Positions 1 to 64,000 of a stretch of DNA of 64,000 bases are shown one piece after another. A model generated the notes under the pieces. That model saw only the letters and a program-made list of their open reading frames with translations. It did no database searches and had not been told where the DNA came from. The first letter of the stretch is position 1; every line of letters starts with the position of its first letter. The DNA is from Diplonema japonicum (lineage: Eukaryota; Protista; Euglenozoa: Diplonemea). The position numbers were made by a program, and so were the translations under genes. Where the stretch lies: positions 310,001-374,000 of the forward strand of contig OZ025708.1 in assembly GCA_964019335.1 (NCBI GenBank). The letters run 5' to 3'.

Positions 1-1442
1 AGGGGAAAGTACACAACGTGCAGCCACCGTCTGCTTACTGCAAATCCATGTCGGAGGTGTACCCTGGGCGAGCGGAGGGGGACCGGTGGCGGCCGCAGGA
101 GTGCCTGCTCCGAGAGAAACCTGCCTGCCCCTTGCTGAGGAAGGTTGCGGTGCTCGGGGACGAGGTGACCAGGAGGCTCGGGGAGGCCTTGCAGCAAGCA
201 GCTCCTTCGAACATGCTGGTCATCGTGTTCAACACCACACAGCTGGCAACAAATGCCGTCCTTCGGGAGATGGACGCAGTGCTGTACGGAGCGGGGCACG
301 ACGTGGCGCAGAGGAACCGTGTCTCCCTGTCACGCTTCTACAACGAGTCGGCAGCGGAGATCTGGCGCCTGAAGCAAATCGTTGGGGTGAAGAAGCTGGC
401 AGTAAACCTCCCGCACCACTTCGACAGGGAGGGGTGTGCATCACAGGACTCAGCATGCTACAGGTGTGCGGACCCCGTGCAGGCAGCAGCGTACCGAGAG
501 GCACTACGCAGCGCAGCAGCTTGCAACAAGATCTCCGTGTTCAACTTTGAAGACCTCACGAAGGTGGGGACAAGAGGCGGGCAGCTTCGGATGAAGGCGA
601 ACATAGTGGCGAACTGGGTGTGTGGTGGTGGGGGCTTCACACCATCCCTTCCAGGGGTGTGTGTTCCCGATGCAGACCTCCTTGCACGGTGGAGCACGAT
701 GCCTGCGAGTGTGAAGGAGAACTGCGGGGTCCCTGTCTGCAACAGCTCGAGGGAGGTGGCAGCGGCAATGAACAGCAACAGCCACGACCAAACCGTGAAC
801 AGTCCGATGAGCTGCTCACTCCCGACGAGGTCGGACCTCCGCATCAGAAAATGTTTGGAAGGGAAGCAAGTTGTGTTCTTCGGTGACGGGGGGACACGGA
901 ACCTCATGGAGTCCCTGATGGGGGTGAAAATCGACCCCACGGAACACCACATCTACACGGAGCAGGGCGGGAAGGTGAGCTTCCTGTCGTCGCCCTGTCT
1001 GGACATTGGGTGCGAGCCTGGGACACATGTCATGTTCTCCTCTCGGATACGGTTGGTGCGGACAGCTGACCTCATTGTGTACGGGATGGGGAGCCGCTTC
1101 AACACCCCTGTGGTGCAGTACGCTGACATGGCGACAGAGATCGTGGAGCAGCTGAAGCTCAGGAAGAAGGAATCTGCGAAGCTGGTTCTGTATCCTACCC
1201 CGTCTGTCCCCGCTTCGCAGCAGTGCTTCACCGCCTACCAGAAGGCATTCCACCTCTCTGCTGGCTGCAACCAGATACCCGTCCTCCCGAACCACCCGTC
1301 TTCTGCCGACCTCCTCGCGAATTATTTATGCAGAAAGGAGGAAGGGGGTGAGGAACGCTTCCATTTACATGTTCCTGTCTGCAACCCTAGCGAGACCCAG
1401 GCTGAATGGGCGGCTGTTCCTGCCCTCGCAAGGCCTTGCTAA
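1..1442 (+). CDS. Tandem SGNH/PC-esterase-like protein, 5'-partial, catalytic motifs degenerate; paralog of 5767-7695
   Basis: Frame open from the window start. Shares blocks with the downstream paralog (KCLEGKxxxFFGD, AAAYRxAL..AAACN, FNFE). GDS motifs read GDE and GDG. Confidence 0.7.
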   Translation, partial: GKVHNVQPPSAYCKSMSEVYPGRAEGDRWRPQECLLREKPACPLLRKVAVLGDEVTRRLGEALQQAAPSNMLVIVFNTTQLATNAVLREMDAVLYGAGHDVAQRNRVSLSRFYNESAAEIWRLKQIVGVKKLAVNLPHHFDREGCASQDSACYRCADPVQAAAYREALRSAAACNKISVFNFEDLTKVGTRGGQLRMKANIVANWVCGGGGFTPSLPGVCVPDADLLARWSTMPASVKENCGVPVCNSSREVAAAMNSNSHDQTVNSPMSCSLPTRSDLRIRKCLEGKQVVFFGDGGTRNLMESLMGVKIDPTEHHIYTEQGGKVSFLSSPCLDIGCEPGTHVMFSSRIRLVRTADLIVYGMGSRFNTPVVQYADMATEIVEQLKLRKKESAKLVLYPTPSVPASQQCFTAYQKAFHLSAGCNQIPVLPNHPSSADLLANYLCRKEEGGEERFHLHVPVCNPSETQAEWAAVPALARPC

Positions 1443-1762
1443 TTCAGAACCCTCTTGCGATGTTCTTTCAATTTTCATTGTTTTCTTTTCTATTTCTTTT
1501 TTTTTTTCTTTTCTCCTTCTCCCCTTTTCCTCTTTGTTTTTTTAAGGGGAGAGGGAAGAAAAAAAAAAAGAGAATCTTTTTCTTAAACCTTTCGTCGAAC
1601 ACGGAAATAGAACCTATATTCTCCTCCATTCAGAATTGAGGCTGTCTCTCTCTCTCTCTCTCTCTCTCTGTTACTTCCCTTATTTTAGGGTGTCCCAAAA
1701 GGTGACATATCTCCCTTCGGCTGTCACCATATCATGTCTTAGAGCGCTACCTGCGAATTTTG

Positions 1763-1808
<46 letters not shown>

Positions 1809-1934
1809 AAGAAGGAATCTGTTTTGTTTTCGATTTTCCTCCTTCAAAATTTTGCGGCAATATCCCCTCTAAGAAAACATTGAATGCTGTTACCACCTTG
1901 GGGAAAATCACTTTAGGGTTTAAAAATAGCTATT

Positions 1935-1997
1935 TACTGCCAACAAGTAATGACTTTACCGTTACCTCGAGGTCGGTAAAGCATTACTTGGCGGTAG
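1935..1997. repeat. Imperfect ~60-bp palindrome
   Basis: aagtaatg/cattactt, ctttaccg/cggtaaag and acct-cg-aggt pair around a centre at 1968-1969. Confidence 0.8.
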
Positions 1998-2005
1998 GTA
2001 AGTGG

Positions 2006-2610
2006 TTTTATTTCACGACACTCTGAAATTACTTCACCACGAGGGGCACAACAGGGTGACAAGGGGTACAACAAGAGAGGGGTTACAAAGGTTACAATAC
2101 AAGTTGTTTTTCCTCCTTTTGTTGACTAAGAGCTGCCGCTGTCGCTGGCATTGCCACTGTCACCATCTCTAATCAGGCCTTCCCATACCTGGCGCGGCCG
2201 CTGGCTCCTTTTTTTCTGCTGCTTCGGTATTTTGAAGTCTTTTGGGGTGCTTGGGTAAGCTGACTAAGTTACCCTTACCCACAGAAGAGTTACCCACAGA
2301 AACTGGGAACAAGGCCTAGCCAAAAAGTGGGCAAATTGGGAGGAAAAAGTAGTCCAACTTGGAACTGAGCCGAGGCAAAAGTTGGCCAATTGAGCTGAAC
2401 CTGGGGGGAAATTGACAAACTGAGAGGAAAAAGTAGCCCCACTGGGAACCGAACCGAGGCAAAAATTGGCCTACCGAGGCATATTATTTAACGGAAACCC
2501 CCTATTACTTCACGGAAAACAGGCCATTATTTCACCGTGAAGTAATGAGATTTAGCGTGAAGTAATGGGCCCCCCAGTGCGTGAAGTAATTTCTGAAGAG
2601 TGAAATAAAA
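2006..2610. mobile_element. MITE-like element with imperfect terminal inverted repeats
   Basis: Left ttttatttcac..cactctgaaattacttcac versus right gtgaagtaatttctgaagagtgaaataaaa. Subterminal gtgaagtaat/attacttcac repeats at 2500-2590 and an ~83-bp tandem duplication at 2320-2480. Confidence 0.6.
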
Positions 2611-3032
2611 AAAAAAAAAGAAAAAAAAAAAAAAAAAGAAGTCTATTCAGTTGCAAGATGACAAGGTTCTCACTGAGCAACCCCCCTGCACACTGAATCA
2701 TTATCAAAAATCTTTTCCATTCTTTCTTCCTATATGGGTCTTAAAAAACTGAATTTAAAAAAAAAAATAATAATAATAATACATCTCGTCGCAAAACTTT
2801 TTTTTTTTTTGTTTTCAATGTTTTGAATAAAGAGAAAAAAAATAATTGTTTTTTTAAAGTTCCATCCACTCCATTTTTAAGTATTTCTTATTTTAAATAA
2901 AAGAAGATAGTCACTCTTGCGATAACGACAGGGAGGCATCTTTTTTTCCCCCTCTTCCCCCCCTCTTTTTTTTCTGTTTTACATGAACTTGCACGGCCAG
3001 TTCCTGACACCCTCTTTTTTTAATCCATACCA

Positions 3033-3070
3033 GGGGCCCTGCCACATACGCAGGTGCCTTTAAATGCCTC
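3033..3070 (+). repeat. 40-nt hairpin mini-element (family C), copy 1
   Basis: cctgccacatacgcaggtgcctttaaatgcctc matches 22941, 57752 and 58353. Confidence 0.75.
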
Positions 3071-3084
3071 TCTCTTTCTCTCTG

Positions 3085-3116
<32 letters not shown>

Positions 3117-3301
3117 CTCCGGCAAAACTTTTGTGTGTGTGGGAGAATTCACTTTATTTTCACGCTAAATTGACTGCACAAGAGGCAGACAGCAGCAGAG
3201 TTCACCCCCCCTTCCAAGAGCCATACGAAAAGTCCGAAAAAAGAAGATTTTATTCTCTATTTGCCTCGCCCGAAAAAACGTAAATGAACCTACGCGTTTG
3301 T

Positions 3302-3419
3302 GAATATAAGTTTGATGATTTCACTTGTGGTGGCAGTTTTGACTCATTAAACATTTTAACACCCGCTTCGCTCGTGAAGTAAGTACCTCACTCGTCAAAA
3401 CCACTACGATCTTATATTC
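3302..3419. repeat. Small inverted-repeat (MITE-like) element
   Basis: gaatataag...gtggtggcagttttgac pairs with gtcaaaaccac...cttatattc. Confidence 0.5.
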
Positions 3420-3532
3420 GCTAAAATAAATAGTTTTAAGTTTTTTTTTTTTTTAAATTGGCAACACCCAAACGAGAAGTAAAAAAAAAAAAATGCCCTC
3501 ACACAGAATTTGTTTTTTGCCCCTAAAGACCT

Positions 3533-3565
<33 letters not shown>

Positions 3566-3967
3566 CCCCCATATACACCATTTACCTACTTTAACTCTTA
3601 TTTCTTTTGTCGCTAGGGTACATAAAAAGAAAACAAGATTTTTTTTTTTTTTTAAATGGAAATCCCGAAAAACTTGTTGAAATTTTAGAGACCTGGCGGT
3701 GTAGATTGAAAGTTAGACTAAACTTCAGGTAGTCGAGGCAGTCTTGAGGATACCCCGATCTGTTGGTTTCTCAAGGAAAAAAAAAAAAAAAAAAAGAAAA
3801 GAAAAAAAAGGAAGAATAGAAACGCCGCTCTAGCTTAATAAAGGCGTAGAGGGGAAAAGGAAGAAAGGGAAAAAAAGGGACGAAAACAAAATAGCTTTTG
3901 AAAAAGAAAAGATTTTTTTTTAAAGATAAAAAAAAAAAAAAAAAGTATCGAGAGCCTTGTCCTATCC

Positions 3968-4006
<39 letters not shown>

Positions 4007-4249
4007 GGTGGTGGGGATAACATGGAAATATAAGAAGTACATCAGATGTGTTGTTCGCTGTTGACCTCCTCGTCGGTCATCACCGGTAGCGCCCGAGTGG
4101 AAGAACATAATCGGTGACGAACTGCACGAGCGACAGATCTTGGTTACCCGGGGCGCCCCGGCTAGGGTTGAGCACACCGCACGCATTAAGGACACGACGC
4201 GGAACGCAGAAGAAGCTACTGCTCGGCCGCGGAGCCCCCTGTAATCAAG
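4007..4249 (+). mobile_element. SINE-like element with 5' HDV-like ribozyme, copy 1 (3'-truncated)
   Basis: Near-identical to 9435-9702 and 47669-47975. P1 ggtggtg/catcacc, P3 acc/ggt, L3 tcctcgtc, P1.1 gg and J4/2 acgaa are present; the P2 3' strand is damaged. Confidence 0.85.
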
Positions 4250-5520
4250 TTATAAAAAATATAAAGTTTTCCATATTTCAGAAAAGAGGCAGAAAATCAA
4301 CAAATTTTTGAGGTATTTGTGCCACGGTTGTCACCGTTCTGCTGTTGCATCCTGGTGTTGGCTGTCGGGGTTTGCCTTTCAGTCATGGCATCTGCGGTAA
4401 GAGCATCGCTCGTAGCCCTCTAGGTAGGGGCATTTCAGTTCAGCATGGGTCATGCGTCGCTGGTAGTCCCTTTGTAGCTGCCTGAACGAGATTGACTGCC
4501 ATGCTGAAGGCGTGGACGAGCAATTCCCTGTTGGGTTAATGTTATCGGGAAATAGAAAATAAATAAAATTACGTATTCATGAATTAAAGTGGATTTAACT
4601 CTTTTCCCTTGGCTGAGCCGCCGGGAAATAAAAAAGTCCACTTTATTTTTTTTTTTCTTCTTTTTTTCTTTGTTGTTTGGGGGGGGGGGGGGGGGGGGAA
4701 TACTGTTTCCCCTCTTCCTCCCTGCCTTTACAGGGGAAGGGGGAAAAAAAAGAGAAAAAAAGAAGCCGCAACTCACTGGTGGGCTTTGTTTGTGCGCACG
4801 AGCGGAATTTTACCTAATAAAATAGCTCATTACGCTGCCATCAACTAGTTTTTAGTCTCGACAATAGTATTGTTAAAACAAAAAACTCCCCTCGCCTTCC
4901 CCCCCCCCCCTTTTTTTCCCCTCTTGTTCTCCCCTCCCAATTAAAAAAAAGTGCCCAATACCTAACCTCCCTCATCTTTCTTTGTTTTTGCAAGATGAAC
5001 CCAAAACTGAGAGTTTCTTTAGCACTACCACGAACCTCCAGGAAGGGGGGCCTTGTTCTTATGCAACTTTTTGTGCAGAACTAAAAATGATTTTATCTCA
5101 CTGCATGCTAAAATGCCCCTCCTTTTCTTTATAGCTATTGGGGTGCTGCAACAACGCAAAAATAATGCCTCTATGGTATTATAGTTGTGGGCATGAAAGC
5201 AATGCTTATTTCTGGGAGGGGGAGGGGGGGGGGAAAAAGAAGTTTTTTTTTTGCGGGTTTCTTTCCCCCTCAATTTCTTTTTTTTTTCCCCTCCTTCTTC
5301 TTTTAAACGGTGAATGCAGAAAAGAAAGAAACAAGAAAAAAAAACACAAAAGAAGAAGGAAAAAAAAAAAAAAAAAAAAAAAAAAAAGACGCATTACCTT
5401 AAAAGAACGGTTTCTTTTTCATTTTTTTTTATTCCCCCGCTTGCTCTACTATTTCTTTTTTTCCTTTTTTTTTTCTTTTTTTTTTTTTTTTTTTTCTGCG
5501 TCAAAAAAAAGGCAGTCTGG

Positions 5521-5592
5521 CCACCGCAGTCGGCACCCGCCAAGAAACAAGGAGAAAACGGGAACTGAGCACGAGAAGGCCGGTGAGTGCAG

Positions 5593-5624
<32 letters not shown>

Positions 5625-5627
5625 GCC
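5521..5627 (+). mobile_element. Decayed 3' fragment of LINE family B
   Basis: ccaccgcagtcggcacccgcc...ggccggtgagtgca(A)n-cgc aligns with 26994-27076. Confidence 0.7.
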
Positions 5628-5648
5628 TGAAAAAAAAAAAAAAAATAG

Positions 5649-5681
<33 letters not shown>

Positions 5682-5766
5682 TTTTTCTTTTGCAAATCGT
5701 CGCTTAAGCATTTTAAAAAGGGGAGGAGTGAGAGGAGGGGGAAGGAGAGGAGAAAAAAAAAAAAAA

Positions 5767-7695
5767 ATGACGAGGGCTCAGACAGGGTTGCTATGCCTGA
5801 TCACCTTAGTCTGTGTATATAGTACTGTGAAGCAACATTTCACTAAGAGGTCGTCTTCCCCAATGGAACCCGCACGCCCGCAGGAAAGGCTGATTACGAG
5901 ACACATCCCGCCACCACCAGCAACACCACCACCACCCACCATCGCCCCCTGCTTGAAAAGCCGCGAAATATACCCCGGGAAAATGCTGGAAACCGGCAAT
6001 ACCATGAGGTGGGACCCCGACATATGTTTTCTCGAAGAGTTGAAATCAACATGTTTGGAAGGGAAAAAAATAGCGTTCATCGGCGACAGTGGGGTCCGCG
6101 GTTTAGCACAGGCCTTGCTGCCCTATGCGGAGCACCATCACATGACGGTAGGAAGTGCCATGCAACTACCCTCGGCAAGCCCTTTGCACGTTTCTAGAAT
6201 AGAACATTTCAAAGAATACAATCTCGTTGTGTACGGGACAGGACATGAAGACCGCAACCAGGTGCCCATTGACCAGTTTCAAAAAGTAACCGACGACACG
6301 GTAGGAAAACTAAAAAAAATTGTTGGAACGGAGAAGCTTGTTGTCAACATTCTACACCACGTGAACAGCAGCGTGTGTGAGACCGCGGCAAGGGACAGGC
6401 ACTGTCATAAATGCTCCGAGCCTATCAAGGCTAAAGCGTACAGAGATGCGTTAAAATCCGCGGCAGCCCGCCACGGGGTTCCCGTTTTGGACTTCGAAGA
6501 ATTGACACGCAAAACCCTGGAACAAACGTGGACGGGCCCCGTGCCGATGGGCCAGGTTCACAAAGTTACGAACGATGGGCAGACCTACCACGATATCGTG
6601 GCAGGAATGGAAGCTCAGATTGTTTTAAACAATGTCTGTGGGAACCTTGCCTTTGAACCATTACCCAGCAACGATTACAAAACGCCATCGAACAGCGAAA
6701 ATATCAAACTGATTAACGCAAAATGCGGAGCGGTTGAAACAATCGAGCGCAACAGCCCCGTCCCATCGCAACATCTTCTACCGAACCCCGATTTGAAGAA
6801 AATATGCTCTTCCCAAAACGAGTTGTTCCCGGGTACCGTTCAGTCACCTTCTGGAGCGTATCGAACATGGGTTGCAGAGGGGTGCCATTTACCGGAAATG
6901 GCGGAGATTGATTTGGAAAAATGTTTGGAAGGGAAGAAGATCATGTTTTTTGGGGATTCGTTGACGCGGCAGGTTGCCGAGGCGATTCAGGCGGAGGGCC
7001 GGCATATTGAGTTCGCCCCCAACGACAACGGGCAGACGTTCGAAACGCAAAACGGCTACTTCAAATTCATGACCGCCCCCGCATTAAGCTTGAAATACTT
7101 CCCCTCATACAACATCATGCACCAAAGCAGGCTCGGCTTCGCAGCAACCGCAGATTACATTATATACGGAACCGGGATGTGGGATATGGGGAAGAACAAC
7201 TATCGGACCCCATTGGACAAATTTGTCGATCGGATGATAAACATAACGAGGACCCTGCGGGATATCGCAGAGGCTCGTGGGAAGAAGTTTGCGTTAAACC
7301 CCATGCACCACGTGAACCAGTCGATATGTTATACCCCTGATAAGAACAGGCTGTGCTTTAAATGTCTCAACCCTGTGCGGGCCGCCGCTTATCGCCAGGC
7401 AGTGATTATCGCAGCTGCTTGTAATAATGTTCCCGTTTTCAACTTCGAGCCGATGACACGCGACGCGCTCGCGCAGACGTGGAGCGGGCCTGTCGCCCTT
7501 GGCGGTCGGCATGCTACTACCGCCGACGGTTCTCATTATACTTCTCCCGTGAACAGGATGCTTGCAGATGTTGTTGTTAATTGGGTCTGCAGGGATGATT
7601 TTGTGCTGACGCAGCCGACCGAATGCAACCCTGAACAGGCAAAGAAACTGTGGGACACACAGCCTGAGACAAAGGGGGAGTGCTACGGAACGTGA
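5767..7695 (+). CDS. Type II membrane/secreted protein with two SGNH-hydrolase (PC-esterase/GDSL-like) domains; putative O-acyltransferase/esterase
   Basis: ATG after an A-tract. N-terminal hydrophobic anchor, Pro-rich stalk, FIGDS and FFGDS motifs, YGTG blocks, DGSH (DxxH) in domain 2. Confidence 0.8.
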   Translation: MTRAQTGLLCLITLVCVYSTVKQHFTKRSSSPMEPARPQERLITRHIPPPPATPPPPTIAPCLKSREIYPGKMLETGNTMRWDPDICFLEELKSTCLEGKKIAFIGDSGVRGLAQALLPYAEHHHMTVGSAMQLPSASPLHVSRIEHFKEYNLVVYGTGHEDRNQVPIDQFQKVTDDTVGKLKKIVGTEKLVVNILHHVNSSVCETAARDRHCHKCSEPIKAKAYRDALKSAAARHGVPVLDFEELTRKTLEQTWTGPVPMGQVHKVTNDGQTYHDIVAGMEAQIVLNNVCGNLAFEPLPSNDYKTPSNSENIKLINAKCGAVETIERNSPVPSQHLLPNPDLKKICSSQNELFPGTVQSPSGAYRTWVAEGCHLPEMAEIDLEKCLEGKKIMFFGDSLTRQVAEAIQAEGRHIEFAPNDNGQTFETQNGYFKFMTAPALSLKYFPSYNIMHQSRLGFAATADYIIYGTGMWDMGKNNYRTPLDKFVDRMINITRTLRDIAEARGKKFALNPMHHVNQSICYTPDKNRLCFKCLNPVRAAAYRQAVIIAAACNNVPVFNFEPMTRDALAQTWSGPVALGGRHATTADGSHYTSPVNRMLADVVVNWVCRDDFVLTQPTECNPEQAKKLWDTQPETKGECYGT

Positions 7696-8021
7696 AACAA
7701 CACAAAAGGGGAGGAGGGGAAAAAAAAAAGTTGAAATTATCACCTCCTCCTTTTTTTTTTTTTTTATTCTCATAGGTTTGACTTTGCTCTCTTTGGGGAG
7801 GGGGACGGGGGAAAAAAAAAACTTTTCTTTTTCGGGGGGGGGAGGGGGGGTGTTGTAGAATGCTGTTGAAGCAAGGCACAACAAAAAAAAATGTGAAGGG
7901 GGGGAAAAAAATCGAAAAGCCGAAAGAAGTCGCTTATGTCCCCCCTTCCCCCCCTACACATGCTTAACTTATCAATATCAACACGTCAGGGGGGAAGGGT
8001 CTAAAAACGCAGACACCATTA

Positions 8022-8759
8022 ATGGCATCCGCAAACACTCGTTTTACGAGTGCTCAGGTATCACAGCCGGGGTACTCCGCGACGCATAACACAGAGCCAG
8101 TTGCGGAGATAGCTGCGGCCAACGAAGTACTGGTGGTGCAAGAGCCACAATGCTGCAACTTACAGCGTTTCGGTGTTTACAACAGCAGCGACCGGCGAGA
8201 GCTGATGCGCGTGGAGTCTCCTTGCACTTGCTACACATCTTGCAACAACGACACATGCCCTGTTAACTCTGTTCTGTATGCGAACGGGAATCACATCTAC
8301 GACTTGCAGCCCACGGACGGGTGTAGATTGACTTGTGAAATGCCTGACTGGAAGCTGCAGAAGCCTGGCGGGGAATCGATTGGGATGGCAAGGATAAACG
8401 GGGGTTGCTGCGAGCTCGTTGGGTGTCCTCCTGCCTTGAACCTGAAGGCTCAGACGAGGAAGGGCGGTACTTTTATTTTGCAGCAGGACAATCCTCCTGC
8501 GTGTTGCGATGGGATGTGCTGCCCCAACAAAGTTCACCCTTTTACTGTTTACAGGTCTCCAGACGGGCGAAGCAGGAGTAGTGTCGCTGCTGTTGGGGCG
8601 AAGCAGCCGCGGGGTGGGCTTTCAGGGTGGGTGTTGTCTGCGAACAATTACAGCTTGCAGTTCAGCGACCCCTCCCTGACCCAAGAGGACCGCATGACGC
8701 TCCTCACTGCCATCTTTACAATGGACTTCCATTACTTCAGGGTGAAAAACAACAATTAA
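8022..8759 (+). CDS. Phospholipid scramblase / Tubby-C-like protein
   Basis: Cys-rich clusters; C-terminal K-x(10)-ANNYSLQF...EDRMTLLTAIFTMDFHYF is typical of scramblases. Confidence 0.75.
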   Translation: MASANTRFTSAQVSQPGYSATHNTEPVAEIAAANEVLVVQEPQCCNLQRFGVYNSSDRRELMRVESPCTCYTSCNNDTCPVNSVLYANGNHIYDLQPTDGCRLTCEMPDWKLQKPGGESIGMARINGGCCELVGCPPALNLKAQTRKGGTFILQQDNPPACCDGMCCPNKVHPFTVYRSPDGRSRSSVAAVGAKQPRGGLSGWVLSANNYSLQFSDPSLTQEDRMTLLTAIFTMDFHYFRVKNNN

Positions 8760-8827
8760 TTTTTTTTTTTTTTCTTTTTTTTTTTTAAAAAGAGACCGAG
8801 GTCGGGATGCTAGTAGGAGCCATTGAA

Positions 8828-8915
8828 GGGTGCCTCTGATGACAGCACCTGGAGGAGTCGCGAGATAGGTCCGAAACTGAGGGATACCTTTTGTCTACGG
8901 TAGGTAGAAGCCCCC
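8828..8915 (+). ncRNA. Hammerhead-ribozyme-like motif, probably degenerate
   Basis: CTGATGA (8836-42), GAAAC (8873-77), stem II acctg/taggt, stem III actg/cggt, GTA triplet at 8900-02, stem I tgcc/ggta. The base of stem II is non-canonical. Confidence 0.45.
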
Positions 8916-9434
8916 GTTATTGTACTGTGAATCTCTTAATTTTCTTCTTGTGGAATGTGCACGCTTTTTCTTCTTCTTCTTCTCTCTCTCTCTCTCTCTC
9001 TCTCTTTTTCTTTTATAAAGAAAAAAAAATAGTAATCCTAATACTGGCAGCTTTTTTATGCGTTACAAGAAAAAAAAAAAAGAAAAAAAAATAATAACCC
9101 CTATGTTGTTATCTTGTAGGGGAAAGAAAAGAAAGTGTTTGTGAAGCTGTTGTGTGCAAACAGATTCAAATAATTCGCCCATTTCTTTTTTAGAAAAAAA
9201 AAACCCCCCCCCATTCTCTTATTTCTGGGTCACTCTAAAATGACTTTCTTGGGAGCACATGAAAGAGCATTGAGGGAGGAAGTCTTTTTCTGCTTCTCTA
9301 TGACTTGCTAGTTAGCGTGTTGAGCCTCAAAGTTAGGCTTTTGTGATATTTTTTACAGAGTGTTTGTGGAAATCACTTACCCAGCGCCATTGCTCGTTGG
9401 TAGTCACCCAGCTTTTTTCTTTTCTTTTTTTTAA

Positions 9435-9702
9435 GGTGGTGTACATCAGATGTGTTGTTCGCTGTTGACCTCCTCGTCGGTCATCACCGGTAGCGCCCGA
9501 GTGGAAGAACATAATGCATGCAGCAAACTGCACGAGCGACAGATCTTGGTTACCCGGAACGCCCCAGCTAGGTTTGATAAATGTACACCGCACGCATTAA
9601 GGACACGACGCGGAACGCAGAAGGAGCTACAACTCGGCCGCGGTGCGCCCCCTGTAATCAAGTAGACAGTTTTTGTGCAGGGCGCCGCCAACACCAGTCA
9701 TA
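9435..9702 (+). mobile_element. SINE-like element with 5' HDV-like ribozyme, copy 2
   Basis: Same core. P1 intact with a shorter J1/2; the P4 3' strand and catalytic J4/2 are deleted. Confidence 0.85.
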
Positions 9703-10108
9703 TTTTTTTTTTATTTGGCGAACTGGCAACAGGGGGGCGTATGGAGCATTGGTGAACAAGATATCCCGGCGTAACAAACCCCTTTGTTGATGCTTAGGGG
9801 GGCTTGGATTCACCGCAACCGCGCTTTGGATTGGGCAGCAGGTCGGACCGCGAAGCGACCCAGGTGTTGGCAACACCTCCTAAAGCGAGCTGGGGATGCA
9901 TGCGCACTCTAGCTTACGGGCGAAAGATAAATGCCCCCCTCCCCGGTCGTGAGGCCTTGGGTGTGGCACGCCATGTCTGAAACGTTTAGCTCCCTTGAAG
10001 CTCACACCAGTGTGCGAGTTTAGCCCATTTTTTGGCACGTTGGCGATGGCTGTGGTGGTCGTTGCAAGAGCGCCTATAGGAAGTATTGGATTCAGTTAAC
10101 AGAATAGT

Positions 10109-10111
<3 letters not shown>

Positions 10112-10194
<83 letters not shown>
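10112..10194. repeat. (CT)n microsatellite
   Basis: About 40 CT units; shorter tracts at 1646-1668 and 8981-9004. Confidence 0.95.
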
Positions 10195-10199
<5 letters not shown>

Positions 10200-10424
10200 T
10201 TCGCTCGAGTGAGGGGGGTGATTAAAAGCATTCTCAAAAGGTGGTGTTGTGAAAATAAAAAGACCACTTTCCTAGAAGCGCAGAAACCGTTGGCACATGA
10301 GCGTGGAAGGAAAGAATTTCTTTCATCCCCCCTTCTCCACTCCTTTTTTTTCTTTTCTCTAATAATTTGGACTTTCGGTTGGTAATTTTTTTTTGGGGGG
10401 TGTTTTTCGTTTGTATATATATAC

Positions 10425-10455
<31 letters not shown>

Positions 10456-10882
10456 ATGCACTTTTTTTTTAGCAATAGCTTATGCCCCCCTTCCTTTTTT
10501 TTTTATATGTTTCCTTCCATTTCCTTTTATCTTTTTTTTTTCACTCTTCGCAGCATGCTCAAAATAAAAGCCAACTTAGCTTCTTGGAAACCTTCAAGAC
10601 TTGCAGGCTCCCACTCCCTCGATTTTTTCGCATGGCTCAAGGGACTCAACTACACTTGACCTCGATCCTGGACAGAAGCCGCCAGTCACCTGCTCCAATG
10701 GCCCTTACAAGCCTGACAACTCGTACAGAGGGTGAAGTATCAGGCATCGCGGTGTCCGGTGGTACATTGTTTCCATCACGAAATTAACCTTTTCTGACAG
10801 GTGGTGGAGGGGGGTCACCAAAAAGGTTGTGGCTTGGCACATATCTGAAATCAATAGGGGATTGGCCCAAAGGACGACAACA

Positions 10883-13373
10883 ATGCCAAGCATCAAGGTG
10901 CTGAACATTTCGCTTGTGCTCTTGTGCATCTTGGTGACCGCCTTCATCTGCACGTTCCTCGCGATCAGCAGCGGTGACACGGCTTTGGACGACACGGCGC
11001 GACACATCTGTGTCCTCATGCTTCGCTGTCGGGGAGGAGAGTGTGCAGAACAGGACAGTGGAATACCTCGACCTGCTCATGGGTGGTGTCACTGATTATG
11101 TGAATCAGTTTCTGCAACCGAAGAACCTTCTCGCTCGTGGTTTGGTGAAGGAACTCGAGGCAAAACCTTTTGACACAATAAAACACTGGGATTGGCACAA
11201 CCTGGCGAGGTACTACTGGGCCTTCAGGAACCAGCAGGCGGCTGGCGTGAATGCTGTGAGGATCAACCTGAAAAATGAATTAGCAGTGGGATTCGTAGAG
11301 ATAGGCATAACTACGTCTCGTGGCCCTGATGAGTTCCATCATGTACAGGGTTTCTACAACTACGGCTCGGACCACCCTCTGGGTTGGGGTGGGCCGTGGA
11401 AGACATTTTCGGCAGATTCGGAGCTCGGTACAGGTCAGCCACTACTGGTCACCAACCCACTCACCGATGTGAATAGAAACTTTAAATCGTGCAGGAAGTC
11501 TGCTGTAGCCACCAATGGGTCTGTCCCTAACGAGCCGTGTCTCCTGCCATTTCCTCCCAAGCCCCTCCCAGACCGCAAGGCACCAGTGTGGAAAGCTCCC
11601 AACGCTGTTCGGGAGGGCCTCCTTGCAGTCAGTCTCGAAGCTCCCCTCTTTCATGATGGTGCCATCTCTGGGATAGTAAATATCGGCATCGATTTGAAGC
11701 ACATCAAAGTCTTCCTTCAGCAGCTGAAGATAGGGGGCCCTGTGGAGGGGCACCCTTCGAGGAGCCGTGTCTACATCACCATCAGAACCAACAGAGTAGA
11801 CCCCTTTGCAGCTGGGAATATCGTGGGCGCATCGCACGGTTCTGTTGTCATGGTGTTGAACAAGACAACGAACCAACTCGGTCCCATCACCCCCATCAAC
11901 AGCTCGGACCCCATCATCAGGGAGGTCGCCACAGACGTGGAGGCAAACAGTTTGGACCTTGACGAGAAGGCTGTGACCGGGAGCACAACAAACATGAACA
12001 TCACTACCTCCTACGCACCGGGCGGTGAGGTCTTCTACTACAAGGTTGGAAGGGTGGTGGACGAGAACGGGGCCGACTGGTACGTGCACGTCGTGATGGA
12101 CAGGGCGTACATCCTGGGGGAGATCGACAGGAAGACGACGGAGACTCGCGACACGATCAGCGCTGCGGAGAAGAAGGTGGAGGACGACCTGGACAAGGCT
12201 CGCACATTGCTCTACGTGCTCGTCATCGTCGTGGCTGTTGTCCTCATCGTTGTGTCTGTTGTCTTCGTCCTCAAGATCATCGAACCCCTCGTTGTGCTGG
12301 AGAGGGAGATGGCGATGGTGGCAGTCATGAAGCTTGAGGGGGTGGACACTGGGAGGCCCCACAGCTCCCTTCACGAGGTTCGCCTCATGCAGGTTAGCTT
12401 CTTGCAGATGATGAAGAACCTTGTGGAGTACAGGAACTACATGCCGGCCTCTGTTCTTCAGGATGAGAGCGAGGATGAGAGTGAGAGCGAGGCCACCATC
12501 GACACCCGGAGCAACAACACCAAGATGTCACAGTCTGCAAGGAAAACAGGGAGCTCAATAGGAACGTCTGTCGCCAACCGGCACACCGCACTCGGGTCGA
12601 TGGAGGCGAAGCAGAAGCGGGTTACGCTGATGGCATGCAACATGCTTGGATTCCTGGACAACAAGGCGAAGGTGCTGGAAACCATTTCTGACTACCTTGC
12701 GGCTGGGCTTGTTCTTGTGAAGGGGACGAAGGGGATCCCCGACGGGTTCAGTGGGGACAGGCTGTACGTGTCGTGGAACGGTGTGCGGCCTTGCTCCTCC
12801 CACAAGACGGCGGCCTACAAGTGTGCAAGGGGGTTCACAATGGAAAAGTCTCTTGGGAAGAAGTTCTCTATCGGGATCGTGTCTGGGGATGTGAAGTGCG
12901 GGAACATGGGATGCGACGGGATGAAGAAGTTCTCGTTCGTCGGGTCACTGGCGTCGTGGGTCCACATCGTGGAGCGGGTGGGAAGGGTGAGGGGCTCCAA
13001 CATCACGATAGACAGTGTGGTGCTCGAGGAGGTGGCGAACGCGGCCTTCACGAGGCTCCTGCAGCATGTTGTGTACGCGAAGCACTCCCCGAAGGTGCTC
13101 CTCCTCCACGAGGCGATGCAAGAGAAGGAGGTTCAAGAGGAGGAGTGGATGTACCAGCTGGAGGAAGGTGAAAAACAAGACAAGAATGCGGCTTATAACA
13201 CAAGCTTCACGTTGTTCATGAAGGGAAACGTGGCAGAGGCGATCAAGGCCCTTGATGGCTATACTGACACAAACTCCGAGGTGGTGAAGTCGTACAAGGA
13301 GAAGCTGAACGCAGCACTTACGTGTGCGGAGCTTTGCAGGCCTTATGGCGAGTTGGAGCGACTTGTAGGCTAG
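10883..13373 (+). pseudogene. Receptor-type nucleotide-cyclase-like gene copy 1, frameshifted by an 8-nt deletion
   Basis: Almost identical to 18071-20569 but lacks aagctgtc between 10996 and 10997. Confidence 0.8.
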
Positions 13374-13533
13374 CACATCTACATGCTACTACTCCCTCCT
13401 TCTGTTAATCTGTTTTTGATGACAATTCATATTTGCAACTTGCTATATTTGCTCTGCACTACACATTTCTGATATCTTACTGTAATGGCCTTATGGCGAA
13501 ATGCAACAGCTTGTAGGCTGACATATTTTAATT

Positions 13534-15495
13534 ATGGCCACGTCGCAACATATTTCTAATTTGATCTCCCAGGAAATAAACATGGGCCAAACAGTAGTAT
13601 TCAGTTTACAAGGTTCAGCCGCGGCAGAGACCATCTCCTTCTCTGTGACTGACTCCTTCCTCAGCAAGGACAAAACCATCAACGACCTGGTACGCGTCCA
13701 AGAAGGCAGCACCACGCAGATAACAGTGGACGTCGGAAGACGAAGCGACGCCGATGCCGCAGCGTGGTACAAAGAGAAGGTACAAGGGAACACAGAACAC
13801 ACGATGTACACAGGATGGGGAAGCCCCTTTCCGGATGAACTGAACTTCGCATTGGAAGGTGTAATCACTGTCGGTGGAAGGTCCTATCAAGTGTGGTTTG
13901 GACAAGGAAGCCCCAGCATCTTCCAGAACAACTGGTACTTCGCGAGTCACGATTTCAAAGCGAGGGACGACAACCAGTCAGGCTACCTTGACAACAGGTA
14001 CTACATCAAACCCAACGGGTCGTACACCTTCGAGTTAGAGCTCACCGGCGAAGTGTGCATCGGTAAGACGATCAACCTGACTGCCTTCACGAACGCAACA
14101 GGCGTCCAACCCCGCTTCGATTTGGAAGGTGACGTACCCTACGAATTCTCATTGGAGCAGGCGCCTCTTCAAGGTGTGGCCGCCATGCGTACTGGGCAGA
14201 CCTTTGACACAACAGGGATCTCCCCAGCCCATCGTGACTTTCGCACGCAGGTTACTGATGCGGATGATGTAAAAATGGTCTTCACAGAGAATATGCACAG
14301 GCTTGACAGGGTAAAGGGTTGTCTCCATGGCAAGACGGTAGCCGAACAGACCTTGCAAAGGTACACAGTGTCCGGCACGAAAATGATAAAATCTTGGGGT
14401 GTTTCGAACGTCTCGCAGCCTGTGGAGGACCAAGCCTACATCTACACGTCAGAGGACAAGTCCGACTGGATGCAAGAGCTGACCAAGAAGTACGCGTCCG
14501 TCAGAATGTGCGACCTCGTGCTCCCGGCTTCGCACGACGCGGGCATGTACGAAGTCAACTTCGACCCGAAGCTCCCCCGCTTCCTCGACCTCACACTTAT
14601 ATTGCTCGGCCCCCTCGGCTTCCTTGTCAAGGTGCTCCTTATAAGGGAAAGCAACAATCTAGAAAATGTAATGTACAACCTGGGCGTCACGCAGAAGGAC
14701 AATGCGTACGACCAGCTCACGTCCGGAACGCGGATGTTCGACTTCCGCCCGGCGTACATGACAGACCGCGAGCACAAGGGAACCTACCACATCCACGATT
14801 TCATCCCTGGATGCCGGTTCGATACGTTTCTGCAGGATATCAGCAGGTTCCTCGCGGAGCACAAGGGGGAGGTCGTCGTTGTCATCATACAGCCGAACGG
14901 CATCAACACGAAGCATTTCTCGTTCCTCACGAAGGAGGAGGTTGTGGAGTTTGCCGACGAAAACATCGACAGCGACGTGGGGTACACCTTCCAGGACGAC
15001 GAGGATTTCGCCGAGTTCCAGACAAAAAAAGTGACCGACATGCTGGACAAGAGGGTGATCTTCTTGTACGAGCCGAGCGAGACGAACGACAGCTACAACT
15101 CAGAGGACCACACAGCGTCCTTGACAGACCCGTCGGCTGTGTTGGGTACTCTCGCGAAGACCGTGCAGAACAACCGTAACGAGAAACTCACCGTTCTCCA
15201 GCTGCAGAACACGGGGCAAGGGGCACTCCTTAACCACGTAAGGGATATCGGGTTGCATCTTGCATCGTGGGCGCACAACCTGGTGTACTGTAAGACTGGG
15301 AACATCTTGCAGGCTACGAAACCCATCTTCGACAGTGCCACATATACTTGGCTGACCGCGCCCGAGACTGTGGGCCACGTGAAGCAGCAGCGATGCTTGG
15401 TAGCCTTGTTGAATGATTTCGTAGATGTCGCCATGGCCGAGCACGCCATCGCACTATGCCACGCCAGACAGGCTGCCGCACCAATGGCCCCGTGA
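13534..15495 (+). CDS. PI-PLC X-domain (PLC-like phosphodiesterase) protein with an unknown N-terminal domain
   Basis: WM...LVLPASHDAGMY, TQ...DQLTSGTRMFDFRP and FLAEHKGEVVVV motifs of bacterial/fungal-type PI-PLC. Confidence 0.85.
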   Translation: MATSQHISNLISQEINMGQTVVFSLQGSAAAETISFSVTDSFLSKDKTINDLVRVQEGSTTQITVDVGRRSDADAAAWYKEKVQGNTEHTMYTGWGSPFPDELNFALEGVITVGGRSYQVWFGQGSPSIFQNNWYFASHDFKARDDNQSGYLDNRYYIKPNGSYTFELELTGEVCIGKTINLTAFTNATGVQPRFDLEGDVPYEFSLEQAPLQGVAAMRTGQTFDTTGISPAHRDFRTQVTDADDVKMVFTENMHRLDRVKGCLHGKTVAEQTLQRYTVSGTKMIKSWGVSNVSQPVEDQAYIYTSEDKSDWMQELTKKYASVRMCDLVLPASHDAGMYEVNFDPKLPRFLDLTLILLGPLGFLVKVLLIRESNNLENVMYNLGVTQKDNAYDQLTSGTRMFDFRPAYMTDREHKGTYHIHDFIPGCRFDTFLQDISRFLAEHKGEVVVVIIQPNGINTKHFSFLTKEEVVEFADENIDSDVGYTFQDDEDFAEFQTKKVTDMLDKRVIFLYEPSETNDSYNSEDHTASLTDPSAVLGTLAKTVQNNRNEKLTVLQLQNTGQGALLNHVRDIGLHLASWAHNLVYCKTGNILQATKPIFDSATYTWLTAPETVGHVKQQRCLVALLNDFVDVAMAEHAIALCHARQAAAPMAP

Positions 15496-15765
15496 AAGAC
15501 TTTTCTCATTTAACGAACGAAACAAAAATTTTTTTTTGTTACAAATATTTATCTTTCAAAAAATGAATTTTATAACTATATGCAACTTGTGCCGAGCAAA
15601 AAACTTTCGCAGCTTTTTAAAAACCTTTTTTGCTCGTGCGAACAACAAAGACATATAGTCATAAAGAATTATTCTTTTCTTTTTCAGAAATGCTCTCGGG
15701 GGGGGGATGCGTTATGAGCATTTGGTCTAATAAAGGCACTTTTCCCATTCTCTTTTTTTTTTCTT

Positions 15766-16242
15766 TGGTTGTCACAGCTACGATGGGTGAAGGAGGACAC
15801 CAGCTCTGAAGTGTCTGCGGTGGAATTGGCCATCGATTTCGAATGGACGACAGGCAAATTATTGGGAGGTCTGCTGGAAGATAGGGCTCGCAAGATCAAA
15901 GCACTGATAAGGAAGCTGAACGCGGAATGCAGGGCACGGAAGAAGCCACGCCCCTTCCCAGCGGATGAACAGAAAAGAGTGAAGTCCCTCATCGCAATAG
16001 GTGGGAAGATGGCAATGGGTTTCGTCAGGAGGCCCATCTTCGCCACCCACTCCACGCACGACAAGCTGATGGAACTGAAAGCCGCCTACAAGCGGGACCG
16101 CATCACACGACTCCGCAAGACGCTCAGGGCCTCGATTGGAACGAAAGCAATGCTCCAGGAGGGGAGTATAAATTGATAGCCCCCCCCCCCCCCCCCCCAA
16201 CCCACCCAAGGGCGGCCCTCCATGAGGGGGTTTGTCCTGCAC
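15766..16242 (+). mobile_element. 5'-truncated 3' end of LINE family A
   Basis: Aligns with 46018-46475 (WLSQLRWV..D..SEVSAVELAIDFE...LQEGSIN) and carries the 3' hairpin. Confidence 0.85.
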
Positions 16243-16881
16243 TTTGAGTTTTCTTCTTTTTTTTTCTGCTTGCAAAAAAAAAGAGTCTTTTGACTTGTCT
16301 AGGCAAAAGGGACAGCATTGGTGTGTGTGGTCACGGGTTTTTTAAAACTTCTGCGGTTTTCTTCTACCCGGCATGTGAACATAGCGCCGTGGAACCATTG
16401 AACCTTAGCACCACAGGCGGGGCTTATGATTTCTTCTCCCCCCCCCCCCCCCCATCCCCTCTTTTGTACAAACGTGACATGGTTAAAATCTCGCGAAGTT
16501 GTAAAAGAAAACGAAAAGTCCCTTAACCATAGTTTTATTTCACACCCCCCCCCCCCCCCCCCCCCCTCCCCATTTAACTGCTCAAAAAACACAATTACTA
16601 TTGACGATTTAGCCGGAAGTTCTAAGAAGGTACCTTTCCTTTCCCCTTTGTTTACCTTTTTTTTTTTTCTTCTCCCTATTTATTTCCGGTAGTGTCAGGT
16701 TTTAGTAATGTCCTTTTCCACCCCCGCTCGCCCCCCCTTTTTTTTCCTCTTCAATTCTACTCTTGAAAAACTATAAACTAGTTTCCGGCAGCGTAAATGC
16801 GAGTAATTGGTCTGGGATAGATTACCGCTCGTTTTGCGGCGTAAGGCTACTCGAGTTTCATTTGTTCTCTTCTTTTTGTTT

Positions 16882-16913
<32 letters not shown>

Positions 16914-18070
16914 CTTTTTTTTTTTTTTTCTATTTCTGCGATTATATTTTTACAATAGCGCGATAGAGCTCTGCCCGGGGGGAAAAAAAAATGTCAACAC
17001 TTTTTTTTGGCAGTTCGAAATTTCTTTATTTTGCTTATTTGAGTAAAAAAAAAGGGCAGCAACGCGACCATAGGAGGATGACATATGGTGTACCTGTTGC
17101 CGTTCTTTCAATTGCGATGCTTGTTTTGCCATGGGGTGGCAGGCTTTGCAACCGGCTGCCCCTGGGAAGCGAAAAACAGAGGTCAAAAAAAAAAAAAAAA
17201 AAAAAAAAAAAACGGCGAAAAATGTTTAACCATTTAAAGGACGAAGCGCTAGATATCTAGTAATCAAAAAAAAATTTGAATTTTTTTGTATAGGCATTTC
17301 TAAGTACCATAGACCCTTATCCTTGCACTGAATGACCTAGTTCCGCGATTTCTTTTCCATCGAAAATCACTTTTGGCCCCTAGATTAACCTCCAAAAACA
17401 CTCGAAACCAGTTTTTGGTGGCACGAAAGCTCAGATGAGCAGTACTGATTCAGACGAGTTCTGGAGTGCCCAAGGGGACATTCTCACTGACGATGGGGCC
17501 CACCTAGCGCCAGTAGTGACGAGAAGAGTGAAAATATGCCCTGGGAGGGCGATATTGCGCAGGTTACGCGTAAGAAGTGACAGGGCACAGGGGCAGAAAT
17601 CACCCTTTTCCCACCTGAGTGCATTAGCATTTCCAAGCTGTTCATATCAATGGAGTTGTGAAATCTCTTTGCACCGTTTGCAAGTACCACAACCCCGACT
17701 TTGACTTTACTGTGGACGATATCTATGAGTTTCTTCAATGCAATTTTAAAGCTTGACATACAGCACCTAGGGTGCATAGAAGTCAGGCTACTGTTAAAAG
17801 TACTCCGAGAAAAATATATGGCGTTATTCTGCACACAAAGTGGTGTCGGACTACTTTTAGAAATTTTCCGAGGATTTTCCGTTGCAAAAAAAAGGGTCAT
17901 TTGTTGACTTCTTTTTTTCCGGTATATATTTATACTAGGCCGGTGAAATGGTTGAGTTTGTTCACAGCAGAGCAGTCCTACCTGTACTACCTAGCATAGA
18001 TTTTGTCGCTTATTAAGAAATCTTACGTTGCAACCAAAAGACAAAAAAAAAAATAAGGCGAGAAAATAAA

Positions 18071-20569
18071 ATGCCGAGCATCAAGGTGCTGAACATTTCG
18101 CTTGTGCTCTTGTGCATCTTGGTGACCGCCTTCATCTGCACGTTCCTCGCGATCAGCAGCGGTGACACGGCTTTGGACGACACGAAGCTGTCGCGCGACA
18201 CATCTGTGTCCTCATGCTTCGCTGTCGGGGAGGAGAGTGTGCAGAACAGGACAGTGGAATACCTCGACCTGCTCATGGGTGGTGTCACTGATTATGTGAA
18301 TCAGTTTCTGCAACCGAAGAACCTTCTCGCTCGTGGTTTGGTGAAGGAACTCGAGGCAAAACCTTTTGACACAATAAAACACTGGGATTGGCACAACCTG
18401 GCGAGGTACTACTGGGCCTTCAGGAACCAGCAGGCGGCTGGCGTGAATGCTGTGAGGATCAACCTGAAAAATGAATTAGCAGTGGGATTCGTAGAGATAG
18501 GCATAACTACGTCTCGTGGCCCTGATGAGTTCCATCATGTACAGGGTTTCTACAACTACGGCTCGGACCACCCTCTGGGTTGGGGTGGGCCGTGGAAGAC
18601 ATTTTCGGCAGATTCGGAGCTCGGTACAGGTCAGCCACTACTGGTCACCAACCCACTCACCGATGTGAATAGAAACTTTAAATCGTGCAGGAAGTCTGCT
18701 GTAGCCACCAATGGGTCTGTCCCTAACGAGCCGTGTCTCCTGCCATTTCCTCCCAAGCCCCTCCCAGACCGCAAGGCACCAGTGTGGAAAGCTCCCAACG
18801 CTGTTCGGGAGGGCCTCCTTGCAGTCAGTCTCGAAGCTCCCCTCTTTCATGATGGTGCCATCTCTGGGATAGTAAATATCGGCATCGATTTGAAGCACAT
18901 CAAAGTCTTCCTTCAGCAGCTGAAGATAGGGGGCCCTGTGGAGGGGCACCCTTCGAGGAGCCGTGTCTACATCACCATCAGAACCAACAGAGTAGACCCC
19001 TTTGCAGCTGGGAATATCGTGGGCGCATCGCACGGTTCTGTTGTCATGGTGTTGAACAAGACAACGAACCAACTCGGTCCCATCACCCCCATCAACAGCT
19101 CGGACCCCATCATCAGGGAGGTCGCCACAGACGTGGAGGCAAACAGTTTGGACCTTGACGAGAAGGCTGTGACCGGGAGCACAACAAACATGAACATCAC
19201 TACCTCCTACGCACCGGGCGGTGAGGTCTTCTACTACAAGGTTGGAAGGGTGGTGGACGAGAACGGGGCCGACTGGTACGTGCACGTCGTGATGGACAGG
19301 GCGTACATCCTGGGGGAGATCGACAGGAAGACGACGGAGACTCGCGACACGATCAGCGCTGCGGAGAAGAAGGTGGAGGACGACCTGGACAAGGCTCGCA
19401 CATTGCTCTACGTGCTCGTCATCGTCGTGGCTGTTGTCCTCATCGTTGTGTCTGTTGTCTTCGTCCTCAAGATCATCGAACCCCTCGTTGTGCTGGAGAG
19501 GGAGATGGCGATGGTGGCAGTCATGAAGCTTGAGGGGGTGGACACTGGGAGGCCCCACAGCTCCCTTCACGAGGTTCGCCTCATGCAGGTTAGCTTCTTG
19601 CAGATGATGAAGAACCTTGTGGAGTACAGGAACTACATGCCGGCCTCTGTTCTTCAGGATGAGAGCGAGGATGAGAGTGAGAGCGAGGCCACCATCGACA
19701 CCCGGAGCAACAACACCAAGATGTCACAGTCTGCAAGGAAAACAGGGAGCTCAATAGGAACGTCTGTCGCCAACCGGCACACCGCACTCGGGTCGATGGA
19801 GGCGAAGCAGAAGCGGGTTACGCTGATGGCATGCAACATGCTTGGATTCCTGGACAACAAGGCGAAGGTGCTGGAAACCATTTCTGACTACCTTGCGGCT
19901 GGGCTTGTTCTTGTGAAGGGGACGAAGGGGATCCCCGACGGGTTCAGTGGGGACAGGCTGTACGTGTCGTGGAACGGTGTGCGGCCTTGCTCCTCCCACA
20001 AGACGGCGGCCTACAAGTGTGCAAGGGGGTTCACAATGGAAAAGTCTCTTGGGAAGAAGTTCTCTATCGGGATCGTGTCTGGGGATGTGAAGTGCGGGAA
20101 CATGGGATGCGACGGGATGAAGAAGTTCTCGTTCGTCGGGTCACTGGCGTCGTGGGTCCACATCGTGGAGCGGGTGGGAAGGGTGAGGGGCTCCAACATC
20201 ACGATAGACAGTGTGGTGCTCGAGGAGGTGGCGAACGCGGCCTTCACGAGGCTCCTGCAGCATGTTGTGTACGCGAAGCACTCCCCGAAGGTGCTCCTCC
20301 TCCACGAGGCGATGCAAGAGAAGGAGGTTCAAGAGGAGGAGTGGATGTACCAGCTGGAGGAAGGTGAAAAACAAGACAAGAATGCGGCTTATAACACAAG
20401 CTTCACGTTGTTCATGAAGGGAAACGTGGCAGAGGCGATCAAGGCCCTTGATGGCTATACTGACACAAACTCCGAGGTGGTGAAGTCGTACAAGGAGAAG
20501 CTGAACGCAGCACTTACGTGTGCGGAGCTTTGCAGGCCTTATGGCGAGCTAGAGCGACTTGTAGGCTAG
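18071..20569 (+). CDS. Receptor-type class III nucleotide-cyclase-like protein copy 2 (TM - extracellular sensor - TM - HAMP-like - degenerate cyclase)
   Basis: Two TM helices, IIEPLVVLEREM..VAVMKLE HAMP-like segment, cyclase motifs VTLMACNMLGF, FSGD, IGIVSG...GNMG. Confidence 0.85.
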   Translation: MPSIKVLNISLVLLCILVTAFICTFLAISSGDTALDDTKLSRDTSVSSCFAVGEESVQNRTVEYLDLLMGGVTDYVNQFLQPKNLLARGLVKELEAKPFDTIKHWDWHNLARYYWAFRNQQAAGVNAVRINLKNELAVGFVEIGITTSRGPDEFHHVQGFYNYGSDHPLGWGGPWKTFSADSELGTGQPLLVTNPLTDVNRNFKSCRKSAVATNGSVPNEPCLLPFPPKPLPDRKAPVWKAPNAVREGLLAVSLEAPLFHDGAISGIVNIGIDLKHIKVFLQQLKIGGPVEGHPSRSRVYITIRTNRVDPFAAGNIVGASHGSVVMVLNKTTNQLGPITPINSSDPIIREVATDVEANSLDLDEKAVTGSTTNMNITTSYAPGGEVFYYKVGRVVDENGADWYVHVVMDRAYILGEIDRKTTETRDTISAAEKKVEDDLDKARTLLYVLVIVVAVVLIVVSVVFVLKIIEPLVVLEREMAMVAVMKLEGVDTGRPHSSLHEVRLMQVSFLQMMKNLVEYRNYMPASVLQDESEDESESEATIDTRSNNTKMSQSARKTGSSIGTSVANRHTALGSMEAKQKRVTLMACNMLGFLDNKAKVLETISDYLAAGLVLVKGTKGIPDGFSGDRLYVSWNGVRPCSSHKTAAYKCARGFTMEKSLGKKFSIGIVSGDVKCGNMGCDGMKKFSFVGSLASWVHIVERVGRVRGSNITIDSVVLEEVANAAFTRLLQHVVYAKHSPKVLLLHEAMQEKEVQEEEWMYQLEEGEKQDKNAAYNTSFTLFMKGNVAEAIKALDGYTDTNSEVVKSYKEKLNAALTCAELCRPYGELERLVG

Positions 20570-20799
20570 TATAGAAGCTTCTTCTGTTTAATCTGTTTGT
20601 GATGACAATTCATATTTGCAACTTGCTATATTTGCTCTGCACTACACATTTCTGATATCTTGCTGTAATGCTTGCAGGAAGGCAGATGACCTCCCTTATT
20701 CTTCTCTCTTTACTCTCTGCTACATTTCTTATTCAGCTTTAAAGAAATTAGCTTCTTCAATGGAACCTGTCGCCACTACAGATAAACAACAAAAACAAA

Positions 20800-22674
20800 A
20801 TGAGACAGACATTGCTGGCGGTTGTGTCCGCAGCCATCCTTGCGGAAGCCACGGTTCCTGCACCAGCACCTTACCTGAAGCTGGCAACGCTGCTGCCTAC
20901 GGTGCAGGCAACAGATGTTGCGTACTACAATAACTTCGCTTATCTCATTACTGATTACCAAGGTGCGCGAAACAGGGCGATCCGCGTGTATGACATGAGC
21001 GATGAGGCAAACCCGGTCATCACGGTAGGGTTCCCTTACCCCTCTGATGGCGCATTGAGGGCTCTTCTCATCGATGGGGGCAATCTCTACGTCGGGACGG
21101 CAGTTGGAATGGACGTGTTCTCCCTGGCGGAACCGCGGGTCCCGGTGCGGCACAGCAGGCTGTTGTACACCCCCGGGTGCGTCACCGACAGTTTGCACGT
21201 TATCACCGCCTCGCCCGACCACGTCTTCACTGTTTGCAAACGGTTGAGCAGGCATTACCTAAACACCTTCCGAAAGCACGCCAGCTCTGTCATATCTGTT
21301 GGGGTGCACGAGTACATTGCTGGACGAACCCCGACCGCCCTGCTGTACTTTGACTCGAAGGTGTACGCTAGCAACTCGCCGAGCCACATCCACGTCTTCG
21401 ACGTGACGAACGCTCGCTTTCCGATACAGGTGGCGACATGGTACATCACCCCTAATGTCGAGGTGTTTGGGTTCACGCACCACGACGGATATTTGTACGC
21501 AGCCACGAACCAAGCCTTCGGGTCGAAGGTGGTGAGGTTCGACCTGTCCACGGGCACCCAGACATCTCTGAACCTCTTGACTGGTCTGACGGGGCAGTGC
21601 AACGACATCGTGATCGAGTTCCCCATGATGTACGTGGCCTGCGGGGCGGGGCTGTACGTGCTCGAGTTCCTCACAGACAGCACCTTTGCGCTCCACTTCT
21701 CGGACAACTTGCACGCCGGTTCCCTCGCCATCAACAACGGGCACCTCTCCGTCGCGGGTGTGAATGACTTCCGTGTGTACGTCCTGCCGGACCTGCCACT
21801 GAACCTGATCGGGTGCTTCAAGACTAACACGAGATTCTTCACGAAGAATGTGTACCGAGGGAGCTTTAACAGCCCGGGGAGCTGTGCGAAGCGTTGCGAG
21901 GCGGAAGGGGCAGGATACACCCACATGGGAGTGGAATTCGGGAAGGAATGCTGGTGCGGGAAGGCGGCTGATCTCGGGACGACGAGGACACTGGCGTCGC
22001 AGTGCAACATGCCGTGCACAGGGGACAGCGGGACCAAGTGCGGTGGCTCGTACCGCATGAACGTATACAAGCTTGGGAGCGTTCCGTTGCACCCTGTTCC
22101 TCAGGAATGGGGGTGCTTCAAGACAGAGGCTAACGACAGGAAGCTGACCTTCCAGTACAGAAGCGGCAGCAAGACGACCGTCGAGGAGTGCACCTCTGTG
22201 TGCACAACGAACTTGTTCCTGTTTGCTGGTCTCGAGAACGGGAACGAGTGTTGGTGCGGAAACAGCTTGGCTCCCATGAAGCGTCTGCCCACGTCGCAGT
22301 GCAGCAAGCCGTGCACAGGGGACGCAACGCAGAACTGCGGCGACGCTTACAAGGCCCTCATGTTTTACACAGGAGGCACGCCGTTCCCTACCCCGAGCTC
22401 CACCTACGAAGGGTGCTACAAGGACGGCTCCTCGAGAACGCTCTCCATACTGGCCTACCAGTCGAACGACAATTCCATTGAGGAGTGCACCTCTGTCTGC
22501 TTCCACAACGGGTTCCAACTTGCAGGCCTCCAGTACAGGAAGCAGTGCTGGTGCGGGAACACCATCTCCACACAGAAGGTCTCTGACTCCCAGTGCCACA
22601 TGAGCTGCTCTGGTGACACAAGCCAAAAATGTGGCGGCTCTTGGAGGAACTCTGTTTATGCCAAGGCTCCATAG
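20800..22674 (+). CDS. Secreted protein: LVIVD-like beta-propeller plus three WSC domains
   Basis: Signal peptide; IRVYDMSDEANP and IHVFDVTN repeats; three GCF/YK...C...C...GxExGxECWCG...C.G.....CGG units. Confidence 0.85.
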   Translation: MRQTLLAVVSAAILAEATVPAPAPYLKLATLLPTVQATDVAYYNNFAYLITDYQGARNRAIRVYDMSDEANPVITVGFPYPSDGALRALLIDGGNLYVGTAVGMDVFSLAEPRVPVRHSRLLYTPGCVTDSLHVITASPDHVFTVCKRLSRHYLNTFRKHASSVISVGVHEYIAGRTPTALLYFDSKVYASNSPSHIHVFDVTNARFPIQVATWYITPNVEVFGFTHHDGYLYAATNQAFGSKVVRFDLSTGTQTSLNLLTGLTGQCNDIVIEFPMMYVACGAGLYVLEFLTDSTFALHFSDNLHAGSLAINNGHLSVAGVNDFRVYVLPDLPLNLIGCFKTNTRFFTKNVYRGSFNSPGSCAKRCEAEGAGYTHMGVEFGKECWCGKAADLGTTRTLASQCNMPCTGDSGTKCGGSYRMNVYKLGSVPLHPVPQEWGCFKTEANDRKLTFQYRSGSKTTVEECTSVCTTNLFLFAGLENGNECWCGNSLAPMKRLPTSQCSKPCTGDATQNCGDAYKALMFYTGGTPFPTPSSTYEGCYKDGSSRTLSILAYQSNDNSIEECTSVCFHNGFQLAGLQYRKQCWCGNTISTQKVSDSQCHMSCSGDTSQKCGGSWRNSVYAKAP

Positions 22675-22780
22675 AGAAGAATGTTTTCAAAAACCTCCCT
22701 TTTTTTTCTTCTTTTATTCTGTGTACGAACACATATAAGCCCCCCCTGCACATGGAAGTATTATAAAGCGTTTCTTTTTG

Positions 22781-23036
22781 CTCCAGCAAGACACCCATGT
22801 TACAAGAAACCCTTCCCGCCTTAATCTCCTGAGAGTAGGTATAGCCCTCATGATTCTCTGGTGTCCTAGGAGAAGGGATCGTGGCATAATGTGATTTTAA
22901 TGGCTTCCTTTTTTCTTTTTTTTTTTCTTTTTTTTTTTTAGGCGTCCTGCCACATACCGCAGGTACCCTTAAATGTCTCTTTTTTTTTTTTGTGATAAAA
23001 CAAGAAAAGCAATAATTGTAAAATGAATTGTTATTG

Positions 23037-23081
<45 letters not shown>

Positions 23082-23300
23082 GAGGGCGCCGACTTTGCAC
23101 AAACAACAAACCGCCAGCTCTCTTTTTTTTTTTTTTTTATATTATTGCCAACCATTTTTTTCTGTGTACCCCTTATCCCTTCTAGCACTGGCATATCATA
23201 CTATGAGAAAACCCTTCTCGCCTTCGCCTCCTGAGAGCAGGTATTCAAGCCCTCATGATTCTCAGGTCAGAGGAAAAAGGGATTGTAGCGCAGTATGATG
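22781..23300 (+). repeat. Two diverged ~115-bp direct repeats (22781-22895 and 23181-23300)
   Basis: Shared gaaacccttc.cgcctt..ctcctgagag.aggtat..agccctcatgattctc.ggt...aagggat. Confidence 0.8.
22941..22980 (+). repeat. 40-nt hairpin mini-element (family C), copy 2
   Basis: ggcgtcctgccacataccgcaggtacccttaaatgtctc between T-tracts. Confidence 0.8.
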
Positions 23301-23458
23301 TAAGTGACCCCTCCCCCCTTCCATTTTTTTTCCCCCTCGTGTTCTTCCTCCCTTTTTTTTTCTCCCCCCCCCCCCGACAAATACCAAAAAAAACCCCCAA
23401 GGTGACTCACAAAAAAATAATTATCAAGCACGTAAAAACCTACAACCTGCTTGAAAGA

Positions 23459-25477
23459 ATGGCCCGCTGGCAGTATCGAGAGCAGGGTGCGTTTCATGAT
23501 ATCGCTTCTGAAGCATCAACGCTTATAGAACGGGAGTACGCCTTCTTGAAGGGAGCAGGGAAGTTCGATTATGACGTGGAGGGCAGGCCGTACACAGTTT
23601 GCTTCAATAGATTCACGCAAATGAACGTGGAGACGGGAAGCGAGCGGGATGTGAGACGTGCGTACAACGCACCAGGTTGGGCTTGGAAGGCTGACGGACA
23701 GTGGGAACCGTACGAGGCAACGGTCGGGAAGAAGATCGAAAATGCGTTCATAAAAAAAACATCGAAACCCTTCGCCGTCCGCATCAACCCGGAGAAAACT
23801 GTTTTAGTCGATCTGCTGGCCATGACGCAAACGAACGAGGACACCGGGAAGGAACGGAACATAAAGCGGATCACCGCTGAACAACCCCTGCCTAAGGACA
23901 GGCTTGTCACGGAGGACGGCCAACTAGTCTTTCTCAAGCGAACTATTGAAAACATCACCAACGAAGCCGAAGACAGCGACGACGACGACGACCACAACAA
24001 CGCGAAAAAACACCAAAAAACCAGCAAAACTGTTTGGGAATGGCGCACCGACAGCAAGACCAACCCGTGGGTCCCTTACTCAGAGGCTGTTTCCTTGCAA
24101 ATCGAAGCCGCGCACTCCAAGGGCGTGAAAAAAATACAGGTGTCTCCATCAGAAGGCGTTGACTTAACCATCGACCTCGGCAAGATGACGCAGTTCAGAG
24201 AGGAAACAAACGGGTGCAGAAAGATCAGGAGAAGCGAGGATCTTGAAAAAAAACCCCGTGAATCGTCAGCATCACCGTCGGAGGAGGAAGAAAGCGAGGA
24301 TGACACCGCAGCCAAGAAGATCCCACCCGGTACCTCATGGGTTACCCATGACACTGTGATTGCACTTCCCAGCATGGCCAAGCCGTCATCAGTTGTGATT
24401 GCCTTCGATATGGACGACACGCTTATCACAACGAAATCGGGGAAGGTGCACCCTGCCACCGCAACCGATTGGAAATGGCTCGACCCTTCTGTGAAACCGA
24501 CGCTTTTGAAACATTACAAGGACGGCGCTAAAATCGTGATCTTTTCAAACCAAGCAGGCATCGGGAAGAAAGGCCACAACGGCCCCAAGGCGAAACAGAT
24601 CAAACAGAAAATCGAGGCCATGACAAAAGATCTTGGAATCCCCATCCAAGCCTTTGCCTCAATCTGCTCAGGGATGTTTAGAAAACCAAACCCCGGGATG
24701 TGGGAGCTCATGGCCGCACAGTACAACAACGGTGTAAAGTTAAACATGTCAAAGTGCTGCTATGTAGGTGATGCTGCAGGAAGGATGATACAAACCTTGG
24801 GGGGAAAGGCGAAGGATTTCTCCTGCGGAGATAGAAAATTCGCCCACAATGTGGGTGTGCAGTTCCACACACCGGAAGCATTCTTCTTGGGAGCCAAGGA
24901 GGCCAAGTTTCACTGGGGTGGTGGGTTCTCCCCCATAGAGACAAAATTCCCGACAACACCAACACCAGACGGGTCAACAACCTTCCACAAACCTAAGCAA
25001 GAAGTGGTTGTCATGGTAGGATACCCAGGCAGCGGGAAATCAACCTTCGCCAAAAAATATTTTGTATCACATGGTTACGTACACGTGAACCGTGACACCT
25101 TGAAGACTGCTGCAAAGTGTATTAAGCTTTTGAAGGAGTCTCTTGCAGCAGGAAGCTCGGTTGTTATTGATAATACAAACCCGAAGCCCGAGACGAGGAA
25201 GGAGATCACTGCCATTGCAAAGTCCTTCAAGGTACCGGCAAGGTGCTTCTTCCTGTCGACGAGCTACGAGCTCTCGCGCCATCTGAACAGCTACAGGGAG
25301 GTCATCACCAAAGGTGCGCATGCACACGTCCCAGGCATTGCTTACAACATGTACCGCTCTGGGTTCAAGAAGCCCGAGGTGAAGGAAGGTTTTGAATCGG
25401 TTGATGAAGTGTCATTCGTGCCGGACTTCAAATCCCCGAAAGAGAAAGCCGCGTTCAACATGTTCCTGAGCGAGTGA
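23459..25477 (+). CDS. PNKP: Bifunctional polynucleotide 3'-phosphatase/5'-kinase with three N-terminal WWE domains
   Basis: HAD motifs FDMDDTLI, FSNQAGI, RKPNPGMW, YVGDAAGR, DFSCGDRKFA; P-loop GYPGSGKST, VNRD, VIDNTN; three W.W....W..Y.....IE......MTQ....TG..R.I.R repeats. Confidence 0.92.
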   Translation: MARWQYREQGAFHDIASEASTLIEREYAFLKGAGKFDYDVEGRPYTVCFNRFTQMNVETGSERDVRRAYNAPGWAWKADGQWEPYEATVGKKIENAFIKKTSKPFAVRINPEKTVLVDLLAMTQTNEDTGKERNIKRITAEQPLPKDRLVTEDGQLVFLKRTIENITNEAEDSDDDDDHNNAKKHQKTSKTVWEWRTDSKTNPWVPYSEAVSLQIEAAHSKGVKKIQVSPSEGVDLTIDLGKMTQFREETNGCRKIRRSEDLEKKPRESSASPSEEEESEDDTAAKKIPPGTSWVTHDTVIALPSMAKPSSVVIAFDMDDTLITTKSGKVHPATATDWKWLDPSVKPTLLKHYKDGAKIVIFSNQAGIGKKGHNGPKAKQIKQKIEAMTKDLGIPIQAFASICSGMFRKPNPGMWELMAAQYNNGVKLNMSKCCYVGDAAGRMIQTLGGKAKDFSCGDRKFAHNVGVQFHTPEAFFLGAKEAKFHWGGGFSPIETKFPTTPTPDGSTTFHKPKQEVVVMVGYPGSGKSTFAKKYFVSHGYVHVNRDTLKTAAKCIKLLKESLAAGSSVVIDNTNPKPETRKEITAIAKSFKVPARCFFLSTSYELSRHLNSYREVITKGAHAHVPGIAYNMYRSGFKKPEVKEGFESVDEVSFVPDFKSPKEKAAFNMFLSE

Positions 25478-25542
25478 GAAAACGGACAGGGGGAGGGGGA
25501 AAAGTGTGAAGCGAACCATTAATAATAATAATAATAAAAAAG

Positions 25543-25590
<48 letters not shown>

Positions 25591-25592
<2 letters not shown>

Positions 25593-25632
25593 ATTCTTTT
25601 AAGGTGTGCGTTTTTGCGCTCACCGGCCGCGC
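25591..25632 (-). mobile_element. Inverted 42-nt 3' tip of LINE family B
   Basis: Reverse complement of 27052-27093 with 1 mismatch; preceded by a long A-tract (T-tail on the minus strand). Confidence 0.9.
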
Positions 25633-25662
25633 CGGAAAAAAAATTATCCCATTTCTTTTTTT

Positions 25663-27093
25663 CCGGTCGAGAGTAGCGACATGCCTCTGGGGACCGAAGT
25701 TCAAGATGCGCTCACCGTGTGCTGTAGCGAACATCTTGCTGCCGGGGCACACGACGGACCCGCTGGTGGTGACGCTTTATCGACTGTTGTGCACGGTGGT
25801 GAAGGTTGGTAGGTCGGATGCAGAGCTGTGGGACCGGATGGGAAGGTGTGCCGCCCTGTACCTGCAGAGCGACGTGGAGGCCCAGGGACCAGTGGGAACC
25901 CTAGTGAGACGATGGCTGCCGGCGATCGGGAAGAGCTGGAGTTTTGTGGAAGGGCTGCGTACCACGACCGAGCGGGAACGCAAACACGAGATCCGCCGAG
26001 TGGCACGGGCCATGACAGCAGCGGAACAAGCAGAAGGGAGGACCTCCTACAGCGGCATGCCGGAGGGGGCCGACCCGGTCACGAACGGGTGGTGGAGGGC
26101 GCTCGCGAACAACCCGATGGCGGCGTACAGGTTGAGGAGGCTGATTGCTGGGGCGGTGTTTGCGGTGTACCCTGCGGTGCGGGGAGTGGCGGAGGGGCCG
26201 GACAACCCGCTGCAGCACCTCTGTGACGTGTGTGGGGAGCGTTACGGCAGCTACACCGAGGTGCTGGAGCACGCCCTCTGGCGATGCGAACTCGGAGATG
26301 CGGTGCGGGGCAAGGCAGAGTATGCGAGACTCGACCCGGCGACCATGCCGAACGCGACGGCGCTCCACGGGATAGTGCCCAGGGGATGCCAAGACAAGCC
26401 GAGGGCCCTGTTGGTGCAAAGGTACCTGCTGGAGGTGGTCACACTGAGGGATACGGCGGTGGAAGCGAACCGCGCATTGCAGACGCAGACATACCCGTGG
26501 CGGGTGGTCGTGACGGGAAGGGCACACCCGACGCCGACGGTGGCCGAATTACGTGGGCTGGGAGCATCGGGGAAGGTGATGGACAGGCTGCTGGGGCCGG
26601 TGCTGAGGTGGCTGAGTGGCTTGCTGTGGGATGACGCCCCTGGACGGCACACGACGGTTACGACGCTGGAGCTTGCCCTCGACTTCGAGCGGGAGACGGA
26701 GCTGCCGCTAGACGACGGCGGGGAAGTGGGCAAGGTGGAGGACCTGGGCGTCAAGGCAAGGAGGCTGAGGTATGTGCTGAGACGTGTCCAGGACCTGTAC
26801 CACGCTGATGGCAGAAGGACGGCGTTCCCAGCAGCGCGAGTGGATCGCGTCAACTCCCTGCGCTGTATAGGAGGACCGACCACACACGGGTATGACAGGA
26901 GGCCAGTACTCCCGGAGCGAACCATGAGCAGCATCGAAGGCTTGCGTGACACGTACCTGTTGCAGACCCCGACAAGGCTGCCCCGCAGTTTTACCACCGC
27001 AGTAGGAACCCGCCTGAGCCCCCAGAACGGGGACAACGGGGACTAAGAACAGCGCGGCCGGTGAGCGCAAAAACGCATACCTTAAAAGAATAG
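25663..27093 (+). mobile_element. 5'-truncated non-LTR retrotransposon family B (post-RT region with CCHC zinc knuckle; open frame to 27046)
   Basis: CDVC-x-E..EHALWRC knuckle. Protein homology with family A (SP.AV...LL.GHT.DPL; P.G.LV.RWLP.IG.SW; GADP.TN; ELA.DFE). Several 5'-truncated 3' ends elsewhere; no RT core in the window. Confidence 0.75.
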
Positions 27094-27356
27094 TTTTTTT
27101 TCTTCCCATCGCTTCAGGGTGTCCCCCCCCCCCCCCCCCCCCCCATTAGATAACGTTTTGTTTTGTTTTTTTGTTTTTGCTGAAATGTCATCCGGAGTAA
27201 AGGGGGAAGGGGGGGGGGGGGGGGCGGGAGGAGAATTACACACGACTTGGGGATGAACAAGGGGTATAGAATAGAAGTTCACGCTACGGGTTCCTGAGTG
27301 GAATTGTCCTTTACCCTTCTCCACAGAACGGATGACATGCCCAAAGGACGACAGCA

Positions 27357-28516
27357 ATGCCAAGCATCAAGGTGCTGAACATTTCGCTTGTGCTCTTGTG
27401 CATCTTGGTGACCGCCTTTATCTGCACGTTCCTCGCGATCAGCAGCGGTGACACGGCTTTGGACGACACGAAGCTGTCGCGCGACACATCTGTGTCCTCG
27501 CTTCGCTGTCGGGGAGGAGAGTGTGCAGAACGGTGTCATTAATTATGTGAATCAGTTTCTGCGACCGAAGAACACTCTCCTTCGTGGCTGATGAAGGAAC
27601 TCGAGGCGAAACCGTGGGACACCGTGAAGCACTTGGACTGGCACAACCTGGCGAGGTAGTACTGGGCCTTCAGGAACCAGCAGGCGAGTGGCGCGAACGG
27701 CCTAGGCCTAATACTGAGGAATAAAATGGAGGTGACATTCACAGAGTTAAGCGGAACCGCGTCTCGTGGCCTGATGAGAACCATCAAATCAAAGGTTTTT
27801 ACAACTACGGCTCGGACCACCCTCTGGGTTGGGGTGCAGTGTCGTTCGCAGCAGATGCGGACCCCGCTACAGGCGAACCACTGCTGGTCACCAAAAAAAA
27901 ACCCACTCACCGATGTGAATACGAACATTAGCTCGTGCAGGCTGTCTTCTTTGGCCACCAATGGGTCTGTCCCTGACGAGCCGTGTAGCTCTCCTGTCAA
28001 TAACTTTCCCTTTGCTAATCTCACGCTACCATGGTGGGAAGTCCCTCCCTATGGATTTAGATATTCTTGCTATCATTCTCATTGGTCCCATCTTTCATGG
28101 TGAAGTCTTCTCTGGACATTTGATGATCGGCATCGACTTGAAACACATGCAAGTCTTCCTTCAGAAGCTGAAGATAGGGGGTCCTGTGGAGGGGCACCCT
28201 TCGAGGATGTCTACATCACCATAAGCACTCCCCGAAGGTGCTCCTCCTCCACGAGGCGATGGAAGAGAAGGAGGTTCGGGTGGAGAGGTGGATGTACCAA
28301 CTGGAGGAAGGGAACATACATGACAAGAATGTGATTTGTAACACAAGCTTCACGTTGTTCATGAAAGGGAAAGTTGAAGAGGCAATCAAGGCCCTTGATG
28401 GCTATACTGACACAAACTCCGAGGTGGTGAAGTCGTACAAGGAGAAGCTGAACGCAGCACTTACGTGTGCGGAGCTTTGCAGGCCTTATGGCGAGTTGGA
28501 GCGACGTGTAGGCTAG
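27357..28516 (+). pseudogene. Cyclase-like gene copy 4: frameshifts, stops and a ~1.3-kb internal deletion
   Basis: Starts MPSIKVLNIS; many indels; jumps at ~28222 from tacatcaccat to aagcactccccgaagg. Confidence 0.9.
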
Positions 28517-28642
28517 CATATCTACAGGCCTTATGGCGAAATGCAGCTACTTGTAGGCTAGCATATTGGCAACACAAGCTTTCTACGGTCACGGCTTCTT
28601 TTGTTTTTAAATTCTCATATTATATTCTTCTTTTTTTTTATA

Positions 28643-29952
28643 CCGGATTTGTATTTATATTGTTCAGTTTTAATAATGGTCTGGGGATTTAGTGTACTGT
28701 ATAAATTATGTACCTTTTTCGGATTTTGGACCCAACTTGGGACTTTTTACAGAACAATACAAAAAACTATTTTTATTATTTTTGGCCTGACCCCCCCCCC
28801 CCCCCCCCCCCCAGGACAGGCCCCACTAAAATCAAAGCCACGTTTGTGGTGTAGAAGATCTACTTTTTGGTTTCCATTTTCAAAACAAGGTACGCGGACG
28901 CCCTGAAGGCCCAGATAAAGAAAGAGCGGAAAAGACACAGAAGAGAAGCCCTTCTTACTGCTGTTGGTCCGGCTTCTGTTCCCGTTAGTCCTGTTGCCGC
29001 GCCTGGAGCTTCTGTTGCCGGTCCCGTTGCTTCTGTTGCCAACCCCGTGGCCTCCCCTGCTGCCCCGACACCTTCACAGATTGCAAAATCAGCAATGCTT
29101 CAAAGATTATGCGTCCTTTTGTTCTTGCCTGGGGTGTCGAGGCTTACCGCAAGCTAACAATCCGGGCAGGGTTCGCTTACCTTTTTAACGATTTCCCACC
29201 CGGGTCTGCATCCGTGACCCCGCCCACTGAGGACGTTCCTGCGCCCTCGCCTGGCCCTCCGCCCCCGCCCTTCCGAGGTCGAACTGGTTCGAGAAGCTGG
29301 GTGCAGATGCAGGAGTTGACCCGATGGAGATTGATCCATTGGAGCCACTGGGACTGTCAGTCGACACGGAACCAGCACCCGAAGACCCGGACATTGAGAT
29401 CACTGAGATGTTCAGCAGGCTGGGCACCTCGACATAGAGGCCATTTCTGATGCGCCTTCTTCTGACGAAGAAGCAGAAGAAGAAGAAATGCCTGACCAAG
29501 AAGCCTCAGCCCCAAGCCAAGCAGCGGCACCAAGCCAAGTGACCCCAAGCCAGCGAACGAACAACGTGACGAGGGTGCCCTGCCTCAACTGCAGCGCAAC
29601 CCTCAAGCAGGTTAGAAAGGAGACCAGTGTGGGAGTGCACGGAATGCTCTGGTGAGCATGACATGAGCACCCGCGGGAGGGTCTGCCCGTCCTGCGACTA
29701 TGTGGTGTGCTTTACGTGCAGGACTGGGCAATAGTGAACTAGAATTGCGGTAATACCACCCCCCCTCCCCGGCTGGGGGGTATTTTGTTTTTGTCTTGGG
29801 ATTTTTTATTTTTAGGGATATTTTCTGGGATTTTTTTTATTTTTGTAATTTTTATGTTCTGTTTTAATGGTGTTCTGTAAATATTATGTACCTTTTTCGA
29901 ATTTTTTGCCCAATTTGGGACTTTTCACATAACAATATAAGTACAAATCCGG
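28643..29952. mobile_element. Non-autonomous TIR element with TA flanks (Tc1/mariner/pogo-like)
   Basis: ta|ccggatttgtatttatattgtt ... aacaatataagtacaaatccgg|ta; internal direct repeats at ~28690-28760 and ~29870-29938; GC-rich decayed coding interior. Confidence 0.8.
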
Positions 29953-30485
29953 TAGAAAAAGGTATCGAAAAATGAAGTTATTTTTGTACCGTGGTTTTCG
30001 GGCATTAAATAGAATGCAAACTCATAAAGCTAGATTCGGTCTGGTTAATTTTTCAAAAGAGTACTATTTGTGTCTTACGTGGTCCCAAGGGAGAAAAGAA
30101 TGAAACTTCCAATGGTTGCATAGGTTTCGACAACAGCATCGGTGAGAGTAGAGGCAGCAATGTGGCTGTAGGTAGAACATCCATGGGTTGCCTGCAGTAC
30201 ACCCAAATATCAATGTAGGTTTGCCCTCACATGTTTACTGGAGCCCGGGTTCGACCTCCGAAGAAATCTGGTTTTTTGCCGCATATATCGTCGAATCAAA
30301 TAAAGCTTCGTAAAAAATCTTTTCTACTATGGTGGGTAGCAGGGAACGACCCCCAAAAGGGGAACATCATTAGGTACCCGGCTTGCACGAACAATCAGCC
30401 GGCTCTTTTTGTATTGGGACTCTTAACAATCTACCCTTTCTTTTTAAACAAAGTAACCCCCCCCCCCCCCCCCCCTCCCCCAGGT

Positions 30486-30969
30486 CAATGTTGGCAAGAA
30501 ACGGGGAAACGTTTCCGTATCCGTTTCCTTTTAATTTTTCAGCTACTTAGGCATTTAACGCAGATTTTCAAAATCGTTCCGTTCTATTTTTTTTTTATTT
30601 TATTGGGTTTCGCCAGGAGGCCCATCTTCGCCACCCACTCCACGCACGACAAGCTGATGGAACTGAAAGCCGCCTACAAACGAGACCGCATACGACTCCG
30701 CAAGACGCTCAGGGCCTCGATTGGAAAGCAATGCTCCAGAAGGGGAGTATAAATTGATAGCCCCCCCCAACCCACCCAAGGGCGGCCCTCCATGAGGGGG
30801 TTTGTCCTGCACAGAAGCAGTTGGGCGTTTAATTTCCTTTCAGAGGAAACGCGTTCCCTTCTTAGGGAAAAGGTCCCCAAAATAAGGAAACGTTTCCGTT
30901 TCCCGTACCCGTTTCCTTTATTTTCAAAAAAAGAAAAAGCTTTGGAAACGGGTTTCCTTGCCAACATAG
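30486..30969. mobile_element. hAT-like MITE with 8-bp target duplication
   Basis: TIR caatgttggcaag / cttgccaacatag; flanks ccccaggt / ccccagtt (7/8); internal ggaaacgtttcc palindromes. Confidence 0.75.
30601..30812 (+). mobile_element. Short 3' end of LINE family A nested in the MITE
   Basis: Near-identical to 16017-16242. Confidence 0.85.
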
Positions 30970-31037
30970 CCCCAGTTAGGCCATGGATGGTTGAATAACA
31001 AATATTTCCATTCTCACTTCACAAATCGAATCGGAAA

Positions 31038-33530
31038 ATGCCGAGCATCAAGGTGCTGAACATTTCGCTTGTGCTCTTGTGCATCTTGGTGACCGCCTTC
31101 ATCTGCACGTTCCTCGCGATCAGCAGCGGTGACACGGCTTTGGACGACACGAAGCTGTCGCGCGACACATCTGTGTCCTCATGCTTCGCTGTCGGGGAGG
31201 AGAGTGTGCAGAACAGGACAGTGGAATACCTCGACCTGCTCATGGGTGGTGTCACTGATTATGTGAATCAGTTTCTGCAACCGAAGAACCTTCTCGCTCG
31301 TGGTTTGGTGAAGGAACTCGAGGCAAAACCTTTTGACACAATAAAACACTGGGATTGGCACAACCTGGCGAGGTACTACTGGGCCTTCAGGAACCAGCAG
31401 GCGGCTGGCGTGAATGCTGTGAGGATCAACCTGAAAAATGAATTAGCAGTGGGATTCGTAGAGATAGGCATAACTACGTCTCGTGGCCCTGATGAGTTCC
31501 ATCATGTAAGGGGTCTCTACAACTACGGCTCAGACCACCCTCTGGGTTGGGGTGGGCCAGGGATGTCATTCGAAGCAGATTCGGAGCTCGGTACAGGTCA
31601 GCCACTACTAATCACCAACCCACTCACCGATGTGAATAGAAACCTTAAATCGTGCAGGAAGTCTGCTGTAGCCACCAATGGGTCGCTCCCTGACGAGCCG
31701 TGTATCGCAGCATTTTCCAGCACCCTCCCAGACCTCAAGGCATCAGTGTGGAAAGCTCCCTACGCTGTTCGGGAGGGCCTCCTTGCAGTCAGTCTCGAAG
31801 CTCCCCTCTTTCATGATGGTGCCATCTCTGGGTTGATAATTTTCGGCATCGACTTGAAGCACATCAAAGTCTTCCTTCAGCAGCTGAAGATAGGGGGCCC
31901 TGTGGAGGGGCACCCTTCGAGGAGCCGTGTCTACATCACCATCAGAACCAACAGAGTAGACCCCTTTGCAGCTGGGAATATCGTGGGCGCATCGCACGGC
32001 TCTGTTGTCATGGTGCTGAACAAGACAACGAACCAACTCGGTCCCATCACCCCCATCAACAGCTCGGACCCCATCATCAGGGAGGTCGCCACAGACGTGG
32101 AGGCAAACAGTTTGGACCTTGACGAGAAGGCTGTGACCGGGAGCACAACAAACATGAACATCACTACCTCCTACGCACCGGGCGGTGAGGTCTTCTACTA
32201 CAAGGTTGGAAGGGTGGTGGACGAGAACGGGGCCGACTGGTACGTGCACGTCGTGATGGACAGGGCGTACATCCTGGGGGAGATCGACAGGAAGACGACG
32301 GAGACTCGCGACACGATCAGCGCTGCGGAGAAGAAGGTGGAGGACGACCTGGACAAGGCTCGCACATTGCTCTACGTGCTCGTCATCGTCGTGGCTGTTG
32401 TCCTCATCGTTGTGTCTGTTGTCTTCGTCCTCAAGATCATCGAACCCCTCGTTGTGCTGGAGAGGGAGATGGCGATGGTGGCAGTCATGAAGCTTGAGGG
32501 GGTGGACACTGGGAGGTCTCTCAGCATCTTGCACGAGGTCCGCCTCATGCAGGTTAGCTTCTTGCAGATGATGACAAATTTTACGGAGTACAGGAACTAC
32601 ATGCCGGCCTCTGTTCTTCAGGATGAGAGCGAAGATGAGAACGGGGATTATGAAACCACTGACACCCGGAGCAGCAATAGCAAAGCGGCGCGGTCAAGAA
32701 GAAGAAGCAGTTCGGCAGGATCGTATGTCGCCAACTGGCACACCACACCCGGGGCGATGGAGGCGAAGCAGAAGCAGGTTACGCTGATGGCATGCAACAT
32801 GCTTGGGTTCCTGGACAACAAGGCGAAGGTGCTGGAAACCATTTCTGACTACCTTGCGGCTGGGCTTGTTCTTGTGAAGGGGACGAAGGGGATCCCCGAC
32901 GGGTTCAGTGGGGACAGGCTGTACGTGTCGTGGAACGGTGTGCGGCCTTGCTCCTCTCACAAGACGGCGGCCTACAAGTGTGCAAGGGGGTTCACAATGG
33001 AAAAGTCTCTTGGGAAGAAGTTCTCTATCGGGATCGTGTCTGGGGATGTGAAGTGCGGGAACATGGGATGCGACGGGATGAAGAAGTTCTCGTTCGTCGG
33101 GTCACTGGCGTCGTGGGTCCACATCGTGGAGCGGGTGGGAAGGGTGAGGGGCTCCAACATCACGATAGACAGTGTGGTGCACGAGGAGGTAACGTGCACG
33201 GCCTTCACGAGGATCCTGCAGCATGTTGTGTACGCGAAGCACTCCTCGAGGGTGCTCCTCCTCCACGAGGCGATGGAAGAGAAGGAGGTTCGGGTGGAGA
33301 GGTGGATGTACCAGCTGGAGGAAGGGAATATACATGACAAGAATGTGATTTATAACACAAGCTTCACGTTGTTCATGAAAGGGAAAGTTGAAGAGGCAAT
33401 CAAGGCCCTTGATGGCTATACTGACACAAACTCCGAGGTGGTGAAGTCGTACAAGGAGAAGCTGAACGCAGCACTTACGTGTGCGGAGCTTTGCAGGCCT
33501 TATGGCGAGTTGGAGCGACTTGTAGGCTAG
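31038..33530 (+). CDS. Receptor-type cyclase-like protein copy 3
   Basis: 830-aa ORF identical to copy 2 over long tracts, with patches of divergence. Confidence 0.85.
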   Translation: MPSIKVLNISLVLLCILVTAFICTFLAISSGDTALDDTKLSRDTSVSSCFAVGEESVQNRTVEYLDLLMGGVTDYVNQFLQPKNLLARGLVKELEAKPFDTIKHWDWHNLARYYWAFRNQQAAGVNAVRINLKNELAVGFVEIGITTSRGPDEFHHVRGLYNYGSDHPLGWGGPGMSFEADSELGTGQPLLITNPLTDVNRNLKSCRKSAVATNGSLPDEPCIAAFSSTLPDLKASVWKAPYAVREGLLAVSLEAPLFHDGAISGLIIFGIDLKHIKVFLQQLKIGGPVEGHPSRSRVYITIRTNRVDPFAAGNIVGASHGSVVMVLNKTTNQLGPITPINSSDPIIREVATDVEANSLDLDEKAVTGSTTNMNITTSYAPGGEVFYYKVGRVVDENGADWYVHVVMDRAYILGEIDRKTTETRDTISAAEKKVEDDLDKARTLLYVLVIVVAVVLIVVSVVFVLKIIEPLVVLEREMAMVAVMKLEGVDTGRSLSILHEVRLMQVSFLQMMTNFTEYRNYMPASVLQDESEDENGDYETTDTRSSNSKAARSRRRSSSAGSYVANWHTTPGAMEAKQKQVTLMACNMLGFLDNKAKVLETISDYLAAGLVLVKGTKGIPDGFSGDRLYVSWNGVRPCSSHKTAAYKCARGFTMEKSLGKKFSIGIVSGDVKCGNMGCDGMKKFSFVGSLASWVHIVERVGRVRGSNITIDSVVHEEVTCTAFTRILQHVVYAKHSSRVLLLHEAMEEKEVRVERWMYQLEEGNIHDKNVIYNTSFTLFMKGKVEEAIKALDGYTDTNSEVVKSYKEKLNAALTCAELCRPYGELERLVG

Positions 33531-34007
33531 CATGTATTTGCACTTAGTCACTCGCCCTTTCATCTCGTTATTCCTATTCTGTTTCTACATTTTTATTGTT
33601 TGGTTAGTTGTGGTAGCGCATATTATTATCCTGCGTTGGTTTATTTTCGAAGCGAAAGTAACCATTAAAGGACGGGGGGTTTGGGCAAGGCACTCGTTTG
33701 TTTTCTAAAGTTAAAACATCCTCGAGCATGCATCAATAGACGACCAGGAGGTTAGCCGCTCCTAAAAGTCACAGTAAGAGATTTCAACAGACACCATAGA
33801 GATGAACAGGGCCTCTGTTCTTCAGGATGAGAGCGAGGTTGATGAAACCACCTGAACACCAACCATCTGATTTATACGTGCGCAAGCAAACTTCTTTTTA
33901 TATATATCAAGAGATAGACTCCCACCCCCCCCAAAGGGTGGTCCTCAAGTGGGATTTGCCCTTAAGCATCGCCTTTTATAGTATCCAAGGGAGGGTAAGA
34001 GAGGAAA

Positions 34008-34943
34008 ATGGCGGTGGAAGACGGCCTCCTTCCTGAGGCATTTGACAAGCAAGGCACAAGGGTTGCCCTACTGGAGCACAGCACGAAAAAACGAGTGGAG
34101 AACTTAGAATACCTCAAAACTATCTTCGAATCGGAGTCCGAGGAAGGGGTGCTGTGGATGAACTGTGTGAGAATAAGACAGCGAGATCTAGACACACATT
34201 TTGACGAAGAAAATAGAATCGTAAAAGGAAAGCTGGCATCGTGGTTCGGTCTAGGGCTGTCTTTGTCGGGAGTCTTAGAAATCCCTGTGGGCGTCCAGTT
34301 TGTTAAAGCAGTAGAAGTACTGCTGCAAGAGTATGAATATCAGTACAGCAGCCACATGGAACGGTTCATTAGTGGGTTTAGGGGCAGCAACAGCAGCAGT
34401 GGTGAGCCTGCGATAACTTCCCCTACCAGCCCTGATATAGTTCCCCCGAACCTTCCACAGCTGTTTGCCAAAACCGGCACCTCCTCGAAGCCTGGGCCGT
34501 CTTACCGATTTCTTTCGATCCCAGCTATTCCCATGAAGCTCAACCATCGTGAAGTAATTCTCTGTCTCTGCACCTCTGTTGTGTTTGTGTACAGAAAGTT
34601 CTTGGACAGTGGTTGCATGGAGGACAAAAGCTGTTTGAAAAAAATCCTGAACATCGACAAGAAGCTGAAACACCATTTCTTCGGCCTGCTCTCGAGGGAG
34701 ATCGAGAAGCTGGCGGAGACAATAGTCCGAAAATCGCAGAAATCGGTGTTTCAATGTATGGAGCGACAAAAAAAAAAAAAGAAAAAAACTACAGTATTCG
34801 ATTCATTCCACGAAGATCCTGGAAAGCCCAACGCAGCAGGTCTCCTCTCGGGCTTCACAGAGGACATCACAGGAGCCTCCAGCGAAGACGACGAATACGA
34901 CAATTCCCCGACTGCTCTTTCAGACACTGAGAAAATACTGTGA
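34008..34943 (+). CDS. Uncharacterised protein; probable 39-nt intron at 34756-34794
   Basis: Globular-looking ORF; the poly-Lys run coincides with gtatg...(A)n...cag. Confidence 0.7.
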   Translation: MAVEDGLLPEAFDKQGTRVALLEHSTKKRVENLEYLKTIFESESEEGVLWMNCVRIRQRDLDTHFDEENRIVKGKLASWFGLGLSLSGVLEIPVGVQFVKAVEVLLQEYEYQYSSHMERFISGFRGSNSSSGEPAITSPTSPDIVPPNLPQLFAKTGTSSKPGPSYRFLSIPAIPMKLNHREVILCLCTSVVFVYRKFLDSGCMEDKSCLKKILNIDKKLKHHFFGLLSREIEKLAETIVRKSQKSVFQCMERQKKKKKKTTVFDSFHEDPGKPNAAGLLSGFTEDITGASSEDDEYDNSPTALSDTEKIL

Positions 34944-35005
34944 TATTTTTCCGCCCCCCCCCACCCTTGACCCACAAAAAAAAAAAAGGAGGGGGGAAAA
35001 AAAAA

Positions 35006-36379
35006 ATGCCCGATGAGGTCTTTTTGGACCATTACGAAAAGGGCCCTTTATTAGGAAAAGGTCACTTCGGTGTGGTGTACTCTTGCACGGATAAGCACGG
35101 GACCACGCTTGCTGTCAAACACATCGAGAAGGCAAAGCTCACGCCGACCCAGTTGAAGGACGCCGTTCGGGAGGTGAAGCTCATGAAAGTTGTCGCTGGG
35201 CACAAACACATAGCAAGGTGCGTGCGCCACTACGAGACTGAGATGGAGCTGGACATCGTGATGGAGCTGGTCGAAGGCGGTGAGCTCTTCGATCAAATCG
35301 TGAAGCAAAAACACTATTCCGAAGCCGATGCCGCCGTCGTGGCGCACAACATCCTCACAGCCCTCGACCACATGCATTCCCGGAACGTCACCCACCGAGA
35401 TTTGAAACCAGAGAACATCCTGCTTTCTGACAAGTCCGACATCACCAACATAAAAATCATCGATTTTGGATTCGCCGCATCCACACCACCACTTCTCGAA
35501 CAGTGCTGTGGAACACCGTTGTACATAGCACCGGAGGTTCTCAACTGTGGTTTGTTCAAAACAGGCGGGCCGTACAGCACGGAGTGCGATGTGTGGTCAG
35601 CTGGGGTCATAATCTACATATTGCTGTGCGGGTTCCCGCCGTTTAGAGGCCGCAGCACGAACGAACAGTTTAAGAATATCGTCAGAGGGGTATACGCGTT
35701 CCCCCCAAACCGAGTATGGGGTGTCATTACCGACAGCGCAAAAGACCTAATCTCAAAGCTGCTGGTCTTGGACCCCGCGGACCGGTTATCAGCTCGAGAA
35801 GCTCTTCAACACCCCTGGTTGGAAGGGCGCAGCACCGCACCCGACGCCAACCTCGAAGAAACCGTAACGAATTTAAAAGAATTCAACGCGGTACAGCAAT
35901 GGAGGAAAGGGATTTTCGGTGTGGAAGCGATCACAAGGCTGCAGTACGCCGCGTCGTGCAAGGAGCTGAGCTTGAAACCGAACTCCGAAATCGTTAAAAT
36001 ATTCACAGAAGCAACAACGACGGTCCACTCGTTAGACCTGTCGAAGAACTACATTGGTGCCAAGGGGCTGATGGCGCTCCTCCCGCTGGTTCGCGACAAC
36101 GACAAGATACAAACTGTTATCCTAGGCAACAATGGTATCAACAACGCAGTCATGGAAAAGTTCTGCCAGGTGCTTCGAAAGCACCCCAGCCTAACCTCTG
36201 TGGATCTATCCGATAATCCCATCTCGCACATGTCTGGGAGGTACCTCCTCAATGCCCTGCAAACCAACACCTCGATCACCACGTGCACCTTGGAGGGGAC
36301 AGCCATCATGGAATCAACACTGAAGAAAATCGCGTTGCAGGTAGACCGCAACGTGCAGCTGCAACAACAAAAATCGTGA
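35006..36379 (+). CDS. CaMK-group Ser/Thr kinase with C-terminal RNI-like leucine-rich repeats
   Basis: GKGHFG, AVK, HRDLKPEN, DFG, GTPLYIAPE; LDLSKNYIG, LGNNGI and VDLSDNPI LRRs. Confidence 0.92.
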   Translation: MPDEVFLDHYEKGPLLGKGHFGVVYSCTDKHGTTLAVKHIEKAKLTPTQLKDAVREVKLMKVVAGHKHIARCVRHYETEMELDIVMELVEGGELFDQIVKQKHYSEADAAVVAHNILTALDHMHSRNVTHRDLKPENILLSDKSDITNIKIIDFGFAASTPPLLEQCCGTPLYIAPEVLNCGLFKTGGPYSTECDVWSAGVIIYILLCGFPPFRGRSTNEQFKNIVRGVYAFPPNRVWGVITDSAKDLISKLLVLDPADRLSAREALQHPWLEGRSTAPDANLEETVTNLKEFNAVQQWRKGIFGVEAITRLQYAASCKELSLKPNSEIVKIFTEATTTVHSLDLSKNYIGAKGLMALLPLVRDNDKIQTVILGNNGINNAVMEKFCQVLRKHPSLTSVDLSDNPISHMSGRYLLNALQTNTSITTCTLEGTAIMESTLKKIALQVDRNVQLQQQKS

Positions 36380-37041
36380 CCTTTTTTTTTGGGGGGGGGA
36401 GAGGGGTGTTGAGCTACACATCTCAATTCAATTGTAGTTCTTGTGCAGGGTGCCATCTCTTTTTTTTTTTTTTTTATATTTGTGCTCATATATAAATTAT
36501 ATGTGGTTTCCCCCGCCTTTTACTCCCGTTGTCCTAACCACTCGGGAGCGGGGGGAACCCTGTCCCAGTTCCCCCCCCCCTTTTTTTTGGTCCGATACAC
36601 GATTATTCCATCTTGGTGGGGGGGGATCCTGAAAAAGGAGGAGAAAAGGGTTTGTTCTTTTTTTTCCCCAAGTTTCATCAACCCTCTGATGGGGGGGGGG
36701 GGGGAGTAAGACTATCGAAAGAAAAAAACTGGGGAACGGGGGGGGGGGGGGGCGGAAAAGTACCACTATCAGAAGAAGAAAAAAAAGAAGAACAGAAAGA
36801 AGTACCGGAGAGGGTATGCTTCCTTACTGCTTTATTCTCCTATTACTAACGCTTTTTTTTGCACAAAAATAAATGCAAAAGGGAAAAAAAAAGAAGAACG
36901 AGTGTTTCGGGGGGGGGGGGGGGGGGGGTGCGCCTTGCTGTTCGATTTCTTCCCCCCCTCCCCCCCCCCCGTCTTTTTTTTGCGTAATATTTTTTTTTTC
37001 AAAAAAAAACCCCCCCTGTTCAGGGGAAAAAAAAAAAAAAA

Positions 37042-38124
37042 ATGTCAGGTAGCGTTGACAACCGGAAAGAACTGCGAAGCGTGCAAGAAAAATACCCAGA
37101 CATGTTCATCCTGGGCCCCGAGACGACATCGAAGCAGGTGGAGGCTTACCTCGTAACGCAGAAATGGCCTGGAGCGACCGGAGAAGTGACGAAGATAACC
37201 CCTGCAGGGGAAGTGTTCAACATGAACTGCACCGTCCGCGTCGCGTTCACAACGGGAAGCGTTGTCTTGAAACAAAGCCGGCCATTCGTGGAGAGATACC
37301 CCACCGTCCAGGCCCCGATAGAAAGGGTGAACGCGGAGGCATTATTCTACAGCCTTGTAGGCAAGGCCGGCCTGGACACCATGACACCAAAACTCTTAGG
37401 TCACGACACCTCCTCTTACATCATCTGCATGGAAGACCTTGGAAAAGCCAGCGACTACGGAACTCTGTACACCGGGGACAAAATACCCGTTCCCGCAGCG
37501 GAAAGCCTTGGAAAATGGCTGGCTCAGCTACACAAAGCAACCTTCAACGAATGTGATAGAAAACAGCTTGTCAACGACGGTATGCTGCAGCTAACATCCG
37601 ATTACGTCTTCACCCTCCCTATGAAGGATGAGGGTGGCGGTGTTGATCTCGATAAGATCACCCCAGGGCTGTCACATCATGCGGAAGAGCTGCGACGCGA
37701 CGCAACGTTCTCTGCTGAGGTCGAAACCTTGTGTCGGAAGTATCTCAACCCGGAAAGCACCACATCCTTGCTTCATGGGGACTTCTTCCCAGCGTCATGG
37801 ATGACGTGTCCCTCGGGGCCTCGTGTTATCGATTGTGAATTTGCTCACTTCGGTACATCAGAGTTCGACCTTGGTGTGGCCCTTGGGCATCTGATCCTCA
37901 CTGACAACCGGCCTGCCGCTGCTGCGTTCTTGCAAGCCTACACTGTTACCCGTTCTTGCGATGTGCCCCTTGCTATGCAATTCGCCGGTGTGGAGATCAT
38001 GCGGCGCACCATAGGCCTTGCACAGCTTCCCCTTGAAGGCCCCCTTGCCACCCTCGATCACAAAACAACCATGCTTTCATGCGCTAGGCAGCTTGTCTGT
38101 CAGCCCTCATCGTGGACTATGTGA
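37042..38124 (+). CDS. 5-methylthioribose kinase-like / APH-family phosphotransferase
   Basis: GE..NMN, VLKQSRPFV, MEDLG, LLHGDF and IDCEFAHFG..EFDLG motifs. Confidence 0.8.
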   Translation: MSGSVDNRKELRSVQEKYPDMFILGPETTSKQVEAYLVTQKWPGATGEVTKITPAGEVFNMNCTVRVAFTTGSVVLKQSRPFVERYPTVQAPIERVNAEALFYSLVGKAGLDTMTPKLLGHDTSSYIICMEDLGKASDYGTLYTGDKIPVPAAESLGKWLAQLHKATFNECDRKQLVNDGMLQLTSDYVFTLPMKDEGGGVDLDKITPGLSHHAEELRRDATFSAEVETLCRKYLNPESTTSLLHGDFFPASWMTCPSGPRVIDCEFAHFGTSEFDLGVALGHLILTDNRPAAAAFLQAYTVTRSCDVPLAMQFAGVEIMRRTIGLAQLPLEGPLATLDHKTTMLSCARQLVCQPSSWTM

Positions 38125-38608
38125 TTGAGGGTGGGGGGGGGGGGGGGGGGAGTGCGAAAATTTCCGCATGCTTTTTGATATCCACCAGGGAAGCCTTTTT
38201 TCAAGGGGCAAAAGAGAAACGGAAAAGAAGAGACTGGAAGGATCCAATATATATGAGAGATGCACCTTCTCCCCCCCCTTTTTTTTGGCGCAAAAGAAAA
38301 AAAAAGAAGAAGAAGAAGAAGAAGAAGAAAAGAGTTAGTAATTAGCATTTTGTTTTGGTGCACACGATACATATTCCTGAAATAAGCACTGCACTACTCT
38401 TACAAAGAAACCGAGCAGTACTTAAATACAAAAGAAGAAAAGAAGAAGAAGAAGAAAAAAAAACGATCGATGTGGCTCTCTTTCCCCCTCCTCCCTTTTT
38501 TTCTTTCTTTCTTTTCTTTTCTTTTTGAGTATGAACATTGCAACACCACATCGACGAAAAAAAAAAAAAAAAAAAAACAGAGAAAAAAAAAAAAAAAAAA
38601 AAAACACA

Positions 38609-40123
38609 ATGCGTGTGCTGCCTGTCCTGCTTGCCGCTGTGGCGGCATGCAGTGCCGATCCGATGATCTGGCCGCTGCCCTCGTCCTTCACGAACGGGAC
38701 GTCCACCATTGCCATCGATGGGTCTGGGTTCCAGTTCAAGGCCACGACACCTTCTGCTGACCTGACGGCAGCCTTCGGGCGCTACACGGCACAGACCTTC
38801 CAGCACAGGCCCGTCGGGACCAGCGGGATCTCGACCGCCACGGTGACTGTTGTGAACCCCACTGCGGAGCTGCAGCTTGGCGTGGACGAGTCGTACACCC
38901 TGTCGGTGACAGCAAGCGCGATCACCATCAACGCCCCCACACAGTTCGGCGCGTACTACGCAATGGAGACGCTCTCTCAGCTGGTGATCTTCGACTTCGA
39001 CACCCAGCAGTACGTGGTCAAGAACGGTCCCTGGGCCATCAACGACAAGCCGAGGTTCATCCACCGTGAAGTGCTGATCGACTCCGCCCGCCACTTCGAG
39101 CCCGTAGAGACCCTCAAGAACATCATCACTAGCTTCACCTACGCAAAGATCAACACGATGCACTGGCATCTTGTGGACCAGCAGTCCTTCCCGTACGACT
39201 CCCCCACCTACCCTAAGCTGTCGAAGATGGGTGCCTACTCCAACTTCGAGAGGTTCAGCCAGAACGACGTGAAGGACGTTGTGGAGTACGCCAGGCAGAG
39301 GGGTGTGCGTGTGCTCGTGGAGGTCGACACTCCCGGGCACGCCGCTTCGTGGTGCAAGGGCCACCCTGAGATCTGCCCCTCGCCCACCTGCACAATGCCC
39401 CTGAACCCCGCAACGAACGCCACCTTTGAGCTCATCGAGGGGCTGTTCAAGGACCTGAAGGATGCCACCATCGACAACCACTTCCACATCGGTGGTGACG
39501 AGGTGAACACGAACTGCTGGACGTCGACCCCAGCTGTGCAGGCATGGCTGACCGAGCAGGGGTACACCGCGGACCAGGCGTACGCCTACTTCAGCGGGAG
39601 GGTGTCCGACATCGTCTTCGGGATGAACAGGTCCGTGACAGGGTGGGAGGAGCTGTGGGACCACTTCGGCACCAAGCTCGACAAAAGGACCATCATCCAG
39701 CAGTGGCTTCCCGGGTCCACCATCGCGAAGCAGGCGACCGCCGCTGGCTACCGTGTCATCTGGTCGACCGACGGTGTGTGGTACCTTGATGGGCTGTCCG
39801 TGACGTGGGAGACCATGTACCAGCAGGAGCCGTGCACCGGCATCGCTGACAACCTCTGTGACACCCTCGTGCTCGGTGGGGGTGGTGAGATGTGGGGTGA
39901 GACCGTTGACACCAGCGACATCCAGAACACGATCTGGCCCAGGATGGCCGCCATTGCTGAGCGTCTGTGGTCCCCCAGGACTGTCACCGACCAGAAGAAG
40001 GCCGCCCCCAGGATTGCCTACTTCAGGTGCCTCCTCAACCGCCGTGGGGTCGGTGCTGCGCCCGTCAACAACAAGGTGGCCAGGCAGGCCCCCCCTGGCC
40101 CCGGCAGCTGCTTCGACCAGTAA
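38609..40123 (+). CDS. Beta-N-acetylhexosaminidase (GH20)
   Basis: Signal peptide; IWPLP, DESY, D.PRF.HR..LIDSARHF, HWHLVD, EVDTPGH, HIGGDEV, WYLD, WPR..AIAERLWS. Confidence 0.96.
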   Translation: MRVLPVLLAAVAACSADPMIWPLPSSFTNGTSTIAIDGSGFQFKATTPSADLTAAFGRYTAQTFQHRPVGTSGISTATVTVVNPTAELQLGVDESYTLSVTASAITINAPTQFGAYYAMETLSQLVIFDFDTQQYVVKNGPWAINDKPRFIHREVLIDSARHFEPVETLKNIITSFTYAKINTMHWHLVDQQSFPYDSPTYPKLSKMGAYSNFERFSQNDVKDVVEYARQRGVRVLVEVDTPGHAASWCKGHPEICPSPTCTMPLNPATNATFELIEGLFKDLKDATIDNHFHIGGDEVNTNCWTSTPAVQAWLTEQGYTADQAYAYFSGRVSDIVFGMNRSVTGWEELWDHFGTKLDKRTIIQQWLPGSTIAKQATAAGYRVIWSTDGVWYLDGLSVTWETMYQQEPCTGIADNLCDTLVLGGGGEMWGETVDTSDIQNTIWPRMAAIAERLWSPRTVTDQKKAAPRIAYFRCLLNRRGVGAAPVNNKVARQAPPGPGSCFDQ

Positions 40124-40484
40124 GGATATAGTTATGTAGTTAACAGTTTTATATAAAAAAAAGAGAGGGAGAAAGAGGATTTTTTTTAAGAAAGATAATG
40201 TTCTCCGCAATTCGTCACATCCCGCCAGCTATCGGCAGTTCCTGGTTTTTTTTTTATCAAAAAGGAAGGGAGGGGAAGCAAAAAAAAGAGAAAAAAAAAT
40301 TAAATTCCGTTCATTCGTTTTTTGCTTTTATTTTTTTTGTGGTGCATCTTCCAATTGAATGTCAATAAGGAAGCAGTCCCTCGAGGCCACCTTTTTGGGG
40401 GGTTTATGATAGGTACGGCACCGAAAGAAAAAAAAGAAAAAAGAAAAAAAGAAGGATGCATAACGTGCGAAGAATGGTAATTTC

Positions 40485-40517
<33 letters not shown>

Positions 40518-40837
40518 CCCTTTTTTTTTTCTTCTCTTCTCTTTTAGCCAAGCGAAAAAGGTGCTTAGCGTTTGGGAGTGTGGACATGTTGCGTGGGAAC
40601 ATTGCTGCCAACGTTTGTGTTTTCTATTTTTTTTTCTTTCTTTTTTCTGCCCCATTTTTTTTTTCTTTTAAAATCCTCCCTCTCTCTCCCTTTACCGTTG
40701 TCACATTTTGTGAAATCGAATAGTGCGTCGTTTTTTTTTTTTTTTTTCTTCCATCCCCCCTTTCCCCTTGTTCATTACCGTTTACATCAATGTAACAACC
40801 CCCCCCTCCAAAAAAGAAAAATCAGAAGGAAAAAAAA

Positions 40838-41734
40838 ATGTTGAACAAGGCATTGTTGCTGTTGGGAGTGGCGTCTGTGGGAGCTAGCAGAATCGGAGGT
40901 CTTCTTCCCACCCCGAAGGATCAGAAGTATGTGGTGAAGTCCCCGCTCCCTCAGGACACCTTCGCGGCCCCTGCAGCATGGGACTGGAGAAACGCAAGCG
41001 TCAACGGCGGCCCCGCTAGAAACTGGTGCACGAAGTCGATCAACCAGCACATCCCGCAGTACTGTGGGTCGTGCTGGGCCATGGGTTCCACTTCTGCCCT
41101 TGCCGACAGGCTCCGCATTAAGAGAAATGCTGCCTGGCCCGACGTTGAACTGTCCGTCCAGACTGCAGTGTACTGCCTATCCAACGGATGCGGTGGTGGG
41201 TATGCAGCATCTGTCTACCAGTACGCACACAAAACTGGTCTCCCTTCCGACACCTGCCAAAACTACATTGCTGAGGGCACCGGTCAGGAGTGCACCCCGA
41301 TGCATGTTTGCCAGAACTGTGCCCCCGGTGCTGGGTGCTCAGTTGTGACCAACTTCACAAAGTTTTATGTTGACGAATACGCGTCCATGGGTGGCGAGCA
41401 GGCTATGATGGCCGAGATCGCCGCTAGGGGGCCCATTGCTTGCTCTCTTGATGCTGAGCCCATTGAGGAGTGGGGTTTTAAGGTGTGGGGGACTCCCTCT
41501 GCCAAGTCTGTTTTCGTTGACACCACCAACGCCCACCAGCACAACCACGAGATCTCCGTCGTGGGTTACGGTGCCACCGCGCAGGGGCAGAAGTACTGGA
41601 TCGTCCGCAACTCGTGGGGCAACTACTGGGCCGACAACGGGTACTTCCTCCTTGAGCGTGGCACCAACCAGCTCGGGATTGAGGACGCCGGGACCTGCGA
41701 CTGGGCCACCCCCATCGTCCCCCCTGGTTACTAG
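40838..41734 (+). CDS. CTSZ: Cathepsin Z/X (papain family C1A)
   Basis: Short propeptide; NQHIPQYCGSCWA with the HIP mini-loop; NHEISVVGYG; WIVRNSWG. Confidence 0.93.
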   Translation: MLNKALLLLGVASVGASRIGGLLPTPKDQKYVVKSPLPQDTFAAPAAWDWRNASVNGGPARNWCTKSINQHIPQYCGSCWAMGSTSALADRLRIKRNAAWPDVELSVQTAVYCLSNGCGGGYAASVYQYAHKTGLPSDTCQNYIAEGTGQECTPMHVCQNCAPGAGCSVVTNFTKFYVDEYASMGGEQAMMAEIAARGPIACSLDAEPIEEWGFKVWGTPSAKSVFVDTTNAHQHNHEISVVGYGATAQGQKYWIVRNSWGNYWADNGYFLLERGTNQLGIEDAGTCDWATPIVPPGY

Positions 41735-42081
41735 AAAAATGGACAGGTGCCATGCATTTTGAACGTTTTTTTTTTTTTTTTTTTTGTTTTTGTTTTACCC
41801 ACCTCCCCCTCATTTCTTTTCTCTTTTTTTTTTTTTTTTTTACTTTCTCTCTTTTTTTTTCCCCTCCCTCGTATTTCTTTTTTAGAGATGGCGTAGGGGG
41901 GAAAAAAAAGGAGAAAAAATAGAAAAAAATAAAATAAAAAGAGACACACGCGTGATGATTGATTTCTTTTTTACCCCCCCCCCCAGCTCCCTTTTTTTTG
42001 TGTTATTTTTGTGTAACCTCCCCCCCCACAGCTTCCCAAATACAATTCAAAACATCAAAAAAAAAAAAGTGAGGGGGAGAA

Positions 42082-42819
42082 ATGATGTCTGACCCATTGG
42101 ACCTGTGCCTCGAAGGTGATGGTTTGAAGAGCAGTGATCTGGATGACCCGTTCTCGGTCCTGTACAGAGATATCGCACCGGCGCAGAGGTACGTGAAAAT
42201 AAAAGCGGGCGGCGCAGATCTGTCAGGTGGGCAGCCCACTGCATGCGTGGTGTCGGGACTCCCTTGGTGGATCAACGACGTAGAACTCGAGAAAGCACTA
42301 GCAGAAAAAAGCATCTCGGGGGTGGCCATGATACGGTTTTATGAATCGGCTGTCAACGGCAAGAGCAAAGGCGCGGCGTTTATTAAATTCCACTCCAGCC
42401 ACTCCGTTCAGGAATGTGTGAAAAATTTTGATTCTTACACCGATACCTACGGCTCGTACACTGTGATTGTAAAGCTGCTGAGTCCGGAGGCAGGGCTTGC
42501 CTTCTGCGGGACGGGAGCGTTGCCTCTTCTCGAACAAATTTTAAACCCACCGCAACCTGTGCAAACAGTCCCAGTGCAACCGCAGCAGACTACAAACGCC
42601 TCTCCCATATCACTCACGACGCTTCTTCAGAGCCGTGGGACAGCTGCCGATTTCGACCCCAAGAAGGCGGACCTTATTAGGCAGATGCAAATGCAGCTGA
42701 GCGAGGCAAGCGCGTCGGGAAGCTTCGCCTCCCTCGCTGGGCAGCTCGGTGGTGTGAAGAGAGGCCTGCCAAACCCGCTTCAGAACCTGTTTGACGCAAA
42801 ACAACGGAGGGTGAATTGA
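42082..42819 (+). CDS. CPSF6: RRM protein resembling cleavage factor Im large subunit (CPSF6/CFIm68)
   Basis: GLPWWINDVEL and FYES.VNGKSKG.AFI match the distinctive CFIm68 RRM pattern. Confidence 0.7.
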   Translation: MMSDPLDLCLEGDGLKSSDLDDPFSVLYRDIAPAQRYVKIKAGGADLSGGQPTACVVSGLPWWINDVELEKALAEKSISGVAMIRFYESAVNGKSKGAAFIKFHSSHSVQECVKNFDSYTDTYGSYTVIVKLLSPEAGLAFCGTGALPLLEQILNPPQPVQTVPVQPQQTTNASPISLTTLLQSRGTAADFDPKKADLIRQMQMQLSEASASGSFASLAGQLGGVKRGLPNPLQNLFDAKQRRVN

Positions 42820-42921
42820 AGACTCGGTGAGGAGAAGAAAAAAAAAAAAGAAAAAAAAAAGTGTCCTATATATATATTCAGTGTGTATACCTATTTTTTT
42901 GACACCAATTTTTTTTTTTTT

Positions 42922-42958
<37 letters not shown>

Positions 42959-42975
42959 AAAGGGTGAAAAAAGAA

Positions 42976-44527
42976 ATGTCATCAATCCTTTCCTTCGGTG
43001 CGAAGGAAGGTAGTATGTGGACGGCGTACGTCCTCACCATCAATGTGGTTTTCGGAAGCGGGGTGCTGGCGATGCCCCACGCCATTCAAAAAGCAGGGTT
43101 TTTGTTGGGAGAGGTGATGCTGGCTGCGATTTCGTGCGTGGCGTGGGTCACAGTGATGTGGACCATCGAGGCAATCTCCCGTTTGAGTTATTTACACTCG
43201 CTGTGGAGCCACGGCGAGGTCGTGGCCTCGAAGGAGGACGAGGAAGGCCCGCTAATGTCCACACAAGAGTTCGACCCCGAGATCGTTCTGTTCTTGGAGG
43301 CGAACAACGTCGCAGATTCGGCAAAACCCAGCACGGAACACATCAAAAGATGGGAGGTCAACCAACTATGCCAAGCATTCTTAGGAACCCGCTGGGCAAT
43401 GGCCTACGACGCCTGCTTAACCATATACACATGGGCGGTAATGTGGCTTTACGTCACAGTATGGTGCCAAGCTTTCGTGACCATGGTCCCGTTGGGCAAC
43501 ATGACGAGCTTCCAGGAGTGTTCAACCCCTTTTAAGGGAGATTGTGAAAACTCATACAGAATTTTTGTTGGGGTGTTCACCGTTACAATGTCTGTCCTGT
43601 GTATCAAAGAATGGAAGGCGTTCGAGAAAATTCAAAGCTTCTTCACAATCTTCGCCTACGTATGTTTGGTGGTGATGTTAACGTCCATAATAGTGGGGTT
43701 GATGAAAGTACCTTACATAGATTCAGATGGGGTACTGGCAACGAACAGTTCGTCCGCGCCGTACTGGGCGGACGGGAACAAAGTCGCTGATTTTAGTCAG
43801 TTTGGAAGTTTGTTTGGAACGTGTATTTTCTCGCAGATGGCGCATCAGGGAACAGCGCAGATTCTTGATTCCATTGATGATAAGAAAAAAATCGGGAGGT
43901 TGTTCATTTTGGCGTTCATTACGACCTCGTTGTTCTACACAATTCTCTCTGTGGCTGCAGCTTTGTACTTCGGCAGCCTTGTTAATGATATTGTAACGCT
44001 CAACTGGGAGACTTATTCGTTGAACTCGGACCACTCCCGCAATGCGTTTGATAAGCTTTTGTTTTGCTGCATTGTGGTGTTTCCTGTTGGAACGACCTCG
44101 GCGGCGTATATGTTTTTCGTGCGGACGATCGGACAACAGTTGCAACACTGGGTCCCCCCGCACTACACGGAAACTTATTCCCAAAACAAGGTCACAATTG
44201 TATGCAAGGTGATCGCGTTCACGCCACCCATCATCGGTGGAGTGTTGAACGGCAACGTGAAAACCATTGTAAACGTTGCAGGGCTGTTCGGTTTCTTTGT
44301 GATGATCGTGTTCCCTTCTCTGTTGCAGATCGGCAGCGTTCGTCTGTGCAAGAAATTGGGGGTAGAGTCCAGAACACCGTTTGAAGGCTTGCACAGGTAT
44401 ATTATTTTGTATTAAAAAAAATTTAAAAAAAAAAAAAAAAATCAGTTCAATTAATGCGGTGTACGCGCTGCTTGTCGTCGGTGCGGGTGGTCTGGTGCTT
44501 TACGTTTACAACATCATCACGGGGTAA
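42976..44527 (+). CDS. Amino-acid transporter (AAAP/SLC38, TMEM104-like); intron at 44397-44445
   Basis: N..FGSGVLAMP.A...AG motif and about 11 TMs; splicing restores a final TM helix (AVYALLVVGAGGLVLYVYNIITG*). Confidence 0.88.
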
Positions 44528-44612
44528 AAAAAAAGTTGGGGGGGGGGGGGGGGGGGATGTGCGTGACTCAAAGTTTTCTTCTTTCCAAACTCCGGTTATA
44601 TTATTATTATCC

Positions 44613-44651
44613 AACCAACGATTCTAAAGCTACAGTTTCTGTACTTTATTG
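44613..44651 (+). ncRNA. SL: Complete 39-nt spliced-leader (mini-exon) sequence
   Basis: AACCAACGATTCTAAAGCTACAGTTTCTGTACTTTATTG: 39 nt, with the kinetoplastid/diplonemid conserved 3' half CAGTTTCTGTACTTTATTG. Confidence 0.92.
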
Positions 44652-44709
44652 GTGTCCGACCGTGCCGATAAAGTTAACACAGCAACGGTTTGAAAAGAAA
44701 ATACAAATA

Positions 44710-44845
44710 TTGGAAGTAAGAACGCGACATCAAGGTTCAACGGAGTATAAAGATTTAGAGGAAGTGTAAAAGTGTAACGGAAATAAAAGTAAACAGAAGT
44801 GTAAGGGTCAACGGAAGTGTATAAGTTTAGGAAGGGTAAAGGTTT
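44710..44845 (+). repeat. Degenerate purine-rich minisatellite (ggaagtgtaa / tcaacggaag units)
   Basis: Repeated gaagtgta and caacgga words. Confidence 0.7.
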
Positions 44846-44869
44846 CTAGGTTAGTGCAAGGAGAAAGGC

Positions 44870-46475
44870 TCGGAAGTACCTGTACCATACAAGACGGTGT
44901 TGGACCTCAAAGGGCTTGGCGTGAAAATCAACACGCGCAGGACAGGGACGAAATGGAACAAACCGACCACGGATGCGCTTGACTCGCTAGACCGGCTGGG
45001 TTGCACGAGGTTAGCCTTCGAAACGAAAGCACACATGGTCAGCACGACGGTTCTTCCGTCATGCCTCTACAGCGGACCGTTTTCCCCCCCCCATGTGACG
45101 AGACGCTCAAGAAATTGTCGACAAGGGTAACGTGCAACCTATGGAGCCCTCACCACCGTGGACGCTCTCCTACCGCAGTGAACACAGTCCTCTTGAAGGG
45201 GCACACCAAGGATCCCCTCTCCTATGTGATATACCACTCCCTGAAGGTGGTGTCCGGAGCGCTCGACGACGAACGACTACGACAGAGATGCATGCGGATC
45301 GCTGCGGGGTACGGCACGGGGTCCACCCCGATAGGCAACCTGGTCTGTCGGTGGCTCCCCTATATAGGATGGAGCTGGGCGCAATTGCTAGACTGTGGGA
45401 ACAAACCCTGGGCCGAACGCGGACACGTCTTTAGGGACGCGGTGAGGAAAGCCCGGAGCAGGTCGCTGGCGAACGAGAGGAACAGTGAGAGGGATGGAGG
45501 CGGGAGCGGATCCCAAAACCAACCAACTATGGAAAACAGCCAAGGACCCGCTCATGTCCTACTGCCTGAGACGGGTTATCACCGGAGGGGTCCCCTACCT
45601 TAGCCCGCATGCAGGAACGAACCAAAGAAGCGTCCCCCTGGCACCAGAAGGTGACGGCACCGAAGAAGTCGAAGAGAGCATAAGCCAAGTCCCAACAACG
45701 ACAGTACCACGCACACAAGGGTTCAGGTGCGACCTGTGTGAATCACCGTACCCGGACACGGTAACCCTACTCCGCCATCAACTCTACGAGTACGCCTGCG
45801 CAGAGGACATGCCTTTGCGTACCTAGAGAAGCTGCAACGATACTTAGCCGTGGTGGTTGAGAAACGAGACGTAGAGCTCATGCAGAAGGAGGATGTCAAC
45901 ACACAGCCGCTACCGTGGATTCGAAATGTGGTAGGTAAGAAATGCCCCGTTCCGATAGCTGGCGAGCTCGAAGGAGTGAGCGGGGTCCTGTCCCAGTACC
46001 TGAACCCGCTGCTACAATGGTTGTCACAACTGCGCTGGGTGGAGAAGGACACCACCTCGGAGGTGTCGGCGGTGGAACTGGCCATTGACTTCGAATGGAC
46101 GACCGGAAAGTCTTTGAGGCCTGCTGGAAGATAGGGCGCGCAGAATCAAAGCTCTCATCGTAAAGATAAACACAGCATGCAGGGCACGGAAGAAGCGACG
46201 CCCCTTCCCAGCGGACGAGAGAAAAAGAGTGAAGTCCCTCATCGCCATTGGAGGAAAGGCAGCTATTGGTTTCTCCAGGAGGCCTATTTTCGCCACCCGC
46301 TCCACGCACGACAAGCTAGTGGAATTGAAAGCCGACTACAAGCGGGACCACATCACTCGACTCCGCAAGACGCTCACGGCCTCAATCGGAATGAAAGCAA
46401 TGCTCCAGAAGGGGAGTATTAACAGATAGACCCCCCCCTCCCATAGGGCGGCCCTCTAGCGGGGGGCTTGTCCTG
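44870..46475 (+). mobile_element. Decayed non-LTR retrotransposon family A (RT thumb to C-terminus, frameshifted)
   Basis: LKGLGV thumb-like motif, CDLC...H...C knuckle, homology to family B, 3' hairpin, two 5'-truncated relatives. Confidence 0.8.
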
Positions 46476-46854
46476 TGAGTTATTATTTTTCTTCTTTTTT
46501 TTCCCCCCCTTTTTTTTTTTCCATCCGATCACCAACTCCAGCAAGAAAAAATCTGTTTTTTTCTTCTTTCCTCCCGTTTCTTGGGAGGCTGCGGGTATGT
46601 GCAGAGACGTGTCCAAGGGACGGACCTGTAAAGGGCAGCGCCTTTCCGGCGAAGGGGGAACCAGCGATAGAGACCCCCTCTTCTCATCAACTCAATTTTT
46701 TTTTTTTTTTCTTCTCTCATTGACAACATCCACAAAGAAAAAAAAAAAAAAAAAAAAACCAGGGTGTGTGGAGGAACCAAGGGGGAAAGGGGTAAGAAAA
46801 AAAGAAAAAAAAAGAAACAAAAATTTGTTCGGGGTATCACGGGATGCGTGCCTC

Positions 46855-47418
46855 ATGGGGTGCGGTCAGAGCAATGCAGGCAGAACTCGTCTGGACCCAG
46901 AAGTGAAACAGTGGGAAACAGTGAAGCCAGAAAAGAAGAAGGGGACGAAGAAGAAGAAGAAGAAGAAGAGAAAGAAGAAGGCGAAGGGAGACGGCCCGCA
47001 AATCTCACACGAATTCAAATCTTTTGAGAGCGAGGCCACGGCGACGGCCCCGAGTGACAATGAAGGACGCAGGCTATCGAAAAAATCAGATGACGTTCGC
47101 AAGCCGTCGACGAAGCCGGACAACACCGACCGCAAGGACTCCTCTGATGGTCCATTGGAAATGAAACTTTCACAAGAGAATTTAAAAGCCATGGAAAAGC
47201 AGGGCTCCTTGGGCAAACAACGGTCGAAGTCGCTGTCTGAGGTTTTTCAAAAAAAAAAAAAAAAAAATACAAATTCTCCCCAGCGCGTCCCCACTCCGGA
47301 CTCCGATGCGATTGGATCAGGGGAGGAATGGATGTACCAGCTTGACGCGTTGCAAACAGCCTTTGATCAACGGTCTGCCACTAGTAGCCAGTCATCTCTG
47401 CGATCCAGGACTGTATGA
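46855..47418 (+). CDS. Small predicted dually acylated, polybasic protein (MGCGQS); probable intron at 47242-47283
   Basis: MGCxxS myristoyl/palmitoyl motif; Lys run encoded by aag codons rather than a homopolymer; EEWMYQL motif. Confidence 0.7.
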   Translation: MGCGQSNAGRTRLDPEVKQWETVKPEKKKGTKKKKKKKRKKKAKGDGPQISHEFKSFESEATATAPSDNEGRRLSKKSDDVRKPSTKPDNTDRKDSSDGPLEMKLSQENLKAMEKQGSLGKQRSKSLSEVFQKKKKKNTNSPQRVPTPDSDAIGSGEEWMYQLDALQTAFDQRSATSSQSSLRSRTV

Positions 47419-47668
47419 ATGGGATAATTTTAAAAAAAAAAAAAAAAAAAAAGAAGCGGTCAAAGTCTGATGCTGACAAGGTTACCGGGGAGGGGGTCTC
47501 CTTGTAGAAATATGCCATCGAATAAAATTTGATCCCCCCCCCCCCCCCCCTCCTTCCTCGTGGTGCGGCAATAAAAAAAGTAGTTTTGTTGCTCGAAGAG
47601 GAAAAAAGAAAAAGCTGTTTTTACACAAAAGATCAGTCCTCTCTTTTTTCGTTTTTATTATAATTATT

Positions 47669-47975
47669 GGGTGGATAACATGAAAATATAAGAAAAACAT
47701 CAGATGTGTTGTTCGCTGTTGACCTCCTCGTCGGTCATCACCGGTAGCGCCCGAGTGGAAGAACATAATGCAGATGCTCAGGGTGACGAACAGACAGCAA
47801 ACTGCACGAGCGCAGAATCTTGGTTACCCGGGACGCACCGGCTGGGTTGAGCTGTACACCGCACGCATTAAGGACACGACGCGGAACGCAGAAGAAGCTA
47901 CAACTCGGCCCCCTGTAATCAAGTAGACAGTTCTTGTGCAGGGCGCCGCCAACACCGGCCTCCTTTAACTCATAT
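47669..47975 (+). mobile_element. SINE-like element with 5' HDV-like ribozyme, copy 3 (most complete)
   Basis: P2 gctgttg/cagacagc, P3 acc/ggt, L3 tcctcgtc, P1 3' catcacc, P1.1 gg, P4 cgcccgagt/gctc-a-gggtg, J4/2 aCgaa (C47787); P1 5' only 5 bp. Confidence 0.88.
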
Positions 47976-48029
47976 ATTATTATTATTCATACAAAAACCT
48001 TGTCTTTCCAGACAGGTTCATTTACTGGT

Positions 48030-48063
<34 letters not shown>

Positions 48064-48172
48064 GAAAGTACCGTGGTGCTTCTTTGAAAAAGAAGAAAAC
48101 AGGAAGGAGGGGAAGAGGGGTGTTTTTCATTTTCTTTTTCTTTCATAGGTGTTTCATGTTGTTGTTGCTGTT

Positions 48173-48204
<32 letters not shown>

Positions 48205-49224
48205 CTCCTTTTTTTTTTTTTTTTTTTTTTTTTTGCATCGAATTTCTTTTTGTGGTGGGTGGAAATATAAAGAAGTACGAGGTAAATAGAAACTATTACT
48301 GTAATACAAAAAAAAAAAAAAAAAAAAAAAAGCTATTTATTGGCCAACAAATAATGAGTCATTATTTTAACTGGAGTTCCCGAATTTTTTGCACAACGGG
48401 GGGGGGGGGGGGGGGGGGTTGCCCTCATGCAAAAAAACGGTAACGAGTGTTAAAGAATGGCTCATTTGGCGGCAAGTAAATCGTTTTATTTCACTCTTCG
48501 TCATTTGAGACTGCTGTTTTCCTTCCTACACGGGTCCGCTTTTTTTTGGGGGGGGGGAAGCAAAAAGCACGTTATTCCCACTTTTAAGGGCCGGAATGGC
48601 CTCAGATGGCCAAAAAAAAAGTCAAAATACCCCATCCCCCCAAAAAAAAAAGATTTTTCAAGGGGTTGGGTACAATTTTTTTTTTTTCCCAGAAGAGTGG
48701 GAAAAAAAAAAAAAAAAAAACCACATGGACATAGATAACCCTTAAAAACTGCTTGAGGTCCTTCTGGCGGTCCTGCCTCATATCCATCGTCATATACTAC
48801 GTGTTCGTTGGTGTTTTGTTTGAATTACAATATTTTTTTTCTCTAAAAAAGAGGGGGGTGCATCTGTAGTTCTGTACCTCCCCATCCCCCTCCCATGTCC
48901 CATTACGTAGGTTGACAAGTCATCGCATTCGTTATCCGTGTGCTTAGGGCTTGACTGGGGTGTGCAGGGGAAGCGACAGAGCAAAGAAAAAAAAAATTTT
49001 TTTTTTCAGCCTTGCGGGGTATTCTTCCGAATCCCCCCCTTAACCTTTCCCCCCCCCCCCCCTCCCCCCCTTCTTCTCGCACTCACTATTTTTGTTTATT
49101 TTCCCTTTCCCCTATTTTTTTTTTTTCCCCCCCTTCCACATTTTTTTTTTTTTTTCCCCAACACATTACCCCCTCCCAAAAAAAAGAACAGGTGGAGAGG
49201 GGAGGGGAGGGAAAAAAAAGACAA

Positions 49225-49881
49225 ATGCATCCAAACGCCATATATGTCGTTCTCATGATGGTTGCGGTGCCCACAGGGGCAGACACCCACGGGTACACTC
49301 TGGCGGGCGACGGTTGGTGCCGTGACGCTGAAGGGCTCTCTACTGGGTACTGGTTGAGCTGGTCAGTTAAAACAACAGGTGACTGCGCCCAGTGGTGCAA
49401 CAAGTATGAAGGCTGCATCGCGGTGGGTGTCTACAGCCCGCAGTGCGCACTCATGATGGTGGAGGACGACCTCAGTGCACCCCCTGCAGACTGGTCCGTT
49501 TACAAAGGTACCGGTGCAACAAATATCACCACCGGCTCGGGTGTGAAGGGCCCTTCTTGTTATATTAGACCACCTGCTCCTCCTTCAGAGTCGGCTGCAG
49601 GTGCTGCCTCTTCGACGTTCACTCCTCTTGTCCTCTCTCTTTGTTTGCTGTCGTCGGTGTGCATTGCGGTGAGTCTATCGGCCATCCTTTTCCACCACAG
49701 AAGCTCGATGGGTGAAATACTCTGCGGGTCTGGCAAGGAACAGCCCTCGAAGAAGGAGATCACTAAGGAAACGCTGAAACAACAGCTCAAGGCTGAGATG
49801 CTCGCGCTAGACCCCCCCGACCCGTGGACCGTGCACGAGGTGCAGGTGTATAATTCACTGTTGCAAAAAGAAGGAAGGTAG
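49225..49881 (+). CDS. Type I membrane protein with a small Cys-rich PAN/apple-like ectodomain
   Basis: Signal peptide, G.C...CA.WC....GC.A....C pattern, single TM. Confidence 0.7.
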   Translation: MHPNAIYVVLMMVAVPTGADTHGYTLAGDGWCRDAEGLSTGYWLSWSVKTTGDCAQWCNKYEGCIAVGVYSPQCALMMVEDDLSAPPADWSVYKGTGATNITTGSGVKGPSCYIRPPAPPSESAAGAASSTFTPLVLSLCLLSSVCIAVSLSAILFHHRSSMGEILCGSGKEQPSKKEITKETLKQQLKAEMLALDPPDPWTVHEVQVYNSLLQKEGR

Positions 49882-50000
49882 AAATAGATTTTTTTTTTTT
49901 TTTTTCTTTTCTTTTTTTTTTTCTCTTTTTTTTGCAACCCAAAAAAAAAAAATCAAAGGAGGGGAGGAGAAAAAAAAAAAAGGGGGAAAAAAATGCGATC

Positions 50001-51751
50001 ATGGAGATCAATACCATAAGAGCATCACACAGCAGCCCGCAGCACCCGATGGCCACGCGTGTGAGCAGCGAGGTGTCGTGGCGGCCCGTCCCGATCGAGT
50101 GCGACGAGGGTGCCGAGGTCTACTCCGGCCAGCTGATGCACCTTTCAAAGGTAAACAGCATCATCAAAAAGGGAGAAGGCTACAAAAACCGCTTCTGCTT
50201 CGCGAACGACTACGGGATGACAGTGTGGACGAACCAAGAGGCGTGGAGGACGAAAGATTACAGAAGCCAACGCGCAGTCTTCTTCTATTCGGATTTCATA
50301 GAATTTCTCCCGAGGGTACAAGCAGAAGACCCCAACGACACGGCAACATACCACTCACAAGCAGTACGTCACCATCAAGGCACAAACTGGAACTATTTCG
50401 GCTTCCGCGCAAAAGAAGGAAAGCTAATTGTGTTCTCAGTCCCTTCTGAGAGCGACTATTTCGCTTGGAAGGAATTTCTAATAAGACAGGTTGCTTCAAA
50501 ACAAGCTTATCATTCCGCGTACCCTGGAGTAGTCTCCGACAAGGCGACACAAACTACAACAATGGAAAGTTTAAGTCCAAACTTAAACTTCCTTACGGAA
50601 GACGCGGTACAAACCAGCAACAATCCCCTCGAAGCAACTGTCCCGAAATCGACTTTTCAACTGACTGAAAAACAAGGGAATGTTATAAGGTCTTCTGCGG
50701 TACGGGTGTTGGAGTCGCCTATTGAACCGGAACCGCCGTCTCCGAAAGTTATCCTCCACGAGGCAGTTGAGACTACACAGAAGGAAAGTCATCAAAAAGA
50801 ACCGGTTGCTGCAATTGACAAATTGCAAGAACTTGAAAAAAAAGTACGCGAGAAGGAAGCTGAACTGGACAGTCTCAAGAATTGTTCCCCAGTTGTCAGA
50901 TGGGTTGGCGGCGACACCTCATCTGCGACATCGCCTGTTGTAATGCCGAACATCTCTCAAACAGTCGTTTCCGAGCAAATGGAAGAATTGAAACGGCTTC
51001 GCGAGGAGATCGAAGAGTACAGAAAACCGGAGTATGCCCACGCCGCTGCGGAAGTCGTTCGGTTGTCTGTTAAAAACCGCGAGGCGGAGGAGATCATCAC
51101 GGAGCTGAAAAGCAGAATGAGCGGTTCTGGGGGTGATGGCGACGGTATACTAAAGCTCCGAATGCTGAAACAGCACGATGCCTCCAAGAGCAAGGAAAGA
51201 ATGTTAACCCAACAACTAGACATGGCACACCGGTCGAGAGATGCCTTACTGAACTCTTTGCAGCACGAACTGGCCTCGATACGTGACAGTGTGGCAAAAG
51301 ATCAAAACATGACACGAGTGACAGATGATACTTCAGAAGCTGGGGATTACCCCCGGCACAAGGGAGGGGCAGAGTTAATCACAAACACAATGTCGCATCT
51401 GTTGAACTTGAAATTGTTCAGCAAACCGGGGCCTGGTTCGCACCAGTTTCACACGAATTTGTGGACGGACGCGGAGCACTTGTCTCAGATCTCGTCTTTT
51501 GATGACCCTCTCCCGCTGCTCTCTGACGATGGGACTAATAGAAAATTGTTTCCTACTGTGAACAGAACCTGGCGCTTTCAGGACCCCTCCCCCCAAGGCC
51601 ACCAGGTTATCGTCTCTCTTCTTGTTGTGCCCCCTCTCGACCACCCGGCTCAGATCAGGGACAACAACCCGTCCCCTTCTTGGGCGCTGCGATACCGGTC
51701 ACCGTCAAGGAAGCCTACACGGCGGAGGAGAGCCGCCTCCAGATCTTATTG

Positions 51752-51752
<1 letters not shown>
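50001..51752 (+). CDS. Hypothetical protein: PH-like N-terminus plus coiled coils
   Basis: YSGQL...YKNRFCF...FSVPSESDYFAWKEFL; heptad region. Confidence 0.7.
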
Positions 51753-51783
<31 letters not shown>

Positions 51784-51975
51784 ATAGAGTTTTGTTATCT
51801 CCCCCTTTCCTTTTCAAAGTTAGAAAAAAAAAAAACTTTTTTTTTTGTGTTTTTTTTTTTTTTTTTTTTTGTATATTTCCCCCCGTTTTTTTTTTTGTTG
51901 CTGTTCATTGAAAAGATGTGTATTATAATTATTATTATTATTATATTATGAGGGTGGGGGGGAAAAAAAGAGGAA

Positions 51976-52437
51976 ATGGCACCCCGCGATCATAGTGTCG
52001 AATTAGACATCCCGAGGAAGTCCTTCGGTATTCTGTGCGGCAGCAAAGGGTTGACCAAGACGGGGCACGAGTTCAGGCTGGGGGTGAGGATAGATATCCC
52101 GAACAGGGGGCGAGGGGGGAAGGCGAAATGCGTAGGCGATAGGATATTATGCAAAGCGGCTAAAGCAGATCTGGAAGCTCAGTACGGGGTAGCAAGCGAC
52201 AACGAATCCTGGTCCGCGGAGGCCCCGTCTAGAAGGTGCGGGAACAGAGCACCATCGTCGAGATCTTCCTCCTCTTCCTCTTCCTCTTCCACCTCGTCGT
52301 GCAGGGACAGGAGAAGGTCAAGAAGAAAGGAGCAAAGAGGGCGGCAACGCCGAAGAAGCACTTCCTATTCATCACGGACGTCATCGTCCAGTGATTCTCG
52401 CCCACCGAGGAGAAGGGAGAGGGACTACCGTAGGTGA
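51976..52437 (+). CDS. KH-domain protein with an Arg/Ser-rich tail
   Basis: LDIP...FGILCGSKG.....E...GVRIDIP (GxxG loop), followed by RS-rich sequence. Confidence 0.65.
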   Translation: MAPRDHSVELDIPRKSFGILCGSKGLTKTGHEFRLGVRIDIPNRGRGGKAKCVGDRILCKAAKADLEAQYGVASDNESWSAEAPSRRCGNRAPSSRSSSSSSSSSTSSCRDRRRSRRKEQRGRQRRRSTSYSSRTSSSSDSRPPRRRERDYRR

Positions 52438-52466
52438 GCTTTTTTTTTTCGGGTTTGCGAGTTTTA

Positions 52467-52547
52467 GAGCCCCTAGAACGGGGACAACGGGGATTAAGTT
52501 CAGCTGCTGCCGGTGAGCGCAAGAACGCATACTTTAAAAAAGAATAG
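52467..52547 (+). mobile_element. Short 3' end of LINE family B
   Basis: agaacggggacaacgggga...ccggtgagcgcaagaacgcatac...agaatag followed by a T-tract. Confidence 0.85.
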
Positions 52548-52549
52548 TT

Positions 52550-52584
<35 letters not shown>

Positions 52585-52637
52585 CCCCGAGAGAGAAAAA
52601 AAAAAACCAAAGGAAACAAACAAAGAAAAAACAAAAA

Positions 52638-52975
52638 ATGGGTAAGGGAGTCGGCTATCGAACTTCACGCTTTGTGGCTCCTGGGCAGGTGGCCACTGTG
52701 CGGGTACGCAAGTCAGAGTTGTTGGAATATGAGTTCGGAGGGATGTTACGGGGCGGGCTGCCAAAGGGGCACATAGAATGCAGGGCCATGAACCCCACTA
52801 ACGCCACGGCACACCTCGTGGCACCCTGGGCTGGGTCTTGGTATAATGCTTTGGGGAGATTTTTTTTTTTTTTTCTACACACAAAAAAAAAAAAAAAAAA
52901 AAAAGGTATTGGGAGTCTCGGAGCGGTCACCACCAGCGTCCCTTCAACGGCAGTTGTGTAAGTGATATTTCGTGA
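52638..52975 (+). CDS. Possible small (~90 aa) protein with an intron at 52841-52905
   Basis: ATG after an A-tract; GC-rich segments separated by gtata...(A)n-ag. Confidence 0.35.
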
Positions 52976-53111
52976 CTTTTTTTTTTCTGTCGTGTTGTAA
53001 TTGTAACATAAGTTTCTTTTTTCTTTTCTTCTTCTTTATTTACACGAAAAAAAAAGAAAAAAAAATGAATTTTTTTTTATTCCCCCCTATTCTTCCAAAA
53101 TCCCAAAAAAG

Positions 53112-53146
<35 letters not shown>

Positions 53147-53174
53147 CTTTGGGGGGAGGGGAGGGACAACCCAC

Positions 53175-53201
<27 letters not shown>

Positions 53202-53205
<4 letters not shown>

Positions 53206-54308
53206 TAACAATACATACTCTCTCACCGCTTACTGTAAGCAGCCCGGCTGGCTCGCCGTCTGCTCTAAGCATGCAGCGAAACCGGTCGGGAAGCCTTCGG
53301 AAAGGAAACCGCTCGCGGTCCATCAGCGTGAAGAAACCAAGCCACGGGTCGGTGGGGAGCCCCGTGGGCAGGGGTCGGAAAGTGTCATTCTATGAAGGCC
53401 CACGCGCACCAGGCCCCGCGACCAGCGTAATGTCAAGCCCAATAGTACGCGCGAGCTCATTCTCAAACTCAATTCTCAAGAAAACACCGACCACGGCAAC
53501 GATCGACCCATCGGAAGGGCTCACCCCGATGGTATTCCCTACAACGGTAACAGACCCTGGTCTGCCCTCTACAAAACGAGGGTACTTAAACAAATATTCC
53601 CTCGGACGTTCAAGATTCTTGGGCAGAAGAAACTGGCGGGAACGATGGTTCGAGGCAACACCAATGGGGTTAGCTTACTACAAACAAAATACCGATCGGA
53701 ATTTTGTGTATGAAGTCAGATTCGGGCCTAAAGACCCAAGGCAATGCTCGCACTGCACGTCAATGGGAAGAGGGAGGTACACTGTGTACGACTGCGACAA
53801 ATGCAATTCTTTAAACAACTCCAACAAACCTCCAACGTTTTTACGACCATCGTTGTCGGGGAGATCCTTCCCATACTTGGACAGGTCGCAGGGTGATGTG
53901 TATTTCGGCTTGTCTTTTTGGCAAAGCGGGAGAGAATTTACACTAGTTATGCAGGCTTCTGATGCGGCTGCAAAGGCGCAATGGGTTCAGTTCTTGCACC
54001 AATATAGTTCGATTCATGAAGAGGCTCTTGGGTTGGGCTCTCCGATTCGATCGCCTGTAGCAGCCTCCCCCGGACCCATGTTCGAGGAGATGAATCTAGA
54101 ATCGAGTTGTGGTTCGTCGTCTTCTACCTCTCTTGACTTCACCGCCACTACCACCGACCCTGAATTAACACCTACTACTCCTCTTATGTCAGGGGTTTCG
54201 AGTTTTTCGAGGCTTCAGCGAGTGGTCCAGCCGCAGTCTGTTGGTGTGTCGAATTCTGTTTTGCCTCAACAACCCCGGAGGGCATCTATAATTCGAACAA
54301 AGTCGTGA
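53202..54308 (+). CDS. PH-domain protein with an inserted CxxC...CxxC zinc ribbon
   Basis: KRGYLNK......NWRERWF.....LAYYK; LVMQASD...KAQWV; CSHC...CDKC. Confidence 0.8.
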
Positions 54309-57300
54309 AGGGGAGGGGGAAGAAAGAAAGGAAAAAAAAGAAAAAGAAAAAAATTGCACACTCACAAAGGGAGGTTTTTTTTTTTTTTTTTTTTTTTTTC
54401 CCTATTATATATATATATATAAATATATATGGTCGCCTCTCTGCTATTTTGTCAATGCTTTTTTTCCGAAAAAATGCGAAAAAAAAACGCTTTTTTTTAA
54501 AATTTTCACAAAAAAGGAGCAGCATGCAACCACAGGAAGTATGAAAGAAATGTTGTAAATAGTCCCGAAAACTCCGTTAAAGGGCTTGCTTTTGAGAAGA
54601 AATACAATGTGGAGGGCTGAAACCTAAAAAAAAATGAACCGAAATTCGGCTGTCACGAAAACGGGGGAAATGCAGCAAATCCCGATTTTATTCACCCAGA
54701 AACGCACAGCATTTAACCATAGATTGCAGCCAAAGAGGGGTCCCACTGGAAGGTGCTTTTGTCTCTGTACAATCTTCGGTGGGCACTAGTGAGCCAATTT
54801 GTGTGCGTTTTTTGGCCTGTTTTTGGCCCTCCTGATTCAGGCAATAAAATCAGATTTTCTCACAGACACCTCTAAGAACTTCAGAGTGCTACTCGCTGTT
54901 GGGACTCTTGCAGCGTCTTTTCGACCCACGTGCCTTAATTTACAAACGCAGTCTTCATACTTACCCCAACCATCCCACTTTCACTATTAGCCCCTATTAG
55001 GACAGTACTTTGTGACAAATAGCGGAGAGGTGACCATATATATATATATATTTTTTTTTTTTTTAAATGTCTCTTTTTTTTTTTATTATTTTTTTTTATT
55101 ATTTTTTTTTTATTTTTTTTTTATTTGAAAGAACTTGGAAAGAAGGAACAAAAAAAAAAAAAAAAAGAAACAAAAATATATATAAAAAGAAAAAAAGAAA
55201 AAAAAGAAAAAAAGAAAAAACCCCCACGGAAAGAAGAAGAAAATAAATTAAACCTTATTTGTCAAGTGTGTCTTTATTTAAAAATCTTTTTTTTCAAGCA
55301 TAGGGGGGGGGGGGGGGGTGTAGAGCAAATCCAATAAAAATACCTATTCCTTTTTTTTTCTTTTTTTTTTCTCGCTCTTTGCGACATGCCTCGGTTTTTT
55401 TTTTTGTTTTTTTTTTTATATGCACCGAGATTTTTTTATTTCTCGTGCGAACAAAAAAGAAAAAGAAGAAGAAAAAAAAAAGAAGAAAAAAAACCGACAT
55501 AAGTCATAAGGAACTTTTTCCCTCCACTCGGGTATTGAGAATGGAAGAAACGACAAAAAATCACAAAAAAAAGCAAAAACCAAGCTCAACTTGAGAAAGA
55601 AAACAGAATGAGAAGAAAAAAAAACGAAAACTGGAAAGAATAGGCACAGAGGGCATCTACATTCTGTCCATTCTTCGATCTATTCTAAAGAAGAGAGAAA
55701 AAACTTTTTTTGTTACGGGAGGAGCTAGGCCTTTTACTTAGCATTTCCCCCCTCCAAAAAGTTTTTTATTTCTATGTTTCTTTTTTTTTTTTAAACTGAG
55801 AAGAAAAATCAAAATAAAGCGGAAAAAAAAAGAAAAAAAGAAACTATTCTGGCGCTTGTTTGTTTGTGCGCAAAAAAGAAAAGTCACAAAAGAAACTGAA
55901 AGCAAGGTAGCTTTTTCTTCTTTTTTTTTTTTTTTTTTTGCTTTTATTTTTCTTCCGTTGCTAGTATTTAGTCGTTTTTTTTTTTTTTTTTTGCTAAAAA
56001 GGGCAGGGAAAGTCAAGTAGGGGCACACACCCCCCTCTCCCCTCCCCCCTATTTTTTTTTTCTTTCTTTTTGCATGAAATTAGAATAATCTGTATTCCTT
56101 TACCCAGTCTCCATTATCTTTCCTGTTTTTGCTCCCCGTTTAAAAAAAAAAAATAAATATATTTTTATGTTCCATAAAAAAAAAAAAATAAAAAAAAATA
56201 AAAAAAAATTCCCCTCCTTTTGTCTCCCCTTCGCCATTTTTAACAATGGGTTGCCATCACTCTTCGCGATCCCCCACAGGCCCTGATGATGTCATGTAGC
56301 AACGAAGGATTTTAAAAAAAAAAAAAAAAAAAAGTCCCAGGGTGTAATTCCTTTGAGCCGTCCTCGTAGTTTAGCATGAACTCTTTCAAGGGCCGTGGGT
56401 AGATAGAGGGTGAAGGACCCCTTTTTTTTTTGTTAAAAAGTGTGGATTGGGAGGAAGGCAACGGAGTGGGAAAAAATACTTTTTTTTTCACAATAAAAAA
56501 AAATCTTTTTTTTTTCCTTTTGCGCATCACAAAATTACTTCCAACCATTCCTCCCCCCGCCAGTTTCCCCCCCCCTTTTTTTCCCATGTTACAAATTGCC
56601 ACAGCACACCTGAAAACAAAGAAAAGTGTTTCTCCTACCGGGGGGGAGGAACGCTGATATTTACTTGTCCGTCAAATTTTAGGTTTTTTTTTTTTTTTTT
56701 AAAGAAAGTTTTTTTGTTTTCCATCATTTTTTTTAAAAATATCTTTTTTTCTTAGGGTGAAGACGAAGCTAATTCTTCTTTCTTTTTTTTTTTTTTTTTT
56801 TTTTTTCCAAAAAAAAAAAAAAAAAGGGGGGAACCATAATCCCCTTTTTTTTTTTCCCTTGACAAAAAAAAAAAAAAAAACGAGATAGGTCAGATGAAGC
56901 CACCCCCCTTTTTTTTAATAAGTACTAGAAACAAATTGCTATTCGTTTGGCAGTGAATTTGTTGTTTTTGAATTATACAAAGGTTTTCTTCCCCCCCCCC
57001 CCCCCCTCTTCTCCTTTGTAATTAACAATCCGCTGCTCCTCAGTTATCCGACCCAACAAAACAACATTGAAAAATAATTAAAAAAAAAAGATTGTTCCTC
57101 TTCGAAGAAAAAAAAGTGGCACCCCATACACTCCTACCCCTTTTGCACCACCCTCCGTAGCTGGAGCGGGGTCAGTTTAGTTCAGAATTATGTACTACTT
57201 TACTCCTTCCTCCCCCTCTCCCCCCCCCTTTTTAAACCATACTTAAGAAAATTGTTAGATACTGTTCATTGTGTCAGCGTTCCAAAGGCTGGAATAGTTG

Positions 57301-57341
57301 TTTCTCTTTTTATTTTCTTAAAGTCTGGACAATGGGGGGTG

Positions 57342-57373
<32 letters not shown>

Positions 57374-57641
57374 CTTCTTCTTTCCTTCTCTATGTTTGCT
57401 TGCAAACAGCCCACTGTTCCATTTTCTTTTTTTTTATTCCCTCTTCTTCCCCCCCCCCCCCCCCCCTTCTTAACGATTGTTTTATTTTATTTTTCTCCTC
57501 ACATTTCCTTTTCTTTTTTTTTATTTTATACTCCCCCCCTCCCCCCCCCTCCCTCCCTCTATTTTGTGTGTTCGAGCATCATAATAAAAAATTCTCCTTT
57601 GTGCAGTTTATATGCATGAGAAAAAAAAAAGGGGGGGAATA

Positions 57642-57675
<34 letters not shown>

Positions 57676-57751
57676 TTTTTTTAAAACATCTTGCCTGCGA
57701 CCTTTTTTTTTTGTTTTTTTTTTTTTTTGTTTTTGTTTTGTTTTGTAAACA

Positions 57752-57790
57752 GGCGTCCTGCCACATATCGCAGGTACCCTTACATGTCTC
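57752..57790 (+). repeat. 40-nt hairpin mini-element (family C), copy 3
   Basis: ggcgtcctgccacatatcgcaggtacccttacatgtctc. Confidence 0.8.
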
Positions 57791-57822
57791 TTTCTTTTTT
57801 TTTTTTTTTTTTTTTTTTTATA

Positions 57823-57945
57823 TTCCCAGCAGCATGACTGGAGCGTATCGACGCCTTGCGCTGTACTGGAGGAACGACAGACGGGTGTAACAGGAGGCCG
57901 GCACTTCGTACTTCCGGAGCGAGCCATGGGCCACATCGAGGGCTT
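57823..57945 (+). mobile_element. Decayed internal fragment of LINE family B
   Basis: Aligns with 26825-26944 (ttcccagcagc...tgcgctgta..ggagga...acaggaggcc...ccggagcga.ccatg). Confidence 0.75.
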
Positions 57946-58352
57946 GTGGACGGGAAAAAAAAAGTGCATATTATGAAAGAGTTTCCCCCCCCCTTTTTTT
58001 TTCCGTTGTTCATTTTGAAATCTCCCGCCCCTAAGTAGAGAAAAAAAAATAATAAAAATAAAAAAAAATTAAAAAATGGAAGATTTTTTTTCTTTCTTTT
58101 TTTTTTTTTTGCTGCAAAAGGAAACAAATTAGTTTTCTTTTTTTTTTTCGCATGAACAAAAAAAAAAAAAAAAAAAAAAAAGACTTTGAAAAAAAAAAAA
58201 AGAAAAAAAAAAAAAAAAAAAAAAAAAACCAATTTGTTGACAGTGAATTGTTATTGCTAAAAAGAGTAGTGGTGGCATTGTTGGCTTGCATCCTTCTACA
58301 GGTTAACCCCCGGCTGTGCACAATCAATAAATCAACCGACTCTTTTTTTTTA

Positions 58353-58393
58353 GGCGATCCTGTCACATACTGCAGGTTCCCTTCAAAGACATC
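58353..58393 (+). repeat. 40-nt hairpin mini-element (family C), copy 4 (diverged)
   Basis: ggcgatcctgtcacatactgcaggttccctt. Confidence 0.6.
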
Positions 58394-58968
58394 TTTTTTT
58401 TCTTCTCCCCCCCCCCCTTTCTTTATCATTTGTTTTCCCCAAAACATCTCTGTTGTAAGTTTAACAACAGGAAGGAGGGAGAAAGAGAAAAAAAAAAGGG
58501 CGGGTAATATTTTTTAAAAGAGAACGAGGGGGCGTCTCACAAAGACTTCCTTTAACTCATATTTTTTTTTTTTTTTTTTGGTTTAAAAGTCTGAAATATT
58601 TTCTTTTTTAGCAAACCACAGGGAAAGAAAATAAGAGAAGGGAAGAGCGTGGGGGGGAGGGGGAAAAAAAAGAAATATTCCCCCCCCCACTTTTAAATCC
58701 GTTTTGGTTAACCGAAAAAAAAAAATCCCTTCTTATTTTCCCTTTTTTTCCCTTTTTACCCTTAAATAGTCTCTTCTTTTTTTTTTTTTTTTTTTTTTTT
58801 TTTCTTTTTCCATCTAATACTTCTTAGTTCTTCCCAAATACTTCACTACATCGCCTCTCATTCTCCCCCCTTTTTTTTTCTCTTTTTTTTTTTTCGTTCG
58901 TTCTTTTCAAAAAAAAAAAAAAAAAAAAAAAGAGGGGAAAAAAAAAAAAAAAAAAAAAAAAAAAAGAA

Positions 58969-60152
58969 ATGAACGAGATCCTCAAGCGACTTGACACAAC
59001 TGAGAGCACGAAAATAGCAGCCCTCACGCTACTCGCAGAGAATGCGAGTGCAAAAGAGTTTTTAAGCCTGTTGGAAGGGCGTCTGAAGACGGCAGAGAGA
59101 GAGAAAAAACTACCATACTGGTGCCTACTCGACTCTCTGCTCAACCACGGCTCGGAGGAGCTGAAAATAGGCGTGGTACGAATGCTGCCCCGCCACGTTG
59201 GATCACAAATACCATGGGGTGTTGTATCTCAACGGGCTATGTACATGAAAATGGTAGAGTCTTGGGTGGACCGCAAACTGGACCTTTCCGGAAACATCGC
59301 AAAAGCGGTAAAAGACGGGCTTATCATCGAGAGAGAAAACGTGAAAAATCAAGCCAGGGTTATGTCACAAGGAGCGTTGCGATCACAACTCCGGCTCGCG
59401 GCCCAGGCAGTCGCTGAAATTCAAGTTGGACAGGAAGAACAATTACTAACCCCAGCAGAAACCGACTTTGTAGAAGAACCCCGCAACGAATCGATGAAGG
59501 GAGACGAAGAAGAACAAGAAGAAGACGAGGAAAAGAACACCGACACAAGAGCATCAACACCAACCCCGGCGAACCCAATCCAGACCACGGAAAAAGCACC
59601 GTTTTGCCCCCCCGAGAAGGAGATCCCAACGGACTTCGATTCCGTAATCAAAACAACTGTTTCGTCACTATACGCTCACCCCTTTCAATGCAGCAAAACG
59701 GGAAGGCGTTTCCGTGAGGAGATCGACACCACCACCAGAGATATCGTGTACAAAATACGGTCCACCGACACAAAGCTGCAGAAATGCCGGTCTTGGTTCC
59801 CTGATTGCACCAAATGGGCCGATATTACAGAAACAAGGTACGGGCTTGCAGCCGTTTCGCTGCGTTCTCAGCTCGGGAAGGAGCCTGCCATCAGCACCCT
59901 CAAGCGGAAGGCCTCCTCCAAGGAGGAGGAGGTATTCGTATCTGACCCAACAGAGGTTCGACGGTGCGCGGTCTGTGGGGATATATTTGAGAAGAAACCC
60001 GTGTCCTCCTCATGGTTGGTCGTTGATTGCATAAAGGTCGGCACGCAAGGAGGGTATGTTGCCGCGAAATTATTTTTAAAAAAAAAAAAAAAATCTGCAG
60101 AGTATTCTATGTGCACCCCGAATGTGAAGATGACATCCCTAGCAAAAAGTAA
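58969..60152 (+). CDS. PCF11: Pre-mRNA cleavage/polyadenylation factor Pcf11; intron at 60054-60100
   Basis: CID-like KLPYWCLLDSLL; LY...QC...GRRF; RSWF....W Clp1-binding motif; splicing completes the CAVC...W...YVHPEC zinc finger. Confidence 0.85.
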
Positions 60153-60327
60153 GAGAAAAAAAAAAAGGGAAAAGAAGTGTTGAAAGAAAAAAAAGGAAAA
60201 AAAAAAAAGTCAAGACGGAGTCTTTCTCCTCGTGTTGCTTCAATTATTATTTTTTTAAAAAAAATTTTTTTCTCACCTACTGCACAAAAAAAAAGGGGGG
60301 GGAACAAAACAAAAACAAAAAAAAAAA

Positions 60328-62298
60328 ATGGCTACCTCTGGGATGGGTGGCACACAGCACACTGTGAAAATCCCCTTTACCACAGCGAGGCGGGACGAGC
60401 ACGGCATGGAACAGGTGCTGGAGTCCTTGGAGAATCTGAGCAAAGTCGCCAAGAATATCTTCGATAACATTTCAGAGAGGGTGATGAAGGAGAAGGAGAG
60501 AGTCGATGCAATCAAAGAGAGAGTAGGCGCGATCGAGGGACAAGTGGAAGAAGTGTCCGACCGCACATCCAAAGCCACCACTGTAATGTCAAGCTTTAAA
60601 TATCCTGGAGACAAAAAGTGGAAATCTGCGGACATGATCCAATATGATGAGGAAACCACACACAAACCCCGTTCCCGTAAAATCAGAGAACAGCGCGTGT
60701 ACCAAAAGGGCGAACCTCTAAAGGAGGACAGTTTTGGTGGCCTCCCCACCAGGGCCCGTGACCCCACAGACCAGTACGAACTCCGCCTCTTCGTCCCCAC
60801 CGAAAAACCCAACCGTGAACGCCAAGGACTTGGAAAGCTCCCCAAAAACCTCGAAACCGCGTCATCGCTCCTCCTTTTCAACACCAACGAGAACCCTTAC
60901 AAAGAGTACAACGTCTTCGACCCTCTCGGGCAGGAGACAAAGCTGAAGGAAAGGGAGACCAATGCGAGAAAGCTGCTCTCTGCGGCGCCCTTCACCTTTG
61001 GAGGCGAGACGGGCTTCGAGAACGCCGACGCAGAAGGCATCGGCTACGTTCCTGAAATGGTTGATCTCCCCGATTGGGAAGATAAGCACGAACAGCTCCC
61101 AGGTCTCGAAGGCGTCGCTGACGGAGACTGGGACGACACGGCCTTCGAGGAGTTCCAGCCCATCGCACCTAGCGCTCAGAACTGGGACGACGCAAGTACC
61201 GTCAGAGGGAGCGTCAGGGGGGGCAAGCGCGATAAGTCCGCACCTGGTCCTGCCAAGGTTCAAGCAGCACCCGCGGGTCCGCCCCCGCCCGGCGGCCCTC
61301 CCCCTCCCCCCGGTGCCCCGGGCATGCCCCCTCCACCCCCAGGTGGAATGCCGCCCCCACCCGGTGGCATGCCCCCTCCGCCTCCAGGTGGCATGCCTCC
61401 CCCACCCGGTGGCATGCCCCCTCCACCAGGTGGCATGCCACCTCCACCAGGAGGCATGCCCCCCCCGCCAGGCGGCATTCCGCGGCCACCCGGCGTTCCA
61501 GGCATGCCTCCTCCACCGGGTGGGATGCCCCCTCCGCCAGGTGGGATGCCCCCACCTCCTGGTGGAATGCCTCCTCCTCCTGGTGGAATGCCTCCTCCTC
61601 CTGGTGGGATGCCACCTCCTCCTGGGGCACCGCCTCCACCTGGTGGTATGCCGCCTCCGCCTCGTCCTCCTGGTCCTCCTGGAGCACCCCCGCCGCCTGG
61701 TGGGATGCCTCCTCCTGGTGCCCCGCCTCCGCCTCCAGCGCCTGGTGTGCCTCCTCCTCCTAGGGCACCAGGGGGTGGGCCGCCGCCGCCGCCAGGGCCG
61801 CCACCACCGCCAGGTGCGGGGCCGCCGCCGCCACCAGGGCCTCCGCCGCCACCAGGGGTAAAGGCGCCTGCTGGGCCAGTGGTGCCGAGGGCAGCGCCGA
61901 AGGAGCGACTGCCTCCGCCGCCTGTGGACGCAAGGGACGCTCTGATGGAGGCGATCAGGAACGGGAAGAAGCTGAAGCCGGCAACAGAGAGGGCGGTGCC
62001 GAAAGATAAGCCTGCAGAAAAGAAGGCTGGCTTCGCGAACAACTTGATGGTATGGAGTAAAAAGAAAATAAAACGACGACACACATTGAAACAGGATAAG
62101 CTTGAGATGAGACGAAAAGGCATCCAGGGCAACTCCGGTGATAAGGACAAGGCCAAGGTCAGTGAAGAGAAGAAGATCGAGAAGCCCGAGAAAATTGAGA
62201 AGTCCGAGGCACCTAAGCCCCCGATGGCGGCACAGGCGAGTAAATTCGCTGCTGCAAATGATGAAGATACCGCCAGTGACGAATCGGACTGGGATTAA
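60328..62298 (+). CDS. WASHC1: WASH complex subunit 1; intron at 62050-62094
   Basis: WAHD (GLGKLP......SSLLLFNTNENPYKEY...DPL), poly-Pro, WH2 (RDALMEAIR..KKLK), KLEMRRKGI.G, acidic DWD tail. Confidence 0.95.
   Translation: MATSGMGGTQHTVKIPFTTARRDEHGMEQVLESLENLSKVAKNIFDNISERVMKEKERVDAIKERVGAIEGQVEEVSDRTSKATTVMSSFKYPGDKKWKSADMIQYDEETTHKPRSRKIREQRVYQKGEPLKEDSFGGLPTRARDPTDQYELRLFVPTEKPNRERQGLGKLPKNLETASSLLLFNTNENPYKEYNVFDPLGQETKLKERETNARKLLSAAPFTFGGETGFENADAEGIGYVPEMVDLPDWEDKHEQLPGLEGVADGDWDDTAFEEFQPIAPSAQNWDDASTVRGSVRGGKRDKSAPGPAKVQAAPAGPPPPGGPPPPPGAPGMPPPPPGGMPPPPGGMPPPPPGGMPPPPGGMPPPPGGMPPPPGGMPPPPGGIPRPPGVPGMPPPPGGMPPPPGGMPPPPGGMPPPPGGMPPPPGGMPPPPGAPPPPGGMPPPPRPPGPPGAPPPPGGMPPPGAPPPPPAPGVPPPPRAPGGGPPPPPGPPPPPGAGPPPPPGPPPPPGVKAPAGPVVPRAAPKERLPPPPVDARDALMEAIRNGKKLKPATERAVPKDKPAEKKAGFANNLMVWSKKKIKRRHTLKQDKLEMRRKGIQGNSGDKDKAKVSEEKKIEKPEKIEKSEAPKPPMAAQASKFAAANDEDTASDESDWD
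61275..61860 (+). repeat. Coding GGMPPPP tandem repeats within WASH
   Basis: About 21-nt units with synonymous variation. Confidence 0.9.
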
Positions 62299-62741
62299 AA
62301 GGGAAATGTGCGCACCGAAAAGTGTTATTTTTTTTTTTCTTCTATTTCTTTTTCCCCTTGCCCGGAAACTTTCTATTTTTTTTTTTTTAAACTGTACGCC
62401 CCTTTCCCAGATTTCTTTTTTGAAAACCGTGTGTGGTAACCGACTGTGCTTCCGCCTCTTGGGGGAAGAAAAAGAAAAAAAAGAAAAACGATTTCTATGT
62501 TTTTTTTTTTTTGTTTTTTTATGTCTCTGATGTTTTGTGTGTGTCCCACCCCTTTCCCCCCCTTTTCCTTCTTTTTTTTTTTCACACAATTCTGCTTCTT
62601 TCCACTTTTTATTATTATTTCTTTTTTTCTCCTTTTTTTTTGTTATTCACTTCCATCCATACTGTATTGAACCAACAACACACACAAAAAAAGGGGGGGG
62701 GGGGAATGACAATTAAAGAAAGACGATTCCAGTAAACTTCC

Positions 62742-63611
62742 ATGGAGTCAAGCATCTTCCCTGCGATCCAACGCAAAACCTGCCTGCTGCAAGGTCTGCA
62801 GCTGTTCAGAAGTGCCAGATCTTCTAAAGAGAGCTTCACTGCAAAGTATGAATCGGAGCAGGAAGCTAAACCTGCAAAACTTACATATGAGTTGCTCCGT
62901 GAGCGCATCGCGGTGATGGAGAGAAAGAGCACAAGACGCCCGCCACGGAAGTGTGAGGGAATTACAGCAGACGCACTGGCTGCAAGCACAGGTCATTTAC
63001 CCGTAATTTTGAGGCCGAGGAGGGTACCGATCCCCCCCCCGCCTGCTGAGAAGAGGAGCACAGAAAGAAACGACGAAAGACAATTCGTGACAACCGCCTT
63101 GCGCCGCCGCTCTATCGTTAAAGAGCTTCGTAAAGAGGAAAATCTTGCGAAGATAATGCGGAAAAAGTACCTGAAGGCGGCGAGCGAGACGCTTTATTCC
63201 TACTTTTCGATGTTTCTAACGAACACTGAAGCAAAGGAGGCTGTTCACAGGGATGTTATATCCACGCAAGAACACCTCGAAGCTCTCTCGTTAAACCATA
63301 CCTTTAGGCGTTCCCTTTCAAGGTTGTTTTATGACCTCCGCAGCCCGCCGCCTGACGAAGTCCGCCCACATCATTACACCAATCTCGTTCGCCGTGCTAT
63401 GGCCTGCGGTGTGGGCAACCGGGCGGTGGCGGAGGAGGTCGTTTCCGAGGTGCTCCATGTCCTGATGCTGCACCACAACGACGCGGGAGAAGCACCCGTG
63501 CCCTTGTCGCAGGTTCTCTCTGTTCAGATTACCACAGATGAGTACAGCGTGCGGTGGCAGCTTGAGATGGCCGAAAGGATGGCCCGAGATGAAATCGGGC
63601 GGCGACTTTGA
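62742..63611 (+). CDS. Hypothetical protein
   Basis: 289-aa ORF with coding-like composition and no recognisable motif. Confidence 0.6.
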   Translation: MESSIFPAIQRKTCLLQGLQLFRSARSSKESFTAKYESEQEAKPAKLTYELLRERIAVMERKSTRRPPRKCEGITADALAASTGHLPVILRPRRVPIPPPPAEKRSTERNDERQFVTTALRRRSIVKELRKEENLAKIMRKKYLKAASETLYSYFSMFLTNTEAKEAVHRDVISTQEHLEALSLNHTFRRSLSRLFYDLRSPPPDEVRPHHYTNLVRRAMACGVGNRAVAEEVVSEVLHVLMLHHNDAGEAPVPLSQVLSVQITTDEYSVRWQLEMAERMARDEIGRRL

Positions 63612-63779
63612 ATTTGATAAGTGAGAGGACTTTCCAGACTTTCTCACCCCCCCCCCCCCCCCCGATCTTTTCAATATTTTTTTCCGTTTAATAGTAGTTC
63701 AAAGAGATTTTTTTTCGTTCTTTTTTTTTGAAAAAAGAAAAGCATTGCAAGGGGATATTTTTCGAGGAGAAAAAAGAAA

Positions 63780-64000
63780 ATGCTCCGGCTGACCACGATT
63801 CAGCCTGTGGCCAGAAGGCACAGGATGATGAGCAGCTTCAGCTCGCTGACACCGCTGACCTTCAGCACTCCGAACCCGATCAAGAAGGTGATGTCTGCGA
63901 ACAGAGGTGAGATCGCGATCAGGGTGTTCCGTGCAGCCGCCGAGATGGGGCTGAAGACAGTGGCGCTGTACTCAAAGGAGGACGCCATGGGTGTGCACAG
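63780..64000 (+). CDS. PC: Pyruvate carboxylase, mitochondrial precursor (3'-partial)
   Basis: My translation: MLRLTT... presequence, then [35 protein letters not shown] (biotin-carboxylase N-terminus, PC-type). Confidence 0.85.

What the first reader, a model, noticed from the sequence alone, without database searches (positions are those of the whole stretch)
47669..47975. SINE-like family headed by an HDV-like self-cleaving ribozyme (3 copies: 4007, 9435, 47669)
Seen: three co-oriented, non-coding ~250-300-nt copies that begin at the same point. Their consensus builds the full HDV nested double pseudoknot: P1 GGUGGUG/CAUCACC, variable J1/2, P2 GCUGUUG/CA(G)ACAGC, P3 ACC/GGU, L3 UCCUCGUC (HDV genomic is UCCUCGCU), P1.1 CC/GG, P4 CGCCCGAGU/GCUC-A-GGGUG, and J4/2 ACGAA with the catalytic C (47787; 4118). 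The predicted cleavage site coincides with the element's 5' boundary. Each copy has a different lesion (copy 1 P2, copy 2 P4-J4/2, copy 3 distal P1), so the ancestor was intact. Known: R2 and the trypanosomatid L1Tc/ingi/SIDER elements use 5' HDV-like ribozymes to release themselves from co-transcripts. Inference: this is a non-autonomous retroposon that cuts itself out of the host's directional transcript. It lacks the ingi 77-nt signature, and I am not aware of a described diplonemid example. Active copies could also punctuate polycistronic RNA.
Basis: partly seen in the sequence, partly recalled or inferred. Interest (0 to 1): 0.92.

Follow-up and report, generated by a model that had tools for sequence, protein, structure and literature searches.

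The report
Ribozyme-headed SINE-like retroposon in a diplonemid
A short, very abundant mobile element in this diplonemid-type protist genome starts with a sequence that folds like the hepatitis-delta self-cutting RNA, as do at least seven larger mobile elements in the same genome, so it most likely cuts itself out of long host transcripts; cutting itself has not been shown.

Summary
The three window copies exist, are on the + strand, and each has the lesion described.

Genome-wide this is a young family with a 324-nt consensus:
- 653 exact copies of the 5' head 18-mer.
- 732 copies of the ribozyme core (up to 2 mismatches).
- 480 exact copies of the segment covering the P4 3' strand, J4/2 and the P2 3' strand.

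The consensus, and 26 of the 30 best copies, build a complete HDV-type double pseudoknot whose G1 is the element's first base.

The partner LINE was found (families I/J/K, with APE and RT domains). It shares the last 17 nt, the (TA)n end and the T-tract flanks. It carries its own HDV-like ribozyme exactly at its 5' end, and so do four further LINE lineages. Helices co-vary across the eight families.

Copies are co-oriented with neighbouring genes (20 of 22) and sit in T-rich tracts.

Caveats:
- Rfam and covariance models built from the LINE ribozymes do not detect the SINE core.
- The cleavage-site pair is G-C, not G.U.
- Plain thermodynamic folding is uninformative.
- Only assembled contigs were available, so no RNA 5' end could be mapped.

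Verdict: a new member of a known kind, resembling NARTc/L1Tc and SIDE/R2. I found no paper describing HDV-like ribozymes in diplonemids. Other first-stage notes on this genome had already flagged HDV-like ribozymes on a LINE and on a 5S-linked retroposon.

The parts
47669..47977 (+). Copy 3 of the SINE-like retroposon. It is 96% identical to the family consensus over positions 9-324, and its 5' head lacks 5 nt.
47670..47674 (+). Remnant of the P1 5' strand (GGUGG). Only 5 of the 7 consensus P1 pairs can form.
   Evidence: The consensus is GGTGGTGGGGATAAC; this copy reads GGTGGATAAC.
47675..47714 (+). J1/2 insert. It contains the ATG (47704-47706) that opens the family's short ORF.
47715..47720 (+). 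P2 5' strand, GCUGUU
47722..47735 (+). P3 ACC, L3 UCCUCGUC, P3' GGU. L3 holds the U and G of the HDV reverse wobble and the CC of P1.1.
47736..47744 (+). P1 3' strand CAUCACC followed by the GG of P1.1
47748..47785 (+). P4 hairpin, CGCCCGAGU / GCUC-A-GGGUG, with a 19-nt loop. It is also predicted by plain MFE and centroid folding of the consensus copy.
47786..47792 (+). J4/2, ACGAACA. The candidate catalytic C is at 47787, followed by GAA as in HDV C75-G-A-A.
47793..47798 (+). P2 3' strand. It reads GACAGC here and GGCAGC in the consensus; the change turns a U.G pair into U-A.
47961..47977 (+). 3' terminal 17 nt, TCCTTTAACTCATATAT. It is identical to the 3' end of LINE families I/J/K and is the probable recognition and priming tail.
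4007..4250 (+). Copy 1, from an older subfamily (about 86% identical to the consensus). P1 and the core are intact; the P4 3' strand, the P2 3' strand and the 3' tail are deleted. The C is at 4118. It is preceded by a T-run of about 35 nt.
9435..9703 (+). Copy 2, from an older subfamily (about 87% identical to the consensus). P1 is intact and J1/2 is shortened; the P4 3' strand, J4/2 and part of P2' are deleted. It is flanked by T-runs on both sides.
58520..58562 (+). The 43-nt, 5'-truncated 3' end of a partner LINE (I/J/K type), followed by a run of T. It is on the same strand as the three copies.

Best explanation
This is a non-autonomous non-LTR retroposon. Its consensus is 324 nt and it is present in several hundred copies. 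It is mobilised in trans by an APE+RT LINE of the same genome (families I/J/K here).

Shown from sequence:
- The first 134 nt form an HDV-type double-pseudoknot motif whose G1 is the element's first base.
- The last 17 nt and the (TA)n end are those of the LINE.
- Both kinds of element lie in T-rich tracts and point the same way as the neighbouring genes.
- Seven LINE lineages in this genome have the same 5' ribozyme layout: P1, a long J1/2 that holds the ORF1 start codon, P2, P3/L3, P1', GG, P4, C-N-A-A, P2'.

Inferred mechanism:
1. A copy is transcribed as part of the Pol II read-through transcript of its gene array.
2. The head folds and cleaves 5' of G1. This leaves a 5'-OH on the element RNA and frees it from upstream RNA.
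3. The LINE protein recognises the shared 3' tail and nicks the A-rich bottom strand of a T-tract.
4. It then reverse-transcribes from the (UA)n end.

Because polypyrimidine tracts lie on the sense strand between genes, this choice of target would by itself put new copies in the sense orientation. The three window copies are dead descendants, and each was disabled by a different deletion.
For: Family size:
- 732 core matches (up to 2 mismatches), 653 exact head 18-mers and 480 exact matches of the P4-3'/J4-2/P2' 23-mer, with zero control matches.
- On contigs C1-C7, about 21 of 36 exact cores have both flanking segments exact and at the canonical spacing (a hand cross-match).
- The best 29 copies differ by 0.7% pairwise.

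Fold:
- 26 of 30 loci pass a strict HDV descriptor that starts at the first base.
- 0 of 100,000 shuffles do so at base 1-2.

Partner LINE:
- L051, L052 and L053 end in the same 17 nt plus (TA)n plus T-run.
- L052 encodes APE and RT domains.
- Each of the three starts with an HDV-like ribozyme.

Other LINE lineages:
- Covariance models built on the core alone found lineages A, B, C and F.
- In lineages A, B and F, which only the models detected, the complementary P1 5' strand was then found 60-70 nt upstream of the core, at the element boundary, although the models did not include it. Lineage C's P1 was already part of the descriptor match.

Covariation across the eight families:
- P1 occurs in 4 sequence versions and P2 in 5, all fully paired. 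P3 is ACC/GGU or GCC/GGC.
- On the model-fitted alignment of the LINE cores, 96% of cells are paired, against 74% after shuffling and about 50% when partners are slid.
- 10 of 17 pairs change on both sides.

Genomic setting:
- The longest flanking open frame is on the element's strand in 20 of 22 loci.
- There are 12 strand switches among 89 neighbouring copies, where about 43 are expected (p = 3e-12).
- Flanks are 64% T (5') and 59% T (3'), against 24% in the window.

Established knowledge: R2/SIDE and L1Tc/NARTc use 5' HDV-like ribozymes to leave co-transcripts, and J1/2 loops of 23 to over 700 nt are tolerated (PMC3774820, PMC3185411, PMC6765202).
Against: - No experiment and no RNA 5'-end data. 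All runs that hold the sequence are kept as contigs only.
- Rfam gives no match for the window, for copy 3, for a consensus-like copy, or for RF00094 across the genome.
- Covariance models built from the LINE ribozymes (R1-R3) do not detect the SINE core at E up to 10, even with filters off for R2 and R3. The SINE head therefore matches the fold by descriptor, not by detectable homology.
- The cleavage-site pair is G1-C78, not the G.U wobble seen in HDV and in six of the seven LINE lineages. From memory (not checked here), Watson-Crick pairs at this position slow HDV cleavage.
- Nested MFE folding has a z-score near 0.
- The family is too young (0.7%) to show covariation within itself.
- Target-site duplications cannot be told from the T-rich background: longest shared word 8.7 nt against 7.8 nt for mismatched flank pairs.
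- The base before G1 is A in 24 of 29 copies. A start one base upstream, for example transcription initiation at CA|G, is therefore not excluded.
Confidence: 0.75

Rival explanations
1. The head is a relic. It is an HDV-like fold inherited from a LINE ancestor that no longer cleaves, or cleaves poorly. The RNA 5' end is set by transcription initiation at an initiator-like CA|G, or by another nuclease, and the fold survives as a binding site for the LINE protein or as an IRES-like platform.
For: - G1-C instead of G.U at the cleavage site.
- A at -1 in 24 of 29 copies and C at -2 in 13 of 29, which reads as YCA|G.
- The LINE-built covariance models do not find the SINE core.
- A 77-codon ORF starts in J1/2.
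- R2 protein binding to the ribozyme region and IRES-like roles are documented for HDV-like ribozymes (PMC6765202).
Against: - Every catalytic-core feature is kept in a family that is still amplifying (0.7% divergence): the L3 U and G, the CC/GG of P1.1, C-G-A-A in J4/2, and full P1, P2, P3 and P4.
- LINE-C also has G1-C, with an intact ORF1.
- An A or G at -1 cannot pair with G79, so it avoids extending P1 into P1.1. That is what an active ribozyme needs (compare PMC3185411 on G-1).
- The -2 base varies, so it is not part of the element.
Confidence: 0.17
2. Chance resemblance. A GC-rich repeat happens to satisfy the HDV descriptor, and its 5' end has nothing to do with RNA cleavage.
For: - No Rfam or covariance-model support.
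- The MFE z-score is near 0.
- The relaxed descriptor gives about 1 chance hit per 480 kb of shuffled sequence.
Against: - 0 of 100,000 shuffles match at base 1-2, and 5 match anywhere.
- The partner LINE that shares the 3' end has the same motif at its own first base, as do four more LINE lineages, all in the sense orientation.
Confidence: 0.03
3. The host uses the ribozymes. The sense-oriented intact copies in intergenic T-tracts serve the host as cleavage points in polycistronic precursors, and are kept for that reason rather than as selfish elements.
For: - Hundreds of intact copies lie in the sense orientation between genes and next to polypyrimidine tracts.
- T and C are depleted at -1 although the flank is 64% T.
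Against: - The orientation bias follows from choosing T-tracts as targets, without any need for selection.
- The older copies in the window have decayed through deletions inside the ribozyme.
- No expression or processing data are available.
Confidence: 0.05

Closest known systems
L1Tc / NARTc (Trypanosoma cruzi) and the ingi/RIME/SIDER group with the L1TcRz HDV-like ribozyme in Pr77
   Same: - The host is a euglenozoan with polycistronic Pol II transcription.
- An autonomous APE+RT LINE and a short non-autonomous partner both begin with an HDV-like ribozyme that cleaves at element position +1.
- The proposed role is release from polycistronic transcripts (PMC3185411, PMC4035085).
   Different: - Pr77 starts CCCTG (from the primers in PMC3185411), whereas this family starts GGTGG. 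The full 77-nt signature was not compared.
- L1TcRz fits within 77 nt and has a P1.1 of 1-2 bp. This ribozyme is 134 nt, with a 43-nt J1/2, a 2-bp P1.1 and a long P4.
- NARTc shares its first 77 nt with L1Tc. This element shares only the fold at its 5' end, and 17 nt at its 3' end, with its LINE.
- The flanks are T-tracts and the element ends in (TA)n.
R2 elements and their SIDEs (short internally deleted elements)
   Same: - A 5' HDV-like ribozyme defines the RNA 5' end from a co-transcript.
- P3, L3 and P1.1 are strongly conserved while P1 co-varies.
- J1/2 is large and variable.
- Non-autonomous derivatives use the same ribozyme and a 3' end recognised by the RT (PMC3774820, PMC3414825, PMC6765202).
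   Different: - R2 is site-specific in 28S rDNA, is transcribed by Pol I and has a restriction-like endonuclease.
- These elements are dispersed, have an APE endonuclease, sit in Pol II gene arrays and prefer T-tracts.
HDV genomic ribozyme
   Same: - Nested double pseudoknot.
- L3 UCCUCGUC here, against UCCUCGCU in HDV.
- GG/CC P1.1.
- C-G-A-A immediately before the P2 3' strand.
   Different: - G1-C instead of G1.U.
- 43-nt J1/2 insert.
- No detectable match to Rfam RF00094.
RTE / Baggins HDV-like ribozymes (Ruminski et al. 2011, as summarised in PMC6765202)
   Same: These are dispersed APE-type LINEs without their own promoter. They use 5' HDV-like ribozymes for processing, and possibly for translation initiation.
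   Different: - Those examples are from metazoans.
- Here the ORF1 start codon lies inside J1/2 and the ribozyme core is translated, in six of the seven LINE lineages. I did not check whether the same holds for the RTE examples.
Stringent LINE-SINE pairs with a shared 3' tail ending in short repeats (e.g. UnaL2/UnaSINE1; from memory)
   Same: The short element shares only the 3' terminal sequence and the terminal simple repeat with its LINE.
   Different: - The head is a ribozyme, not a Pol III gene.
- The shared tail that is identical is only 17 nt, with perhaps about 40 nt of weak similarity.

Membership tests
HDV-like self-cleaving ribozyme | P1 helix of about 7 bp whose first 5' nucleotide (G1) is the cleavage site | tested here: met
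   GGUGGUG/CAUCACC gives 7 of 7 pairs in the consensus and in 26 of 30 copies. G1 is the first base of the element. Among the window copies, P1 is intact in copies 1 and 2 and has 5 bp in copy 3.
HDV-like self-cleaving ribozyme | P2 pairs the segment just 5' of P3 with the segment 3' of J4/2, making the outer pseudoknot | tested here: met
   GCUGUU/GGCAGC, 6 bp including two U.G pairs. The 3' strand is deleted in window copies 1 and 2.
HDV-like self-cleaving ribozyme | 3-bp P3 closing an L3 of 7-8 nt that carries the U...G reverse-wobble pair | tested here: met
   ACC/GGU with L3 UCCUCGUC. All eight families have UCCNNGN(N). The conserved L3 G is documented in PMC3774820 and PMC13635239.
HDV-like self-cleaving ribozyme | P1.1, a 2-bp pseudoknot between L3 and the nucleotides that follow P1' | tested here: met
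   GG after CAUCACC pairs with the CC of L3, in all eight families.
HDV-like self-cleaving ribozyme | Catalytic C in J4/2 followed by A residues | tested here: met
   A-C-G-A-A-C-A immediately before P2'. The C is at window 47787 and 4118. Its catalytic role is not testable here.
HDV-like self-cleaving ribozyme | G.U wobble at the cleavage-site base pair | tested here: not met
   The SINE and LINE-C have G1-C. LINE lineages A, B, F, I, J and K have G1.U. This pair is usual but not universal, so it lowers the expected rate rather than ruling out the fold.
HDV-like self-cleaving ribozyme | Covariation that supports the helices | tested here: inconclusive
   Within the SINE family there is no signal, because divergence is only 0.7%. 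Across the SINE and seven LINE lineages, P1, P2, P3 and P4 all change with pairing kept. However, the SINE row was aligned by descriptor, not by a model.
HDV-like self-cleaving ribozyme | Site-specific, Mg2+-dependent self-cleavage giving a 5'-OH and a 2',3'-cyclic phosphate | not testable with these tools
   Only Logan contigs were available, with no raw reads. No bench assay was possible.
HDV-like self-cleaving ribozyme | Match to a curated covariance model (Rfam HDV clan) | tested here: not met
   No match at E up to 10. Rfam models do not encode the pseudoknots or a 43-nt J1/2.
Non-autonomous non-LTR retroposon (SINE / SIDE / NARTc type) | No reverse transcriptase or endonuclease of its own | tested here: met
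   The element is 324 nt. Its only ORF has 77 codons and shows no similarity to the LINE loci by tblastn.
Non-autonomous non-LTR retroposon (SINE / SIDE / NARTc type) | 3' end shared with an autonomous LINE of the same genome | tested here: met
   The last 17 nt are identical to L051, L052 and L053, followed by (TA)n and a T-run. L052's ORF2 has APE and RT domains.
Non-autonomous non-LTR retroposon (SINE / SIDE / NARTc type) | Dispersed high-copy insertions with variable flanks and 5'-truncated copies | tested here: met
   There are 650-820 matches across most contigs. Truncated tails occur at window 58520-58562 and L054:1948-2025.
Non-autonomous non-LTR retroposon (SINE / SIDE / NARTc type) | Target-site duplications | tested here: inconclusive
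   A few copies show 7-10-nt T-rich duplications (L004, L016, L025, L026). Overall the signal is not above the T-rich background.
Classical SINE (Pol III head) | Head derived from tRNA, 5S or 7SL RNA with an internal Pol III promoter | tested here: not met
   There is no Rfam match on either strand of an intact copy at E up to 10. On the six contigs checked by coordinate (C7, C15, C17, C20, C23, C24), no 5S gene lies within 300 nt of a listed SINE core.
Trypanosomatid L1Tc/ingi Pr77 hallmark | Conserved 77-nt 5' signature | tested here: not met
   This is a partial test only. Pr77 begins CCCTG (primer sequences in PMC3185411) and this family begins GGTGG. The full signature was not on hand.

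The most novel reading that the evidence does not exclude
The several hundred intact, sense-oriented ribozymes that sit inside intergenic polypyrimidine tracts actually cleave Pol II polycistronic precursors in vivo. In this diplonemid, a mobile ribozyme would then add a third way of dissecting polycistrons, alongside trans-splicing and polyadenylation. It would influence the 3'-end formation or stability of the upstream mRNAs. The same fold might also drive cap-independent translation of the ORFs that start inside J1/2.
Probability: 0.2. Interest if true: 0.8.

Novelty: new member of a known kind. Interest (0 to 1): 0.55.

Why it matters
If the ribozymes cleave, diplonemids join kinetoplastids and animals as hosts of HDV-like ribozyme-driven retrotransposition. 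Diplonemids are among the most abundant marine protists.

The genome offers a natural series of eight co-varying ribozymes: seven on LINE lineages and one on a non-autonomous element. This makes a compact system for asking three questions:
- How do promoter-less retroelements exploit polycistronic transcription?
- How does choosing T-tracts as targets set insertion orientation?
- Can a ribozyme core also serve as the first codons of ORF1?

It also has a practical use. Several hundred near-identical self-cleaving sites should be taken into account when diplonemid RNA-seq, UTR models and polycistron boundaries are interpreted.

Tried and rejected
- Rfam. Four searches all returned nothing relevant: the window at gathering score, copy 3 and an intact copy at E up to 10, and RF00094 over the whole genome.
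- Covariance models. Three models built on the LINE ribozyme cores found four further LINE lineages but never the SINE core.
- MFE folding. The z-scores were +0.64 for the SINE and -0.29 for LINE-J, which is uninformative for a pseudoknot.
- Read evidence. All 15 runs are stored as contigs, so no read starts, strand or level could be obtained. The element is present at high summed depth in runs labelled as two other organisms (their RNA kind is only a guess). It is also present as a 252-nt contig (element positions 69-320) in a marine metatranscriptome. That shows presence in an RNA library, not cleavage.
- Target-site duplications. They are not separable from the T-rich background.
- First blastn of the SINE against 23 LINE loci at E up to 0.01 found nothing. 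The shared 17-nt tail only appeared with a motif search and blastn-short.
- My first descriptor runs missed true sites. They required a 7-bp P1, and a greedy regular expression chose the wrong L3 length. This was corrected.
On the six contigs that could be cross-checked (C7, C15, C17, C20, C23, C24), no 5S gene lies near a listed SINE core.
A full census, empty sites and older subfamilies could therefore not be collected.
- Not done: RT phylogeny of the partner LINE, and a full comparison with Pr77.
- Operator notes.
Full report
**Observation**

The three copies are real and lie on the + strand. An alignment shows they share a common start and a body about 79% identical across all three.
- Copy 1 (4007-4250) keeps P1, P3/L3, P1' and the ACGAA, with the C at 4118. 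It has lost the P4 3' strand, the P2 3' strand and the 3' tail.
- Copy 2 (9435-9703) keeps P1 and the core. It has a shortened J1/2 and a deletion of about 21 nt that removes the P4 3' strand, J4/2 and part of P2'.
- Copy 3 (47669-47977) is complete except that its head reads GGGTGGATAAC instead of GGTGGTGGGGATAAC, so P1 can form only 5 pairs. Its C is at 47787.

The 3' end is 47977.

**The family in the genome**

The window is contig C61:310001-374000 of a 62.5-Mb assembly. A spliced-leader exon at 44612-44650 (AACCAACGATTCTAAAGCTACAGTTTCTGTACTTTATTG) differs at two positions from the AACCAACGATT-type SL listed as 'Euglenozoa 14' in PMC3795323. From memory, that SL is the Diplonema one.

BLAST of copy 3 against the assembly gave 1,546 candidates. 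The 40 that were scored are 95-100% identical over the full length. Exact or near-exact pattern counts, all with zero hits for the reversed control pattern, are:
- 653 for the 5' head 18-mer
- 732 for the 23-nt segment P3-L3-P3'-P1'-GG, with up to 2 mismatches
- 480 for the 23-nt segment covering the P4 3' strand, J4/2 and P2'
- 817 for the 15-nt 3' tail, which the LINE partner also carries

I cross-matched the listed coordinates on contigs C1-C7 by hand. About 21 of 36 exact cores have both other segments exact and at the canonical spacing, so intact ribozymes number in the hundreds. The 29 best independent copies differ by 0.7% pairwise. Window copies 1 and 2 are 86-87% identical to the consensus. 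The family therefore has both recent and older members.

**The fold**

In the 324-nt consensus, the first 134 nt read as follows:

| Element | Sequence |
|---|---|
| P1 | GGUGGUG / CAUCACC |
| J1/2 | 43 nt |
| P2 | GCUGUU / GGCAGC |
| Linker | G |
| P3 | ACC / GGU |
| L3 | UCCUCGUC |
| P1.1 | GG / CC |
| P4 | CGCCCGAGU / GCUC-A-GGGUG, with a 19-nt loop |
| J4/2 | A-C-G-A-A-C-A |

- 26 of the 30 fetched copies pass a strict descriptor, and in each the match starts at the first base of the repeat.
- In 100,000 shuffles of the consensus, only 5 match a relaxed descriptor anywhere and none match at base 1-2.
- The relaxed descriptor gives about one chance hit per 480 kb of shuffled sequence.
- The L3 U and G, the P1.1 pairs and C-G-A-A before P2' are the residues that the literature describes as the conserved catalytic core (PMC3774820, PMC13635239).
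- A 43-nt J1/2 lies within the 23 to over 700 nt seen in active R2 ribozymes (PMC3774820).

**The partner LINE, and a genome-wide pattern**

I took 10-kb samples from eleven RT-bearing LINE groups.
- Three groups (I, J and K in my labels: L051, L052, L053) end in ...CTTCCTTTAACTCATATAT, then (AT)n, then a T-run. This shares the SINE's last 17 nt and the same flanks.
- L052 has a 585-codon ORF1 and an ORF2 with APE endonuclease and RT domains.
- Its first base is G1 of a canonical HDV-like motif: P1 GGGGCU/GGCCCU with G1.U, P2 CUGGGGA/UCCCCAG, P3 ACC/GGU, L3 UCCACGU, GG, an 8-bp P4, and C-A-A-A.

Covariance models built only on the segment from P2 to P2' of these LINEs then found the same core in four more lineages: A (L043), B (L044), C (L045) and F (L048). 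Lineage C had first been found by the descriptor. For A, B and F, which only the models detected, the complementary P1 5' strand was not part of the models. It lies 60-70 nt upstream of the core, exactly where the element begins.

The table shows four versions of P1 and five of P2, all fully paired, and P3 as ACC/GGU or GCC/GGC. On the model-fitted alignment of the seven LINE cores:
- 96% of cells are paired, against 74% after shuffling and about 50% when partners are slid.
- 10 of 17 pairs change on both sides.
- This alignment leans towards the structure by construction.

In six of the seven lineages, the single ATG inside J1/2 opens ORF1 (364-592 codons). The ribozyme core is therefore also translated. 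All of these ribozymes are in the sense orientation relative to the ORFs, which settles the strand of the SINE.

**Setting and insertion**

- The longest open frame in the 1.5-kb flanks is on the element's strand in 20 of 22 loci that have a frame of 200 or more codons (p = 6e-5).
- Along contigs, copies keep one orientation for hundreds of kilobases: 12 switches among 89 neighbouring copies, where about 43 are expected (p = 3e-12).
- In the window, all three copies and a 43-nt truncated LINE tail (58520-58562) are on the + strand, as are nearly all long ORFs.
- The 30 nt on either side of the element are 64% T (5') and 59% T (3'), against 24% in the window.
- A few copies show 7-10-nt T-rich duplications, but the signal is not above background.

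The simplest reading is inference. The LINE endonuclease nicks the A-rich strand of T-tracts and primes on the (UA)n end. Because polypyrimidine tracts lie on the sense strand between genes, orientation then follows from the target. LINE-C ends in poly(A) and has A-rich flanks. The T-tract habit is therefore specific to I/J/K and the SINE, which strengthens the partner assignment.

**What speaks against the interpretation, or is unexplained**

- Rfam finds nothing.
- The LINE-built models never detect the SINE core. Its L3 is one base longer, its P1' differs, and its P4 is about twice as long. The SINE therefore fits the fold but shows no demonstrable homology to the LINE ribozymes.
- Its cleavage-site pair is G-C, as in LINE-C, whereas six LINE lineages have G.U.
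- Nested MFE folding is not better than for shuffled sequence. That is expected for a double pseudoknot, but it is no support.
- All public runs holding the sequence are contigs, so RNA ends could not be read.
- The base before G1 is A in 24 of 29 copies, although the flank is T-rich. This could be a target preference, an added base, or an initiator-like start. It also happens to be a base that cannot extend P1 by pairing with G79. Upstream bases that extend P1 are reported to impair L1TcRz and R2 (PMC3185411).

**Comparison with what is known, and novelty**

Known systems of this kind include the following (PMC3185411, PMC4035085, PMC3774820, PMC3414825, PMC6765202):
- 5' HDV-like ribozymes on R2, RTE, Baggins and L1Tc/ingi elements
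- non-autonomous derivatives: SIDEs, NARTc, RIME and SIDER

The library holds no paper that links diplonemids with HDV-like or self-cleaving ribozymes. The D. papillatum genome paper does not mention ribozymes.

This is a new member of a known kind, in a new host lineage. Its own features are T-tract targeting, a (TA)n tail, and a start codon inside J1/2. It is not a classical Pol III SINE, because it has no small-RNA head.

Other first-stage notes on the same genome had already flagged an HDV ribozyme on a LINE with poly(T) flanks (s1-866383) and a 5S-linked one (s1-862095). I confirmed the first in substance, apart from the OTU domain. I did not examine the second.

Noticed in passing
L048:2250-2301: A complete spliced-leader exon abuts G1 of a LINE-F copy with no spacer (…CTTTATTG|GGTGGGGGGTCTG). 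Two readings are possible: an RT template jump from a ribozyme-cut 5' end onto a free SL exon, or insertion into an SL RNA gene. A first-stage note (s1-867162) describes an SL exon ahead of a LINE remnant at window 44612.
   Followed up: no
L006:1532-1765 (consensus positions 40-273); window 47704-47909 in copy 3: The SINE carries a 77-codon ORF that begins at an ATG in J1/2 and reads through the ribozyme core. It is intact in 23 of the 30 best copies. It shows no similarity to the LINE loci by tblastn. Given the family's youth, intactness proves nothing.
   Followed up: partly
L043:1967, L044:1156, L045:1477, L048:2343, L051:1725, L052:2219: In six LINE lineages the ORF1 start codon lies inside J1/2 of the 5' ribozyme. 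P2, P3, L3, P1' and P4 therefore double as the first 20 or so codons of ORF1.
   Followed up: partly
window 58520-58562 (+): A 43-nt, 5'-truncated 3' end of a LINE of type I/J/K, preceded by TTTTTTAAAA and followed by a run of T.
   Followed up: yes
window 36436-36450 (+): A 15-nt exact match to SINE positions 276-290, next to a T-run. It is probably a tiny fragment or a chance match.
   Followed up: no
many contig ends of G000 (e.g. C9:6630, C16:770850, C31:6562, C105:6714 and 288569): Long ORFs (up to about 3,000 codons) with an OTU protease domain lie within a few kb of contig ends. This suggests telomere-associated retroelements.
   Followed up: no
5' junctions of L002-L030, L045, L051-L053: The base before G1 is A in 24 of 29 SINE copies and in four of the LINE 5' junctions examined. 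The base at -2 is mostly C, A or T, and it follows a T-tract, so the junction reads like a polypyrimidine-(C)AG|G splice acceptor. This is unexplained.
   Followed up: partly
L009, L014, L019, L029 (about 60 nt upstream of the SINE): Several SINE copies sit directly behind another repeat that ends ...GGTACCCTTAAATGTCTC(T)n. This is either a preferred target or a composite element.
   Followed up: no
L022 (two copies 1,030 nt apart), L013 and L008 5' flanks: New copies have inserted into the T-run that follows an older element's 3' end, which gives closely spaced copies in the same orientation.
   Followed up: no
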